DNA of 60,928 nt from Candidatus Margulisiibacteriota bacterium (GTDB taxonomy: Bacteria; Margulisbacteria; Termititenacia; CAZZFK01): contig JBHPMC010000001.1 in NCBI GenBank assembly GCA_042562495.1, positions 107,983 to 168,910 on the forward strand, read 5' to 3'. Shown here one piece after another: positions 1 through 60,928 of the stretch. Position numbers and translations under genes: made by a program. Position 1 is the stretch's first letter, and every line of letters begins with the position of its first letter. The notes under the pieces are model-generated. The model searched no databases, was not told where the DNA came from, and saw only the letters and a list, made by a program, of their open reading frames with translations.

Positions 1-1
1 T

Positions 2-388
2 ATGTACAATAAGGTTTTTATAATTGGCAGATTAACTAAAGATCCAGAAACTCGCTATACTCCTTCAGGGATAGCCGTAACACGTTTTACTGTAGCGATT
101 AACCGCAATTTTCGTGGGCAAAGCGGTCAAGAGGAAACGGATTTTTTAAGGGTTGTAGCCTGGAGAAGGCTAGCAGAGATCTGTGGAGAATATTTAAAAA
201 AAGGCCGCTTAGTTTCGATAGATGGTCGTTTGCAAGTATCGACCTGGGAAAAAGACGGCGAAAAAATGAAAAGCGCAGAGATCGTTGCTGATAATATGCA
301 AATGCTTGAGAGAAAAAAAGAAACGGAGACAGTTCCGGCTGTGAAGAATTTTAATGGTTCTGAAACAGCAGAAAATGTCCCCTTTTAA
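2..388 (+). CDS. ssb: single-stranded DNA-binding protein
   Basis: NKVFIIGRLTKDPETRYTPSG OB-fold start, acidic C-terminal ...ENVPF tail; precedes rpsR. Confidence 0.97.
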   Translation: MYNKVFIIGRLTKDPETRYTPSGIAVTRFTVAINRNFRGQSGQEETDFLRVVAWRRLAEICGEYLKKGRLVSIDGRLQVSTWEKDGEKMKSAEIVADNMQMLERKKETETVPAVKNFNGSETAENVPF

Positions 389-414
389 TAATTACCTGAG
401 GAAAGGATGAACAA

Positions 415-657
415 ATGGCAGAGAAAGCAGAAGGAGTAATCCGACGCAAGCGAAGAAAGAGATTATCAATATTTTATAAAGATAAAATAGATGTCTTAGA
501 TTATAAAGATTTAGATAAAGTAAGGACATTGATCAGCGATCGAGGGAAGATCCTCCCCGCACGGAATACAGGCTGCAATGCTAAGCATCAGCGTAAAGTG
601 GCCAAGGCGATCAAACGTGCTCGCTATATGGGCTTACTTCCCTTTACTATCGATTAA
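415..657 (+). CDS. rpsR: 30S ribosomal protein S18
   Basis: LDYKD...ISDRGKILPARNTG...HQRKVAKAIKRARYMGLLPF. Confidence 0.97.
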   Translation: MAEKAEGVIRRKRRKRLSIFYKDKIDVLDYKDLDKVRTLISDRGKILPARNTGCNAKHQRKVAKAIKRARYMGLLPFTID

Positions 658-676
658 CAAATAAGGAGAGCAGAAC

Positions 677-1147
677 ATGGAAGTTTTCTTATTAAAAGAT
701 GACGTTAATTTAGGCGAAAAGGGCAGCTTAGTAAAAGTAAGTGACGGATTTGCCCGTAATTTTTTATTCCCTAGTCGTATCGCCAAAGAAGCGAATGCTT
801 CGATGAAAAAGCATGTAGAAGCTATTAATAAGCAGCGGCAGAAAAAAGTAGCAAAGGAAAAAGAAATAAAAGCTGCGGAAGTTAAAGCTATAGAAAGCAA
901 AGTATATGTCTTAAAGATAAAAGTAGGCGAAGGTGGCAAGCTCTACGGCGCAGTTACCCATGCCCAGATAGCAGAGATCGTGACCAAGGAAAGCGGGCTT
1001 GTTATTGATAAACGCAAGGTACACACTGAAGGCCCGATCAAAAAAGCCGGGGAACATGAAGTGATCATAAAGCATTATCCAGAATTAGATGCCAAAATTA
1101 AGATCAAAATAGAAGTAGAAAGAACAGAGGAAAAAGAGGCCGAATAA
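677..1147 (+). CDS. rplI: 50S ribosomal protein L9
   Basis: MEVFLLKDDVNLGEKGSLVKVSDGFARNFLFP, GKLYGAVT; RBS AAGGAG. Confidence 0.97.
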   Translation: MEVFLLKDDVNLGEKGSLVKVSDGFARNFLFPSRIAKEANASMKKHVEAINKQRQKKVAKEKEIKAAEVKAIESKVYVLKIKVGEGGKLYGAVTHAQIAEIVTKESGLVIDKRKVHTEGPIKKAGEHEVIIKHYPELDAKIKIKIEVERTEEKEAE

Positions 1148-1160
1148 GCCTAGATAATCT

Positions 1161-1188
1161 TTCACTATATCTAAGCATACGCTAGAAT
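1161..1188 (+). promoter_or_regulatory. putative sigma70 promoter, leaderless-type, for uvrC
   Basis: TTCACT-16nt-TAGAAT with ATG 6 nt downstream; no SD. Confidence 0.5.
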
Positions 1189-1194
1189 ATTTCC

Positions 1195-2937
1195 ATGAGC
1201 ATTCCAGAGAGAGTAAAAGAGCTGCCGCTTGATCCAGGCGTTTATATAATGAAGGATCAGCAAGGGCAGATCCTATACATTGGCAAAGCAAAATCGTTGC
1301 GCAAACGAGTACAATCCTATTTTCGAGAGCAGGATTCCCTTAAAACAAAGCAATTAGTTTTAAAGATCGCTGATATCGAGGTTATGATCACTCCTTCCGA
1401 GATAGATGCCTTAATTCTAGAGAATAATTTAATTAAAAAGCATAAACCGTTCTATAACTTAGAGTTGAAAGATGATAAGCGTTATCCTTATCTTAAGTTA
1501 ATTGTAAATGAAGAGTACCCTCGTTTATTAGTTGTGCGACGGTATCAGGATGATGGCGCCCGTTATTTTGGCCCTTATGCCGGGCAAGGATCGATATTGC
1601 AGGTCCTAAAGCTTATCCGGACAGCATTTCCTTTGCGTCAATGTGCAAAGAAATTGCCCAAAAAAGTTTGCCTAGAGCTGCAGATCAAGCGTTGCTTAGG
1701 GCCCTGTATAAATAAAGATCTCCAGGAAGAATACGCGCAAGTATGTAAGGACCTGATATTGTTTTTGGAAGGCAAGCAGGAGGAGCTGATCAGTGGCCTT
1801 GAAGAGAAGATGCAGTTTTGCTCAAAAAACAAGAAATTTGAAAAAGCAGCCTTATATAGAGATCGGTTGAAAAAACTAAATAAAATCAGCGGTCACCAAG
1901 AAATGGTCCTTGCCGAGAGAACAGACCAAGATTTCATTGTTTTTTTTAAAGCTGGCCAAGAAGAAGGTGTGGATATTTTAAAAGTGCGCGGGGGGAAAGT
2001 GCTCGGGAACGAAGTTGTTTTTTTTAAGCGAAACGAAGAAGAAAATGTATTAGAAAGAATGCTGACCAATTATTATGAACGAAAAACAGAACTTCCAGAT
2101 AAGATTGTCCTGGAAAAAAAGGCGGCGCCGAATCTTCTGAGGGAGTGGTTCGCTGCAATCAAAAAGCAGAAAGTCGAAGTCGTTGTTGATCCTGAGCATG
2201 AATTGATCAAAATGGCCAAGCGCAATATAGAGTATTTAAAGCTCCGCAATATAAAGGAAGAAGAGGTATTTGATGAAGCTTTGGCAGAGTTGCAAACTAT
2301 TCTTAATCTAGAATACTTGCCAGCACGTATAGAAGGCTACGATATTTCTAATACGGGCAGCGGCAATATTATAGGCTCACAAGTAGTATTTATTGATGGC
2401 AAGCCAGAAAAAAAAGAGTATCGTCATTACAATATAAAAACTGTAAAAGGAAAGCAAGATGATTATGCTTCGTTGAGAGAAATGCTGGCTCGCAGATCTA
2501 GAAAAATATCAGAAAAGAACCTGCCGGAATTATGGCTGATCGATGGCGGGAAAGGGCATTTGGCCATTGCTGAAGCTGTTTTAAAACAGGAAAAGCTAGC
2601 AATCCCCGTAGTAAGTATTGCCAAAGGGCAAGAGGATGTTTATTTCCAGGGTAGCAAAGTGGATCTGCCAAAGGATTCTTTTGCGCAAAAACTATTACAG
2701 CGGATCCGGGATGAAGCGCATCGTTTTGGTATTGGTTTTCACCGCAAGCAACGGGGGAAAGCTTCCCTTAGGTCTCTTTTAGATGAAATCGCAGGAGTAG
2801 GGCCACAGACAAAAAAGAAAATACTATTCTGCTTTAAGGGCCAGGAATCTATACAAACGGCAACTGTTGAAAGCCTTGCGGAAGTGGTCAATGCAAAATT
2901 GGCCCAAAAAATCTATAATTACTTTCATGGGGGATAA
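1195..2937 (+). CDS. uvrC: excinuclease ABC subunit C
   Basis: GIY-YIG (PGVYIMKD...LYIGKAKSLRKRV), UVR domain, RIEGYDISN, LIDGGKGH, RDEAHRF, HhH. Confidence 0.97.
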   Translation: MSIPERVKELPLDPGVYIMKDQQGQILYIGKAKSLRKRVQSYFREQDSLKTKQLVLKIADIEVMITPSEIDALILENNLIKKHKPFYNLELKDDKRYPYLKLIVNEEYPRLLVVRRYQDDGARYFGPYAGQGSILQVLKLIRTAFPLRQCAKKLPKKVCLELQIKRCLGPCINKDLQEEYAQVCKDLILFLEGKQEELISGLEEKMQFCSKNKKFEKAALYRDRLKKLNKISGHQEMVLAERTDQDFIVFFKAGQEEGVDILKVRGGKVLGNEVVFFKRNEEENVLERMLTNYYERKTELPDKIVLEKKAAPNLLREWFAAIKKQKVEVVVDPEHELIKMAKRNIEYLKLRNIKEEEVFDEALAELQTILNLEYLPARIEGYDISNTGSGNIIGSQVVFIDGKPEKKEYRHYNIKTVKGKQDDYASLREMLARRSRKISEKNLPELWLIDGGKGHLAIAEAVLKQEKLAIPVVSIAKGQEDVYFQGSKVDLPKDSFAQKLLQRIRDEAHRFGIGFHRKQRGKASLRSLLDEIAGVGPQTKKKILFCFKGQESIQTATVESLAEVVNAKLAQKIYNYFHGG

Positions 2938-4069
2938 AAATAGCCGCTTAAAATTAGTTGCCTTAATTATCCTGGCCAGCCTGTTTTGGTCGATGGTTAT
3001 TCCTGGCTTAGCTGATGATGTCGAAGAAAAGCGCCAAAAACTTTGGGATATTACGAAACAATTAAAGATCAAAAGGCAACAGCTGGAGACCATCAAAAAG
3101 AAGCAAAATCAAACCTTACGCAATCTGGTGATCATCAACAAGAATTTAAAAAGGACCCAGCATGAATTGAACTATGCTGCTTCTCAGCTTACCTATAAGG
3201 AAAGACAAATTCAGGAAACCAAGCAAAATATTGCTACTATGAAAGAATCTTATATTATACAAAAGAATCTATTTAGAAAAAGGATAAGAGATATATATAA
3301 AGAGAATCGCTTGGGGTATTTGGTATTGTTGTTCTCGGCCAAGACCCTGGGAGATTTTTTAAACAGTACTTTATATTTTGAAAAGATCCTCAAGGCGGAT
3401 ACAGAGCTTCTAGGCACGCTGATCCAGCAACAAGAAAGGATCGAACAAAAAGAAAGGCAATTAAAACGTCGACATTCGGAGATAGGTGATATAAAAAAGC
3501 TTTTTGAGGAAAGAAAGACCTATTTTCGCAGAAAGCAAATTGATCAAAATAAGGTTTATAGCGAGGTTGCCAAGAAACGCAAAGAATACGAGCGGCAGAT
3601 CGCAGAGCTTGAAAGAAATTCTCAAGAGATAGAAAACTTAATTGTCCGTTTGTTGGCGCAAGGCAAGACCTCATCAGTTAAAGGTTCTGGGCGATTTGCC
3701 TGGCCTTTACGCGGCAAGCTTACTTCTTATTATGGATATCGCCGTCATCCGATCTTTCGTTCGGTACGTTTTCATGCGGGCATAGATATTGGGGCAAGGA
3801 CAGGCGCTCGCATCCGTGCTGCCGATGCCGGGCAAGTCATTTTTGTGGGCTGGTGGGGAGGCTACGGACGAGCGACAATAATCGACCATGGCAACGGCTA
3901 TTCAACGGTCTATGCTCACCAATCAAAGATATTCGTAAAAAAACATCAGTATGTGAAAAAAGGGCAGGTTATTGGAGCTGTCGGCAGTACCGGATATGCC
4001 ACCGGCCCGCATTTGCATTTTGAGATCAGGAAACGTGGCAAGACCGCCAACCCCCTTCGATTTTTATAA
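2927..4069 (+). CDS. EnvC/M23-family murein hydrolase activator or peptidase (signal peptide, coiled coil, LytM domain); start revised to ATG 2927
   Basis: N-terminal hydrophobic signal, long coiled coil, HAGIDI and TGPHLHFE M23 motifs; TATAAT at 2914-2919, 7 nt before the ATG. Confidence 0.88.
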   Translation: MGDKNSRLKLVALIILASLFWSMVIPGLADDVEEKRQKLWDITKQLKIKRQQLETIKKKQNQTLRNLVIINKNLKRTQHELNYAASQLTYKERQIQETKQNIATMKESYIIQKNLFRKRIRDIYKENRLGYLVLLFSAKTLGDFLNSTLYFEKILKADTELLGTLIQQQERIEQKERQLKRRHSEIGDIKKLFEERKTYFRRKQIDQNKVYSEVAKKRKEYERQIAELERNSQEIENLIVRLLAQGKTSSVKGSGRFAWPLRGKLTSYYGYRRHPIFRSVRFHAGIDIGARTGARIRAADAGQVIFVGWWGGYGRATIIDHGNGYSTVYAHQSKIFVKKHQYVKKGQVIGAVGSTGYATGPHLHFEIRKRGKTANPLRFL

Positions 4070-4090
4070 GTGAAATGCTAAGATAAAGTA

Positions 4091-5329
4091 ATGAGTAAAA
4101 TCCTGAAGAAAACCAAATCGTTCATAGTAATTGTTGTCTTGATTTCCATTGCTTTTTTTGTTGGGAACAACTTTGAGCCTATTATCAGGAATGCCGAAGC
4201 TGCGGCGTGGGAGAGCAATTGGGGTTTACTTTATCAAGTCCTAGATATTATCAAGACCCAGTACGTTCAAAAAAAAGTAGAAGATAAGAATCTGATCTAC
4301 GGGGCGATCAAGGGTATGCTCAAGGCTCTGGGTGATCCATATTCCAGGTTCGTAGAGCCAAAAGCTTTTGAAGAAATGCAGATCCGCCTGGATGGCAAAT
4401 TCGCTGGCGTGGGTATCCAGATAGGAATAAAAGATGAGCATTTAACCGTGATCTCTCCTATTGAAGGGACTCCTGCTTTTCGGATGGGGCTAAAAGCCAT
4501 GGATCGGATCATCAAGGTCGATGGCAAGGATACAGAGGGCATGTCTTTAGAGGAAGCGGTGAGCAGGATACGCGGTCCACGGGGGACAAAAGTGACCTTG
4601 ACCATATTGCGTAAAGGAAAAAAAGAGCCTTTTGATGTGGATATCGTGCGAGATATTATAAAGATCAAAAGTGTCCCGAAAGCAAAAATGATCGATAACA
4701 GATATAAGATCGGATATATCCAACTAGCGACCTTTGAAAATAAAACTGCAACAGAGGAAGTTGAAAATGCTTTAGCAAATTTAGATAAAGAAGGCATAAG
4801 GGCATTGGTATTGGATGTGCGAAATAATGGGGGAGGATTGTTGCGCAATTCTGTCGATATTGCCAGCATTTTTATTAAAAAAGGAGCTGTTGTGCACACT
4901 GTTGATCGTGACGGGAATAGGGAAACTTTAGAAGTGATTGGCACGGAGACAAAATTTTATAAAAGACCTTTGATCGTTTTAATTAACGAAGGAAGTGCTT
5001 CTGCTTCAGAGATCTTGGCAGGAGCGATCCAGGATCATAGAAGAGGGACGCTGGTCGGGGCAAAATCTTTCGGCAAAGCATCTGTGCAAAATATTCGTCC
5101 TCTTTCCGATGGCTCCGCTGTACTTATAACCGTGGCTAAATATCTAACACCAAAAGGATACAATATCAGCGAGCAAGGAATCTCTCCGAACATTTTTGTC
5201 ACAGTACCTACGGCAACGATCGAAGCGGCCAGTAAAGATGATTATGAATATAAAGAAAAAGATGATATTCAATTGCAAAGAGCGATCAAGATATTGCAGA
5301 ATAAGATCGGCAAGCCTTCAGGAGGGTAG
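4091..5329 (+). CDS. ctpA: S41 carboxy-terminal processing protease
   Basis: PDZ (GVGIQI), LDVRNNGGGLL, SASASEILAGA, SFGKASVQ. Confidence 0.95.
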   Translation: MSKILKKTKSFIVIVVLISIAFFVGNNFEPIIRNAEAAAWESNWGLLYQVLDIIKTQYVQKKVEDKNLIYGAIKGMLKALGDPYSRFVEPKAFEEMQIRLDGKFAGVGIQIGIKDEHLTVISPIEGTPAFRMGLKAMDRIIKVDGKDTEGMSLEEAVSRIRGPRGTKVTLTILRKGKKEPFDVDIVRDIIKIKSVPKAKMIDNRYKIGYIQLATFENKTATEEVENALANLDKEGIRALVLDVRNNGGGLLRNSVDIASIFIKKGAVVHTVDRDGNRETLEVIGTETKFYKRPLIVLINEGSASASEILAGAIQDHRRGTLVGAKSFGKASVQNIRPLSDGSAVLITVAKYLTPKGYNISEQGISPNIFVTVPTATIEAASKDDYEYKEKDDIQLQRAIKILQNKIGKPSGG

Positions 5330-5338
5330 ATATCCATA

Positions 5339-6202
5339 GTGTTTAAAAAACTTTTTTTTCTAGGCTTGGTTGTTTTTTGCTGCCAAGCACTGGTCAACCC
5401 GTTGGTTTTGGCAAAAGCAAAGCCTAGGGTAGCGATCATTATTGATGATGCCGGGCCAAGAGGTGGATATTATAAAAGTCTATTTGCTTTGCCGGGCAAA
5501 GTTACTGTGGCCATAATCCCGGCCACCGTGCGAGCCAAGGAAATCGCAAAAAGAGCTAAGGCGAAAGGATTTGAAGTGATTGGCCATATCCCTATGGAGC
5601 CATTATATAAAAAAATAGAATCTGCCAAGATGCTGCGTACAAGCATGTCCAAGCAAGGGATAAAAAGTAATCTGGATTTTTATTTGAGTGCCCTACCCGA
5701 TATCGCGGGGATCAATAATCATATGGGCTCAAAAGTTAGTATTCATAAGGATACGTTGGCCCAGATAATGCAAGTATTAAAACGCAGAAAAATGTTTTTT
5801 ATTGATAGTCGGACAAATTCAAAAAGCATTATTCCCGCAGTTGCTAAACAATATGGAGTACAATGTCTACGCAGCGATATTTTTATAGATGGCGATCAAG
5901 ATCCTATAGAGATCGAAGAGAAATTGCACCGTTTAGTGAATATTGCCCGCAAACGTGGCTATGCTATAGGGATCGGGCATATTCATCGCCAGAATACCTT
6001 ACGGGCGATAGCCAAGATCATGAAAAAATATGGTCGAGAAGTAAGATTTGTTGGAGTTTCAGAGATTGTTTATAATAAAAAAATGCGCCAAAGTGATAGT
6101 CGTGTTAGAGATAAAAAGGCAGTTGAAAAAAAACAACTTTATAATTTAGACTTACAGAAAAGAAAGCCGGAAGGCGAAGAATTAGAAAAGATCTTCTTTT
6201 AA
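5339..6202 (+). CDS. divergent polysaccharide deacetylase family protein (YibQ-like)
   Basis: AIIIDDAG, HIPMEP, GINNHMGS, FIDSRT, AIGIGH; conserved envC-ctpA-yibQ context. Confidence 0.9.
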   Translation: MFKKLFFLGLVVFCCQALVNPLVLAKAKPRVAIIIDDAGPRGGYYKSLFALPGKVTVAIIPATVRAKEIAKRAKAKGFEVIGHIPMEPLYKKIESAKMLRTSMSKQGIKSNLDFYLSALPDIAGINNHMGSKVSIHKDTLAQIMQVLKRRKMFFIDSRTNSKSIIPAVAKQYGVQCLRSDIFIDGDQDPIEIEEKLHRLVNIARKRGYAIGIGHIHRQNTLRAIAKIMKKYGREVRFVGVSEIVYNKKMRQSDSRVRDKKAVEKKQLYNLDLQKRKPEGEELEKIFF

Positions 6203-6215
6203 GAAGGGCAGGAGT

Positions 6216-7637
6216 ATGGCAAAGATAAAATTTGGAACAGACGGCTGGAGATCTATAATGCCCAAGCATCCTAAGTCGGAAGGCAAAGGGGCATTTACTT
6301 TAGAAAATGTGGAGATCGTAGCCCAGGCCATGGCGGATCATTATAAAAAGACAACTGAATATAAAAAAGGATTTATCATTGGATATGACCGCAGATTGGA
6401 TTCAGATAATTTTGCTAAAGCCGCGGCCCTAGTCCTGGCGGGTAATGGATTTAAAGTTAAAATGACCAACGCAGAATGTCCAACACAGGTGGTCTCTTTC
6501 CACGTGCTACACCAAAAGGCCTGTGCCGGCGTGATGATTACCGCTTCGCATAATCCTCCTAACTATAATGGTTTTAAGATCAAAGAATCATTTGGGGGAT
6601 CTTCTTCAAAAGCCTTAACAGATAAAATAGAAAAATTGCTGGGGAAAAATCCTGTTCAAAGAGGAAAAGAAAGTGAGCTGGAGAGATTTGATCCCAAGCC
6701 CGATTTTTTTAAGAATGTTGAAAAGATCGTCGATCTAAAAAAGATCGCAGCTTCAGGGATCAAGATCGTAGTTGATCCGCTGTATGGATCAGGGGCCGGT
6801 TATATTCCTAAAATATTAGCCACAGCCGGCATGCAGGTTGAAGAAATAAATAATAAAAGAGATATAGAATTCGGCGGATTAAATCCGGAGCCGCTAGATT
6901 ATAATGTGCCCGATCTTTTGAAAAAAATGAAAAAAGAGAGCAATGATTATGCGGTAGGCCTGATCCTGGATGGGGATGCTGACCGGAATGGTGCCTGCGG
7001 AACACACGGGGATTTTTTAAATTCACAAAAGGTCTTCTCTATTCTTATTCATCATATGTGCAAGAATCGCGGCTTAAAAGGCAAGGTCGTCCATGCTTTT
7101 AATAATAGCCGGATTATCTCAAGGATCGCCAAGGAGTATGGCTTAGATACTGTTGAAACAAAGATCGGTTTTAAATATATCGCCGAGCAGATCTTGAAAG
7201 GCGGAGTATTGGTGGGGGGAGAAGAAAGCGGGGGGTATGCTGTTCAAGGTAATATCCCAGATCGTGACGGAGTTACAAACAGTCTTTTGTTGGCAGAAGC
7301 TATGGCTTTTGAAAAAAAGAGCTTAGATGGTATCTATGCTGATCTTGAAGAAAAATTCGGCAAACGTGCCTATGGCCGGATCGATCTGCATTTGGAAAAT
7401 GAAAAGAAAGTTAAATTGCTGGATATGTTGAAGAACAATACTCCGCAAGAGTTTTATGGCAAGAAGATCACAGAAAAAGAGACTTTAGATGGAGTAAAGC
7501 TCAATTTTGAAGATACCTCATGGATCCTTTTCCGAGCTTCTGGGACCGAGCCGATCATTCGTATTTATTCAGATGCCTCAACGGATAAGGATGTCCAGGC
7601 CCTGCTCAAGCAAGGCAAGGAATATGCGGAAAAATAA
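6216..7637 (+). CDS. phosphoglucomutase/phosphomannomutase family protein
   Basis: KFGTDGWR, TASHNP, DGDADR, GEESGG, RASGTEP. Confidence 0.95.
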   Translation: MAKIKFGTDGWRSIMPKHPKSEGKGAFTLENVEIVAQAMADHYKKTTEYKKGFIIGYDRRLDSDNFAKAAALVLAGNGFKVKMTNAECPTQVVSFHVLHQKACAGVMITASHNPPNYNGFKIKESFGGSSSKALTDKIEKLLGKNPVQRGKESELERFDPKPDFFKNVEKIVDLKKIAASGIKIVVDPLYGSGAGYIPKILATAGMQVEEINNKRDIEFGGLNPEPLDYNVPDLLKKMKKESNDYAVGLILDGDADRNGACGTHGDFLNSQKVFSILIHHMCKNRGLKGKVVHAFNNSRIISRIAKEYGLDTVETKIGFKYIAEQILKGGVLVGGEESGGYAVQGNIPDRDGVTNSLLLAEAMAFEKKSLDGIYADLEEKFGKRAYGRIDLHLENEKKVKLLDMLKNNTPQEFYGKKITEKETLDGVKLNFEDTSWILFRASGTEPIIRIYSDASTDKDVQALLKQGKEYAEK

Positions 7638-8065
7638 TGTCTGAGATAGGGATCATTGCCAAGGCAGCTCAAGATAATAATCTTCTAACGATAGAATTCG
7701 AAGCTAAAGGTGCATGTAAGAATTGTGGCATTTGTATCGTTGGTTCGGATAAAAGCACTATGCGTATGCAGGTCCAGGCGAAAAACACGATCAAGGCAAA
7801 GGTTGGAGATAAGGTTGAATTTGAGATCAACGAAGAGGCTACTCTGAAAGCATCTTTTTTGCTTTATGGTTTTCCTTTGGGGATGTTCTTATTGGGATTT
7901 GTACTTGGGCAAAAGATCGCAGCTTTGTTGGTTTGGTCCCAAGATGTTCTAGGCTTGCTCACCGGGGCAGTATTTTTTGTGGGGGCCTTTTATTTTTTAA
8001 ATAAACTGGAGCAAAAAAATAAAGCAGGAGAGCTTTCTCACATAGAATTAATTCGTGTCTTATAA
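7637..8065 (+). CDS. RseC/MucC (SoxR-reducing system) family membrane protein
   Basis: ACKNCGIC Cys motif, AKVGDKV, LLYGFPL followed by two TM helices. Confidence 0.8.
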   Translation: MSEIGIIAKAAQDNNLLTIEFEAKGACKNCGICIVGSDKSTMRMQVQAKNTIKAKVGDKVEFEINEEATLKASFLLYGFPLGMFLLGFVLGQKIAALLVWSQDVLGLLTGAVFFVGAFYFLNKLEQKNKAGELSHIELIRVL

Positions 8066-8069
8066 TGGG

Positions 8070-8097
8070 TTGCAAAAAAGAGCGAAGTTGATATAAT
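8070..8097 (+). promoter_or_regulatory. sigma70 promoter of pyrB
   Basis: TTGCAA-16nt-TATAAT with extended TGn. Confidence 0.65.
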
Positions 8098-8109
8098 ACG
8101 CCGGACCAA

Positions 8110-9063
8110 ATGGAGGGTCGTTTATTGAAATGGAACCATAAAGATCTCCTAGGCTTAAAAGGCCTCACTGCTGAGGAAATCCAATTCATTTTAGATCAAG
8201 CTAAATCATTCAAAGAAGTTTTCAAAAGACCAGTCAAACAAGTTCCAGCATTACGCGGTAAGACCCTAGTCAATTTATTCTATGAGCCAAGCACACGGAC
8301 TAAAACCTCTTTTGATATGGCCGCTAAAATGCTGGGGGTCAGTACTAATAATCTTTCTATAGCTACAAGTTCTATTAAAAAAGGCGAGACCCTGATCGAT
8401 ACTGTTAAAAATCTGGAAGTAATGGGGATCGCGGGGATAGTCGTACGGCATAAAATGGGCGGGGCTCCGCATTTAGTCGCAAAAAATGTAAATATTCCTA
8501 TAATAAATGCAGGAGATGGTTTTAATGAGCACCCTACCCAAGGATTATTAGATATTTTTACTATGCAACAAGCGAAAGGCAGCCTGAAAGGGAAAAAGGT
8601 AGTAATAGTTGGAGATATCGCGCATAGCCGCGTGGCGCGTTCCAATGCCTGGGGTTTGACCAAACTGGGCGCGGAAGTGATCTTTGTTGCGCCCCCAACC
8701 CTGGTACCGAAAGATGTGGAAAAGATCGGCGTAAAGGTCAGCTACAGCTTCGATGATGTGATAGGCAAGGCTGATTTCATAAATCTTTTACGTATGCAGC
8801 TGGAGCGGCAATTTGGCGATGTTTTTACCCCAAGCAAACGAGAGTACCGGCAAAGATTTGGTTTGACCGTTGATAGAATGAAGTGCGCTAAGAAAGACGT
8901 GGTGATCTTACATCCGGGCCCTATGAATAGGGGTGTAGAGATAGATTCTGAAGTTGCTGATGGTCCTTACAATGTGATCCTGGATCAGGTGACCAATGGC
9001 GTGGCCGTACGCATGGCTATCATATTTATGCTCTTGAAAAAGAGCAGGAACAAGAAGCAATGA
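8110..9063 (+). CDS. pyrB: aspartate carbamoyltransferase catalytic subunit (true start may be TTG 8125 after GGAGG)
   Basis: FYEPSTRTKTSF, HPTQGLLD, HPGPMNRGVEI. Confidence 0.97.
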   Translation: MEGRLLKWNHKDLLGLKGLTAEEIQFILDQAKSFKEVFKRPVKQVPALRGKTLVNLFYEPSTRTKTSFDMAAKMLGVSTNNLSIATSSIKKGETLIDTVKNLEVMGIAGIVVRHKMGGAPHLVAKNVNIPIINAGDGFNEHPTQGLLDIFTMQQAKGSLKGKKVVIVGDIAHSRVARSNAWGLTKLGAEVIFVAPPTLVPKDVEKIGVKVSYSFDDVIGKADFINLLRMQLERQFGDVFTPSKREYRQRFGLTVDRMKCAKKDVVILHPGPMNRGVEIDSEVADGPYNVILDQVTNGVAVRMAIIFMLLKKSRNKKQ

Positions 9064-10346
9064 AAAAAGATATTTTAATTAAAAATGGTTTAGTAGTTGA
9101 TCCCCTGAATAAGATCAACAAGAAACAATTAGATATCCTGGTCAAAGAGGGCCGGATCGCCAAGATCGGCAAGGAGCTCAAAGAAAAGGATATTCCTGTT
9201 TTTGATGCTAAAGACAAGCTGGTAGTTCCTGGATTTATCGATATGCATGTGCACTTGCGCGAACCGGGGCATGAAGAAAAGGAGACGATCCTTACCGGGA
9301 CGATGGCCGCCGCTGCCGGAGGATTTACGTCTGTGGCTTGCATGCCTAATACTAGTCCTATTGCAGATAATTATGCGGTGATCGAATATATCCAATCCCG
9401 GGCCAAGTTAGATGGCGTGGTGAATGTTTACCCGGTGGGCGCTTGCACTAAGGGGCAAAAGGGAGATTCCTTGGCTGAGCTTGGCGAAATGTCCGATAAC
9501 GATGTAGTAGCTTTTTCTGACGATGGGCAATCGATCCAAAATGCTTATGTTATGCGCAAGATCTTGGAATATGCAAAAATGCTGGGCAGAGTTGTTATTT
9601 CCCATGCAGAGGATCCTAATCTTTCCAGCTATGGCTCAATGCACGAATGTTTTTTATCAACTAAATTGGGATTGCCTGGGATACCTTCCACAGCTGAATC
9701 AACGGCTGTAGCCAGAGATCTTTTGTTGGCGAAAAATTTTGGAGGAGTACATATAGCACATGTCAGCACTAAGGAATCGATAGACCTGATCAGGGCGGCA
9801 AAGCAGAATAATGTACCTGTGACCTGTGAAACAGCGCCGCATTACTTAACGCTAACAGCAGCCGCGGTCGAGGGATACAATACAAACGCAAAAATGAACC
9901 CACCCTTACGCGAAGAAGAAGATCAGCAAGCTTTGATAGCAGCCATCAAGGATGGGACGATCGATGTGATCGCAACAGATCATGCCCCGCATACAGTCGA
10001 TGCTAAAAATGTGGAATTTAATCTAGCGGCCTTTGGCATAGTTGGCTTGGAGACGGCAGTACCGTTAATTTATACAAAATTTGTTGAAACAGGTGAGATA
10101 GCTTTAGAAAAGATGATAGAGCTGATGTCAATAAATCCGGCCAAGATCTTAAAAATAAAAAAAGGCAGCTTAAAAGAAAAAGAAGTGGCCGATATAGCAG
10201 TTCTGGATGTTAAGTCTACCAGGACAGTGGAGCCCGAAAAGTTCTTATCTAAAGGAAAAAACACTCCATTTTCAGGCATGAAGCTCAAAGGCTGGCCTGT
10301 GCTTACCTTAGTAGGCGGACGGATAGCCTTTAAAAATAGTAAATAA
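9060..10346 (+). CDS. pyrC: dihydroorotase (class I)
   Basis: DMHVHLREPG, MPNT, KMNPPLR, ATDHAPH; overlaps the pyrB stop. Confidence 0.96.
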   Translation: MKKDILIKNGLVVDPLNKINKKQLDILVKEGRIAKIGKELKEKDIPVFDAKDKLVVPGFIDMHVHLREPGHEEKETILTGTMAAAAGGFTSVACMPNTSPIADNYAVIEYIQSRAKLDGVVNVYPVGACTKGQKGDSLAELGEMSDNDVVAFSDDGQSIQNAYVMRKILEYAKMLGRVVISHAEDPNLSSYGSMHECFLSTKLGLPGIPSTAESTAVARDLLLAKNFGGVHIAHVSTKESIDLIRAAKQNNVPVTCETAPHYLTLTAAAVEGYNTNAKMNPPLREEEDQQALIAAIKDGTIDVIATDHAPHTVDAKNVEFNLAAFGIVGLETAVPLIYTKFVETGEIALEKMIELMSINPAKILKIKKGSLKEKEVADIAVLDVKSTRTVEPEKFLSKGKNTPFSGMKLKGWPVLTLVGGRIAFKNSK

Positions 10347-10430
10347 CCTTTTCCAAATATATTCGACATCAGTAAAAATAACGTATAAAATATGTTTCCT
10401 ATGGGCATACTTATAATGAGGCGATTATTG

Positions 10431-10958
10431 ATGTTTAGAAAATGGCTTATTTGGCTGGTTATCCTCATTATATTTGGTTTGCCTTCGGCAATGACCCAGG
10501 AAGATCTATTACAGAAGGATGGCTATCTTTCTCTATACAATACACATAACCATGAGACCTTGAAGATCAAATATGTTGATAATACAGGGGATATTGATCC
10601 CTTAGCTTTAGATGCTATTTCTTATCATTTACGCTGTCCCTATACCCAAAGAACCTTAGAGTTGGACCCGGAACTATTAGTTTTGATGGATCAGATACAG
10701 GATTTTTTTGGCAAGGAAAAGACCATACGCGTGATCTCGGGATTCCGCTCACCGTTTTATAACAGTAAATTACGGGTCCGTTCCGAGGGGGTAGCCAAAT
10801 ATAGTTACCATATGCAAGGGAAGGCCGCAGATATAGAGATCGAGGGGATCGATCTCCAGGATATTCATACTTATGCAAAGCTCCTGCATCAGGGCGGAGT
10901 AGGTTTGTATGCCAATAGATTTGTGCATGTTGATGTAGGGCCTATCAGGTTCTGGTAA
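10431..10958 (+). CDS. DUF882/YcbK (MepK-like, peptidase M15) murein endopeptidase; start revised to ATG 10431
   Basis: LYNTHNHETL, ISGFRSP..N..LR, SYHMQGKAAD, GGVGLY, FVHVDVGPIRFW; N-terminal signal/TM. Confidence 0.88.
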   Translation: MFRKWLIWLVILIIFGLPSAMTQEDLLQKDGYLSLYNTHNHETLKIKYVDNTGDIDPLALDAISYHLRCPYTQRTLELDPELLVLMDQIQDFFGKEKTIRVISGFRSPFYNSKLRVRSEGVAKYSYHMQGKAADIEIEGIDLQDIHTYAKLLHQGGVGLYANRFVHVDVGPIRFW

Positions 10959-11054
10959 TTTCCTAGAATTATACAAATTTCTGCAATTATCTAATAAAGA
11001 TAACGATATCTTGCTGGTCGTTTATAAGCATTATTTTAAGCTTAAGGAAGCATA

Positions 11055-14000
11055 ATGTTAGGGAAAATAGTATTAATTAAAGATAATATCCGGGAAATAT
11101 CAACTGAACTAACTGAAGATCAGCGAAAAGTCATTGAATTCCTGGAAAAACATAACCGTGATCTATCTGATTTGGACCTTGGATCAATGGATTTTCACGG
11201 AGTTGATCTAAAGGGCGTAAAATTCGATGGAGCTGAAGTACGTTTTTGTAATTTTTCCGGGTGTACAAATATTGACTGGGCCTCTCTGAATAAGGCTAAG
11301 GAAAGATATACTGGTAACGGGAGTTTTGTAGGAGTAGATTTTAGAGGTTTAGATCTCTCGGAATTTAAATTTTCTAATAAAGATTGTGTTGCTATGAAGC
11401 TTTCCGGTTGCACAAATATTGATTGGCAGGATTTAAACAAATTAACTAGTTTTGAACGAATGGATCTTAGCGGCCTAGACCTTAAAAACGTAAAGTTTGA
11501 AAAAAAAGATTGTGCAGCATTGATCTTGAAGGATTGTAAAAATGTAGACATGAGGTCTTTGACCAATGCTAAAGTTAAAGAAGGAATGCTCCAGGGATTA
11601 GATCTAAGGAATCTAGACCTTGAGGGCCTTGATTTTTCAAAGCTGCATTGTAAAAAATTAAAGCTAAGTGGTTGTAAGAATATTGATTGGGCTTCTTTGA
11701 ATGGAAAAGAAATATGTTATTCGGATTTCAGCGGGCATGATGTTAAAGATCTGGTCTTCTCTGGGCAAAACTATTTAGGTCTTAATCTCAAAGGTTGTAA
11801 GAACGTAGACATTGCTTCTTTAAATAAAGGTAAAAATTATGCTTCCATGGATCTTACTGGCCTTGATCTAAAGGGCCTTAATTTCAAAGGGAAGTTTTTA
11901 AGTGGCACGATCTTGGTCGGCTGTAAAAATATTGATTGGGAGTCACTTAGTCAGGCTTGTCTGGAGGGAGTTAATGTCAGGGAGCATGATCTAAGTGAGT
12001 TTGTTTTCGATGCCAAAGGCTCCACGGTGTCCGGAATGATCTTAAAAGGATGTACTAATATTAACTGGGAGTCTTTGAACAGAAGCAAACATATAAATAG
12101 TATGGATCTGAGCGGCCATGACCTAAGCAAGATCGATTTTAGTAAACGCGAATGTTTTTTTATGAACCTTTCCGGTTGTACAAATATTAGATGGGATACC
12201 CTGAATAAGGCCACGAGCATTACGCATATAAACTTTACGGGATTAGACCTAAAAGATTTTAGTTTTAAAAAGCATAGTTGTGAAGGGATCGAGCTCACTG
12301 GCTGCAAGAACATTAAATGGCAGGAAGTATTTTCAGTAAAAGGTATAAAAGATATAAAGGTAGCAGATAATTACGATCTTTTTATGAGCATTGTAAGCTT
12401 TACACAGCTGAAGAGAAGTTTGCTGATAAAAAAGTATAATCATATGAGCGCAGAAAAAAAGCTGGAACTTAAAAACGCGATGGCGGGATATAAGGCAAAA
12501 TATAAATATTATGAGGATTTTATAAAAAAGCTGACAACAGATCATTTTAAAGATGCGCCGCTAGATAAAATATTAAATAGCTTTTCCCGGGATATGATGA
12601 TCCAAGGCCTTAACGAGCTTCTGGCAGTATATTCTAAGGAGCAGAATTATCAACTAAATAGCTATATCTTTCCCGAGGATAATAAATATGAATTGCTTTT
12701 CACTCCGCAGGGTAAAACAGTACTTAAAGATAAGGATTATAAGCTGGAAAAGGATAGGGTAAATAAATATTTTTCTGTAGTAGAGGGGATATATCAGGAT
12801 CATGGGCGTGATTCTAGGAAACAAGAACAGAAAAACAAGTTTGAGCAAGAGATAGCTGGATTTACGGAGAGCAGACATCAAGGCTCGGCCTCTTATAAAT
12901 TAGCAATGATCATGCTTGGAGCTTGTCAGCTGGCCGGCCAAGGCCTGAAATTTCCCGAAGAGATCAGGAATTTATTTATAAAATACCATTTTATTTACGA
13001 ATCTGATATTGAAGAATTTGTGGCAGATTCACGAGGAGTCAATGACGCATTCTCAGAGAAAGAAACGGAAGAGGAAAAAGAGATCAGGTGCTATGACAAC
13101 CAGCTGGCGGAAATCCAATTGCTTTTAGAAGAGACCTTGAAGAACGATGATACAGAGAATTTATTAAAAAAGATGAGTGCAGATGAGAAAAAAGAGATCG
13201 CAAATAGTTTGAATAAATTAACACAGAAAGCGAACAGCATTACAAAACAGGCTATTGAGCGAAAAATATCAGGACAGTTTAGAAAAGCATTTGAAAAGAT
13301 AGAAAGAGTGCTAGCTGATACAGCAGATTACCTAACTGGGGAGAAAAGGATTTCCTTGATCAAGAAGCGTCTGGCTACAGTAGGGATAAAGGATGCTCCT
13401 AGCAAGCTGCTTACAGCTGAAGAGTACCAAGATATTTTAAATAAGATACAAGAAGAAAGAGCTGATCTGGAGTATAAATCTGCAAAAAAAGAAGAGATGA
13501 GCATAAGAGATCTGTACTCCATGATAATGCAGAGGGACATAAGTTTTATCAGGCAGGAACGAAATAAGTTCATGATCGAAAAGCCGAGCCGGAATAGGGC
13601 CAGAAGAAAGTTGTACGAATTATTAAAGAACCTGGGGCATAAAAAAGCCATAATAAATATTTTTATTAGTAATGAAAAAGGAAAAATTCGCTATCTGCCG
13701 GAGCTGGAAAAGACCAAAACAGACACAGGCTTGGCTATAGACAGGTTTAAGAAAGTTAAGGCAGTGCTGAAGAATAATAAAGTTAAGGTCACAGATGAGA
13801 TCGAGGAGCTGATCATTGAAAGTTTAAAACGATCCGATAAAGAAGGCGGGGTAGGGATTGTCGCGGAATTTTCAAAAAAGTACGAAGATTTTGAGGCCAG
13901 GAAGAGTGCCGGGGCCTGTATCGAAGGTGATGTTGGAATGTGGAAAAGAAAAAGTTATCTGGAGCTGGTCTTAAGAGATAAAAACACTCAGAAACACTGC

Positions 14001-14372
14001 GGAACGATCATGTTGGAGTTTGTTAAGAGTAAAAAAGGTCATACGCTGGTTTTTTGTCCGAATCCTTCTAATGATTTATTACAGAAAGTGAATAATAGCC
14101 AAGTTTTTAATGAGCTTTTCAAATTGATAATAGAATTTGCCAAGGCCAATCAAGTTAAAAGGATAGTCCGTTCCAGCAATAATGGAGCCTATACTAATAG
14201 GGTCAATTTCCCTGTTTTTATGCGTGCCAGTGAGAGAATGCATAAAGGTACTTATAAATTTTCTAAGCCAGTACCGTTTTCCGGAGACAAACTTAGATAT
14301 GTTTTTCAAGACATGATAGTTCTGTGGGAAGCAGAAGCTGATGAAGATAACGATGAGGTCAATAAGGCCTAG
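11055..14372 (+). CDS. 1105-aa hypothetical protein: N-terminal pentapeptide/LRR-like repeat solenoid, helical middle, unknown C-terminal alpha/beta domain
   Basis: Long ORF with RBS AAGGA and its own terminator; 9 copies of Lx(G/D)C(T/K)N(I/V)x(W) repeats. Confidence 0.85.
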   Translation: MLGKIVLIKDNIREISTELTEDQRKVIEFLEKHNRDLSDLDLGSMDFHGVDLKGVKFDGAEVRFCNFSGCTNIDWASLNKAKERYTGNGSFVGVDFRGLDLSEFKFSNKDCVAMKLSGCTNIDWQDLNKLTSFERMDLSGLDLKNVKFEKKDCAALILKDCKNVDMRSLTNAKVKEGMLQGLDLRNLDLEGLDFSKLHCKKLKLSGCKNIDWASLNGKEICYSDFSGHDVKDLVFSGQNYLGLNLKGCKNVDIASLNKGKNYASMDLTGLDLKGLNFKGKFLSGTILVGCKNIDWESLSQACLEGVNVREHDLSEFVFDAKGSTVSGMILKGCTNINWESLNRSKHINSMDLSGHDLSKIDFSKRECFFMNLSGCTNIRWDTLNKATSITHINFTGLDLKDFSFKKHSCEGIELTGCKNIKWQEVFSVKGIKDIKVADNYDLFMSIVSFTQLKRSLLIKKYNHMSAEKKLELKNAMAGYKAKYKYYEDFIKKLTTDHFKDAPLDKILNSFSRDMMIQGLNELLAVYSKEQNYQLNSYIFPEDNKYELLFTPQGKTVLKDKDYKLEKDRVNKYFSVVEGIYQDHGRDSRKQEQKNKFEQEIAGFTESRHQGSASYKLAMIMLGACQLAGQGLKFPEEIRNLFIKYHFIYESDIEEFVADSRGVNDAFSEKETEEEKEIRCYDNQLAEIQLLLEETLKNDDTENLLKKMSADEKKEIANSLNKLTQKANSITKQAIERKISGQFRKAFEKIERVLADTADYLTGEKRISLIKKRLATVGIKDAPSKLLTAEEYQDILNKIQEERADLEYKSAKKEEMSIRDLYSMIMQRDISFIRQERNKFMIEKPSRNRARRKLYELLKNLGHKKAIINIFISNEKGKIRYLPELEKTKTDTGLAIDRFKKVKAVLKNNKVKVTDEIEELIIESLKRSDKEGGVGIVAEFSKKYEDFEARKSAGACIEGDVGMWKRKSYLELVLRDKNTQKHCGTIMLEFVKSKKGHTLVFCPNPSNDLLQKVNNSQVFNELFKLIIEFAKANQVKRIVRSSNNGAYTNRVNFPVFMRASERMHKGTYKFSKPVPFSGDKLRYVFQDMIVLWEAEADEDNDEVNKA
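11160..12345 (+). repeat. nine ~42-48-aa protein repeats (xDLSGxDLxxxxFxxxxCxxxxLxGCxNIDWxSLN)
   Basis: Motif instances FSGCTNIDW, LSGCTNIDW, LKDCKNVDM, LSGCKNIDW, LKGCKNVDI, LVGCKNIDW, LKGCTNINW, LSGCTNIRW, LTGCKNIKW; boundaries approximate. Confidence 0.9.
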
Positions 14373-14396
14373 TAAGTCCTAATAGTTTTTTAAAAT

Positions 14397-14424
14397 AAAG
14401 GGCAGCTGAGAAGCTGCCCTTTTT
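14397..14424 (+). terminator. intrinsic terminator after the 1105-aa gene
   Basis: AAAGGGCAGCT-GAGA-AGCTGCCCTTT followed by TT. Confidence 0.85.
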
Positions 14425-14486
14425 GTGATAAAATACCCCAAATTAATCGACAGGGGATGTCGATTTTCGTATGTAAAGGCGTGTAA

Positions 14487-15578
14487 ATGTCCAAAAAAGC
14501 GATATTATTCTTAGAAGATGGTACAAAATTTGAAGGTGTGAACTTTGGAGCCGAAGGTGAATCCTTTGGCGAAGTAGTATTTAACACCAGCATGACAGGG
14601 TACCAGGAGATCCTGACCGACCCTTCCTACAACGGCCAGATCGTTACGATGACCTATTCCATGATCGGAAATTACGGAGTTAATGATGAAGACGTGGAGT
14701 CCAGCAAGCCATGGGTAAAAGGTTTTGTGGTCCGTGAATATAGCAAGCGGCACTCTAATTGGCGGGCCCAAGGAAGTTTAGGCGAATATCTTAAAAAAAA
14801 TAATATTGTTGGCATTGAAATGGTAGATACTCGCAAGATCACCCGGCATACCCGTGATAAAGGAGCCATGAAAGGGATCATCTCTACTGTTGATTTTGAT
14901 GAGAAAAGCCTGCTTGCTAAATTAAAAAAATTCCCAGGGTTGATAGGGCAAGATCTGGTCCAGGAGGTTACTGGCAAAGAGAAATATATTTGGCCAGGTT
15001 CAGAAAAAGGCAAATACAAAGTAGTTGCTTTTGATTTTGGGATCAAACATAACATTCTTCGTGAGCTAGCAGCGCGCGATTGTCAGCTCACAGTGGTCCC
15101 AGCCCAAACATCTGCGGAAGAAGTCTTGGCAATGGATCCCGATGGTTTTTTTCTATCCAATGGTCCCGGAGATCCCGAGCCGGTGATCTATGCTATAGAG
15201 ACCATTAAAAAATTAATTGAAAGCAATAAGCCGGTCTTTGGGATCTGCTTGGGGCATCAACTGATCGGGCTTGCCTTGGGGGGAAAGACCTATAAATTAA
15301 AATTTGGTCATCGCGGGGGTAATCAGCCGGTAAAAGATCTCCTGACGGGGAAAGTCGAGATCACTTCACAGAACCATGGTTTTTGTGTGGATATTAATTC
15401 TTTACCTAAAGATATTGTTGAAATAACTCACTTGAACTTGAACGACCAAACTGCAGAAGGCTTGCAGCATAAGGCCAAGCCTGTCTTTTGTGTACAATAT
15501 CATCCAGAAGCTTCTCCTGGGCCGCATGATTCTAAATATCTATTTGATCGCTTTGTCGGCGTATTGGGGCTTAAGTAA
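14487..15578 (+). CDS. carA: carbamoyl-phosphate synthase small subunit
   Basis: [47 protein letters not shown]. Confidence 0.97.
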
Positions 15579-16006
15579 TGAAGGTCCAAGAAGGAAAATT
15601 GGGCCGAGTATTTATCCTGGCCTTTGATCATGAAGAAGAGATCCTCGAGCCACTAAAAAACTTCATAAAAGAAAAAAAAATAAAGGCCGGCTTTATATAT
15701 CTTTTAGGAGCAGTTCAATCCGGGCAGATAGTCTGTGGCCCCAAGGAAACCGTGGTCCCCCCCGATCCAATAAAAAAAGAGTTAAAAGAAGCAAATGAGC
15801 TAGTGGCGATCGGATCAATATTTTGGGAAGGTGCAGAGCCAAAAGTGCATCTGCATGCTGCTTTAGGTAAAGGTGAAAAAACATTACTAGGATGTATTCG
15901 CAAGGCAGCAAAAGTATTTATCACGATAGAAGCATTGTTGCTGGAAGTGACCGACGTGAATTTTGAAAAAAAGCTAGATCCAAAGATCGGCCTGCCAATT
16001 TTATGA
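15578..16006 (+). CDS. PPC-domain (DUF296) putative DNA-binding protein
   Basis: GRVFILAFDHEEE, GSIF...KVHLHAALG, GCI...VFITIE. Confidence 0.85.
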   Translation: MKVQEGKLGRVFILAFDHEEEILEPLKNFIKEKKIKAGFIYLLGAVQSGQIVCGPKETVVPPDPIKKELKEANELVAIGSIFWEGAEPKVHLHAALGKGEKTLLGCIRKAAKVFITIEALLLEVTDVNFEKKLDPKIGLPIL

Positions 16007-17142
16007 AGCCCAATATAATATCGGTCAGCCAGCTTACAAAATATATAAAAAGTATCATGACCAACGATATGGTACTAAGTGGTCTTATGGTGCAGGGGGA
16101 AATATCAAATTTTAAAGAATATAAGCTGGGCGGCACATGGTATTTTACTTTAAAAGATGAATTCTCCCAGATACGTTGCGTGATCTTTTCAAATGTAATT
16201 CCCAAGATCAAGTTCACACCAGAAAATGGGATGACAGTGATCGCCAAGGGCAAGGTAAGTGTCTTTGAAAAACGGGGAGAATATTCTTTACAAGTATTCT
16301 ATATGGAACCAGAAGGCAAGGGCGCAGAAGCCATGGCTCTGGAACAGCTTAAAAAGAAATTATCCGCAGAAGGTTTGTTCGCAGCAGAAAGGAGAAAAGC
16401 ACTACCTAGCTTTCCCAGAGCTGTTGGCATAATTACTTCTCCTTCCGGGGCTGCAGTACACGATGTGATAACCGTGGCGAAACGACGTGATCCCGGGATT
16501 CAGCTCATTGTGTTGCCAGCGGTGGTTCAGGGTACAGCTGGGCCGGCCAGCGTGATTAAGGCAGTTGAGCAAGGCAATGCTTGGGATAATATTGAAGTGC
16601 TTATCTTGGCGCGAGGCGGAGGAGCACAAGAAGAACTGGGAGTTTTTAATGACGAGGGAGTGGCCAGAGCAATTGCTGGCTCCAAGGTGCCGGTCGTTTC
16701 TGCTGTGGGGCACGAAGTAGATATCACGATTGCCGATCTAGTGGCGGATGTAAGAGCGCCGACACCTTCGGCGGCGGCAGAACTTGTTGTTCCTGATATA
16801 GAATCTTTTAAGGTGAAAGTGCGTTTTTTCTTGGATGGATTGCGCAGTGCTTTGCAGGATCAGGCTCAAGAGCTCAAGCAAAGATTAGATCAGGCTCTGG
16901 AAGGATTAAAAGAAGAATTGTTATATAAATTGGAAAAGCAAAAAGATAGCCTGCGACATGCGCTGGAGAGCTTGGAGCATTTAAATCCACTTTTGATCTT
17001 AAAACGAGGCTATAGTGTTACGCTTTCCGGTACTACAGGCAAGGTCATAAGTGATGTCGCGGCGGTAACCAAGGGAGAAAAGCTTGAAACAAAGGTAGAA
17101 AAAGGTACAATTATAAGCTCTGTAATATCAAAAAAAGGCTAA
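16003..17142 (+). CDS. xseA: exodeoxyribonuclease VII large subunit
   Basis: VQGEISNF, YFTLKD, ITSPSGAAVHD, ARGGG, SAVGHEVD, APTPSAAAE. Confidence 0.96.
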   Translation: MKPNIISVSQLTKYIKSIMTNDMVLSGLMVQGEISNFKEYKLGGTWYFTLKDEFSQIRCVIFSNVIPKIKFTPENGMTVIAKGKVSVFEKRGEYSLQVFYMEPEGKGAEAMALEQLKKKLSAEGLFAAERRKALPSFPRAVGIITSPSGAAVHDVITVAKRRDPGIQLIVLPAVVQGTAGPASVIKAVEQGNAWDNIEVLILARGGGAQEELGVFNDEGVARAIAGSKVPVVSAVGHEVDITIADLVADVRAPTPSAAAELVVPDIESFKVKVRFFLDGLRSALQDQAQELKQRLDQALEGLKEELLYKLEKQKDSLRHALESLEHLNPLLILKRGYSVTLSGTTGKVISDVAAVTKGEKLETKVEKGTIISSVISKKG

Positions 17143-17145
17143 AAG

Positions 17146-17367
17146 ATGGCTAAACAACTATTTGAGAAAAAACTGGAAAGATTAGAGGAGATCGTACAAA
17201 ATCTTTCTGGTGAAAAAGTAGATCTGGACAAAGCAATGAAGCTATACCAAGAAGGCATGAAGCTGGGGGCAGAATGCTTGAAGAAGATAAAAGGTGTGGA
17301 AAAAGAAGTCCAGCAATTGATCGAGAAAAACGGAGAATTGACCGTAGAAAATTTTGATAAAGAATAG
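17146..17367 (+). CDS. xseB: exodeoxyribonuclease VII small subunit
   Basis: FEKKLERLEEIVQNL...LDKAMKLYQEG; follows xseA. Confidence 0.93.
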   Translation: MAKQLFEKKLERLEEIVQNLSGEKVDLDKAMKLYQEGMKLGAECLKKIKGVEKEVQQLIEKNGELTVENFDKE

Positions 17368-17426
17368 TTTTAAGCTAAGAAAAAAGGCGGCAAAATGATA
17401 TGCCGTCATTTTTGTGTTAAGGAGCA

Positions 17427-18305
17427 ATGAACGTGGAATTAAGCAATTATTTAAAATACAAGGAAAAGATCATTAATGATAATCTAGGGAAATATGTAAA
17501 AGCTCATAGCTCAGCACCATCGTTAAGCAAAGCTATACGCTATAGTTTGTTAGCTCCCGGGAAACGCATTCGGCCAATACTTACTTTAGCAGTTGCGGAT
17601 ATGTTCGGTAAAAAAAATAGGGAAGTTATCCCAGCAGCCTGCGCCATTGAGATGATACATGTATATTCTTTGATACATGATGACCTGCCGGCTATGGATA
17701 ATGATGATCTACGGCGCGGGAAGCCTACGAATCACAAAGTATTTGGAGAAGCACTGGCTATACTTGCCGGAGATACTTTACAGGCGGAAGCCTTTGGGAT
17801 GCTTGCCAAGATCAAGGGCAATAAGTTATTAAATAGTATTATTTCTGAATTAGCGTATGCTTGCGGCACTAATGGAATGGCAGCAGGGCAGGCTTTAGAT
17901 TTACAGGCTGAAAATAAAAAGATAAAATTAAACGCTTTATATAAGCTGCATAGCTTGAAAACCGGGAGATTGTTAAGAGCAGCTGTACGGATCGGAGCGA
18001 TCTTATCTGGGGCAAAGCCTAGGGAATTAAAGGCGCTTACTATTTATGCTGAAAGCTTGGGCCTTGCTTTTCAGATCCAGGATGATCTTTTAGATGTTCT
18101 GGGGGAAACTAACGTTTTAGGCAAAAGAGCAAAAGCTGATATAAAAAAGAATAAAGCGACCTATCCTAGATTATTGGGGATTGAAAAGACAAAGGTATTG
18201 CTGGCCAAAGAAATAGCTGTTGGAAAGAAAGCCTTAAAAATATTCGGACCTAAGGCGAAACATTTGGTTGAATTGATCGACTACGTAAAGGAGAGAAAAA
18301 ATTAA
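17427..18305 (+). CDS. ispA: farnesyl/geranylgeranyl diphosphate synthase
   Basis: GKRIRP, SLIHDDLPAMDNDDLRRGKPT, GQALD, FQIQDDLLD. Confidence 0.95.
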   Translation: MNVELSNYLKYKEKIINDNLGKYVKAHSSAPSLSKAIRYSLLAPGKRIRPILTLAVADMFGKKNREVIPAACAIEMIHVYSLIHDDLPAMDNDDLRRGKPTNHKVFGEALAILAGDTLQAEAFGMLAKIKGNKLLNSIISELAYACGTNGMAAGQALDLQAENKKIKLNALYKLHSLKTGRLLRAAVRIGAILSGAKPRELKALTIYAESLGLAFQIQDDLLDVLGETNVLGKRAKADIKKNKATYPRLLGIEKTKVLLAKEIAVGKKALKIFGPKAKHLVELIDYVKERKN

Positions 18306-18760
18306 TGGTCTATACTAAAGCGATGTTCGATTCGGTATTTTCTAATTATCCATTGATCAGTGCCTTGGTCGCGATGTTGCTCGCGCAGATTCTAAAGCTT
18401 TTCTATTATTTGCGAAAAGAGAAAAAAATCAATTTTCGATATCTGGTACAAGCTGGAGGGATGCCAAGCTCACACTCCGCGATGGTCATCTCTTTAGCAA
18501 CAGCCATTGGTTTGCAGGAAGGCTGGGGCTCTTCATTTTTTGCAATTGCGGTGATATTTGCTTCCATAGTTCTTTATGATGCAGCCGGAGTACGTAGAGC
18601 CGCAGGGAAACAAGCCAAGATATTAAATGTGATCATGACAGATCTTTTTGATTACGGAAAATTTCATGGCGAGAAATTAAAAGAATTTCTTGGGCATACT
18701 CCCATGGAAGTGATCGCCGGGATAGTCTTAGGCATGATAGTTGCCTTCGTGCTTTACTAA
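18305..18760 (+). CDS. divergent PAP2 family (DUF212) membrane protein
   Basis: GGMPSSHSA, YDAAGVRRAAGKQA, LGHTPMEV. Confidence 0.92.
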   Translation: MVYTKAMFDSVFSNYPLISALVAMLLAQILKLFYYLRKEKKINFRYLVQAGGMPSSHSAMVISLATAIGLQEGWGSSFFAIAVIFASIVLYDAAGVRRAAGKQAKILNVIMTDLFDYGKFHGEKLKEFLGHTPMEVIAGIVLGMIVAFVLY

Positions 18761-18769
18761 GGAGCTCGC

Positions 18770-20704
18770 ATGCTTGCCGACCTAAATCTTCCACAAGACC
18801 TGAAGAAACTTTCCTTAAAAGAGCTTAAGCAGATAGCAAAGGAAGTGCGCGAAGAGATCATAAGCAAGGTATCCCAAACGGGGGGCCATTTAGCACCCAG
18901 CCTGGGGGTAGTGGAGCTGACCATTGCTATGCACACCGCACTTAATTCGCCTCAAGATAAAATTATCTGGGATGTAGGGCACCAAGCTTATGCCCACAAA
19001 ATACTCACTGGTCGTTTGGGAAAATTCAATACGTTGCGCCAGAAAGATGGCTTATCAGGCTTTACTAAAAGAACAGAAAGTCCTCATGATATTTTTGGCG
19101 CAGGGCATGCCAGCACTTCACTGTCTGCTGCGCTGGGGATCGCCAAAGCCAGGGATCTGAAAAAAGAAGATTTTGCAGTATTTTCTGTGATAGGGGATGG
19201 ATCTTTATCGGGCGGCTTGGCTTTCGAAGCATTAAATAATGTGAAAGAAAAAGTAAATAAAAAATTCTGTGTAATTTTAAATGACAATGATATGTCGATC
19301 AATAAGCCTGTGGGGACGATCTCTAATATTATTACAGCATTGCGTGTAAATAAATTCTATGTTGGTTTGCGCCGCAAGATAGAAAGAGTGATCAGCCGGA
19401 TCCCTTCTATCGGCAAACCTTTGGCAGGCAGAGTTGATAGATTTGTAGAGAGGACACGCGAATTGCTTTTGCCTCAGCCTGAGGAAAAAGTTTCAGTATT
19501 ATTCGAAGAATTCGGTTTTCGTTATATTGGTCCTATAGATGGTTACAATATCCCCATGCTTATGGGAGCGATACGTTATGCAAAAAATGCCGATCAGCCG
19601 GTAATTATTCATGTGCTGACGAAAAAAGGGAAAGGTTATCAGCCGGCAGAAGCTGATCCGACCAGGTACCATGGGATTGCTGCAGTTGAAAATAAGAATG
19701 GGAGCAAGCTTCCGACATATACTCAGATATTTGGAGATGCCTTGGTCAAATTAGCAGAAAGAGATAGAAATATTGTTGCGATCACTGCCGCGATGGCGGA
19801 AGGTACCGGCTTGGCTAAGTTCGCCAAGAAATTTCCTAAGCGTTTTTGTGATGTGGGGATTGCCGAGGAACATGCTGTGATCGAAGCTGCCGGCATGGCT
19901 GCGGAAGGATTAAGACCGGTGGTCGCTATCTATTCAACATTTTTACAGAGAAGCTATGATCAGATCATTCATGATGTTTGTTTGCAGAATTTACCGGTGG
20001 TCTTTGCTATGGATAGAGGCGGGATCGTGGGCGAAGATGGCGCGACGCACGGAGGCGTTTTTGATTATTCTTTTATGAGGCACATCCCGAATTTAGTTGT
20101 TATGGCGCCCAAGGATGAGAATGAATTGCAGCACATGTTAGCTACGGCAGTAGAACATGCCGGCCCGATCTCTTTGCGCTATCCAAGAGGGGAATGCCAG
20201 GGAGTCCCGCTGGATCAAAAGCTTGAGCCGCTACAAGTGGGCCGGGGCGAGGTCGTTTATAGATCACCCTTTATCATGGGAGCTGAGGCAGCGAAACCAA
20301 AAAAGATCATTATTTGTGCTGCAGGGACATTAGTTAAAGATGCCATGGAGGCTGCCAAGCTTTTAGAAAAAGAACAGTATCAAATGGTCGTGATCAATGC
20401 GCGATTCATTAAGCCTTTAGATAAAGAGCTAATAATCAAAGAAAGTACAGCTGCAGAGCTGGTCGTGACCATTGAAGAAAATGTTATTGCCGGAGGTTTT
20501 GGCTCGGCAGTTGCTGAGCTGTTGCATGAAGAGAAGATCAAAACCCCGGTTCATTTTATTGGAATTCCGGATGAGTTTATAATCCAGGGCAAGATCGAAG
20601 AAGTTAAAGATCATTATGGCCTTACCAAAACGGGTATTTATAAGGGCCTATGTAATTATTTAGGGATAGAACAAAAAACTGCCACGAATATTAAAGCTGG
20701 ATGA
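18770..20704 (+). CDS. dxs: 1-deoxy-D-xylulose-5-phosphate synthase
   Basis: GGHLAPSLGVVELT, WDVGHQAY, GDGSLSGG, NDNDMSI, IAEEHAV, YSTFLQR. Confidence 0.97.
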   Translation: MLADLNLPQDLKKLSLKELKQIAKEVREEIISKVSQTGGHLAPSLGVVELTIAMHTALNSPQDKIIWDVGHQAYAHKILTGRLGKFNTLRQKDGLSGFTKRTESPHDIFGAGHASTSLSAALGIAKARDLKKEDFAVFSVIGDGSLSGGLAFEALNNVKEKVNKKFCVILNDNDMSINKPVGTISNIITALRVNKFYVGLRRKIERVISRIPSIGKPLAGRVDRFVERTRELLLPQPEEKVSVLFEEFGFRYIGPIDGYNIPMLMGAIRYAKNADQPVIIHVLTKKGKGYQPAEADPTRYHGIAAVENKNGSKLPTYTQIFGDALVKLAERDRNIVAITAAMAEGTGLAKFAKKFPKRFCDVGIAEEHAVIEAAGMAAEGLRPVVAIYSTFLQRSYDQIIHDVCLQNLPVVFAMDRGGIVGEDGATHGGVFDYSFMRHIPNLVVMAPKDENELQHMLATAVEHAGPISLRYPRGECQGVPLDQKLEPLQVGRGEVVYRSPFIMGAEAAKPKKIIICAAGTLVKDAMEAAKLLEKEQYQMVVINARFIKPLDKELIIKESTAAELVVTIEENVIAGGFGSAVAELLHEEKIKTPVHFIGIPDEFIIQGKIEEVKDHYGLTKTGIYKGLCNYLGIEQKTATNIKAG

Positions 20705-21044
20705 TCAATTCAAACAATAAAGCATCATCTTTTGGCCCGCTATAATATGCTTTTCTAGCGCCAGATCTACGGAAGCCACATTTATTATATAAGGCAATGG
20801 CGGGCTTATTGGAAGCTCTTACTTCTAGAAGAACTTTTTTTAATTGTCTTTTTTTAGCCTGGGCGAGCATTGCTTTGAGCAAATATTCTCCATGGCCTTT
20901 ACGACGATATCCTTCATGAATGCTAATATCAATAAGCTGAGTTTCCTCAGCAGCCTGATCCCAGTCCAAGGTCCCTATAACTTCGTTGCCTATTTGTAAA
21001 ATTAAATGGTGGTGAGGTCCAGTGGTCGTTTCTTTAATTTCCAT
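20691..21044 (-). CDS. rimI: ribosomal-protein-alanine N-acetyltransferase (GNAT)
   Basis: YRRKGHG, LEVRASN..AIALY...GF...RKAYY; follows tsaB. Confidence 0.85.
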   Translation of the reverse strand: MEIKETTTGPHHHLILQIGNEVIGTLDWDQAAEETQLIDISIHEGYRRKGHGEYLLKAMLAQAKKRQLKKVLLEVRASNKPAIALYNKCGFRRSGARKAYYSGPKDDALLFELIIQL

Positions 21045-21717
21045 TTTTGTTCAATAGTTTGCCGTGGATACGTGGGCTTAGTTTGATATTTGGGCCATGA
21101 GAGTAGATGGGGATCAATTTAAGCGGATCGGAGACTTCTCCTTTTTTGATCTTATCTCCTGCCAACTTCGCAATGCTCACTGCCGTGGGCTCTCCTGGTA
21201 ATTTTCTAGAGCTAAAGTCTTTGGGAATATCACCGGCTAAGGAGCTGTTTTCATTACGTATCCTTTCAAAAAGCATTTCTTGTTTTTCAGGGTGATCTTC
21301 CTCTAATTGTACAAGAGTTCCATTATTAATACTGAACAGAGCTGTGTTCAGCTCATCTCTACAGGCCTTCAAAATAATTCTGATCAATGGAGCAGTTTTG
21401 TTTTTTATAAATTGATATGCATAAGCTTCAATAGTAGAAATGCCGACCAAAGGGATACTTAACATTTGGGCTAAGGTTTTGGCTGTAGTTACTCCGATCC
21501 GCAATCCAGTAAAAGCCCCTGGTCCTTGAGCGATCCCTATCCCCTGAAGGCCCTTTAGGCTCAAATTAACTTGTGATAGGAGTTCTTCCAGCCACGGAAT
21601 GAGTTGTTCAGCTTTTGCCGTGGGCCCTTCAACAGTTTTTTCTAGCAATACTTTATGATCGTTCAGCAATGCTAAACTTAGGCAAGTTGTCGCTGTGTTG
21701 ATGCCGAGTATTATCAA
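21034..21717 (-). CDS. tsaB: tRNA threonylcarbamoyladenosine biosynthesis protein TsaB
   Basis: ILGINTAT, GPGAFTGLRIG. Confidence 0.93.
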   Translation of the reverse strand: MIILGINTATTCLSLALLNDHKVLLEKTVEGPTAKAEQLIPWLEELLSQVNLSLKGLQGIGIAQGPGAFTGLRIGVTTAKTLAQMLSIPLVGISTIEAYAYQFIKNKTAPLIRIILKACRDELNTALFSINNGTLVQLEEDHPEKQEMLFERIRNENSSLAGDIPKDFSSRKLPGEPTAVSIAKLAGDKIKKGEVSDPLKLIPIYSHGPNIKLSPRIHGKLLNKNGN

Positions 21718-22178
21718 GAACTAACTCCACTGAGCTTATTTTGCAGCTCTTTATTAGGATTATTAAGAGTAAAGCTTAACTCACGAGTGTCATTTCCTCT
21801 ATCCTTAAAGGTTATGAATAAGGTATCTTTAGGCAAAAGCTCTGGGGCATGGCTGGCCCACTCGATCAAAGTATAGCCGTTTTGTGGGGGCAAATATTCA
21901 TCAATGCCAAGCAGCTCGATCTCATCAATAGTATTTAAACGATAAAAATCAATATGTTGTATGGGAACAGCGCCTTGATAATTATTCACCAAAGTAAAGG
22001 TGGGGCTATTAACAGTATCTTTAACTTGGAATTGCCGACAAAATCCTTGAACAAAAGTAGTTTTTCCTGCACCCAAATCTCCGTTCAGGGCGATTACAAA
22101 AGGGGAAGGCAGAAGCTTTGCTATTTTTTCAGCAAGCATTTGAGTTTCTTGAGCGGAGCGGGTCCTTGAGGTAAACAT
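21714..22178 (-). CDS. tsaE: tRNA threonylcarbamoyladenosine ATPase TsaE; start revised to ATG 22178
   Basis: GDLGAGKTT, VNSPTFTL, HIDFYRL, IEW; ATG overlaps the folK stop. Confidence 0.93.
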   Translation of the reverse strand: MFTSRTRSAQETQMLAEKIAKLLPSPFVIALNGDLGAGKTTFVQGFCRQFQVKDTVNSPTFTLVNNYQGAVPIQHIDFYRLNTIDEIELLGIDEYLPPQNGYTLIEWASHAPELLPKDTLFITFKDRGNDTRELSFTLNNPNKELQNKLSGVSS

Positions 22179-22642
22179 CAATAATTCTCCAGTTCTTGAT
22201 TTAATTCTAGCATTGTTTTTTTTAGGACGGGATGTTGTCTGTTTGGGCAAAGCTCAACAAGGGAGCGTAAGATGAACTTCCTTTTAGCTAGAAATGGATG
22301 AGGGATGGTCAATTCCTGGGTAGAAATGATCTTATCGTCGAATAAGAGAATATCAAGATCTATGGTTCGGGGACCCCATTTTTCTTTTCGTACCCGGCCT
22401 AATTCTTGTTCGATTGCTAAAAGAGAACTTAGCAAGGCTTGAGGAGAATGCGAGGTCTTGATCTTGATGACCATGTTCAAAAAATCTGCTTGATCTGTTT
22501 TTCCTTCTGGCGTGGTTTCAAGTAGGCTGGATTTTTCTAAAAGCTGCAGATCAGGATCTTTTTCAAGCAAAGCAATTGCGGAAAGAAGATTATTTTTACG
22601 ATCCGTCATATTTGAACCAAGGCCAATATAAGCTTCAGGCAT
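22178..22642 (-). CDS. folK: 2-amino-4-hydroxy-6-hydroxymethyldihydropteridine pyrophosphokinase
   Basis: AYIGLGSN, FLN, WGPRTIDLDIL, IPHP. Confidence 0.96.
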   Translation of the reverse strand: MPEAYIGLGSNMTDRKNNLLSAIALLEKDPDLQLLEKSSLLETTPEGKTDQADFLNMVIKIKTSHSPQALLSSLLAIEQELGRVRKEKWGPRTIDLDILLFDDKIISTQELTIPHPFLAKRKFILRSLVELCPNRQHPVLKKTMLELNQELENY

Positions 22643-22644
22643 TA

Positions 22645-23856
22645 TTATGTCCGAGGAGTATTGAAAACAGCATTACAAAGCTTAAGCACTTGTCTATTCT
22701 CTTTAATATCATGTACACGCAGGATAGAAGCTCCCTGCCCAATGGCCAAGGCAGACAAGGCTAAAGTGCCTTCCAGCCTTTTATCAACAGGAGTATTGAG
22801 CACATTGCCGATAACAGATTTGCGAGAAGCCCCGATCAAAATAGGTAAGCCCAGGCTTTTAAATTCTTTTAAGCGTTTAAATATTTCCAGATTCTGTTCT
22901 GTGGTCTTGCCGAATCCTATTCCGGGATCGATTATTATTTTTTCTCGAGCAATACCGGCCTGCTCGGCCTTGACGATGCTTTCTTCTAAAGATAATAAGA
23001 TATCACTGACGAGGTCCTTATAGCCTGTCTTTTTCTGCATTACTTTAGAGCTCCCGCTGCGGTGCATAATGATCACCGGTACTTTATATTTGGCGATCAC
23101 TTTGGCCATTTGGGGATCTTTTTTCAGGCCAGAAATATCATTGATCATATGTGCGCCAAGCTCCAAGCATTTTTTTGCTACGGAGGCCTTTGTTGTATCT
23201 ATGGAAATAAGTGCTTTTTTGTTCTTAAGCAGAGCTCTAATTACAGGCAGGAGCCTTTTTAATTCTTCTGAAGCAGAGATCGCTTTTGCTCCGGGGCGGG
23301 AAGATTCAGCCCCAATATCAATGATATCGGCCCCGGCTCTCAGTAATTTATTAGCTTGCGCGATCGCCTGTTGAGGAGATAGGAATTTGCCTCCATCAGA
23401 AAAAGAATCGGGAGTGATATTAAGGATACCCATTAAAATGGTCTTTTTTGCCAGGTTAAAGCTTTTTTTACCGATGATTAGCTTTGCTACAGGTTTTTCT
23501 ATTCTGAGCAATAGATCTTCGATTTGCCGGGCTACCTGATCTAGCTGGAAAGGCTGGATCTTTAATTTTTTTATAAGTTTTTTATATTGCAACTTAGTTC
23601 CGAATAAAAGCAGAGCGGTCCTTTTTATTTTTTGATTTAGAGCGGCCCAGGGCAGGGCTGCTTCTCCTCCGCGGGAAAGAAGCTCTTGCTTGATAATAGT
23701 TGCTGCTGGGGAAGAGAGTTCCTTGATCTTGAGTATGTAATGCAGCCCTTTTGGCTGCATAAGTTGGATACCCTTGGGATCTACGCCCAGCTTTTTCATT
23801 TCTTTTACTAGCTCGCCAGTTTGTTTGAAGTCGAGGACTTGAACACTAGTTTTCAT
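22645..23856 (-). CDS. folP: dihydropteroate synthase with N-terminal extension
   Basis: MGILNITPDSFSDGG, DIGAESSRPG, DPGIGFGK, SRKS, RVHD. Confidence 0.96.
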   Translation of the reverse strand: MKTSVQVLDFKQTGELVKEMKKLGVDPKGIQLMQPKGLHYILKIKELSSPAATIIKQELLSRGGEAALPWAALNQKIKRTALLLFGTKLQYKKLIKKLKIQPFQLDQVARQIEDLLLRIEKPVAKLIIGKKSFNLAKKTILMGILNITPDSFSDGGKFLSPQQAIAQANKLLRAGADIIDIGAESSRPGAKAISASEELKRLLPVIRALLKNKKALISIDTTKASVAKKCLELGAHMINDISGLKKDPQMAKVIAKYKVPVIIMHRSGSSKVMQKKTGYKDLVSDILLSLEESIVKAEQAGIAREKIIIDPGIGFGKTTEQNLEIFKRLKEFKSLGLPILIGASRKSVIGNVLNTPVDKRLEGTLALSALAIGQGASILRVHDIKENRQVLKLCNAVFNTPRT

Positions 23857-23863
23857 AACGGGG

Positions 23864-23872
23864 ATTATAGCA
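23864..23872 (-). promoter_or_regulatory. extended -10 (TGcTATAAT), leaderless-type, for the folP operon
   Basis: TGCTATAAT 7 nt upstream of the folP ATG; no SD. Confidence 0.6.
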
Positions 23873-23907
23873 AAATATTATGTAACTGTTCTGTGTAGCC
23901 GGGATAT

Positions 23908-24642
23908 TCAGCGAATGAAGCCAAAGTGTGTTAAAGGCCAGATCAATAATTGTGCTTTACCTACTATATTTGCTTTTGGTACAAATCCCCAAACCCTACT
24001 ATCTGAACTATTGCCACGATTGTCGCCCATCATAAAATAATGATCTTCGGGGACTTGGATCGGCCCGAAATTTGCTTGATCAGCATAAAAGGTATGTGTT
24101 TCTTCGATCTTCTTGCCATTGATATAAAGAATACCCTGTCGGAGCTGCAATATATCTCCAGGCAAGCCGATCACTCTTTTAATGTAATCGCTGCCAGCTT
24201 TTGCGGGATTAAAAAAGCGGGTAGTTGTGATCTGCCCGGTTCGAGGATCTTTATATATCTGGATATGATTTACTTGTGAGCTTAAGGGAGCCTTGAATAC
24301 GACCACTTCCATTCTCTGTGGCATGCGTTTAAATGGGATAATGTATTTTCTTTGACAAAGCCCAGAAGTACTTTTATAAAATGGATTGGGAAAGATAAAA
24401 AGTATTTTTTTCTTAAAGACAGATTCCTGGAGGGGATTAGGCAAGCCGTAGATCATTTTATTAACGATCAAGCGATCTCTTATCTTAAGTGTGGGGATCA
24501 TTGATCCGGAAGGAATATAAAAGACCGAAAAGAAAAAGGCCCTAATAAATAAGGCCAAAAGTACAGCAACGACTATCGTCTCTATAGTCTCCGCTAAAGG
24601 TCCTTTTTTATGTTTGACCGGAATAGGCTCCCCTGTTTTCAT
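23908..24642 (-). CDS. lepB: signal peptidase I
   Basis: IPSGSMIPTL, YIKRVIGLPGD, MGDNRGNSSDSRVWG. Confidence 0.96.
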   Translation of the reverse strand: MKTGEPIPVKHKKGPLAETIETIVVAVLLALFIRAFFFSVFYIPSGSMIPTLKIRDRLIVNKMIYGLPNPLQESVFKKKILFIFPNPFYKSTSGLCQRKYIIPFKRMPQRMEVVVFKAPLSSQVNHIQIYKDPRTGQITTTRFFNPAKAGSDYIKRVIGLPGDILQLRQGILYINGKKIEETHTFYADQANFGPIQVPEDHYFMMGDNRGNSSDSRVWGFVPKANIVGKAQLLIWPLTHFGFIR

Positions 24643-24648
24643 GAAAAC

Positions 24649-25179
24649 TTATTTTTTAGGAGCTGCTTTATCAGGAGCTTTTACGGCAGCTTTTCTAGGG
24701 GCAGGTTTTTTTTCTTTATTATGCATACGTTCTTCGTGGCGCTTTTCCTTAGCTTCTTTTTCAGCCTTTTCTTGTTCCTGGATCTTTTGTTTGACCTCTT
24801 CTTGTGAGGCCAAGATGGTTTCGGCAACAATGGCTTCTTCCTTAATGCGCAGAGCTTTGCTGCCAACACGATCTCTGAGGTAATAAAGCTTGGCCCGACG
24901 TACCCTTCCGCTTTGGAGGACTTCTACACCAGCGATGCGCGGAGAATTGCGCAAGAACTTCTTTTCTACACCATGATTACCAACGACTTTGCGAACAGTA
25001 AAAGTCTCATTAATGCCGCCCTGATCCATGGCAATGACCGTGCCCTCAAAGACCTGGATACGTTCTTTATTCCCTTCTACGATCTTTACGTGTACCTTTA
25101 CGGCATCACCGATCTTAAAAGGAGCTAAAGTCTCTTTCAGCTGCTTTTTTTCGATATTACTGATAATAGAATTTTTCAT
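24649..25179 (-). CDS. rplS: 50S ribosomal protein L19 with C-terminal extension
   Basis: FKIGDAVKVH, ERIQVFEG, GRVRRAKLYYLR. Confidence 0.97.
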   Translation of the reverse strand: MKNSIISNIEKKQLKETLAPFKIGDAVKVHVKIVEGNKERIQVFEGTVIAMDQGGINETFTVRKVVGNHGVEKKFLRNSPRIAGVEVLQSGRVRRAKLYYLRDRVGSKALRIKEEAIVAETILASQEEVKQKIQEQEKAEKEAKEKRHEERMHNKEKKPAPRKAAVKAPDKAAPKK

Positions 25180-25215
25180 ATACCAATCCTTATTTTATTT
25201 TGCCAAGAGCTTGTG

Positions 25216-25244
25216 AGTTTAATATAAAATAAAATAATCGTCAA
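25216..25244 (-). promoter_or_regulatory. sigma70 promoter of rplS
   Basis: TTGACG-17nt-TAAACT on the minus strand. Confidence 0.6.
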
Positions 25245-25280
25245 CCCGAGATAAGAGGGGGAGCAAGAGCTAGATCCTTC

Positions 25281-25949
25281 TTATTTTATTAGGTCAGGGC
25301 GCCTTTTTTTTGTTCTTTTCAGGGCCTGAGCCTTCTGCCATTTATCGATTTCTGCATGGTTGCCTGATAAAAGTACTTCTGGCACTTTCCAGCCTCGGTA
25401 TTCAGCCGGCCTGGTATATACAGGGAAATCTAACAAGCCGTTGTAAAACGAATCTGTTTCAACAGAATCTTTTTCCTTAACAACGCCCGGCAGCTGACGC
25501 ACAATTGTGTCGACCATGATCATGGCCGGGAGCTCTCCTCCGGTCAAGACATAATCTCCAATGGATATTTCATCCGTTACTAAATGCTCGCGGATCCGCT
25601 CGTCAAAGCCTTCATAATGTCCGCACAAAAAGATAAGCTGTTCAGCCTTAGATAGATCCTTGGCAATTTTATGTGTAAACGGCTGGCCTTGAGGGCAGGT
25701 CAAGATAACTCTCGCTTTACCTTTATTTATCTTTTCAACAGCTTTAAAAACAGGCTCTGGTTTGATGACCATGCCACTGCTGCCGCCAAAAGGTTTATCA
25801 TCAGCCTGTTTGTGTTTATTCTCGGTATAGTCACGGAGCTGGTGTAAGTTTATTTTTACGACCTCTTTTTCTTGAGCTTTTTTCAGCAAGCTCTCAGCAA
25901 AAGGGCCCTGGAACATTTCCGGGAAGAGGGTGATTATATCGATCAGCAT
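25281..25949 (-). CDS. trmD: tRNA (guanine37-N1)-methyltransferase
   Basis: [36 protein letters not shown]. Confidence 0.97.
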
Positions 25950-26458
25950 TATTCTAGGACGTGTAGAGCAGCTTCCGTTAATAATATTTTCTTTTTCTTA
26001 GTATCTACTTTTTTTATGAATTCTGCAGCAGCCGGCACCATTTTTTCATAAGAACTATCGGAATCAACTACATAGACTGGATGACCGGCAGAAGGCAAGA
26101 TATCTACTACTTTGCCGTAGAGCTCATTGCGGTGGTTATACAGAGAGCAGCCGATGATCTCTTCCCAGTAATAATGCCCTTTGCAGATGCGGGGGGCCTT
26201 TTTGCTTTCGATATACAGTGCCTCCCCTTTAAATTTGATCACATCATCAACCTTATCGTGACACTTGAATTTCAATAGCCAGAACTTTTTATGAGGGCGT
26301 ACTTTTTCAACTTCTAAGATCAAGAATTGCCCCAGATGCTTAATATAGACTTTTTTAAGCTGTTTGTATTTAAACTTTGGATAATTAGGGACAAGCCGAA
26401 CTTCTCCCTTGAGATTATGAGTATTGACTATAATCCCTAGGGAAAAATATGGCTGCAT
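25949..26458 (-). CDS. rimM: 16S rRNA processing protein RimM
   Basis: [21 protein letters not shown]; position between ylqD and trmD. Confidence 0.9.
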
Positions 26459-26464
26459 CTTGAA

Positions 26465-26887
26465 TTATTCGTTGCCGCGAATTTCTTGAACGATACCGTC
26501 TTTGATGACTATTTCTAGGGCCCCTAGCTTTTTATAGAGGTTGTCGCCCTTATCAATTTCAACAGTACCATCTACTGTACCTTGGATGAATTCGCTTTTT
26601 AAAGGAAGCAATTGAGCATCCTTGATCTTCTTTTCCAGATCACCTTTAGCTAATTTTTCTTGTTGTCTATCTAAATTGATCTGCTGGGAGATAGCGGCGA
26701 CCTGTTTTTTGGTCTTTTCTCCTTGCTTTTTAAGGGTAGTAATGAGCTTTTTGCCCTGATCTTCCATTTGGCCGAGCTGGCCATCAAGATTTTTTACAGC
26801 CCTTTCAAGCTCAGATACAAGGTATTTCTTGAATTCCTCCGTAACGATAACTTTAATGGTAGCGGTTCTTTTTAGTTTTATTCCCAT
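26465..26887 (-). CDS. ylqD: YlqD family protein
   Basis: LKRTATIKVIVTE, coiled coil, QGTVDG.VEI..GD, EIVIKDGIVQEIR; canonical position. Confidence 0.85.
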   Translation of the reverse strand: MGIKLKRTATIKVIVTEEFKKYLVSELERAVKNLDGQLGQMEDQGKKLITTLKKQGEKTKKQVAAISQQINLDRQQEKLAKGDLEKKIKDAQLLPLKSEFIQGTVDGTVEIDKGDNLYKKLGALEIVIKDGIVQEIRGNE

Positions 26888-26949
26888 TGTGATCTCCTTT
26901 CCCCCTTAGAAGAGAGTATAAAATAACTTAATTATGGAAAATTATAAGA

Positions 26950-27183
26950 CTATTTACTCATTATTTCAACGGTTACTTTTTTGCCTTGCTTTGCAGCAGC
27001 AGCCTTAACAACCGTTCTAATAGCGTTAGCAATGCGGCCTTCTTTACCAATAACTTTGCCGATATCATCTTGGGCGACACTGATCTCCAGAATAATAATG
27101 CTTTCACCTTGGGTTTCGCTGATCTTGACTTCTTCTGGCGTATCTACAAGCTCTTTAACTATATATTCTACTAAATTTTTCAT
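26950..27183 (-). CDS. khpA: KH-domain RNA-binding protein KhpA (YlqC)
   Basis: DIGKVIGKEGRIANAIRTVV. Confidence 0.94.
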   Translation of the reverse strand: MKNLVEYIVKELVDTPEEVKISETQGESIIILEISVAQDDIGKVIGKEGRIANAIRTVVKAAAAKQGKKVTVEIMSK

Positions 27184-27204
27184 GCCATACCTGCTTTCTA
27201 TGGA

Positions 27205-27450
27205 CTACTTTTCAGTTATAGATTTTAGAAGCCTTTTTACAGTATCTGTGGGCACAGCGCCTTTTTTTAGCCATGCTTCAGCTTTTTCCATGTCAATATC
27301 TAAGACCTTAGGATTAGCTTTTGGATTATATACTCCGAGCGTATCGATGGCTGAACCAGTTGCTACGGCCCAACGTTCATCGGCGACGACTATTCTATAA
27401 AACGGCTTGTGTTTGGTTCCCATTCTTTTTAGTTTTAGCTTAACAGCCAC
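27205..27450 (-). CDS. rpsP: 30S ribosomal protein S16
   Basis: VKLKLKRMG...[27 protein letters not shown]; GTG start with GGAGGTG RBS. Confidence 0.96.
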
Positions 27451-27490
27451 TCAGTCACCTCCTAATAACTTATACTACACAAGGGCGCTG

Positions 27491-27520
27491 ATTATAGCAC
27501 AATGATTATTTTTTAAGCAA
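27491..27520 (-). promoter_or_regulatory. sigma70 promoter of the rpsP operon
   Basis: TTGCTT-18nt-TATAAT with TGn. Confidence 0.55.
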
Positions 27521-27546
27521 TGATAAAGGATTTTTTACTTTAGAAG

Positions 27547-28620
27547 CTACTGGGTTGCCTCAAAATGGGCTAAAGTTTCTTCTATGCTATCCCCGCCGAA
27601 TTTGATCAACAGTTCTTTGGCCAGCTCAAAGGCCAAGGCAGCTTCTCCGATCACAGCAGCAGCTTCAATAGCACAAACATCCCGGCGCTCAACATGAGCC
27701 AGAGCAGCTTTTTTTGATCTCAGATCTACTGTTTTTAGCGGTTTGCCTAAAGTAGAGATGGGCTTTAAAGCTGCGCGGGCTACGATCGGCTCTCCGTTGC
27801 TGATACCGCCTTCGATACCTCCGGCATTGTTCGAGCCTCTTAAGTACTTGCCCTTTTTATAGAAGATCTCATCATGTAGCTCCGAGCCTTTGCGGCGAGA
27901 GCTCTTTACCCCGGCTCCGATCTCAACGGCTTTTATAGCCTGGATGCTCATTAAGGATAGGGCTATATTGGCATCCAGTTTCCTGTCGTATTGGACATGG
28001 CTGCCCAGGCCAACCGGCACATTTTTTGCACTTACTTCAAAGATCCCTCCCAGCGAATCTCCGGTCTTGCGAACTTCATCAATAGCAGCTTTAGCCTCTT
28101 TAGTAAGATCTTTACTATAGACATTTACTTCACCTACGGAGATTATTTTGTTATCGGTCTTTATCTTGAACATTGCGAGCATTTTTTTGGCAATAGCACC
28201 AATAGCAACTCTTGTAGCTGTTTCTCTTGCTGAAGCACGCTCCAAAATATTTCGCAGATCAGCCTGGTCATATTTTATAGTGCCGGCCAGATCAGCATGC
28301 CCGGGCCTTAATTTAGTGACAGCAGGACCGCCCTTATCTTCAGCAAAAGGGGACATTAGCTTTGCCCAATTCTTGAAGTCTTTGTTCTCGATAAATATAG
28401 TTATAGGAGAGCCAATGGTCTTGCCATGGCGTATGCCGGAGAGGAATTTTACAGTGTCTTTTTCGATCTTTTGTCTATTGCCGCGGCCATAGCCTTGCTG
28501 GCGAAGCCTTAGATCTGCATTAATCTCATCTGCGGATATTTTTAAATTAGCAGGGATACCTTCTAAGATAACCGTTAATCCCGGACCGTGCGATTCTCCT
28601 GCGTCAAGAAAGCGTAACAT
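27547..28620 (-). CDS. aroC: chorismate synthase
   Basis: AGESHG, RPGHAD, ERASARET, NNAGGIEGGISNG, KPIST. Confidence 0.97.
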   Translation of the reverse strand: MLRFLDAGESHGPGLTVILEGIPANLKISADEINADLRLRQQGYGRGNRQKIEKDTVKFLSGIRHGKTIGSPITIFIENKDFKNWAKLMSPFAEDKGGPAVTKLRPGHADLAGTIKYDQADLRNILERASARETATRVAIGAIAKKMLAMFKIKTDNKIISVGEVNVYSKDLTKEAKAAIDEVRKTGDSLGGIFEVSAKNVPVGLGSHVQYDRKLDANIALSLMSIQAIKAVEIGAGVKSSRRKGSELHDEIFYKKGKYLRGSNNAGGIEGGISNGEPIVARAALKPISTLGKPLKTVDLRSKKAALAHVERRDVCAIEAAAVIGEAALAFELAKELLIKFGGDSIEETLAHFEATQ

Positions 28621-28666
28621 ATCAAACCCCCTTAATTGTTCTAAGAATTATATCAGAAAAAAATAA

Positions 28667-28694
28667 AAAAGGCGGAGAAATTTCTCCGCCTTTT
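28667..28694 (-). terminator. intrinsic terminator (perfect 28-bp palindrome) after the 399-aa barrel gene
   Basis: AAAAGGCGGAGAAATTTCTCCGCCTTTT with a U-tract on the minus strand. Confidence 0.85.
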
Positions 28695-28716
28695 ATTCAG
28701 ACTTATCGATAGAGGT

Positions 28717-29916
28717 TTACATCAAGTGCTGCACGCTCACATAAAAACTGGTCAGATTTGATTCGCCGAAAAGCTTATCGCCGTTATTGTTAAGTGTTCG
28801 TAGATTAGTAATTCCACCAACGATCTTAGTTTGGCCATTTAATGATTTCTGGATATTAAGACCGGTATTGGCTGAATAGCCGCCAAGCCCAACGACCCCG
28901 GCGCGATCACTGCTAAATTGGCCGGCATATTCATCAGACCAATTCCAATAACCCTGTAAGACCAGGCCTTTTACCCAATCAGCAAAAGCATACTTATTTT
29001 CTACTTTATATTCACCGGCTAAAGTGTAAGTTTTATAGCCGCGCAGATACATTTCAGTTTCTGATTGAGGGCCACCGTTGGTGACTACATTGCCTACCTG
29101 AGTGAATTTAACCGGCCAGAACATGGAGACCGAGCCGCCAAGCTGGACATTTTGATTTAGATCATAGATATAGCCTACTGAAGATATTGCTGGGGGTACG
29201 GTATTCCCTTCAACATCAACTTTAGCTCCGGTTAAGAGTTTGCCCGAAGAATCGAACAAATAATGAGTGAGTATTACATGGTCGAAGGTAAGCTTGCTTT
29301 TGGGATCAAGAATAGAAATACCACCAATTCTATAAGAGAGAAAATAATTCGATGCTACTGTGTTCTCGGCTTCAGAAATGCCTCCCAGCAAAGCTTTTTG
29401 TACGTTGTTTTGACTTTGAAATGTTGTAGAAGATGACTTGTTCAGGGCAACCTCAGCTCCAAGTAATAAATTTCTGCTAAAATTCTTTGCGCAGGCAGCA
29501 TAAAAAGATTCGCCGTCGTTATATAAATATGTATCGTACTTAGCAGTATCTAGCGCTTGAAGTTTATATTTAACGCTGAGCATGGGCATGCGGACTTTAC
29601 TATAGCCAATGTTCCACCACATATCATTGCCAAGAGGTTTATTATAGGCGATGTAAAAAGCAGAGAATTGATCTTTTACTGTCAAGTTTGACCCAGTATA
29701 TCCGGGGATCTGGTCCAGCAGTCCTTTGCCAATTTCCATGTTATTAAGAAAATTTATGCCTCCTTCAACACCTGCTTTTTTATTGTAAAGATATGCACCA
29801 AGATTGCCGCCGAACGCGGGATCGCTTCCTAAATATAGATCTGTTGTATCTAAAAGCGAAGCGAAACAAGCTGTGCTCAAGAGTCCAATTACTAGTAACG
29901 TAGCTAATATTCTCAT
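28717..29916 (-). CDS. secreted, probable outer-membrane beta-barrel protein (399 aa); start revised to ATG 29916
   Basis: AAGGAGG RBS, signal peptide MRILATLLVIGLLSTACFA, alternating beta-strand pattern, C-terminal FYVSVQHLM. Confidence 0.7.
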   Translation of the reverse strand: MRILATLLVIGLLSTACFASLLDTTDLYLGSDPAFGGNLGAYLYNKKAGVEGGINFLNNMEIGKGLLDQIPGYTGSNLTVKDQFSAFYIAYNKPLGNDMWWNIGYSKVRMPMLSVKYKLQALDTAKYDTYLYNDGESFYAACAKNFSRNLLLGAEVALNKSSSTTFQSQNNVQKALLGGISEAENTVASNYFLSYRIGGISILDPKSKLTFDHVILTHYLFDSSGKLLTGAKVDVEGNTVPPAISSVGYIYDLNQNVQLGGSVSMFWPVKFTQVGNVVTNGGPQSETEMYLRGYKTYTLAGEYKVENKYAFADWVKGLVLQGYWNWSDEYAGQFSSDRAGVVGLGGYSANTGLNIQKSLNGQTKIVGGITNLRTLNNNGDKLFGESNLTSFYVSVQHLM

Positions 29917-29948
29917 TTTTTCCTCCTTATTAAAAAGTATTAATGTAT

Positions 29949-29976
29949 ATTTTATAGGAATTACAGTGGATGTCAA
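29949..29976 (-). promoter_or_regulatory. sigma70 promoter of the 399-aa barrel gene
   Basis: TTGACA-16nt-TAAAAT on the minus strand. Confidence 0.6.
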
Positions 29977-29992
29977 AACTAGGGGAGGGCAT

Positions 29993-30021
29993 AAAAAAAA
30001 GGCGGCCACGAAGTGGCCGCC
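29993..30021 (-). terminator. intrinsic terminator after the 259-aa barrel gene
   Basis: GGCGGCCAC-TTC-GTGGCCGCC followed by T8 on the minus strand. Confidence 0.9.
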
Positions 30022-30047
30022 TCTCTATTCATTCAGAAGCTAGACAA

Positions 30048-30827
30048 TTAGATGTCGTAGCGAACACCTAAGATGATGGAATCGACACCGTCATCTCTAG
30101 GAGTGGCTTGACCGCCATCTTGCTGTACGCCGACTTGATTACTCTTGTCAACGTGGCTGATGGTAAGGTAAGCAACTGTGTCTGCCATAACTACATAATC
30201 AGCACCTAGGCTGATCGCAAAGGCTGATTTGCCTTTTTGATTAATGAAGGTTGCGTTATTGTCTTCATTAGTGTTTACATCCCATGAATTCAATACACCT
30301 AAAGAACCACCAACAGTCATGCCTTTCAGAAGCATTGCTTTACTGGCTTTTACGCCCATGTAAAGACTGTTGCTATTCCACATAACCTGGTTATCAACAG
30401 ATTGTCCAGCTTGACTAATGCTATTCGCTCTTGCAAGAGCATATGCTCCTACAGCTTTTACATCACAGCCGTAAGCGAAATTTCCAAGCATATCAGTGAT
30501 GTCATAACCGCCGGTTAGGATAAGGCCGTTATTACTGTAAAGTCGGTCTGCAGGCACTGCCAAGGCGACAACTTTATCGTCGATCCTTGTCAATCCTACT
30601 TCTAATTTATCCATCAAACCGTAAACAACACCTAGCTGAGTTACTTCAGCAACCCAAGGATTTGCGATTCCTCCAGTACCTACTATCTTTTGTGTAGTTT
30701 GGCCTGTTGCGTAATCTAAAACAACGCCGATATCCCCTTTCTTGGTAATTTTACCAGAGTTGGTATCAGCGGCAATTGCAATAGTGGCAAATGATAATAC
30801 TAAAACTAAAGCTAAAAGTTTTTTCAC
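30048..30827 (-). CDS. secreted, probable outer-membrane beta-barrel/porin-like protein (GTG 30827; alternative in-frame TTG 30878)
   Basis: Signal peptide (M)KKLLALVLVLSFATIAIAA, amphipathic strands, C-terminal IILGVRYDI. Confidence 0.72.
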   Translation of the reverse strand: MKKLLALVLVLSFATIAIAADTNSGKITKKGDIGVVLDYATGQTTQKIVGTGGIANPWVAEVTQLGVVYGLMDKLEVGLTRIDDKVVALAVPADRLYSNNGLILTGGYDITDMLGNFAYGCDVKAVGAYALARANSISQAGQSVDNQVMWNSNSLYMGVKASKAMLLKGMTVGGSLGVLNSWDVNTNEDNNATFINQKGKSAFAISLGADYVVMADTVAYLTISHVDKSNQVGVQQDGGQATPRDDGVDSIILGVRYDI

Positions 30828-30923
30828 TTGTAGCCCCTTTCTCCCCCATACTTGAGAATTATTAATTTTTTTATTCAAAACGTTCTCACCCCCTCCCTCT
30901 TTTGAATTTGAAAAAGTGGGATT

Positions 30924-30951
30924 ATTTTACCATTTAAAGGCATTAAGTCAA
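30924..30951 (-). promoter_or_regulatory. sigma70 promoter of the 259-aa barrel gene
   Basis: TTGACT-16nt-TAAAAT with TGn. Confidence 0.65.
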
Positions 30952-31209
30952 AAAGAATATTATTAGCATTACTTGCTTATATTTTGAAAATCAGTACCAA
31001 AAATGCTAAAATCGCCAGCTATTTTAGAGGGGGCAAAAATTTTTCCCCCCTTATTTTTATGGTCCCACTTTTTTATTGATGATCCCCGCGTTTGTTTTTG
31101 CACTTTGGGCCCAAAATAAAAGTACATAAGACTAAAGTAGCATTAGTCACTGTAAAAAGATCATATTATTCAGGGATAATTATGACGGTGATATCCTGGA
31201 GCTTTAAAG

Positions 31210-31215
31210 TATAAT
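31210..31215 (+). promoter_or_regulatory. -10 box, leaderless-type, for miaA
   Basis: TATAAT 6 nt before the ATG; no SD. Confidence 0.55.
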
Positions 31216-31221
31216 ATATTC

Positions 31222-32088
31222 ATGTCCAAAATATTATTGATCACCGGGCCGACTGCGATCGGCAAGTCTACCTATGCTGTCGAACAATCCTTAAAACTGG
31301 ATGGAGAGATAATCTCTGCTGATTCAATGCAGATCTATAGGCATATGGATATCGGTACCGCCAAGCCGACTAAAAAAGAATTACAGCAAGTTCCGCATCA
31401 TTTGATAGATATAGTTGATCCAGAGCAGCCGTTCTCTGTATCAAATTATGTAGAAAAATTCAAAGAAGCCAAAGCTACGATCGAAAGTAAGGGCAGGCTG
31501 CCAATTGTTGTGGGCGGCACAGGATTATACTTGACTGCGCTTTTGAAGGGCTTTAGGTTCCCGGTCCTTCCGGCACAGCCTCAGATCAGGCAACGCTTAC
31601 GCGAGGAAGCTAATGCCCAAGGGGGGCAAGTGCTGCATGATCGTTTAAAAAAGATCGATCCGGTTTCAGCAGCACGCCTTCATCCCAATGATCATTTTCG
31701 TGTCATCCGGGCCTTGGAAGTGGGCATGATAAGCGGCAAACCTTTATCGGCCCAGCAAAAGAAGGGAGATCCTATCTTGGATCAATACCGTTTACAGTGC
31801 TTAACTGCTCCCAGAGAAGTTATTTATCGGCGTATTGAGGAAAGAGTAGATAAAATGATCCAGGATGGCTTGATCGAAGAAGTACAAAAACTATTGGCCA
31901 TGGGCTATAATAAAAATCTTACTGCGTTGAAAGCTTTAGGGTATAAAGAGGTCATAGAACATTTAGCAGGAAAGTATACCAAGGAAGAACTGGAAGGCCT
32001 GATAAAGCAGAGAACACGTAATTTTGCCAAGAGGCAAATGACCTGGTTTCGTTCTTTTAAAAATATTGAATGGATCGATATCAAGTAA
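31222..32088 (+). CDS. miaA: tRNA dimethylallyltransferase
   Basis: GPTAIGKS, SADSMQIYRHMDIGTAKP, VGGTGLY, AKRQMTWF. Confidence 0.97.
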   Translation: MSKILLITGPTAIGKSTYAVEQSLKLDGEIISADSMQIYRHMDIGTAKPTKKELQQVPHHLIDIVDPEQPFSVSNYVEKFKEAKATIESKGRLPIVVGGTGLYLTALLKGFRFPVLPAQPQIRQRLREEANAQGGQVLHDRLKKIDPVSAARLHPNDHFRVIRALEVGMISGKPLSAQQKKGDPILDQYRLQCLTAPREVIYRRIEERVDKMIQDGLIEEVQKLLAMGYNKNLTALKALGYKEVIEHLAGKYTKEELEGLIKQRTRNFAKRQMTWFRSFKNIEWIDIK

Positions 32089-32101
32089 AGAAGGAATAAT
32101 T

Positions 32102-32947
32102 ATGAAATTTACAAAAATGCATGGACTGGGGAATGATTTTATTGTTTTTGACGGTCGCACAGAAAAAGTAACGGATGTTGATTGGCAAAATTATGCGCCC
32201 CGGTTGTGTGACAGGAATTTTGGGATAGGGGCGGATGGAATATTGTTGGTATTGCCGGCCGAGAAGGCTGATTATGAGATGAGAGTATTTAACCCAGACG
32301 GCTCCGAGCCGGAAATGTGCGGTAATGGTTTGCGCTGTTTTGCAAAATATATTTATGACACTTCAAAAGATAAAAAAGAAGTTATTTCTGTGCAGACCAA
32401 GGCAGGCATTAAATTGCCTGTGGTAGAGCCGGAGAAGGGGCATGTCCAAGGCATAGAGGTTGATATGGGCGAGCCAATATTGCACAGGAAGCAGATCCCC
32501 CTGGCAGGCAAAGATAGTGCTCAAGTAGTCGGCGAAGAGCTAAGTATAAATGGCCAATCATTTAAATTTACCGCCGTTTCCATGGGGAACCCGCATGTAG
32601 TTATTTTTGTGGATGATGTTGAGAAGGTCGATCTGCCGGCACTTGGTCCGAAAATTGAACATCATGAATTGTTCCCAGAGAGAACAAATGTCGAATTTGT
32701 ACAAGTGTCAAATAAAAAAGAAGCAAATATGCGTGTTTGGGAGAGAGGGGCAGGAGAAACCTTGGCCTGTGGTACGGGTGCTTGTGCAGTGCTAGTCGCA
32801 GGTGTGTTGAACAAAAAATTGGATAGAATGGCCGTGATCCACCTGGAAGGCGGCGATCTGGAAATAGAATGGGAGGCCGAAAAGAACCACGTTTTAATGA
32901 CCGGGCCGGCTGTTACAGTGTATCAAGGCGAAGTAAATATTATATAA
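32102..32947 (+). CDS. dapF: diaminopimelate epimerase; start revised to ATG 32102
   Basis: FTKMHGLGNDF, EMCGNGLRC, ERGAGETLACGTG. Confidence 0.97.
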   Translation: MKFTKMHGLGNDFIVFDGRTEKVTDVDWQNYAPRLCDRNFGIGADGILLVLPAEKADYEMRVFNPDGSEPEMCGNGLRCFAKYIYDTSKDKKEVISVQTKAGIKLPVVEPEKGHVQGIEVDMGEPILHRKQIPLAGKDSAQVVGEELSINGQSFKFTAVSMGNPHVVIFVDDVEKVDLPALGPKIEHHELFPERTNVEFVQVSNKKEANMRVWERGAGETLACGTGACAVLVAGVLNKKLDRMAVIHLEGGDLEIEWEAEKNHVLMTGPAVTVYQGEVNII

Positions 32948-32955
32948 GGAAGCTT

Positions 32956-33618
32956 ATGTTAAAAAGAGCAATAGTAGTAATTTTGTTCCTGATCTGTATC
33001 CTTACTGTCGAAAATGTGACAGCGGGAACAAGGCTGAGCCTATATCCTCTTGCCAACAAATTCGGGCCGATCATGTTCAAATCGGCTGATTCGGGCGATA
33101 TTAGAGAAGTAAAAGTCGGGTTTGATGATAGTGTGGGTATAGGTATCGAGGTCGTCAATGGGGATCCCAAAGAGAAGCAATTTTGTTATGGATTAGAATA
33201 TTTTACTGCTCGTTTGGAAAATATTTATTATCGTTCACGTAATCTGAGCTTTGAAATGTCCGATCTGAACTTTAAATATGAAGTGATCACGCCTTTCATA
33301 AAATGGCGGAATCCTTTGGAAAACAAAGATTGGTTCTATTCTTTCGAGCTAAGCGTGCCTTTCATAAAATATGATGAAGCAAGTAATAAGCCGATGAACC
33401 AGATCGTAAGCTGGCGTACACCTTTAGGGCTTGGAATAGCTTGCGGGTCATACCTAAGCGAAGATAGTATATGGGAGCTAGCATATCTGATAAGTTTTTA
33501 TACTGCGAATACCGTGGGCGATAATCCAAGGGCAGTTGATGATCCTACCCCGGGCTATGATTCAATATATCAGAACCAGACCATAACTTTAAGTTTGAAA
33601 TATTATTTGGATATTTAA
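32956..33618 (+). CDS. secreted hypothetical, probable small outer-membrane beta-barrel; start revised to ATG 32956
   Basis: AAGGA RBS, signal peptide MLKRAIVVILFLICILTVENVTA, C-terminal ITLSLKYYLDI. Confidence 0.6.
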   Translation: MLKRAIVVILFLICILTVENVTAGTRLSLYPLANKFGPIMFKSADSGDIREVKVGFDDSVGIGIEVVNGDPKEKQFCYGLEYFTARLENIYYRSRNLSFEMSDLNFKYEVITPFIKWRNPLENKDWFYSFELSVPFIKYDEASNKPMNQIVSWRTPLGLGIACGSYLSEDSIWELAYLISFYTANTVGDNPRAVDDPTPGYDSIYQNQTITLSLKYYLDI

Positions 33619-33635
33619 TAAAGAGGAGAGATAAG

Positions 33636-34811
33636 GTGAAGAAAGCAAAACGCTTAAAATCAGTTCCTCCCTATTTATTTGCGGAGATAGACAAGAAAAA
33701 AGAAGCAGCTTTGGCTAAAGGCGTAGATATAATTTCTTTAGGGATAGGCGATCCAGATAAGCCTACTTTTCCAAATATCGTGGAAAAAATGAAGCTAGCT
33801 GTTGCTGATCCTAAAAATCATGATTATCCTCCCTATGCTGGGACCAAGGAGTTTCGTAAAGCAGCCTGTGATTTTTACAAGAAGCGTTTTGGAGTAGCTT
33901 TTGATCCAGATAAAAATGTTGTTTCTGTGCTTGGCTCAAAGGAAGGGATAGCTCATTCTTTTCTGGCCTTTACCGATCCGGGAGATATTGTGTTGGTCCC
34001 CGATCCTGCCTATCCGGTTTATTCGGTCTGGTCTAAATTTGTCGATGCAATTCCGCACTATATGCCTCTAAAAGCAGAGAATGGTTTTTTGCCGGAGTTA
34101 AAAGCTATCCCGGAAAAAGCAGCAAAAAAAGCTACAATGCTTTGGATAAATTATCCGAACAATCCAACCGGCGCAGTTGCTCCAAAGGAGTTCTATCAGG
34201 AGGTCGTGGCGTTCTGTAAGAAGTACGATATCCTGCTTTGTTCAGATCTGGCTTATGCTGAAATGGCCTTTGATGGCTATAAACCAATATCTATATTTGA
34301 AGCTGAGGGTGCCCAAGATATCGCAATTGAATTTTATTCATTATCCAAAGGATTTAATATGACCGGATGGAGATCTGGCTTTGTGGTCGGCAATGAAGAG
34401 GCGATCAAGACCTTTTCTATAATTAAGACCAATACGGATTCGGGGATCTTTAAGGCGATACAGGAGGTTTCCGTAGAAGCGTTATCCGGAAGTGATAAGT
34501 ATATTTCCAAGCAGAATGATACTGTATTAAAAATGCGTCGGGATGCATTGATCAGCGGATTAAATAGCCTGGGCTGGGAGCTTTCGGCACCTAAGGCAAC
34601 TTTTTATATTTGGGCACCAGTACCCAAAGGGTATACTTCAATGCAGTTTTGTAGCGAGGTCTTAGAAAAATGTGGTATTATAATAGTGCCAGGCAATGGT
34701 TATGGCCAAAGCGGAGAAGGATATTTTAGAGCGGCGATCACAGTTGAAGAAAAAAGGATAAAAGAAGCGATCGAGCGCCTGAAAAAAGCTAGTATTAAAT
34801 ATACCAAATAG
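33636..34811 (+). CDS. dapL: LL-diaminopimelate aminotransferase
   Basis: PPYLFAEID, LGIGDPD, GSKEG, NYPNNPTGA, SLSKGFNMTGWR; next to dapF. Confidence 0.9.
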   Translation: MKKAKRLKSVPPYLFAEIDKKKEAALAKGVDIISLGIGDPDKPTFPNIVEKMKLAVADPKNHDYPPYAGTKEFRKAACDFYKKRFGVAFDPDKNVVSVLGSKEGIAHSFLAFTDPGDIVLVPDPAYPVYSVWSKFVDAIPHYMPLKAENGFLPELKAIPEKAAKKATMLWINYPNNPTGAVAPKEFYQEVVAFCKKYDILLCSDLAYAEMAFDGYKPISIFEAEGAQDIAIEFYSLSKGFNMTGWRSGFVVGNEEAIKTFSIIKTNTDSGIFKAIQEVSVEALSGSDKYISKQNDTVLKMRRDALISGLNSLGWELSAPKATFYIWAPVPKGYTSMQFCSEVLEKCGIIIVPGNGYGQSGEGYFRAAITVEEKRIKEAIERLKKASIKYTK

Positions 34812-34854
34812 GTCTTTGGGGAATAAAAAAAGAATGGGGTTGTTTTTTTGGCAG

Positions 34855-34917
34855 TAATTGCCGGATTTTGTTTTGCTGTTATAGCGGAGCAGCACAACAA
34901 AATCTCAAAGCAAATTA
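34855..34917 (+). promoter_or_regulatory. long stem-loop in the rnc leader
   Basis: GATTTTGTT-T-TGCTG...CAGCA-C-AACAAAATC, with outer TAATTGC/GCAAATTA pairing. Confidence 0.55.
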
Positions 34918-34961
34918 AGGTTAGCAAGCATAACTCAAGTATTTGAGAAGAGGGGATTTTT

Positions 34962-35699
34962 TTGCGTTTATCAGAAGAACGTATCGAACAATTAAAAAAA
35001 GCAGAAAATGAAATAAATATTCATTTTAATAATCAAAATTTATTGAACATAGCCTTGACCCATAAATCCTATGTACATGAACAAAAAGAAAAAGACCTGA
35101 CACATAACGAACGGCTTGAATTTTTTGGTGATGCAGTGTTGAAGTTAGTAGTAAGCGAAGTTCTGCTCAGCCAATATCCTGACCGCGATGAGGGAGAATT
35201 GACCAAGATCCGAGCCGCACTGGTCAGTGATACTTCACTCGCTAATTTTGCTAAGAAACGCGGTGTGGGAAATTATCTTTTAATGAGTAGCAATGAAAGA
35301 AAAACAGGTGGAGTAAAGCGAAAATCTAATTTAGCCAATGCAATGGAGGCGATTTTAGGAGCCCTTTATCTTGACGAAGGGCTTGATAAAGTTAGGCCTC
35401 TTATCTTAGAATTCGTTAAGCCTGAGCTAACACGGCACGATGAAGGAAATTTATTAAAAGATTATAAATCTGCCCTTCAAGAATTGGTCCAACAAGAAGG
35501 CTGGAGTTTGCCGGAATATAAAGTCATCAAAGAGGAAGGCCCGGATCATCGAAAAGTATTTCGGGTACAGGTTAAGGTAGGCAAAGGATTACGTAAGTAT
35601 AAGTCTGAAGGTGCGGGGAAGACAAAAAAGGAAGCAGAGCAAAGGGCGGCCCGGCAGATCCTGCAACAAGTGATAAAGGGGAAAGAGAATGTTTCTTAA
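34962..35699 (+). CDS. rnc: ribonuclease III
   Basis: NERLEFFGDAVL signature, dsRBD DYKSALQE...GPDH...KKEAEQRAA. Confidence 0.97.
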   Translation: MRLSEERIEQLKKAENEINIHFNNQNLLNIALTHKSYVHEQKEKDLTHNERLEFFGDAVLKLVVSEVLLSQYPDRDEGELTKIRAALVSDTSLANFAKKRGVGNYLLMSSNERKTGGVKRKSNLANAMEAILGALYLDEGLDKVRPLILEFVKPELTRHDEGNLLKDYKSALQELVQQEGWSLPEYKVIKEEGPDHRKVFRVQVKVGKGLRKYKSEGAGKTKKEAEQRAARQILQQVIKGKENVS

Positions 35700-38600
35700 A
35701 AAGGTTGAGATACAAGGATTTAAAACATTTGCCGATAATACCAGGCTAGAGTTCCCGGGTGAAAAGGGGATCACTGCCATAGTTGGGCCTAACGGTTGTG
35801 GCAAAAGCAATCTCTTGGATGCTATTCGCTGGGTGACCGGGGAGCAAAGCATAAAGCTCTTGAGAGGCACTTCTCATGAAGAGATAATCTTTGCCGGATC
35901 ACAAGAGAAAAAACCGCTGTCTTTGGCGGAAGTCACACTTACCATAGATAATTCCTCTGGGAAATTGCCAATAGATTATACAGAAGTGATGATCAAAAGG
36001 AGATTATATCGTTCCGGTGAAAGCGAATATTATATAAATAAGGAAAATTGTAGGCTTAAAGATATTCATAATTTGCTAATGGATACCGGGATGGGCAAGG
36101 GCACCTATTCTTTGATCAGCCAGGGGCAGGTAGCGGAAGTGCTACATTCCAAGCCGGAAGATCGCAGGACGATATTTGAAGAAGCCGCAGGGATAAATAA
36201 ATATAAAAACAGAAAGATCGCTGCTCAGCGCAAATTGCTCAATACAGAACAAAATCTACTAAGACTGCAGGATATCCGCAGTGAGATCCATCAACAGATG
36301 GGGCCGCTGGAGGAGCAAGCTAAAAAAGCAGAAGAATATAAAACTTTAAAGACTGAGCTGGGAGGATTAGAGATCGGCTTGTGCAAAGAACAAGTGGATC
36401 GTTTATTGCAGGAAAAACAGAAAGTTCTAAATACCATTGATGATCTGCAAGCAAAATTACAAGAAGCAGATCAGCAAGTGGCTGAGATAGATGAAAAGAA
36501 GAGATCCTTTCGGGAAAAGACAGCAGAATTAGAAAAGCAAAATCTGGAAAAGCGATCTCAAATAGAATCATTACGCCGTGAAAAAGAAGAGCTCAGCTCT
36601 AATCTTAAGGTAAATCAAGAGCGTTTGGATAATCAGTATCAGCGCTTGCAACAATTGGCTGAAGAAAAAGAAAAGGTCAGGCTGGCCTTGGAAGTATTGC
36701 AAGGCAAAAAGATCGAAGTTGAAATTGAAGAGAAGGCGGGCCAAGAGCATTACCAGAAAGTCGAGCAAGAACTAGGCCAAAAGAATCTAGAAGCAGAAGG
36801 AATAATTCAGCGCTGGAAGCTACTCGCTCAAGAAAAAGAAGATATCCAGATGACCTTGTTCGACATGGAGAGCGAAGTGATGTCTGTCCGCAACCAGCTG
36901 ATTGATCTGCAAAGCAAGGAAAGATTTACCAGCGAAGAATTGAGGCGCAATGAAGTATCTATTAAAAAACTGCAAGAAGAGAAAATGCAGCTGGAAGAAA
37001 ACCAAAAAGAAGTTATTGAGCGTCGCCAGCAATTACAACAGAAGCTCGCTGAATTAAACGATAGCAAACATACTTTAGAGGATGAATATGCTCGGGCAGA
37101 GGAAGAGCTAAAAAAGAATGAAAATACATATGTATCTTTAAAAGAACGGCTTGATACCAAGACCTCTCGTTTAGAGTTGTTAAAAGAAATGCAGAAGAAT
37201 TATGAAGGATTTTTTGAAGGAGTACGCAATTTCTTAGGGCAACGAGATCCGCAAGAGTTCTCAGGAATCTATGATGTCATAGCCGATATCATTAAACCTC
37301 AAAAGGGATATGATGTAGCTTTAGAAGTGGCTCTTGGCAATAGATTGCAGGATATTATAGTAGATAATTCTAATACAGCAGAAAAAGCCATTGAGTTTTT
37401 AAAAGAGAACAATTTAGGTCGAGCAACGTTCATTCCTCTGGATAAAGTGATCGGCTTTAAAGTAAATGTACCGAATAATGCAAAATCAGCTGTGGATCTG
37501 GTTGAATATGATCAAAAATATTCCGAAGTTGTTAATTATTTGTTAGGCAGGATTTTGATCGTGGAGAGCAGGCAGGAAGCTTTAAGAATCCAAAAAGATC
37601 TAAAGAAAAATAAAGAGGTCATTAGAATAGTAACTGTTAATGGAGAAATGCTTACTCCTCAGGGTGCGATCACCGGCGGAGCGATTAAGCATCAGACTAC
37701 TTTGCTTGGCAGGCAAAGAGAGATAATTGAGCTAGGCAATATATTGGAAACCTTGCGTGTTCAACTGGAAGAAATAAAACAAGAAAAAGGTCAGATAGAA
37801 GAAAAATTAAAAGAATTACAGATTAAGCAAGAAGAAGTATCGGCTAATATCCAACATCAAGAGATCGAAGATAAGACACTGCTCAATGATAAAACAAGAA
37901 TGGATATAGAGCTCCAGAAAAAGACAGACGAATTATTGGCGGTAGAGAATAGCTACCTTGTACAAAAAGAGGATTTCGCTAATTTAAAGAAGCGCCAGCA
38001 AGAAATTGAGGATGAATTAGGTCGGCACACCTCTCACAAAGAAAATATGACCGAAAACATGTCTGCCAAGGAATTGGAGATTAGAACAGCTGAAGAAGAT
38101 AAAGAAAGGGCCAGCCAAGTATTAACAGAGCTGCGTGTTGCCGCAGCTTCGGTAAAAGCCCAATATGAGCAGGTTAAGATCAAGATCAATACCGTGTTGG
38201 AAAATATAGCCATTCAAGAAAAACAGCAGCAAGAAAAACATGCTGAAGAAGAAGCACTATTACAAAAAAAGGCGGAGACAGAACAGGCCATAGTAGCTGC
38301 TAAAGAAAAATTACCTTTTTTTGAAGAGCAAGAGAATGCCCTGGTTATAGCAATGGAAGAGCAGCGCTTAGAAAAAGAAAGGATCTTCAATGATCTGGAA
38401 GTTATCGAGAGGCGTAGCAAGGAAGCCAATGAGCTGGATAAAGAGTGGCGCAGCAAGGTCGGGCAGGAAGAAGTACAATTGGCCCGCCTGGATGCAGAGC
38501 TGAACGCTATTGAGCAGCGACTTTCTGCAGAATATGAATTGACCCTGGATGATGTTGTAAAGACCGAAGCTAATATAGATGATTTCGAAAAAGTTAAACA

Positions 38601-39231
38601 AAGAGTGGAGCGTCTGAAAAAGACCTTAAAACGGATGGAGCCGGTAAATTTATTAGCTATTGATGAATTCCGGGCGCAAAAAGAACGGCTGACCTTTATT
38701 GAAGGTCAGTGCAAAGATCTGGATGAGGCTAAAAAGAACTTGCATACTTTAATAAAAGAGCTAGATGGTCTAGCTATAAAGAATTTTGAAGAGACTTTTC
38801 AGACCGTAAAAAAATATTTTGAAGAGACTTTCAGCAAATTGTTCGAAGGCGGAGTAGCTGAGATACGTTTACTGGATGAACAAAATCTGCTGGAGACAGG
38901 CATTGAGATCTATGCTCAGCCTCCTGGCAAGAAAAGACAGAACCTGACCCTGTTATCCGGCGGAGAAAAAGCTTTAACAGCTATTGCTTTATTATTCGCG
39001 TTGCTCAAGACCAGGCCTAGCCCTTTTTGTATCATGGATGAAGTGGATGCTGCTTTAGACGAGGCCAATATCGGCAGATTCAACAAGATCTTGAGAGAAT
39101 TCTCAAAAGAATCACAAATAATGGTGATCACTCATAGCAAGCGAACCATGAGCATTGCCGGAAGTATGTATGGAGTAACCATGGAAAAGAATGGAATTTC
39201 TCGCTTGGTTTCGATGAAGTTAGTAAAATAA
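35689..39231 (+). CDS. smc: chromosome segregation protein SMC
   Basis: GPNGCGKSN, hinge GRATFIPL, LSGGEK, MDEVDAALD. Confidence 0.97.
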   Translation: MFLKKVEIQGFKTFADNTRLEFPGEKGITAIVGPNGCGKSNLLDAIRWVTGEQSIKLLRGTSHEEIIFAGSQEKKPLSLAEVTLTIDNSSGKLPIDYTEVMIKRRLYRSGESEYYINKENCRLKDIHNLLMDTGMGKGTYSLISQGQVAEVLHSKPEDRRTIFEEAAGINKYKNRKIAAQRKLLNTEQNLLRLQDIRSEIHQQMGPLEEQAKKAEEYKTLKTELGGLEIGLCKEQVDRLLQEKQKVLNTIDDLQAKLQEADQQVAEIDEKKRSFREKTAELEKQNLEKRSQIESLRREKEELSSNLKVNQERLDNQYQRLQQLAEEKEKVRLALEVLQGKKIEVEIEEKAGQEHYQKVEQELGQKNLEAEGIIQRWKLLAQEKEDIQMTLFDMESEVMSVRNQLIDLQSKERFTSEELRRNEVSIKKLQEEKMQLEENQKEVIERRQQLQQKLAELNDSKHTLEDEYARAEEELKKNENTYVSLKERLDTKTSRLELLKEMQKNYEGFFEGVRNFLGQRDPQEFSGIYDVIADIIKPQKGYDVALEVALGNRLQDIIVDNSNTAEKAIEFLKENNLGRATFIPLDKVIGFKVNVPNNAKSAVDLVEYDQKYSEVVNYLLGRILIVESRQEALRIQKDLKKNKEVIRIVTVNGEMLTPQGAITGGAIKHQTTLLGRQREIIELGNILETLRVQLEEIKQEKGQIEEKLKELQIKQEEVSANIQHQEIEDKTLLNDKTRMDIELQKKTDELLAVENSYLVQKEDFANLKKRQQEIEDELGRHTSHKENMTENMSAKELEIRTAEEDKERASQVLTELRVAAASVKAQYEQVKIKINTVLENIAIQEKQQQEKHAEEEALLQKKAETEQAIVAAKEKLPFFEEQENALVIAMEEQRLEKERIFNDLEVIERRSKEANELDKEWRSKVGQEEVQLARLDAELNAIEQRLSAEYELTLDDVVKTEANIDDFEKVKQRVERLKKTLKRMEPVNLLAIDEFRAQKERLTFIEGQCKDLDEAKKNLHTLIKELDGLAIKNFEETFQTVKKYFEETFSKLFEGGVAEIRLLDEQNLLETGIEIYAQPPGKKRQNLTLLSGGEKALTAIALLFALLKTRPSPFCIMDEVDAALDEANIGRFNKILREFSKESQIMVITHSKRTMSIAGSMYGVTMEKNGISRLVSMKLVK

Positions 39232-39262
39232 TAGCGTTGTTAAAATGAAGGGGAAAATATTG

Positions 39263-40108
39263 ATGAGCGCAAAAATTATCGATGGAAAAAAGATCGCGGC
39301 AGATATCAGAGAAAAAATCAAAAAAGAGATCTTGAGCCTAAAAGATCCGCCGGGGCTGGCCGTTATTCTGGTCGGCAAAGATCCTGCATCAAGTGCCTAT
39401 GTACGCATGAAGGAAAAAGATTGCCAGGAAGTAGGGATACAATCCTTTCATAAAGATCTTCCCGAAGATGTTCCGGAGAAAGAATTGCTTAAGCTGATCC
39501 GTCAATTAAATAAGAATGAACATGTTCATGGAATATTGGTCCAGCTGCCTTTGCCAAAACATATTAACGAAAAAAAAGTTATGGCTACCATACTTCCCGA
39601 AAAGGATGTGGATGGATTTCATGCGGTCAATGCTGGGAAGCTTCTGTCCGGTGATACAACAGGATTAACTCCCTGTACTCCTAAAGGCATAGTCGATCTG
39701 ATCAAATCAACTGGTGTTGAAATGGCGGGTAAAAGAGCAGTGATAATCGGTCGCAGTAATATCGTTGGCAAGCCGGTCACTATCCTGCTGATGAACGAAA
39801 ATTGCACGGTGACAGTTTGTCATTCAAAGACCAAGGATCTGCCGGCGGTGATTCGCGAGGGGGATATAGTGGTCGCGGCTATCGGGCGTGCGAAGATGAT
39901 CACAGCAGATATGGTCAAAGAGGGTGCCATAGTAATTGATGTAGGTATCAATCGAGTAGAGGGGAAGCTGGTCGGAGATGTTGATTATGATGAAGTTGTA
40001 AAAAAAGCGGCCTATATTACTCCGGTTCCCGGGGGTGTAGGGCCTATGACGAGAGCGTTGCTGCTTACCAACACATTAGAGGCCCAAAAGAAACAGGGCC
40101 AAGGATAA
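39263..40108 (+). CDS. folD: methylenetetrahydrofolate dehydrogenase/cyclohydrolase; start revised to ATG 39263
   Basis: KDVDGFH, PCTP, GRSNIVGKP, PVPGGVGPMT. Confidence 0.97.
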   Translation: MSAKIIDGKKIAADIREKIKKEILSLKDPPGLAVILVGKDPASSAYVRMKEKDCQEVGIQSFHKDLPEDVPEKELLKLIRQLNKNEHVHGILVQLPLPKHINEKKVMATILPEKDVDGFHAVNAGKLLSGDTTGLTPCTPKGIVDLIKSTGVEMAGKRAVIIGRSNIVGKPVTILLMNENCTVTVCHSKTKDLPAVIREGDIVVAAIGRAKMITADMVKEGAIVIDVGINRVEGKLVGDVDYDEVVKKAAYITPVPGGVGPMTRALLLTNTLEAQKKQGQG

Positions 40109-40113
40109 TTCCA

Positions 40114-41043
40114 ATGGTCAAATTTAGACGACCTCTATACCAGAAGATAATCTTACTTCTGGGATTTATCCTGGCTTTCCTTTTCACAACAACGTTATTA
40201 ACGGCCGTACATTTGGTCCGTTTATTATGGATCCGCTTGATCTTTCATCCTCTTTTGCTGCAAAGAAAGATCAGCCGTAAAGATCCCGGATCCTATCAGC
40301 TGCCTTACGAAAATATTATTTTAAATACTCAAGATGGCCTGAATCTTACCGGCTGGTTCATTCCTGCCGCCAAAAAATCCGGGAAGACCGTTATCTTGTG
40401 TCACGGAATAACCAATTCTAAGGCTTTTTTCCTGCCGGAGGCCGCTTATATTGTTCAGGCTGGGTACAATCTTTTGATCTTTGATCTGCGGGCACATGGA
40501 CGCAGTGAAGGTAATTTTGTAACTTTCGGGCTCAAAGAACAAATAGATCTGGAGGCAGCTATAGATTATTTAAAGAAGGAAAGGCCTGCTGCGGCAAGAA
40601 AGATAGGGATCCTGGCTCATTCCATGGGTGCGGCCACTACGATATTCGTTGCTGTGCGCAGGAAAGAGCTGAAAGCATTGGTCTTGATCAATTGCTACAA
40701 CAATATTGAGACGGACATGGCCTATTGGGTGACCACCTTGGGCAAGCTGCCGCACTGGCCTTTTGTGCAATTGGGGATAAAATCTTTTAAGAAAGAATTG
40801 AAAGTGGACCTGAAAGAGGTCAGCCCTCTGCAATCAGTATCGAAGATCAAGGCACCTATGTTCTTTATTTGTTCTGCCGAAGATGAAGTGACCGACCCTA
40901 AAGATACACACAGGCTTTACGAAAAAGCAAAGGGGCAGAAATATTATTGGTGTATTCCCAATGCCAAGCATGAAACGTATCATCAAGTAGCCGGAATGGA
41001 GTTCGAAAAGAAGATATTAGATTTTTATAAGAAAGCTTTGTAG
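40114..41043 (+). CDS. membrane-anchored alpha/beta hydrolase
   Basis: N-terminal TM, ILCHG, DLRAHGRSEG, AHSMGAA nucleophile elbow, D and H residues. Confidence 0.88.
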   Translation: MVKFRRPLYQKIILLLGFILAFLFTTTLLTAVHLVRLLWIRLIFHPLLLQRKISRKDPGSYQLPYENIILNTQDGLNLTGWFIPAAKKSGKTVILCHGITNSKAFFLPEAAYIVQAGYNLLIFDLRAHGRSEGNFVTFGLKEQIDLEAAIDYLKKERPAAARKIGILAHSMGAATTIFVAVRRKELKALVLINCYNNIETDMAYWVTTLGKLPHWPFVQLGIKSFKKELKVDLKEVSPLQSVSKIKAPMFFICSAEDEVTDPKDTHRLYEKAKGQKYYWCIPNAKHETYHQVAGMEFEKKILDFYKKAL

Positions 41044-41048
41044 CTGAG

Positions 41049-42404
41049 CTATGCTTTTAAGAGCTTGATCCGTTTAAGCTCGATGAACAATAGGATCCAG
41101 GTTAAGGACACGGTTAGAATATCTGTCAGAGGGAAAGCCAACCAGATTCCTAATATCCCAAAATATATAGGCAGTATCAGGATCAGCGGGACCAAGAGCA
41201 GTATTTGGCGTGACATTGTTAAAAGCATTGCCGGCAAAGCTTTGCCAAGGGCTTGGAAAAATCCGGCTCCGATTATCTGTAATCCTACGAAAGAAAAAGC
41301 TGCTACTATCAGGCGCAACGGTAAAGTGCCCTGTGCGATCAGTTCCGGATCACTACTGAAGACCTTTAGGATCACAGTGGGGAACAAGAGTATCAAGGCA
41401 GAAAAAACTACGCAATATAAAGATATAGCTGAAAGGGCCAGCTTCAATACTTGTTTTACACGCCCAAGGTTATGAGCTCCAAAATTATAGCCAACTATCG
41501 GCATAAAGCCCTGCAACAGACCGATCATCGGCATTTGGACGAACATAAGCGCACGCATGATCAGTCCGAAGATCGAGATAGAAAGATCATCTCCATAAAA
41601 ACGCAAAGAATTATTTACCACAATGATCATGATTATTATTCCCAGAGAGCGGAAGAGCGGAGCCATGCCTATAAAGAAGATCTCCTTGATGACCTTTGTT
41701 TTTATTTTAAAATGATGTAATTTGAATTCAAAAGAACTTTTTCCTGTAGCGAGATAAGATAAAAGGTAAGTAAATCCGAATAATTGCGAGAGCACAGTTG
41801 CGATCGCGGCACCTTTTATACCTAGCCCAAAGCCAAAAATAAATATGGGATCCAGAACAATGTTCATGCCAGCGCCGATGATCATGGCGGTCATGGCTGT
41901 TTTTGCGTTACCTTCGGCGCGAACCAGATTATTAGCACAAACTGTACTAGCGAAAAATGCGGATCCATACAGCACGATGGAAAGGTAATCTCGTGCGTAG
42001 GGCATTAATGTTTTTGTGGCTCCAAAAGCGATCAAGAGGGGATCAATGAAAAATTTTCCAAGTAAGGCTACGGCAATCCCGAAGAAAGCTGCTAATAATA
42101 AAGCATTCCCGGCAGTTATGTCGGCTTTTTCAAAATTCTTTCTACCTAATGCTCGAGAAACGATAGAGGCAGCCCCTTGGCCGATCATAAGCCCGATGGC
42201 CAGAACTGTTATTTGTATGGGGAAGGCGATAGCCAGGCCACCGATGGCCAAGTACCCGACACCATGTCCCAAAAAGATCGTATCAACGATATTGTAAAGT
42301 CCGTTGACGAACATGCCTAAAGCTGCCGGAGCTGATAATCTCAAGAGGAGCTTGCTTATCTTTTCTGTGCCTAAAGCTTTATGATTTTCTCCGCGTGAAT
42401 TCAT
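41049..42404 (-). CDS. MATE family efflux transporter (MepA-like)
   Basis: LYNIVDTIFLG, VRAEGNAK, NIVLDPIFIF, GAAIATVLSQ; about 12 TM. Confidence 0.94.
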   Translation of the reverse strand: MNSRGENHKALGTEKISKLLLRLSAPAALGMFVNGLYNIVDTIFLGHGVGYLAIGGLAIAFPIQITVLAIGLMIGQGAASIVSRALGRKNFEKADITAGNALLLAAFFGIAVALLGKFFIDPLLIAFGATKTLMPYARDYLSIVLYGSAFFASTVCANNLVRAEGNAKTAMTAMIIGAGMNIVLDPIFIFGFGLGIKGAAIATVLSQLFGFTYLLSYLATGKSSFEFKLHHFKIKTKVIKEIFFIGMAPLFRSLGIIIMIIVVNNSLRFYGDDLSISIFGLIMRALMFVQMPMIGLLQGFMPIVGYNFGAHNLGRVKQVLKLALSAISLYCVVFSALILLFPTVILKVFSSDPELIAQGTLPLRLIVAAFSFVGLQIIGAGFFQALGKALPAMLLTMSRQILLLVPLILILPIYFGILGIWLAFPLTDILTVSLTWILLFIELKRIKLLKA

Positions 42405-42410
42405 TTTTTG

Positions 42411-42439
42411 ATTGTAACTGAAGAAACACTTGTCGTGAA
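42411..42439 (-). promoter_or_regulatory. sigma70 promoter, leaderless-type, for the MATE gene
   Basis: TTCACG-17nt-TACAAT, ATG 6 nt downstream. Confidence 0.55.
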
Positions 42440-42468
42440 GGCCGAGATATACGGGGTATATATGTCGT

Positions 42469-44118
42469 CTAATATGGAAATCTTGCCGCTATAGGCATTC
42501 TGCGTCCAACACCGAAAGCTTTGGAAGTTACTTTCAATCCTGGCGCGGCTTGTTTTCGTTTATATTCATTGTGATCTACTGCTTTGATGATCCACTCAAC
42601 TGTCTTTTTATCAAATTTCTTTTTCTTGATGAGCTCATCCAGGGAATATCCTTCTTCAATATATAAATTCAATATTTCGTCTAAAACATTATAAGGAGGC
42701 AGAGTATCCTGGTCTTTTTGATCGGGGCGCAATTCAGCGGAAGGTACTTTATCGATAACTGCTTGAGGAATAATTTCTTTAGATTTATTTATATGTTTTG
42801 CTAATTCATAAACCATGGTTTTTGGCACGTCAGAAATTACGCTTAAGCCGCCGCTCATGTCACCATACAAAGTACAGTAGCCGACAGCTTGTTCGCTTTT
42901 ATTTCCCGTAGAAAGAGTTAAGTATCCGAATTTATTAGAAAAAGCCATTAAGATATTTCCGCGTATCCTAGCCTGTATATTTTCTTCAGCAATATCGGAA
43001 GGTTTGCCTTGAAAATGTTCTTTTAGTGAAGCCAGATATGTTTCATAGATAGGTGTGATAGGCAGGACCTTAAATTCTATGCCCAGATTTTTTGCTAATT
43101 GCCTGGAATCTTCAATGCTGCCTTTAGAAGAAAAAGGAGAGGGCATGGAAATTCCTAAGACATGTTTTTTGCCTAAAGCCTGAACGGCTAAAGAGCAAAC
43201 AAGTGCGGAATCGATCCCTCCGGATAATCCGATGACCGCCTTGAAGAACCCGCATTTTCTAAGATAGTCTTGGACCCCTAAAATAAGTGCGTCATGAAGT
43301 GTTTTCATTTTTTCTTCAGGAACATACTCTAATGTTTTCCCGGGTTTAGCCAGATCAATGGTCTCAAGATGTTCTTTAAAAGGATCTCCGATAAATATGG
43401 CAGCGCCTTTATCATTTAAACAAATACTGCGGCCGTCAAAGATCAGCTCATCATTACCGCCGACCTGGTTAACATAAATAAAAGGCAATTTGTATTTTTT
43501 TGCATGAGCGTGAATATATTTAAAACGTTTTTCCTCTTTACCCAAATTAAAAGGAGAGGCAGAAATGTTTATTAAAATTGTCGCTCCTTTTTTTGCCAGA
43601 ACAGAGATAGGATCATTGGCATATCTTTTCTTGGTTGTTGTTGAAGGCAGATTCCAGGCATCTTCGCAGATGGAAATGCCCAGTTTTTCGCCTTTAAAAG
43701 AAATTATCTTAGAAGTGTTTGCGGGATCAAAATGACGGGCCTCATCAAAGACATCATAAGTTGGCAATAAAGTCTTAGGCTGATTAAAGATCGTTTTCCC
43801 ATTTAATATCAATAAAGCAGAATTATGCAATCCAGTGCCGCTTTTATGATCAGAGGGCACAGGAGCCCCCAGCAATAAACCTGTCCCAGGAAAATTCAGG
43901 GAAGCTTTTTGTATCTTAGTAATTGCGTTTTGAACATTTTTTATTACCCAAGAGCGTTCAAGCATATCTTGGGGAGGATATCCCGTTAAAAATAACTCAG
44001 GGAAAACGATCAGATCCGTACCTAGCTCGGCAAAATCTGCAAAAGTGTCCAATACTTTTTGCAGATTCCCTTCAATATCCCCAACGGTCGGATTAAGCTG
44101 AGCAATTGTTATCTTCAT
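42469..44118 (-). CDS. nadE: glutamine-dependent NAD+ synthetase; start revised to ATG 44118
   Basis: Nitrilase domain (FPELFLTGYPP, ICEDAW) plus SGGIDS, ENIQARIRG, TGNKSE, PSAELRPDQKD. Confidence 0.96.
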   Translation of the reverse strand: MKITIAQLNPTVGDIEGNLQKVLDTFADFAELGTDLIVFPELFLTGYPPQDMLERSWVIKNVQNAITKIQKASLNFPGTGLLLGAPVPSDHKSGTGLHNSALLILNGKTIFNQPKTLLPTYDVFDEARHFDPANTSKIISFKGEKLGISICEDAWNLPSTTTKKRYANDPISVLAKKGATILINISASPFNLGKEEKRFKYIHAHAKKYKLPFIYVNQVGGNDELIFDGRSICLNDKGAAIFIGDPFKEHLETIDLAKPGKTLEYVPEEKMKTLHDALILGVQDYLRKCGFFKAVIGLSGGIDSALVCSLAVQALGKKHVLGISMPSPFSSKGSIEDSRQLAKNLGIEFKVLPITPIYETYLASLKEHFQGKPSDIAEENIQARIRGNILMAFSNKFGYLTLSTGNKSEQAVGYCTLYGDMSGGLSVISDVPKTMVYELAKHINKSKEIIPQAVIDKVPSAELRPDQKDQDTLPPYNVLDEILNLYIEEGYSLDELIKKKKFDKKTVEWIIKAVDHNEYKRKQAAPGLKVTSKAFGVGRRMPIAARFPY

Positions 44119-44164
44119 AGTTGCCAAATTATGACTTTTTTTTAGGAAAAATCAACAATTACTT

Positions 44165-44225
44165 GCCCGCCGAAGCTAATTTGTGCCAAAGGCTATGGTC
44201 AGGATAGCACTAAGCGAAGGCGGGT
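44165..44225. repeat. REP-like GC-rich palindromic element
   Basis: Arms CCCGCC-GAA-GCT (44166-44177) and AGC-GAA-GGCGGG (44213-44224) around an inner GCTAT/ATAGC hairpin. Confidence 0.55.
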
Positions 44226-44258
44226 GCCGGATTTTATTGAAAGTGCAAGCCAGTATCT

Positions 44259-45608
44259 TTAAAAGACGAAAGCAGTAGCCTCTTGAATGTTTTTTATGGT
44301 CAGACATTTGATCTTGCCGGATAACTCTGCAGGCTTGGTAGAGCTCAGGAATTTTTTAAATCCTAATTTTTCTGCTTCTGAGATCCTTTTTTCTATCTGG
44401 CCTACAGAACGTACTTCGCCGCTCAAGCCGATCTCGCCGGCAGAGATCAGATCAGCAGGGATCGCTTTATTCTTATAACTGGAGATTATAGCCAAGGCAA
44501 TTCCCAGGTCCGCAGCAGGCTCTTCAATATAAATACCACCAGTCACATTTAAAAAAATGTCTTGATCATGTAAATGTAGGCCTAATTTCTTTTCCAGAGT
44601 AGCAATTACGATCGCGGCTCGGTTGCTATCAACTCCTGTAAAGGTCCGGCGCGGGATCCCTACACCTGAAGAACTTACCAGGGCCTGTATCTCAACTAAT
44701 AAAGGCCTGCTGCCTTCCACCGTGGCGATCACTATGCTGCCTGGGGCATTAAGCGGGCGATCATTTAGAAAGATCTGAGATGGATTCTTAACCTGGGCCA
44801 GCCCGCGATACTGCATCTCAAATATGCCAATTTCATTAGTTGAACCGAAGCGGTTCTTGATACCGCGCAATATCCTGAATTGTTGGTGCCGCTCTCCTTC
44901 TAGATAAAGCACAGCATCGACCATGTGTTCTAATACTTTGGGTCCGGCGATCGCACCTTCTTTAGTTACGTGTCCGACAAAAATGATAGAACAGCCTATT
45001 TGTTTGGCTATGCGTGTAAGATAAGCTGCGCTCTCACGTACCTGGCTAACACTGCCGGGAGCAGAAGGGATATCTTCTCGGTAGATGGTCTGTATAGAGT
45101 CGATAACTATTAAAGTGGGCTTGCTTTCTTTTATTTGAGCTTCGATCGAAAAAAGATTTGTTTCATTGAGGAGCAGCAGATTTTCGGTGGCTAAAACATT
45201 CAAGCGATCGGCACGTAATTTTATTTGTTTTACTGATTCTTCCCCGGAAATATAAAGCAGCTTATGCTGTTGGCTGAGTTTAGCAGCGATCTGCAGGCTT
45301 AATGTGGATTTACCGATACCGGGATCTCCTCCCAGGAGGAGCACAGAGCCTTCAACTATGCCGCCGCCAAGTACCCTATCGAACTCCAGGATGCCGGTCT
45401 TAAACCGTAGGGAATCCTTCAAGGATACTTCAGCTAATATTTGCGGACGATTTACGGGGTTTTCTTTTAAGGCAGAGGGGGTTTTAGTGAAGATCTCTTC
45501 GACCAAAGTATTCCAGGCCCCGCAATCAGGGCACTTTCCCATCCACTGCGGAGAGATGCTCCCGCAAGATTGGCAAACGTATTTTACTGCTGATTTTATT
45601 TTTACCAT
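44259..45608 (-). CDS. radA: DNA repair protein RadA/Sms
   Basis: CQSCG...CPDCG zinc finger, GDPGIGKST, KNRFG, Lon-like C-terminus. Confidence 0.97.
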   Translation of the reverse strand: MVKIKSAVKYVCQSCGSISPQWMGKCPDCGAWNTLVEEIFTKTPSALKENPVNRPQILAEVSLKDSLRFKTGILEFDRVLGGGIVEGSVLLLGGDPGIGKSTLSLQIAAKLSQQHKLLYISGEESVKQIKLRADRLNVLATENLLLLNETNLFSIEAQIKESKPTLIVIDSIQTIYREDIPSAPGSVSQVRESAAYLTRIAKQIGCSIIFVGHVTKEGAIAGPKVLEHMVDAVLYLEGERHQQFRILRGIKNRFGSTNEIGIFEMQYRGLAQVKNPSQIFLNDRPLNAPGSIVIATVEGSRPLLVEIQALVSSSGVGIPRRTFTGVDSNRAAIVIATLEKKLGLHLHDQDIFLNVTGGIYIEEPAADLGIALAIISSYKNKAIPADLISAGEIGLSGEVRSVGQIEKRISEAEKLGFKKFLSSTKPAELSGKIKCLTIKNIQEATAFVF

Positions 45609-45663
45609 ATTTAAAATTTATATTTCTACAAAGATATACCAAAAAAGAAGCACTGCTTAGGGA

Positions 45664-47976
45664 TTAAGTCTTTGTGGCTTGCCCGGAAGTTTCCTTTGTT
45701 GATTTTTCTTTATGTTTAGTGCTTTTGGCCTTTTTCGGAGTAAAGACCACGGTGTCTCCTTTGACAGAAGCCTGGACATGCTCGCCCTCTTTTATATCAC
45801 CAGTCAGCAATTTATCTGCCAAGGAATCTTCAAGTAGACGTTGTAAAGTCTGGCGTAGCGGACGTGCGCCTTGGTTCTCAATATAGCCTTTATCAACAAG
45901 GAAGTCTTTTACCGAATCAGAAATGGAAAGGGTAAGATTCTTTTCAGAAAGCCGCTTATTTAGATCGCGAAGCATGATCACGCAAATATCTTTCATGTTA
46001 TCCTTGGTTAAAGCTTTGAAAATTATTGTATCATCGATCCTGTTCAGGAATTCCGGAGTGAACTCTCTTTTTAATTCATTTAAGACTTTTTCTTTCATCT
46101 TATCGTAGGCGACTATATCTTTATTGGCATCTGCCACGAAACCAAAGCCCGCTTCTTTTTCGATCAGCTTGGAGCCCACATTGGAGGTCATGATCACCAC
46201 TGTATTCTTAAAATTAACCTTGCGGCCAGTTGAATCGGTGAGGCGACCATCCTCTAATATTTGCAAAAGAAGATTTATAACTTCCGGGCTGGCTTTTTCG
46301 ATCTCATCGAACAGGACTATGCTATAGGGCTTGCGACGCACAGGTTCTGTAAGCTGACCGCCTTCATCATATCCTACATAACCAGGCGGAGAACCGACCA
46401 AGCGAGAGGTAGTATGTTTTTCAGTATATTCTGACATATCAATACGTACGATATTATTCTCATCTCCAAATAGAAATTCAGCCAGAGCTTTTGCTAATTC
46501 TGTTTTCCCAACGCCAGAAGGCCCTAAAAAGATAAAAGAACCGATCGGCCGCTTTGGATCACGCAGCCCGGCCTTAGCCCTTTTAATAGCACGGGCCAGG
46601 GCTTTGATGGCATCTTCTTGGCCGACGACGCGCTTTTGCAGGGTTTCTTCAATTTGGATCAACCGCTGGGTTTCTGATTGTGAAAGCTGAGTGATAGGGA
46701 CGCCAGTCCAAGAAGCTACAATTTCTGCTATATCTTCTTCGGTAACTTCTTTTTTCTTGCCTTGTAAAATCACTCGAGAGGCTGCTTCATCCATTAGATC
46801 TACAGCCTTATCCGGCAATTGACGATCAGAAATATAGCGATTAGATAAATTTGTAGCCGCTTCCAGAGCATTATCACTGATCTTTACATCGTGGTACTGT
46901 TCATAACGTTGACGTATGCCCATCAAGATCTTTACGGTTTCTTCAAGAGATGGAGGATCGACCATAACACTTTGAAAGCGGCGTTCTAAAGCAGCATCAC
47001 CTTCGATGTGTTTGCGATATTCATTTAAAGTAGTAGCTCCGATACATTGTAATTCTCCACGAGCCAGCGCAGGTTTGAACATGTTGGCCACATCCAAACT
47101 TCCTTCGGTAGAACCAGTCCCGATGATAGTATGTAATTCATCAATAAAGAGAACGACATCCTTATTCTTTTTGATCTCCTCCATTACCTTTTTCACACGT
47201 TCTTCGAATTCTCCTCTATATTTAGTACCAGCGACCAATAAGCCGAGATCCAGATTGACCAATCTCTTATTTTGAAGCTTTTTCGGTACATCTTTTTTTA
47301 TGATATGTTGGGCCAGGGCTTCCACGATTGCAGTTTTGCCCACGCCGGCCTCTCCGGTCAATACAGGATTATTTTTTGTACGCCGGCTGAGGATCTGGAT
47401 GATCCTTTCGAGCTCTTTACTCCGGCCGATGACCGGATCTAATTTGTCTTCGGATGCTAACCAGGTCAGATCACGGCCGAATTCGTTCAATAAAGGAGTA
47501 TTGGCCGAAGGGAAAGAATCTTTGGCGGAAGCCACTTTTTTACCTAAGGATCTTAATAAGATATCCCGGGCTTTTGAGGAGTTTACTTTCAAGTTGCTCA
47601 AGATCTTAGCTGCCACACCTTCTTGTTCGCGCAAAAGAGCCAAAAAAAGATGTTCAACATTCACATAGCTGTGGCCCAATTGACGGGCTTCATCCCAAGC
47701 CAAACTAAGTACATGTTTTACTTGAGATGTAAAAGGGATGTTTTCTAAACGGATCGATTTTTTGTTGTATTCAACAGTATCTTCAATCGCTTTGCGGATC
47801 TCTTCCGGAGAGATGCCCAATTCATCCATGACTGCAAAGACAACATTATCCTTGCGTACGGATAATATACCCAGCAAAATATGTTCCGTACCGACAAAAT
47901 CATTGCCCATACGCTTTGCTTCATCTTGAGCATACATAATTGCCTGTATAGCCTTTTCAGTAAACCTTGAGAACAT
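45664..47976 (-). CDS. clpC: ATP-dependent Clp protease ATPase ClpC-type, lacking the middle (UVR) domain
   Basis: Double Clp-N, GEAGVGKT and GPSGVGKT Walker A motifs, GFGF ClpP loop; next to radA. Confidence 0.92.
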
Positions 47977-48007
47977 GTAGCCCCCTTTATATTATTTTAG
48001 TAATGAT

Positions 48008-48036
48008 AGATTAGCTTAGTTTGAAAACCGAGTCAA
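48008..48036 (-). promoter_or_regulatory. sigma70 promoter of clpC
   Basis: TTGACT-17nt-TAATCT. Confidence 0.6.
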
Positions 48037-48046
48037 GGTTAATGGC

Positions 48047-48376
48047 TTAATAGTCGGGAAAAACGCCCTTTCTGCGCATTTTTTTCTTTTCGGAGCGCAT
48101 TCTTTTTTCGCGAAGGACCTTTTCTTTAATTGCAGTTGATTTTTTAGTAGGAACTCTTTTTTTCTTTTTCTTGAATTTTTGTTTTAACTTTTCCTGTAAT
48201 TTAATGAGCGCACGTTTTTTATTCTGATATTGGTAGGAATATCTGGTCTCGGTCACAACAATACCTGTTGGCAGATGGGTAATGCGCACAGCGGTCTCGG
48301 TCTTGTTCTTACGCTGACCGCCAGGCCCTGAGCTTTTAAAAGCTTCGATCTCAAGGTCATTTTTTCTTATGAACAT
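48047..48376 (-). CDS. peptidyl-tRNA hydrolase, release-factor-like (ArfB-type); start revised to ATG 48376
   Basis: [24 protein letters not shown], basic C-terminal tail; GGGGAGG RBS. Confidence 0.85.
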
Positions 48377-48408
48377 AATAGATTTCCTCCCCTTGATTAT
48401 AATATATT

Positions 48409-48439
48409 CTGACATAAAGGTTAAAATCTGTTAAAATCT
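48409..48439 (+). promoter_or_regulatory. promoter of the MerR-DegV gene with a 10-bp tandem repeat
   Basis: CTGACA-17nt-TAAAAT (TGn); GTTAAAATCT twice at 48420-48439. Confidence 0.55.
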
Positions 48440-48476
48440 TTTTGCTTTTAAATTCATCTTAACGAGGCTTTAAATA

Positions 48477-49589
48477 GTGCGTACTGGCAAAAGATATATT
48501 AAAGTTCAAAACCGCCGCAAAGACCTATTCAAGATCAATCAAGTGGCAGAAATGTTAAATACAACATCGCGTACTATCCGTTATTACGAACAAATAGAGC
48601 TTTTACCCCCTGTAAAAAGAACAAAAGGGCGGATGAGGCTATACACGCATAGTGATGTGGAGTTGATTAAAGAGATCAAAGATCTGCAAGAAAAAGGATT
48701 GTCCTTGGAGGAGATCAAGGTTGAAATGAATAAATTTCAACAAACAATATTAATGAATCGTGATGCCAATAAAATAAAGATCGTAGTTGATAGTTCTGCA
48801 TCTTTGCCTTTCGATCTGGCCAGGCAAAATGGTATAGAGATAATCCCTATGCACATAAAATTAGGGCAAGAAGATCTGCTGGATGGCTTAGAGATCACTC
48901 CTGAACAATTAAAACAAAGAGTTGAGGAAGGCAGATTGGAGCCGATTTCAGCTCCGCCCACAGAAGAAGAATTTATTACAACTTACACGAGGCTTTATGA
49001 AGCTGGAGCGGAGAAGATCATTTCCATACATCTTTCAGAAAAGATCAGCGATACGGTGAAAATAGCCAGGAAAGCAGCTTCCTATATTAAAGATTTCGAA
49101 GTACAAGTGGTCGATGCCGGGACAATGGCCGGGGGAGCAGCACTTTTGGCTTTTGCTTCAGTAGCGAACGTTGCCAATAAAAAGGGATTAAAAGATATTC
49201 TCTCAGAACTTGAGGAAATGAAAAAGAAACGCTCCGAAGCAGTGGTCTTAAATACTGTTGAAAAAATACTTGGCCAGGAAAAGGAAAATGCTCTTTTAAA
49301 GATATTGACCGACTTTAAGCCTGTACTAGAAATGAGATCAGGGAAATTAAGCTTACGCACAAGGGTAAAAACTTTGGAAGAAGCAGAGGCGCAATTAGTT
49401 CTTTTTTGTCAGGAGCAAAAAGAGCTTTCGCATATCATTGTTCTAAATAGCAATATGCCTAAAGCAGCAGAAAGATTATTGGTCCACCTGGATAAAGCTT
49501 TTCCGGAAGCAAAAAGTGTAATATTTCCCTATAGTTCTGTGCTGGCTGCGAATTTATCCCAGGAATTGCTGGGAGTAGCCATATATTAG
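48477..49589 (+). CDS. MerR-family HTH fused to a DegV/FakB-like fatty-acid-binding domain
   Basis: FKINQVAEMLNTTSRTIRYYEQIELL...RLYT...GLSLEEIK (MerR), then IKIVVDSSASLP, ISIHLSEKISDT, VVDAG, KPVL (DegV). Confidence 0.85.
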   Translation: MRTGKRYIKVQNRRKDLFKINQVAEMLNTTSRTIRYYEQIELLPPVKRTKGRMRLYTHSDVELIKEIKDLQEKGLSLEEIKVEMNKFQQTILMNRDANKIKIVVDSSASLPFDLARQNGIEIIPMHIKLGQEDLLDGLEITPEQLKQRVEEGRLEPISAPPTEEEFITTYTRLYEAGAEKIISIHLSEKISDTVKIARKAASYIKDFEVQVVDAGTMAGGAALLAFASVANVANKKGLKDILSELEEMKKKRSEAVVLNTVEKILGQEKENALLKILTDFKPVLEMRSGKLSLRTRVKTLEEAEAQLVLFCQEQKELSHIIVLNSNMPKAAERLLVHLDKAFPEAKSVIFPYSSVLAANLSQELLGVAIY

Positions 49590-49612
49590 AATCATGTCTA
49601 TTTCCTGTTCCA

Positions 49613-49642
49613 TTGACAATGTTTTAGCCCCCTCCGTATAAT
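49613..49642 (+). promoter_or_regulatory. consensus sigma70 promoter of the yceD-rpmF-fab operon
   Basis: TTGACA-18nt-TATAAT. Confidence 0.8.
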
Positions 49643-49733
49643 AGGAGCCCTTTTTGTCGGGAAAGTCCGCTAAAAAGCCTATTTAGCTAGGTTTTAAGTG
49701 TGCATTTTGACAAAAGGAAGGAGATTTTGAACC

Positions 49734-50246
49734 TTGTTAATTGCAGATGTTTCGCAGCTGCTAGATCATGTAGGTGATACCCAGCAGATAGAAATACCCT
49801 ATGACCTACAACTCGCTGAGGATGATTACAAAATTATTTCACCAGTCGAGCTTAGCCTAAACTTGATCAGTACCGGGAAATCGATATTAGTTCAAGGTGT
49901 GGTGAAGGGGAATTTAGAAGCAACTTGTGGACGCTGTTTAAAATCTTTTCAACTCCCGTTCAATATAGATATTGAAGAGGAGTATAAACGCACAGAAGAT
50001 ATTATGTCGGTCACCGCAAAAGATAAAGAGCTTGGCGAAGATGATTTTATCTTTTCTATTGATAGTGAAGGCCGGATAGATCTAGGTGAGGCAGTGCGGC
50101 AGAACGTTGTTGTTAATCTGCCTTTAAAGTTTGTATGTAAAAAAGATTGCCAGGGTGTCATTAAGGCAACAAAGCCAAAGCAGAAAGAAATGGGGGAGGC
50201 AGATCCCCGCTTGGCTAAATTAAAAGAATTAAAAGAAAGGAAGTAG
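49734..50246 (+). CDS. yceD: DUF177/YceD 23S rRNA accumulation protein
   Basis: CGRCL, IDL...VRQ, CKKDCQG, DPRLAKLKEL; precedes rpmF. Confidence 0.92.
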   Translation: MLIADVSQLLDHVGDTQQIEIPYDLQLAEDDYKIISPVELSLNLISTGKSILVQGVVKGNLEATCGRCLKSFQLPFNIDIEEEYKRTEDIMSVTAKDKELGEDDFIFSIDSEGRIDLGEAVRQNVVVNLPLKFVCKKDCQGVIKATKPKQKEMGEADPRLAKLKELKERK

Positions 50247-50252
50247 TTATTT

Positions 50253-50495
50253 ATGGCAATGCCTAAAAAAAGAAGAAGTAACCGCAAAACAGGGAGTCAT
50301 CGTGCTGCCGCTTGGCGTATAACCCAATCGACCCAATCTAAGAAATGTCCCAACTGTGGGGTCGCGATGCTTTCGCATAAAGTATGCGGAAATTGTGGTC
50401 ATTACAAAGGAAGAAAGGTAATGGTTACTCGTTCAGAAAAACATGAAGCACGCAAAGTTCGTCGACGTAAAGAAAAAGAAAATCAGGGGCGCTAA
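50253..50495 (+). CDS. rpmF: 50S ribosomal protein L32 (zinc-ribbon type)
   Basis: [14 protein letters not shown]...[12 protein letters not shown]. Confidence 0.96.
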
Positions 50496-50548
50496 TGTTC
50501 CTGGAGACAGTAAGAGGTCAGCATAAAGATGCAGGAGGATATTAAAGA

Positions 50549-51556
50549 ATGAGGATCGCAGTAGATGCTTTAGGGGGCGATTACGCTCCTCACGAAATAG
50601 TTAAGGGCGCTGTGCAGGCGTGTAAGGAAATGCCAGATTGTCAGATCATTTTATCCGGCGATGAAGCAAAGATAAAAAAAGAGCTGGCCCAATACCCTGT
50701 GCAAAAAAATATCTCGATCGTGCATGCTCCGGAAAATATAAGTATGGAGGAGTCTCCGCTGCAAGCAGTACGTCAAAAAAAGGATGCTTCGATCAATGTT
50801 GGCTTGAAGCTGGTAAAAGAAAAAAAAGCAGATGGATTTATTTCAGCAGGGAATACAGGCGCGGTCATGGCCGCTGCCTTATTGACCTTAGGCAGAATAG
50901 GCGGTATCGAACGACCGGCGATTGCGACAGTGTTCCCAACCAAGAAAGATAATGCTGTAGTGTTGGATATTGGTGCGAATTCAGATTGCCGGCCCAATCA
51001 GCTGGTCCAATTTGCACAAATGGGTAGCTTGTATGCGCAAAAAGTTCTTGATAAAGCAGATCCCACAGTCGGTTTGTTGAGTATTGGCGAAGAAGATGAA
51101 AAGGGCAATGAATTAACAGTTGCAACGAATGCTTTGCTGAAAACTGCCCCGGTAAATTTTACAGGAAATATCGAAGGTAAAGATATCTTTGATGGAGTTG
51201 CCGATGTTGTTGTTTGCGATGGTTTTGTTGGGAACGTTGTTTTAAAGATGGCCGAAGGCATGATGGCTACAGTCTTGACCATCATGAAGAGCTTTGTAAA
51301 AAAGAATATTTTTGCTTTTATTGGAGCAATATTAATGTTGCCGGTCTTTAAGAAATTCAAAAAGAAATTTGATTATAATGAATATGGCGGAGCGCCGTTA
51401 TTGGGTGTCGACGGCATTTGTGTTATCACTCACGGGCGTGCCAAAGCTAAAGCAATAAAGAACGCGATCAGAGCGGTACGTGTCGCAGCGGAACATAATT
51501 TACTTGAAGCTATGCATAAAATGGAAATTGTTGGGGTAAAAAATGCCACACAGTAA
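50549..51556 (+). CDS. plsX: phosphate acyltransferase
   Basis: IAVDALGGDYAP, SAGNTGA, DVVVCDGFVGN, YGGAPLLG. Confidence 0.97.
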   Translation: MRIAVDALGGDYAPHEIVKGAVQACKEMPDCQIILSGDEAKIKKELAQYPVQKNISIVHAPENISMEESPLQAVRQKKDASINVGLKLVKEKKADGFISAGNTGAVMAAALLTLGRIGGIERPAIATVFPTKKDNAVVLDIGANSDCRPNQLVQFAQMGSLYAQKVLDKADPTVGLLSIGEEDEKGNELTVATNALLKTAPVNFTGNIEGKDIFDGVADVVVCDGFVGNVVLKMAEGMMATVLTIMKSFVKKNIFAFIGAILMLPVFKKFKKKFDYNEYGGAPLLGVDGICVITHGRAKAKAIKNAIRAVRVAAEHNLLEAMHKMEIVGVKNATQ

Positions 51557-52556
51557 AAAGCCTGCTTTGTTCTCTTCCGGTATCTTAGGTGTTGGTTCTG
51601 CTGTCCCGGAAAAAGTTATGACCAATACTGATTGGTCAAAGCTCGTCGATACAACAGATGAGTGGATCCGAACCAGGACCGGCATATTAGAGCGCAGAAT
51701 TGCAGAAGAAGATACTACTACCTGTGATCTGGCCACTGAAGCCGCTAAAAAAGCTTTAGCCAATGCCAAGATCAAAGCAAAAGATCTTGATATGATCGTA
51801 GTTGGAACAACTACTCCTGATTTCCCAGTATTTCCTTCCGCCGGCGCAGTTGTCCAACATAAATTGGGGATCTCCGAGATCCCAGCATTTGATGTATCTG
51901 CTGCGTGTACTGGTTTTATATATGCCATGTCCGTAGCGGATCAATTTGTTAAGACCGGAGCTTATAAAAGAGTTTTAGTGATCGGAGCAGATACTTTATC
52001 AAAATATGTGGACAAAACAGATAGAAATGTTTGTGTGCTTTTCGGTGACGGGGCAGGCGCGGTGGTTTTAGGTCCGGTAGAGGAAGGTTATGGGATCTTA
52101 AGTTCCTGCTTGAAGACCAGAGGTTCCGGACATGATCTATTAAAAATTGAGCATGGCGGATCAAAAAAACCTTTAACTGAAAAGAATATCAAAGATAAAA
52201 AGCACTATATTAAGATGAATGGGAAGGAAGTCTTCAAATTTGCTGTAAGTGTTATTGGAGAAGCTATTGAAGAGGCGTTAAAATTAGCTGATCTTAAGGC
52301 AGAAGATGTCGATTGGTTGATACCACACCAGGCCAATACCAGGATCATTGATGCTGCTAAAAAGCGACTGGGATTGTCGGAAGAAAAGGTCTATGTTAAC
52401 ATTTCGCGTTACGGAAACACTTCTGCAGCCTCAATTCCCTTAGCAATGGATGAATTGGCACAGGCGGGGAGATTGAAAAAAGGTGACATTATTGCCACCG
52501 TTGGATTTGGTGCTGGATTGACCTGGGGAGCAAATGTGATCCGCTGGTCAAAGTAA
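51543..52556 (+). CDS. fabH: 3-oxoacyl-ACP synthase III
   Basis: DVSAACTGF, HQAN, GNTSAASIP (C-H-N triad). Confidence 0.97.
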   Translation: MPHSKKPALFSSGILGVGSAVPEKVMTNTDWSKLVDTTDEWIRTRTGILERRIAEEDTTTCDLATEAAKKALANAKIKAKDLDMIVVGTTTPDFPVFPSAGAVVQHKLGISEIPAFDVSAACTGFIYAMSVADQFVKTGAYKRVLVIGADTLSKYVDKTDRNVCVLFGDGAGAVVLGPVEEGYGILSSCLKTRGSGHDLLKIEHGGSKKPLTEKNIKDKKHYIKMNGKEVFKFAVSVIGEAIEEALKLADLKAEDVDWLIPHQANTRIIDAAKKRLGLSEEKVYVNISRYGNTSAASIPLAMDELAQAGRLKKGDIIATVGFGAGLTWGANVIRWSK

Positions 52557-52636
52557 GGCTGTATATTATAAGTCGTAGTATGTGCTGGGGCTTACAATGT
52601 ATGACCGATGTTTAAAATAATTTAAGGAGGAAAACA

Positions 52637-53809
52637 ATGGCCGAGATTCAATATGGATTAACTGAAGAACAGATAGAGATCAGAAATATGGTCCGGGAAT
52701 TCGCTGAGGAAAGAGTAAGGCCAGTCCGGGCTGAGCTAGATGAAAAAGAAGAATTTCCAACGGAAATACTTAAAGAATTAGGGAAGATGGACCTGATGGG
52801 TCTCTATATTCCTGAGGAATATGGCGGTTTTGGCGGTCACTCAATAGATTATTGTTTGGCTATCGAAGAATTGAGTCGAGCCTGTATCGGAGTTTCGGTA
52901 TCCTATGCAGCCAATGCCCTGGGAAGCTATGCGATCTTATTTGCCGGCACGGAAGAGCAGAAGAAAAAATATATGACACCTTTGGCAAGTGGTGAGAAAT
53001 TAGCTGCTTTTGGGCTTACTGAGGCTAATGCTGGCAGTGACGCTGGGGGGATCCAGACGACAGCAGTATTAAAAGGAGATAAATATATCCTCAATGGCAC
53101 CAAGCAATGGATCACCAACGGTGGCGAGGCCGATATTTACACGATCGTTGCTATGACCGACAAGAAAAAAGGTTCGCGCGGAGCATCGGCTATTATTGTA
53201 GAAAAAGGCATGAAAGGTTTTAGCTTTGGGAAAAAAGAAGATAAATTAGGTATCCGGGCTTCAGCAACCAGAGAATTAGTATTTGAAGATTGTGAAGTGC
53301 CTAAAGAAAATTTGTTGGGTAAAGAAGGCCAAGGATTTATTTTAGCAATGAAGACCCTGGATCAATCTCGCCCTGGTATTGGTGCACAAGGAGTTGGTTT
53401 AGCACAGGGGGCTTTGGACGAAGCCGTTACTTATGCTCGCCAGAGAGTTCAATTCGGCAAACCAATCATGGCGCAGCAAGCCGTACAACATATATTGGCC
53501 AATATGGCTACCAAGACAGAAGCTTCCAGAGCTTTGGTGTATGCGGCCTGTCGCACCATAGATGCAAAAGAAAAAAATGTTTCCAAGATATCGGCGATGT
53601 CAAAGCTTTTCGCAACAGATACAGCAATGGAAGTGGCCATTGATGCAGTGCAGATCCTAGGCGGATATGGCTATATGAGAGAATATCCGGTCGAGAAAAT
53701 GATGCGTGATGCCAAGATCTTGCAGATCTATGAAGGTACCAATCAGATCCAGCGTAATGTTATTGGCGCAGCGCTGATGAAAGAATATGCAGGCAAAACG
53801 AAAAAGTAA
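52637..53809 (+). CDS. acyl-CoA dehydrogenase (Bcd/CarC-like)
   Basis: AFGLTEANAGSDA, GTKQWITNG, KLGIRASAT, QILGGYGY, IYEGTNQIQR (catalytic Glu). Confidence 0.95.
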   Translation: MAEIQYGLTEEQIEIRNMVREFAEERVRPVRAELDEKEEFPTEILKELGKMDLMGLYIPEEYGGFGGHSIDYCLAIEELSRACIGVSVSYAANALGSYAILFAGTEEQKKKYMTPLASGEKLAAFGLTEANAGSDAGGIQTTAVLKGDKYILNGTKQWITNGGEADIYTIVAMTDKKKGSRGASAIIVEKGMKGFSFGKKEDKLGIRASATRELVFEDCEVPKENLLGKEGQGFILAMKTLDQSRPGIGAQGVGLAQGALDEAVTYARQRVQFGKPIMAQQAVQHILANMATKTEASRALVYAACRTIDAKEKNVSKISAMSKLFATDTAMEVAIDAVQILGGYGYMREYPVEKMMRDAKILQIYEGTNQIQRNVIGAALMKEYAGKTKK

Positions 53810-53821
53810 GGAGTCAGTTCA

Positions 53822-54607
53822 GTGCATGTCGTTGTTTGTATAAAGCAAGTTCCAGATACTAACGAGGTAAAGATAAATCCCGAGACAAATACACTTATTC
53901 GGGAAGGCGTGGCCAGCATTATCAATCCTTTTGATGAAAATGCTATTGAAGCTGCTTTGGTATTAAAAGATAAAAAGGGTGCAAAAGTAACAGTGGTCAG
54001 CATGGGTCCTCCTCAAGTGGAAACAGCACTTAAGGAATCTTTGGCCCGTGGCGTTGATGATGTGGTTTTGTTGAGCGATAGGGCTTTTGCCGGAGCGGAT
54101 ACTTTAGCTACATCGTATACATTGACCGAAGGTATTAAGACCTTGGAAAAAGCCGATCTGATCCTTTTTGGTAAACAAGCGATCGATGGAGATACCGCCC
54201 AAGTAGGTCCTGGAGTCGCCGAATTAATGGACCTGCCCTTGATAACATATGTCCGCAAGCTGGAAGTTGAAGGCGAAAAAGTAAAAGTAGAAAGAGTTTT
54301 TGAAGATGGCTATGAAAAGATGGAAGCGCCAACACCGTGTGTTCTTACTATTTTAAAAGAAATGAATACACCTCGTATGGCTTCCTTAAAAGGAAAAATG
54401 AAGGCTAAAAAAGCTCAGATAAAAGTTTTAAATGCAGAAGCGATAAAGGCAGATCCCGAGCAGATAGGTTTAAAAGGATCGCCGACTCAAGTAGTTAAGA
54501 TCTTTACTCCGCCTAAAAAGACAAGCGGTCTGAAGATCGATGGTACAGCACCTTTGGATGCTGCTAAAACAGTAGTTGCGAAACTTAAAGAACAGAAAAT
54601 AGTTTAG
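53822..54607 (+). CDS. etfB: electron transfer flavoprotein beta subunit (bifurcating-type)
   Basis: VCIKQVPDT, FAGADTLAT, GKQAIDGDTAQVGP, GSPTQV. Confidence 0.95.
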   Translation: MHVVVCIKQVPDTNEVKINPETNTLIREGVASIINPFDENAIEAALVLKDKKGAKVTVVSMGPPQVETALKESLARGVDDVVLLSDRAFAGADTLATSYTLTEGIKTLEKADLILFGKQAIDGDTAQVGPGVAELMDLPLITYVRKLEVEGEKVKVERVFEDGYEKMEAPTPCVLTILKEMNTPRMASLKGKMKAKKAQIKVLNAEAIKADPEQIGLKGSPTQVVKIFTPPKKTSGLKIDGTAPLDAAKTVVAKLKEQKIV

Positions 54608-54620
54608 GGAGTATAAAGGA

Positions 54621-55838
54621 ATGGACTTAGAGATATTTCAAGATAAATGTACCGGTTGCGGATTATGTATCCCGGCCTGTCCCTTTGGAGCTTTAACCTT
54701 AGAACTTAGGGACCAATTAAAGCTTCCTGAAAGCAAATTCAAGAAGATAGCCGTGGTCAATGAGGCCTGTACGCTTTGCGGAGCTTGTGTGCCCGTTTGT
54801 AAGTTCGATGCGATGAAATTAGAAAAGGAAGAAAAAAAAGCAGCAGTAAACCTAAAAGATTATAAAGGTATCTGGGTATTTGCCGAGCAAAGAGAGGGAG
54901 AGATACAGGATGTGGTTTTTGAGCTTTTATCAAAGGGCAGGGAATTGGCCGATAAATTAAAAGAAGAGCTTTGTGCCGTTTTGCTGGGTGATAAGATCAA
55001 AGATAAAGCTAAAATTTTGTTCGCCTATGGTGCTGATAAGGTATATCTGGTTGAAGATCCTGGTCTTGCAGAATACAACACAGATCCTTATACAGATGTT
55101 TTATCCGATCTGATCAATAAACATAAGCCAGAGATAGTTCTAACAGGAGCTACCAGTATCGGGCGTGCTCTTATTCCAAGAGTAGCCGTTCGAGTAAAGA
55201 CAGGCTTGACCGCGGATTGTACCGGCTTGGATATTGATAATAAAGAAAAGATCATACTACAGACACGTCCGGCATTTGGTGGGAATATTATGGCCACTAT
55301 TGTTTGTCCAAACCATCGTCCGCAAATGTCTACTGTGCGACATAAGGTTTTCAAAAAAGTTATACCAGATGATTCACGAACGGGGCAGATCATTGAAGAA
55401 AAGGCGAGCATTAAACATTCCCGAGCAAAGATAATCGAAGTTTTACACGAAATGAAGAATCAAGTTAATTTAGCTGAAGCGGAGATCATTGTTTCCGGTG
55501 GTCGTGGTTTGGGCGGGCCGGAGAATTTTAAACTTATCGAAGAATTGGCCACTGAGCTGGGAGGCGCAGTAGGCGCTTCTCGTTCGGCAGTAGATGCCGG
55601 CTGGATCCCGGCCTACCACCAAGTTGGACAAACAGGGAAGACAGTTTGTCCAAAGTTATATATAGCTTGTGGGATCTCAGGTGCGATCCAACATTTAGCC
55701 GGAATGAGCTCTTCAGATACTATAGTAGCTATTAATAAAGATTCGGATGCTCCTATATTTAATGTTGCTGATTATGGAATAGTAGGGGATCTTTTTGAAG
55801 TTGTACCAGCGATGGTTAAGTCTTTAAAGGAAGGTTAA
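54621..55838 (+). CDS. etfA: electron transfer flavoprotein alpha subunit with N-terminal 2x[4Fe-4S] domain (CarE/LctC-like)
   Basis: [12 protein letters not shown] and [11 protein letters not shown]; [31 protein letters not shown]. Confidence 0.95.
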
Positions 55839-55839
55839 G

Positions 55840-56718
55840 ATGTCAAAGCAGGCTTATGTTTTCCCTGGGCAGGGATCGCAGACAGTAGGAATGGGGAAAG
55901 AGCTGGTCGAGAAATCAACTTTAGCAAAAGAAATTTTTCAGCAAGCAAATGATGTTCTGGGTTTTGATCTTACGAAATTATGTTTTGAAGGCCCCGAAGC
56001 CGATCTAAAACAAACAGCTAATACTCAGCCTGCTATTCTTACAACCAGTATCGCTCAATGGAAAATATTGGAATCAGAAAATAAACTTCCAGATATTGTC
56101 GCCGGGCATAGCCTTGGTGAATATTCAGCCTTGGTAGCAGCTGGTGCGCTTTCTTTTGAAGATGCAGTGAAATTAGTTAATCTCAGAGGTAAATTAATGG
56201 AGGCAGCCGTTCCTCAAGGCAAGGGGACCATGGCTGCGATCTTGGGGCTAAAGCGGGAACAGATTGAGGAAGAATTAAAAAAGATTAGCGGCATTGCAGA
56301 GATAGCTAATATCAATTGTCCTGGCCAGATCGTGATCTCTGGCGAGACTTTCGCAGTTAAAGAGGCTTGTGATAAGTTATCAAAAGCTGGGGCCAAACGT
56401 GCGGTCTTATTGCCGGTCAGCGGCCCTTTTCATTCTTCAATGATGGCGCCGGCCGGAGAAAAATTAAAAGCAGAAATAGAAAAACTAGAGCTTAAAGTAC
56501 CGAAATTCAAATTCATTGCCAATGTTACTGCAGATTATGCTGAAGATCCCGTGCAGATCAAAGATCTATTAGTAAAACAAGTAAGCTCATCAGTTCTTTG
56601 GCAGCCTTCAATTGAACGTATGATCGATGATGGAGTAACTGAATTTACTGAAGTGGGCCCAGGGAAAGTACTATCCGGGCTGATCAAAAAGATACAAAGA
56701 GAAAAAGTAAAAGCATAA
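55840..56718 (+). CDS. fabD: malonyl-CoA:ACP transacylase
   Basis: FPGQGSQ, GHSLGEY, SGPFHS; starts 1 nt after the etfA stop. Confidence 0.97.
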   Translation: MSKQAYVFPGQGSQTVGMGKELVEKSTLAKEIFQQANDVLGFDLTKLCFEGPEADLKQTANTQPAILTTSIAQWKILESENKLPDIVAGHSLGEYSALVAAGALSFEDAVKLVNLRGKLMEAAVPQGKGTMAAILGLKREQIEEELKKISGIAEIANINCPGQIVISGETFAVKEACDKLSKAGAKRAVLLPVSGPFHSSMMAPAGEKLKAEIEKLELKVPKFKFIANVTADYAEDPVQIKDLLVKQVSSSVLWQPSIERMIDDGVTEFTEVGPGKVLSGLIKKIQREKVKA

Positions 56719-56735
56719 ATTTAAGGAGGAGTTTT

Positions 56736-57482
56736 ATGGCGTTGGAATTAAAAGATAAAGTAGCGATAGTGACCGGTTCCGCACGAGGGATCGGCAAGGC
56801 AATTGCGGCTAGATTAGCTCAGGCAGGGGCCAAGGTCGTGATCACGGATGTGAACGTTGAGCAAAGCGAAGCAACCGCAAAAGAGATCGCCGGCCTAGGT
56901 GTAGAAACTTTAGCTATAGGTTGTAATGTAACTAAAAAAGCAGAAGTAGATAATTTGATGTCCAAAGCCAAGGAAAAATTCGGCTCGATCGATATCATCG
57001 TTAATAATGCCGGAGTAACCCGCGATGGATTATTTGTACGAATGAAGGAAGAAGATTGGGACCTGGTGCTCAATATCAATCTAAAGGGTACATTTCTTTG
57101 TGCCCAGGCCGCCGGTGCCATTATGATGAAGCAAAAGAAAGGCAAGATCATTAATATTGCTTCTGTATCAGGAATATTTGGTAATGCCGGGCAGGCTAAT
57201 TATGCTGCTTCTAAGGCTGGCGTGATCGGGCTGACCAAGGTCATGGCTAGGGAGCTTGCCAAGAGAAATATCAATTGTAATGCTATTGCTCCGGGATTTA
57301 TAAAAACCGATATGACTGATAAACTATCAGATGATATAAAGGCCACTGTGGAAAAGCAAATTCCCTTGGGGAAGATGGGCACAGTAGAAGATATTGCCAA
57401 TACGGCTTTATTTTTAGCATCTGAAGAAGCGAATTATATAACCGGCCAAGTCTTAACGGTTTGTGGCGGCTTAGTAATGTAA
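56736..57482 (+). CDS. fabG: 3-oxoacyl-ACP reductase
   Basis: TGSARGIG, NNAGVTRD, NYAASKAG, PGFIKTDMT. Confidence 0.97.
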   Translation: MALELKDKVAIVTGSARGIGKAIAARLAQAGAKVVITDVNVEQSEATAKEIAGLGVETLAIGCNVTKKAEVDNLMSKAKEKFGSIDIIVNNAGVTRDGLFVRMKEEDWDLVLNINLKGTFLCAQAAGAIMMKQKKGKIINIASVSGIFGNAGQANYAASKAGVIGLTKVMARELAKRNINCNAIAPGFIKTDMTDKLSDDIKATVEKQIPLGKMGTVEDIANTALFLASEEANYITGQVLTVCGGLVM

Positions 57483-57486
57483 TAAT

Positions 57487-57541
57487 TCTTAGGATTAGGT
57501 CGAAGGCCTTTTTTAAAGGGCCCTAGACTTAAGGCCTAAGA
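57487..57541 (+). promoter_or_regulatory. long intergenic stem-loop upstream of acpP
   Basis: TCTTAGG/CCTAAGA, TTAGGTC/GACTTAA and GGCCTTTT/AAAGGGCC nested arms. Confidence 0.6.
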
Positions 57542-57572
57542 TCAAAAAAAAGAAAGGAAGGGGTGAGATCTT

Positions 57573-57821
57573 ATGGCAATTAATGAAGATGAAGTGTATG
57601 GAAAGATCAAGACTGTAGTTGTAGACCAATTAGGTGTTGGCGATGGCGAAGTCACTAAAGAAGCTTCTTATATAGAAGATTTAGGTGCCGATTCTTTGGA
57701 TACTGTAGAATTGGTCATGGCTTTGGAAGAAGAATTCGATACAGAAATACCTGATGAAGAAGCAGAAAAACTAACAACTGTTGGCAAGACCGTTGAGTAT
57801 ATTATGAAAAATTTAAATTAA
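57573..57821 (+). CDS. acpP: acyl carrier protein
   Basis: [20 protein letters not shown]. Confidence 0.98.
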
Positions 57822-57830
57822 ATTTAAATT

Positions 57831-57862
57831 ACCGGGGATGGGCAAATGCTTGTCCCCGGTTT
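57831..57862 (+). terminator. stem-loop after acpP (weak terminator or 3' stabiliser)
   Basis: ACCGGGGATGGGC-AAAT-GCTTGTCCCCGGT followed by only a short U-run. Confidence 0.6.
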
Positions 57863-57878
57863 AGAACAAGGAAAGAGA

Positions 57879-58844
57879 ATGGAAATGAAGTTACCTGAAT
57901 TAAAGATCGGCAAATTCACAGCGAAATATCCCATTATCCAAGGGGGTATGTCGGTGCGTATTTCTCGAGCGCCTTTGGCAGCAGCAGTGGCTAATGCCGG
58001 AGGTATTGGAGTGATCGGCGGTTCAGGTATCGATGTCAACGAGATCGCTGAGGAAGTTCGTCAGGCCAAGGCTATGACCAAGCCTGGGGGAGTAATCGGT
58101 ATAAATATAATGTTCGCTATTACCAAATTCTTTGAGCTGGTTCATGCTTCGATCGATGCCGGAGTGGATATGATCTTTACCGGAGCAGGTTTTTCCAGAG
58201 ATGTTTTTAAGATCGGTAAAGAGAAAAATGTGCCTATTGTTTCTATTGTTTCTTCAGCAAAATTCGGCAGATTAGCCGAGAAACTGGGAGCAGCTGCTAT
58301 TGTTGTAGAAGGTGCTGAGGCCGGAGGGCATTTAGGCACAGATCGTTCTATAAAAGATATATTTCCAGAAGTTCGTGAAGTTGTTTCAAAGGTGCCCTTG
58401 ATCGCCGCAGGAGGGATCATGGATGGTTATGAGATAGCAGGATTTCTAAAAGAGTATAAAGCAGATGCTGTTCAAATGGCGACACGTTTTGTAGTAGCCG
58501 AAGAATGTTCTGCCTCTCAGGAATTTAAAGACATGTATTTAAATGCAGAAAAAGAACAAGTGATGAACGTTAAAAGTCCGGTAGGCATGACCGGGCGAGC
58601 TTTGCGTAATCCTTTTATGAATGCCGTAGAGCAAGGGAAATATCCGGCCGTGCGTTGCCCTTATCAGTGTTTGAAAAGTTGCAATAGAGTTTATTGTATT
58701 ATCGAAGCTTTGATCAATTCCCAGGAAGGGCGAGTTGATAAAGGCCTGGTCTTTACTGGAGTTTGGCGCTTGAAAGGTAAAAAGGTCCAACCTACCAAAG
58801 AGATCATGGAAGAGCTAATAAAAGAAGCTGAATCTGTCGAATAA
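57879..58844 (+). CDS. FabK/nitronate-monooxygenase family flavoprotein with FabX-type 4-Cys motif; start revised to ATG 57879
   Basis: LKIGKFTAKYPIIQGGM, VEGAEAGGHLG, AAGGI, VQMATRF, SPVGMTGRA, CPYQCLKSCNRVYCI. Confidence 0.88.
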   Translation: MEMKLPELKIGKFTAKYPIIQGGMSVRISRAPLAAAVANAGGIGVIGGSGIDVNEIAEEVRQAKAMTKPGGVIGINIMFAITKFFELVHASIDAGVDMIFTGAGFSRDVFKIGKEKNVPIVSIVSSAKFGRLAEKLGAAAIVVEGAEAGGHLGTDRSIKDIFPEVREVVSKVPLIAAGGIMDGYEIAGFLKEYKADAVQMATRFVVAEECSASQEFKDMYLNAEKEQVMNVKSPVGMTGRALRNPFMNAVEQGKYPAVRCPYQCLKSCNRVYCIIEALINSQEGRVDKGLVFTGVWRLKGKKVQPTKEIMEELIKEAESVE

Positions 58845-58860
58845 ATTTCAGGAGAAAAAA

Positions 58861-60111
58861 GTGAATAGTAAAAAGAGAGTTGTAATAACTGGATTGGGCA
58901 CAATAAATTCCTTAGGCGATAACGTTGCTAAGACTTGGGAAAATATTCTTGCTGGCAAGTGCGGGATAGGGAATATTACTGTTTTTGATACAACAGGCTT
59001 TCCAGTTACTATAGCTTCAGAAATAAAAGATTATGATGTAACAAAGTATTTAGATCGTAAAGAAGCCAAACGTATGGCACGATTTATGCAGTATGCTGTA
59101 ATTGCTGCCAAGGAGGCGGTTGCCGACAGTGGGCTGGATGTTGCTAAGGATGCTGAAGATATAGGAGTTTTTATTGGCTCCGGTATCGGCGGTATTGAGA
59201 TCCTGGAAAAAGCTAAGGAGATCTTGTTATCCAGAGGTGCTACCAAGGTCAGCCCGTTTGTAGTTCCGATGATGATCAACGATATGGCAGCGGGCCAGGT
59301 TGCAATTTCTTTGGGAGCAAAAGGGCCGAATGCCTGTGTGACCACAGCTTGTGCTTCCGGGAATCATTCTATAGGTGAAGCAATGACAACAATCCAACGC
59401 GGTGATGCCGTGGCTATGATCGCAGGTGGGTCTGAAGCGGCTATTACACCGGTCTCGGTCGCAGGTTTTGCTGCAGCCAGAGCCTTGTCACAGAATAATT
59501 CTGATCCTCAACATGCTTCCAAACCATTTGATAAGGATAGAGATGGTTTTGTAATGGGTGAAGGAGCCGGGGTCACTGTTATTGAAGATCTAGATCATGC
59601 TTTAGCCAGAGGTGCAAAAATATATGGTGAATTAGCTGGCTATGGCGCTACTGGAGATGCTTATCATATAACCTCTCCTTCGCCAGATCCAAAAAGCGGC
59701 GGGCAACGCAGGGCTATGGCTAGAGCTATTAAAGATGCTGGTTTAGAACCTAAAGATATTGATTATATTAATGCGCATGGCACTTCAACTCAATTAAATG
59801 ATAAATATGAAACTGCAGCGATAAAAGATCTGTTTGGAGAACATGCTAAGAAATTAGCCGTCAGTTCTACCAAGGGCGCAACCGGTCATTTGTTAGGTGC
59901 GGCCAGTGCTTTAGAGTTTGTGCTAACTACAAAAGCATTGCAGGAAAATATTGCTCCGCCAACAATCAATTACAAAACCCCTGATCCGGAATGTGATCTG
60001 GATTATGTACCCAATAAACCGCGCAAGATGACGATCAGTGCGGCAATGTCCAATTCTTTTGGATTCGGCGGGCACAATGGTATTATCGTGATCAAGAAAT
60101 TCAAGAAATAG
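58861..60111 (+). CDS. fabF: 3-oxoacyl-ACP synthase II
   Basis: TACASG, NAHGTST, TGHLLGAA, NSFGFGGHN. Confidence 0.97.
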   Translation: MNSKKRVVITGLGTINSLGDNVAKTWENILAGKCGIGNITVFDTTGFPVTIASEIKDYDVTKYLDRKEAKRMARFMQYAVIAAKEAVADSGLDVAKDAEDIGVFIGSGIGGIEILEKAKEILLSRGATKVSPFVVPMMINDMAAGQVAISLGAKGPNACVTTACASGNHSIGEAMTTIQRGDAVAMIAGGSEAAITPVSVAGFAAARALSQNNSDPQHASKPFDKDRDGFVMGEGAGVTVIEDLDHALARGAKIYGELAGYGATGDAYHITSPSPDPKSGGQRRAMARAIKDAGLEPKDIDYINAHGTSTQLNDKYETAAIKDLFGEHAKKLAVSSTKGATGHLLGAASALEFVLTTKALQENIAPPTINYKTPDPECDLDYVPNKPRKMTISAAMSNSFGFGGHNGIIVIKKFKK

Positions 60112-60112
60112 A

Positions 60113-60799
60113 CTAGGGTTTCTCTGTAGTTTTCTTAAACCATTCAAGTATCTTTTTATTCTCAGGAATGTAGTGTTCATGCCCCATATCTTTTTCTTCA
60201 ACGAAGAACACATCATACCCGCGTGCTTTAATATATTTAGAGGACAATTGCCCATATATCGTCGGGATCATTTCGTCTTTTTCTCCATGGACCATATATA
60301 TAGGAAGGCGATGAGCAGGATCATCCTGAAAGTCTATCCAGCTTGAGGGGCCGCCTATTAAGGTCCCCATGAACGTGGCGATCCCGTTAAAATCTTGATA
60401 GTGATTAATTCCAACATACAAAGCGAATTGACCACCTGCGGAAGCTCCGGAGAGCAATGTCCTATTAATCCCATATTCTTTTTGAAAGTGCCTTGTCCTG
60501 GCCAGGATCCTTTCTACATCATCTACCTGCCAGCCCCATTTATTGAAAGAATTCGGTACCAAGACAAGATAATTGTGTTTTTCGGCTTCTTGTAGCCAGT
60601 TCTTTATATAATCTTTGGCGCGTTCACCAGAACCATGTAGGGCGACGATCATTTTATGCTCATTTTTAGTTGGGATAAAAACCGAGTAATCACCTTGGCC
60701 CTCAGGGAAATGATATATACCTGGGTTTAAGGGGGAAGCGAAAGAGAACGTGGAAAAGAAACACCCAAATAACCAAATAACCAAATACCCGAACAGCAA
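60113..60799 (-). CDS. secreted alpha/beta-fold esterase/phospholipase-like protein (start uncertain)
   Basis: ALHGSG, SGASAGG nucleophile, VHGEKD, MGH; hydrophobic N-terminus. Confidence 0.8.
   Translation of the reverse strand: MLFGYLVIWLFGCFFSTFSFASPLNPGIYHFPEGQGDYSVFIPTKNEHKMIVALHGSGERAKDYIKNWLQEAEKHNYLVLVPNSFNKWGWQVDDVERILARTRHFQKEYGINRTLLSGASAGGQFALYVGINHYQDFNGIATFMGTLIGGPSSWIDFQDDPAHRLPIYMVHGEKDEMIPTIYGQLSSKYIKARGYDVFFVEEKDMGHEHYIPENKKILEWFKKTTEKP
60764..60795. repeat. four 8-bp tandem units flanked by an 11-bp inverted repeat
   Basis: CCCAAATA-ACCAAATA-ACCAAATA-CCCGAACA; AAACACCCAAA (60759-60769) and TTTGGGTGTTT (60817-60827). Confidence 0.75.
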
Positions 60800-60874
60800 A
60801 AATATTTTTTTGGGGCTTTGGGTGTTTTTCTAAAGCTATTCATTTAATATAAAGTATTATAATATATCGTTCCT

Positions 60875-60928
60875 ATGTCAAAGAAGAATTTATTTATAAC
60901 CGGGATCACAGGCTGTGTGGGGCATTAT
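60875..60928 (+). CDS. NAD(P)-dependent epimerase/oxidoreductase, 5' fragment truncated by the window end
   Basis: MSKKNLFITGITGCVGHY, a Rossmann GxxGxxG motif; TATAAT at 60858-60863. Confidence 0.7.
   Translation, partial: MSKKNLFITGITGCVGHY

Follow-up and report, generated by a model that had tools for sequence, protein, structure and literature searches.

Domain architecture of the fusion protein

The window (the whole stretch of DNA analysed here, 60,928 nucleotides of a Candidatus Margulisiibacteriota genome) contains a plus-strand gene in which a MerR-type DNA-binding head is fused to a DegV domain. Its minus-strand neighbours are an RF-1-domain (ArfB-like) gene, a ClpC-like gene and radA. 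Downstream on the plus strand lie yceD, rpmF, plsX, fabH, an acyl-CoA dehydrogenase gene, ETF-beta, ETF-alpha, fabD, fabG, acpP, an NMO/FabK-like gene and fabF. The features of the locus are listed below, with residue numbers referring to the fusion protein.

48409..48437, plus strand: putative promoter of the fusion gene, CTGACA-17-TAAAAT, the -10 being preceded by TG
48420..48439, plus strand: tandem direct repeat, 2 x GTTAAAATCT, which overlaps the gene's own -10 region (repeat search)
48477..49589, plus strand: MerR-DegV fusion gene, 370 codons, 370 aa, GTG start
48477..48527, plus strand: basic N-terminal arm, residues 1-17
48528..48728, plus strand: MerR-type winged helix-turn-helix, residues 18-84 (Pfam MerR_1; model)
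48705..48767, plus strand: one connecting helix, residues 77-97, where a long MerR coiled coil would otherwise stand (model)
48771..49583, plus strand: DegV domain (EDD-fold, fatty-acid-binding type), residues 99-369 (Pfam, Foldseek)
49257..49322, plus strand: remodelled former GGR/alpha8 'portal' segment, residues 261-282, predicted homodimer interface (alignments; dimer model)
49613..49642, plus strand: sigma-70 consensus promoter of the yceD-rpmF-plsX-fab operon, TTGACA-18-TATAAT, 12/12 positions
49650..49687, plus strand: two overlapping imperfect inverted repeats after the -10, in the presumed yceD leader; operator or RNA hairpins
49734..51556, plus strand: yceD, rpmF and plsX, with which the downstream lipid operon begins (Pfam)

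The initial methionine of four relatives (60-75% identity) aligns with residue 1, and RTGKRYIKV (residues 2-10) is invariant in the four closest relatives; the start codon is therefore sound. The N-terminus is a winged helix-turn-helix of the MerR type, matched by MerR_1 (PF13411) with E 1e-20 and 73.8 bits against a cut-off of 21.6, and by PF00376 with 47.5 bits against a cut-off of 28.2. The DegV match (PF02645, E 5e-42, 144.5 bits against a cut-off of 27) spans profile positions 1-277 of 280, the domain is thus complete, and the NCBIfam DegV model TIGR00762 reaches 152 bits, above its cut-off of 99.7. Profile scores above the curated cut-offs along the full domain place the protein in the DegV family. 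An earlier sequence-only reading had proposed that a MerR winged helix-turn-helix and a DegV fold share this one open reading frame, and Pfam, NCBIfam and the structure model described below all agree with it.

Distribution of the family

The closest relatives of the fusion protein carry the source names Candidatus Margulisbacteria or Margulisiibacteriota. DegV is present in 60 of the 146 genomes of this phylum. In 50 of the 146, all among these 60, it lies within a frame of 341-432 amino acids that also matches the MerR part of the query, and when 39 of these frames were extracted and aligned the MerR head was common to them. One further genome holds the fusion split over two contig ends. Stand-alone DegV proteins are found in two genomes, G112, where a Dak2 gene adjoins, and G001, and seven genomes hold only a different class of DegV protein of 504-594 amino acids. 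In some lineages (for example L083, and the 325-342 amino acid frames of family f16) the C-terminal domain falls below the DegV score in Pfam.

Fused forms also occur among the best 150 HMMER matches of an exhaustive search of 1.84 billion representatives, with no taxonomy attached to the matches. A scan of 185,579 species genomes was seeded by two peptide patterns, and MerR-DegV fusions that arose independently in other groups could have escaped it; its full-length relatives all came from Margulisbacteria-type records, apart from one in a record labelled Actinomycetota. The C-terminal part of this last protein is divergent and no longer scores as DegV. Single-protein scans of genome-contig and metagenome-contig collections gave no match, and with an alignment of close relatives as the query one metagenome fragment of 789 nt was found. 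Some MerR matches from Erysipelotrichaceae reach residue 200; these are MerR-methyltransferase proteins, not MerR-DegV, and were set aside. Judged by these sequence comparisons, the MerR-DegV fusion is a family conserved within one uncultivated bacterial phylum, the Margulisbacteria. Margulisbacteria are a sister group of the Cyanobacteria. No paper describing a MerR-DegV protein was found in full-text literature searches.

Head-group residues and the kinase partner

The known role of DegV/FakB proteins is to carry fatty acids for a kinase. Papers on FakB1 describe a carboxylate network with the hydrogen bonds Ser171-His270-Thr62-carboxylate-Ser95 (PMC8892158, PMC9136124). According to the same papers all FakBs have Arg173, which the kinase reaction requires, and Arg205 serves FakA and membrane binding (PMC8892158, PMC9136124). 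The helix and loop that bear Arg173 are described there as a dynamic portal for ligand exchange (PMC8892158), and Arg173 itself as neutralising the acyl-phosphate product (PMC9136124). The motifs of the fusion were compared by alignment with solved DegV/FakB chains and with 10 stand-alone DegV proteins, and residues were counted over 40 fused and these 10 stand-alone proteins, as follows.

Thr62 column: Ser158 in the window protein; Thr in 25/40 fused; Thr in 8/10 stand-alone
Ser95 column: Ser191 in the window protein; Ser in 33/40 fused; Ser in 9/10 stand-alone
Ser171/Arg173 (GGR loop): absent from the window protein; kept in 2/40 fused; kept in 10/10 stand-alone
His270 column: Asn359 in the window protein; His in 8, Tyr in 19, Phe in 6 and Asn in 2 of 40 fused; His in 9/10 stand-alone
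Arg205 column: Lys298 in the window protein; Lys in 25 and Arg in 2 of 40 fused; Arg in 9/10 stand-alone

An alignment of 39 fused with 31 stand-alone DegV sequences shows conservation of at least 90% in 12 columns, which include D105, S106, S183, H185 and P282. The alignment indicates that both hydroxyls which hold the fatty-acid carboxylate are retained in the fused proteins, at the Thr62 and Ser95 columns. The LS-x-x-x-S motif picked out by the sequence-only reading lies in HLSEKISDT (residues 185-193), where S191 is the retained equivalent of Ser95. That reading also took TSQP to have changed to ISAP. The change is real and its register differs, as TTSQP aligns with ISAPP and the equivalent of Thr62 is Ser158, not Ile157. 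The change of Thr62 to Ser158 is conservative. The window protein deviates from its own family both here and at the His270 column, where it has Asn. Thr or Ser occupies the residue-158 column in 26 of the 40 fused proteins; 15 have a residue other than Thr there, and carboxylate binding may be weakened in part of the family.

Of the remaining carboxylate network in the window protein, S158 and S191 are kept, the Ser171 loop is gone and His270 is replaced by N359. Both the loss of the GGR motif and the exchange of the C-terminal His for Asn had been noticed by eye, and they reappear in the alignments: the Arg173-bearing loop is missing from the window protein against solved chains and stand-alone DegV alike, and N359 stands at the His270 column. 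The FakB1 equivalog model NF038249 (NCBIfam) scores 86 bits against a cut-off of 350, which is below equivalog level.

The FakA kinase domain, Dak2 (PF02734), was found by profile search in 2 of the 146 genomes of the phylum; a control search matched 8 of 14 reference genomes. The profile search did not find Dak2 in the window's genome G000 (67% complete), so that the FakA partner of a FakB was not detected there, nor in G071, a 100%-complete relative from the family. We consider it hardly credible that the protein still carries fatty acids in the manner of FakB, for activation or trafficking, with the MerR head as an accessory. Such a carrier would have the full-length DegV fold seen here and a basic residue at the Arg205 column, as the Lys of 25 fused proteins provides. 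It was already disfavoured by the lost Arg173 loop and the FakB1 score, and Dak2 was not found in 144 of the 146 genomes, the complete relative included. The comparison of the Arg173 loop between fused and stand-alone proteins, the rarity of Dak2 and the FakB1 score together support the view, first put forward as a carrier turned sensor, that the DegV domain of the fusion looks repurposed and is no longer a kinase carrier.

Structure prediction and the homodimer model

Structure prediction had been proposed as a check on the sequence-only reading. The AlphaFold2 model of the fusion protein, built on a 70-row alignment, has a mean pLDDT of 93.2 and a pTM of 0.79, and predicts a DegV/FakB fold with confidence. 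In the model the helix-turn-helix consists of helices 20-26 and 31-39; residues 54-56 form a strand where the wing is presumed to be, and a further helix spans 58-72. Helix 77-97 then leads straight into the first DegV strand at residue 100, and the model of the fusion protein contains no long MerR antiparallel coiled coil after the helix-turn-helix. The linker from K81 to D105 is 17-25 residues long in all 40 fused proteins. In a comparison of the N-terminal 99 residues, residues 12-89 are nearest in sequence, among solved structures, to GlnR/TnrA (E 5e-12 to 5e-9) and also match MtaN, the alignment with GlnR/TnrA beginning at residues 12-13.

Foldseek matches the predicted fold to more than 30 fatty-acid-loaded DegV/FakB chains with E values from 1e-17 to 3e-24. 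The target-normalised TM scores are 0.78-0.88 over these DegV/FakB chains, and 0.83-0.88 is given for fatty-acid-bound ones, and the predicted structure thus has the two-domain fold of DegV/EDD proteins.

A homodimer model of the protein scores 0.51, the best of three controls 0.05, and the model passes the mark used. That mark was reached by 20 of 30 proteins solved as same-chain pairs and by 1 of 23 solved as single chains, counts which apply only roughly here because the dimer model used a custom alignment. Three dimer runs agree in 100% of contacts, with a partner pLDDT of at least 83. The predicted interface comprises residues 261-282, 291-296 and 360 and lies wholly inside the DegV domain, and its segment is exactly what replaces the Arg173-bearing helix and loop of FakB. 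There is no MerR-MerR contact in the dimer model (residues 1-99). The interface loop varies from 17 to 30 residues across the family, the predicted dimer mode may therefore not be general.

An interface confined to the DegV domain would also suit a ligand-independent regulator, its DegV part being a decayed fold retained solely so that the MerR heads can dimerise. The degeneration of several head-group residues, seen in the window protein and in some of its family, points the same way, as does the failure of the C-terminal domain to score as DegV in lineages such as L083 and in the 325-342 amino acid frames of f16. We regard this as very unlikely, since the core DegV signature columns are conserved to at least 90% over fused and free forms, Ser191 and Thr/Ser158 are kept in 33 and 26 of 40 proteins, and the model combines a pLDDT of 93 with TM scores of 0.83-0.88 to ligand-bound structures. 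The preferred reading, in which the DegV domain is a lipid sensor, is taken up again below.

Gene neighbourhoods

About 7 kb on either side was retrieved for 40 orthologues, giving 41 loci with the window. In three of these loci yceD-rpmF-plsX lies directly 3' of the fusion gene: the window (f1), G070 (f37) and G028 (f22), which belong to three different taxonomic families. Genes of fab type lie within 7 kb in 6 of the 41, namely these three, G071 (4.7 kb away), and G029 and G035, in which the fab operon is upstream of the fusion gene. PlsX is present in 137 of the 146 genomes and, where both could be located, is mostly on another contig than the fusion.

The largest context (16 loci) has the fusion gene followed by an AsnC/Lrp regulator, a class I/II aminotransferase and CvpA, often with rpsB, tsf, an HD hydrolase and thioredoxin upstream. 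In the second context (9 loci) the next genes encode a TPR protein, an unknown protein of 491 aa and TonB_C, the gaps running from -52 to +8 nt; 7 of the 9 also have ExbB/ExbD, and in 7 an LptA-like gene lies directly upstream of the fusion gene. Throughout the two conserved contexts the fusion gene usually overlaps the next gene or ends a few tens of nucleotides before it, two loci having gaps of 470-490 nt, and such short distances indicate operons. The heterogeneity of the gene neighbourhoods as such counts against a lipid-sensor reading.

The second context raises the question of an envelope-lipid sensor, which would bind another acyl lipid (a lysophospholipid, or a hydroxy-fatty acid/LPS precursor) and control outer-membrane biogenesis, with fab as one member of its regulon. 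The TPR, 491-aa and TonB_C genes of these loci, with their ExbB/ExbD and LptA-like companions, fit such a regulon, and the change of His270 to Tyr in 19 of 40 proteins together with the loss of Arg173 would suit a different head group. The TonB_C context is seen at only about a quarter of the loci, no lipid role is evident for the AsnC, aminotransferase and CvpA genes of the largest group, and each ligand-bearing DegV among the structure matches listed holds a plain fatty acid, going by the entry titles. A sensor of this kind is thus quite unlikely.

The sequence-only reading proposed a dedicated regulator of the yceD-rpmF-plsX-fab operon, acting at the promoter at 49613-49642 and sensing fatty acid, acyl-phosphate or acyl-ACP as feedback. 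Its description of the position is accurate: the fusion gene stops at 49589, 23 nt before the -35 box of the operon promoter, and no terminator-like site was found between the fusion gene and yceD, which starts at 49734. The recurrence of direct adjacency in three taxonomic families also favours it, and 6 of 41 loci with fab genes within 7 kb is more than chance would give for about 14 kb of a 1-3 Mb genome, related genomes not being independent. In a quick, provisional tree in which many forks are open, the fab-adjacent members of the three families are placed in the part nearest to stand-alone DegV. From these data adjacency to yceD appears rare and either ancestral or recurrent, leaving some weight for a functional link but not a rule. 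The expected synteny with yceD/plsX holds at three loci, most copies lying in unrelated operons, and the outcome that would have spoken against the proposal, homologues unlinked to lipid genes, is seen in most of the family but not in all of it. No fab gene occurs within 7 kb at 35 of the 41 loci. Acyl-phosphate in particular is disfavoured as ligand by the loss of the Arg173 that is said to neutralise this product (PMC9136124).

Promoters and candidate operators

A search for operators does not strengthen the case for such a dedicated regulator. MerR-type activation classically uses a dyad operator inside a promoter spacer of 19-20 nt. The promoter of the fab operon matches the consensus at every position and has an 18-nt spacer in which no dyad was found, and the fusion gene's own promoter has a 17-nt spacer with a direct repeat, so that neither resembles a MerR-type operator. 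The fab promoter is moreover conserved in G071, where the regulator is 4.7 kb away. Rfam gave no credible family in 47900-50700, the inverted repeats after the fab promoter included.

Upstream of the fusion gene an extended -10 block, AAAATCTGTTA[C/A]AAT, is conserved in G071 and in one metagenome fragment (L061). The 10-mer GTTAAAATCT of the tandem repeat is not enriched in the window, with 7 matches at up to one mismatch against 9.6 expected. In k-mer counts over 40 upstream regions only AT-rich words came near the shuffle maxima. In one subgroup TAACGTAA was considered as an operator and rejected, since most of it belongs to the last part of the preceding gene and to a TTAACG that resembles a -35 box.

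The motif ACGTAA/TTACGT occurs in 11 of 39 upstream regions of orthologues against 23 of 476 controls (Fisher p 9e-6, which overstates the difference because some genomes are related and some controls contain coding sequence). It is absent upstream of the window's own fusion gene, and the corresponding 8-mer is not enriched between genes in the window's genome (3 of 35 intergenic, where 9.4% of the DNA is intergenic). It occurs in 2 of 20 upstream regions of fab operons, about background, in a set where the yceD start was not found for 14 of the 20 and some of the 200-nt stretches include coding sequence. As the sole recurrent upstream motif, ACGTAA may serve as a lead only. TnrA-type sites have the consensus TGTNAN7TNACA. 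Such sites, with up to one mismatch, are found in 6 of 39 targets and 33 of 473 controls, a weak difference. No convincing operator was found upstream of the orthologues or at the fab promoter.

The claim that the fusion protein regulates the fab operon thus fails to find support: adjacency is confined to three loci, fab genes are near in six, the promoter contains no dyad, and it is conserved in G071 where the genes are not adjacent. Regulation of the fab operon is possible in the window's genome, supported neither by the family nor by the promoter sequence, and a regulator dedicated to this operon is unlikely. The adjacency is an exception in the family, and the window alone would therefore mislead about the regulon.

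Proposed mechanism

The protein joins a DNA-binding head to a DegV fold, it has lost the residues that couple FakB to its kinase, its clade is without FakA, and the family is conserved. We therefore hypothesise that the fusion protein is probably a lipid-sensing gene switch. More specifically, we think it somewhat more probable than otherwise that it is a one-component transcription factor whose DegV (FakB-type) lipid-binding domain is a sensor no longer working with a fatty-acid kinase. In this mechanism a free fatty acid or similar acyl lipid would enter the DegV tunnel, where Ser158 and Ser191 would hold its head group. The Arg173/portal segment of FakB, which in the model has been rebuilt as a helix pair (262-277) forming the homodimer interface, would let ligand occupancy alter dimer formation or geometry. 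The rigid helix 77-97 would relay this change to the two GlnR/TnrA-like MerR winged helices and so alter DNA binding. Ligand binding, the dimer, its coupling to the heads and all target genes are parts that we infer. The nearest candidate targets in the window's genome would be the gene's own promoter and the adjoining yceD-plsX-fab operon.

A wider hypothesis is doubtful. It holds that these proteins are a phylum-wide, undescribed class of one-component regulators. A FakB-type fold that binds fatty acid would have lost the residues coupling it to the kinase, and the portal loop with which it docked to the membrane would have become a dimer interface gated by ligand. The level of free fatty acid would then directly control how strongly membrane and envelope genes (fab, Lpt/Tol-like) are transcribed in bacteria without any known type of fatty-acid synthesis regulator.

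If a DegV protein is indeed wired to a DNA-binding head in a kinase-free clade, this would be a new kind of bacterial sensing of free fatty acids or related lipids. It would also offer a first point of entry into how the uncultivated Margulisbacteria regulate their lipids or envelope.

Comparison with known systems

The closest structural relatives are the FakB/DegV proteins, including FakB1 and FakB2 of S. aureus and the DegV proteins of T. thermophilus and T. maritima (5UTO, 4X9X, 2DT8, 1MGP). These have the same two-lobed EDD fold, the DS[TS] and SxH signatures are common to both, and the hydroxyl equivalents of Thr62 and Ser95 are kept in the fusion. Unlike them, the fusion has an N-terminal DNA-binding domain, has lost the Arg173/GGR loop and has a replacement for His270. 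It also occurs in a clade without the FakA partner, and its former portal segment is the predicted dimer interface.

Known regulators of fatty-acid synthesis are FapR, FabT, FadR, FabR, DesT and FasR. The fusion may be a functional analogue of these as a lipid-responsive factor, here at the head of a fab operon. They belong to other DNA-binding families and have other sensor folds, and the fab linkage of the fusion is not conserved. Those regulators bind CoA or ACP thioesters; the ligand of a DegV domain is a free carboxylate.

The small Bacillus MerR regulators GlnR and TnrA (7TEA, 7TEC, 4R4E, 4R24) share with the fusion an N-terminal arm before the helix-turn-helix, and the long coiled coil is missing in both. 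Dimerisation and DNA binding of GlnR/TnrA are governed via a C-terminal element. In the fusion a DegV domain of 270 amino acids takes the place of their C-terminal glutamine-synthetase-binding tail. The NCBIfam TnrA model gives the fusion 47.5 bits, below its cut-off of 140, which puts the protein outside that equivalog, and TnrA-type sites are not clearly enriched upstream of the fusion genes.

In regulators of the CarH/LitR type a MerR-like helix-turn-helix is fused to a B12-binding sensor. The sensor fold and ligand of the MerR-DegV fusion are unrelated to these, and the match to CarH is weak (21 bits against an NCBIfam cut-off of 400). The architectural analogue of the fusion is nevertheless found here, in a MerR head free of the coiled coil joined to a globular ligand module that controls oligomerisation.

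Putative regulatory sequences around the MerR-DegV gene

The MerR-DegV gene, which encodes a MerR winged helix-turn-helix joined to a DegV domain, has its start 61 nt away from a divergently transcribed gene for an RF-1-domain protein. Its promoter is overlapped at the -10 region by a perfect tandem duplication of GTTAAAATCT, which also overlaps a promoter-like site for the RF-1-domain gene in the opposite direction; relatives have one copy only of this block.

48047-48415 (-): RF-1-domain protein, 122 amino acids (ArfB-like peptidyl-tRNA hydrolase)
48420-48439: tandem duplication
49650-49687: two imperfect, overlapping inverted repeats

The inverted repeats lie directly 3' of the -10 box of the downstream operon, in the presumed yceD-rpmF leader, and they could form alternative hairpins. 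They match no family in Rfam.

Electron-transfer genes within the fab operon

In this operon fabH is separated from fabD by genes for the two ETF subunits and for an acyl-CoA dehydrogenase (52637-55838), the ETF alpha subunit bearing a 2x[4Fe-4S] ferredoxin domain at its N-terminus. The same insertion is present in G070 (locus L025), a Margulisbacteria genome with yceD directly after its MerR-DegV gene, and the two dehydrogenases are 72% identical. An NMO/FabK-like gene occurs farther downstream.

57846-58844: NMO/FabK-like gene

Together with the dehydrogenase and ETF set, it may provide an unusual enoyl-reduction or electron-bifurcating step linked to fatty-acid synthesis.

Related domain architectures

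Some 20 of the phylum's genomes encode a second class of DegV-containing proteins, in frames of 504-594 amino acids.

L142:1587-3242 (-): second-class DegV protein
L143:805-2568 (+): second-class DegV protein

Their DegV domain lacks the first ~60 profile positions and follows ~330 N-terminal residues that match nothing in Pfam or NCBIfam, and this N-terminus does not align to the FakA/Dak2 portion of proteins that have FakA and DegV in a single chain.

Some lineages retain the MerR head as well as the neighbouring aminotransferase gene, but their C-terminal domain is no longer scored as DegV by Pfam, which suggests that the sensor domain is decaying or fast-diverging in some members of the MerR-DegV family.

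L083:2971-3981: MerR-headed frame without a Pfam-scoring DegV domain
Family f16 of the phylum: such frames of 325-342 amino acids

Erysipelotrichaceae have a protein (locus L102, 2998-4167) that combines a MerR head with a class I SAM methyltransferase domain. This protein is likewise a fusion of MerR with an enzyme-type domain, but it belongs to an unrelated family.
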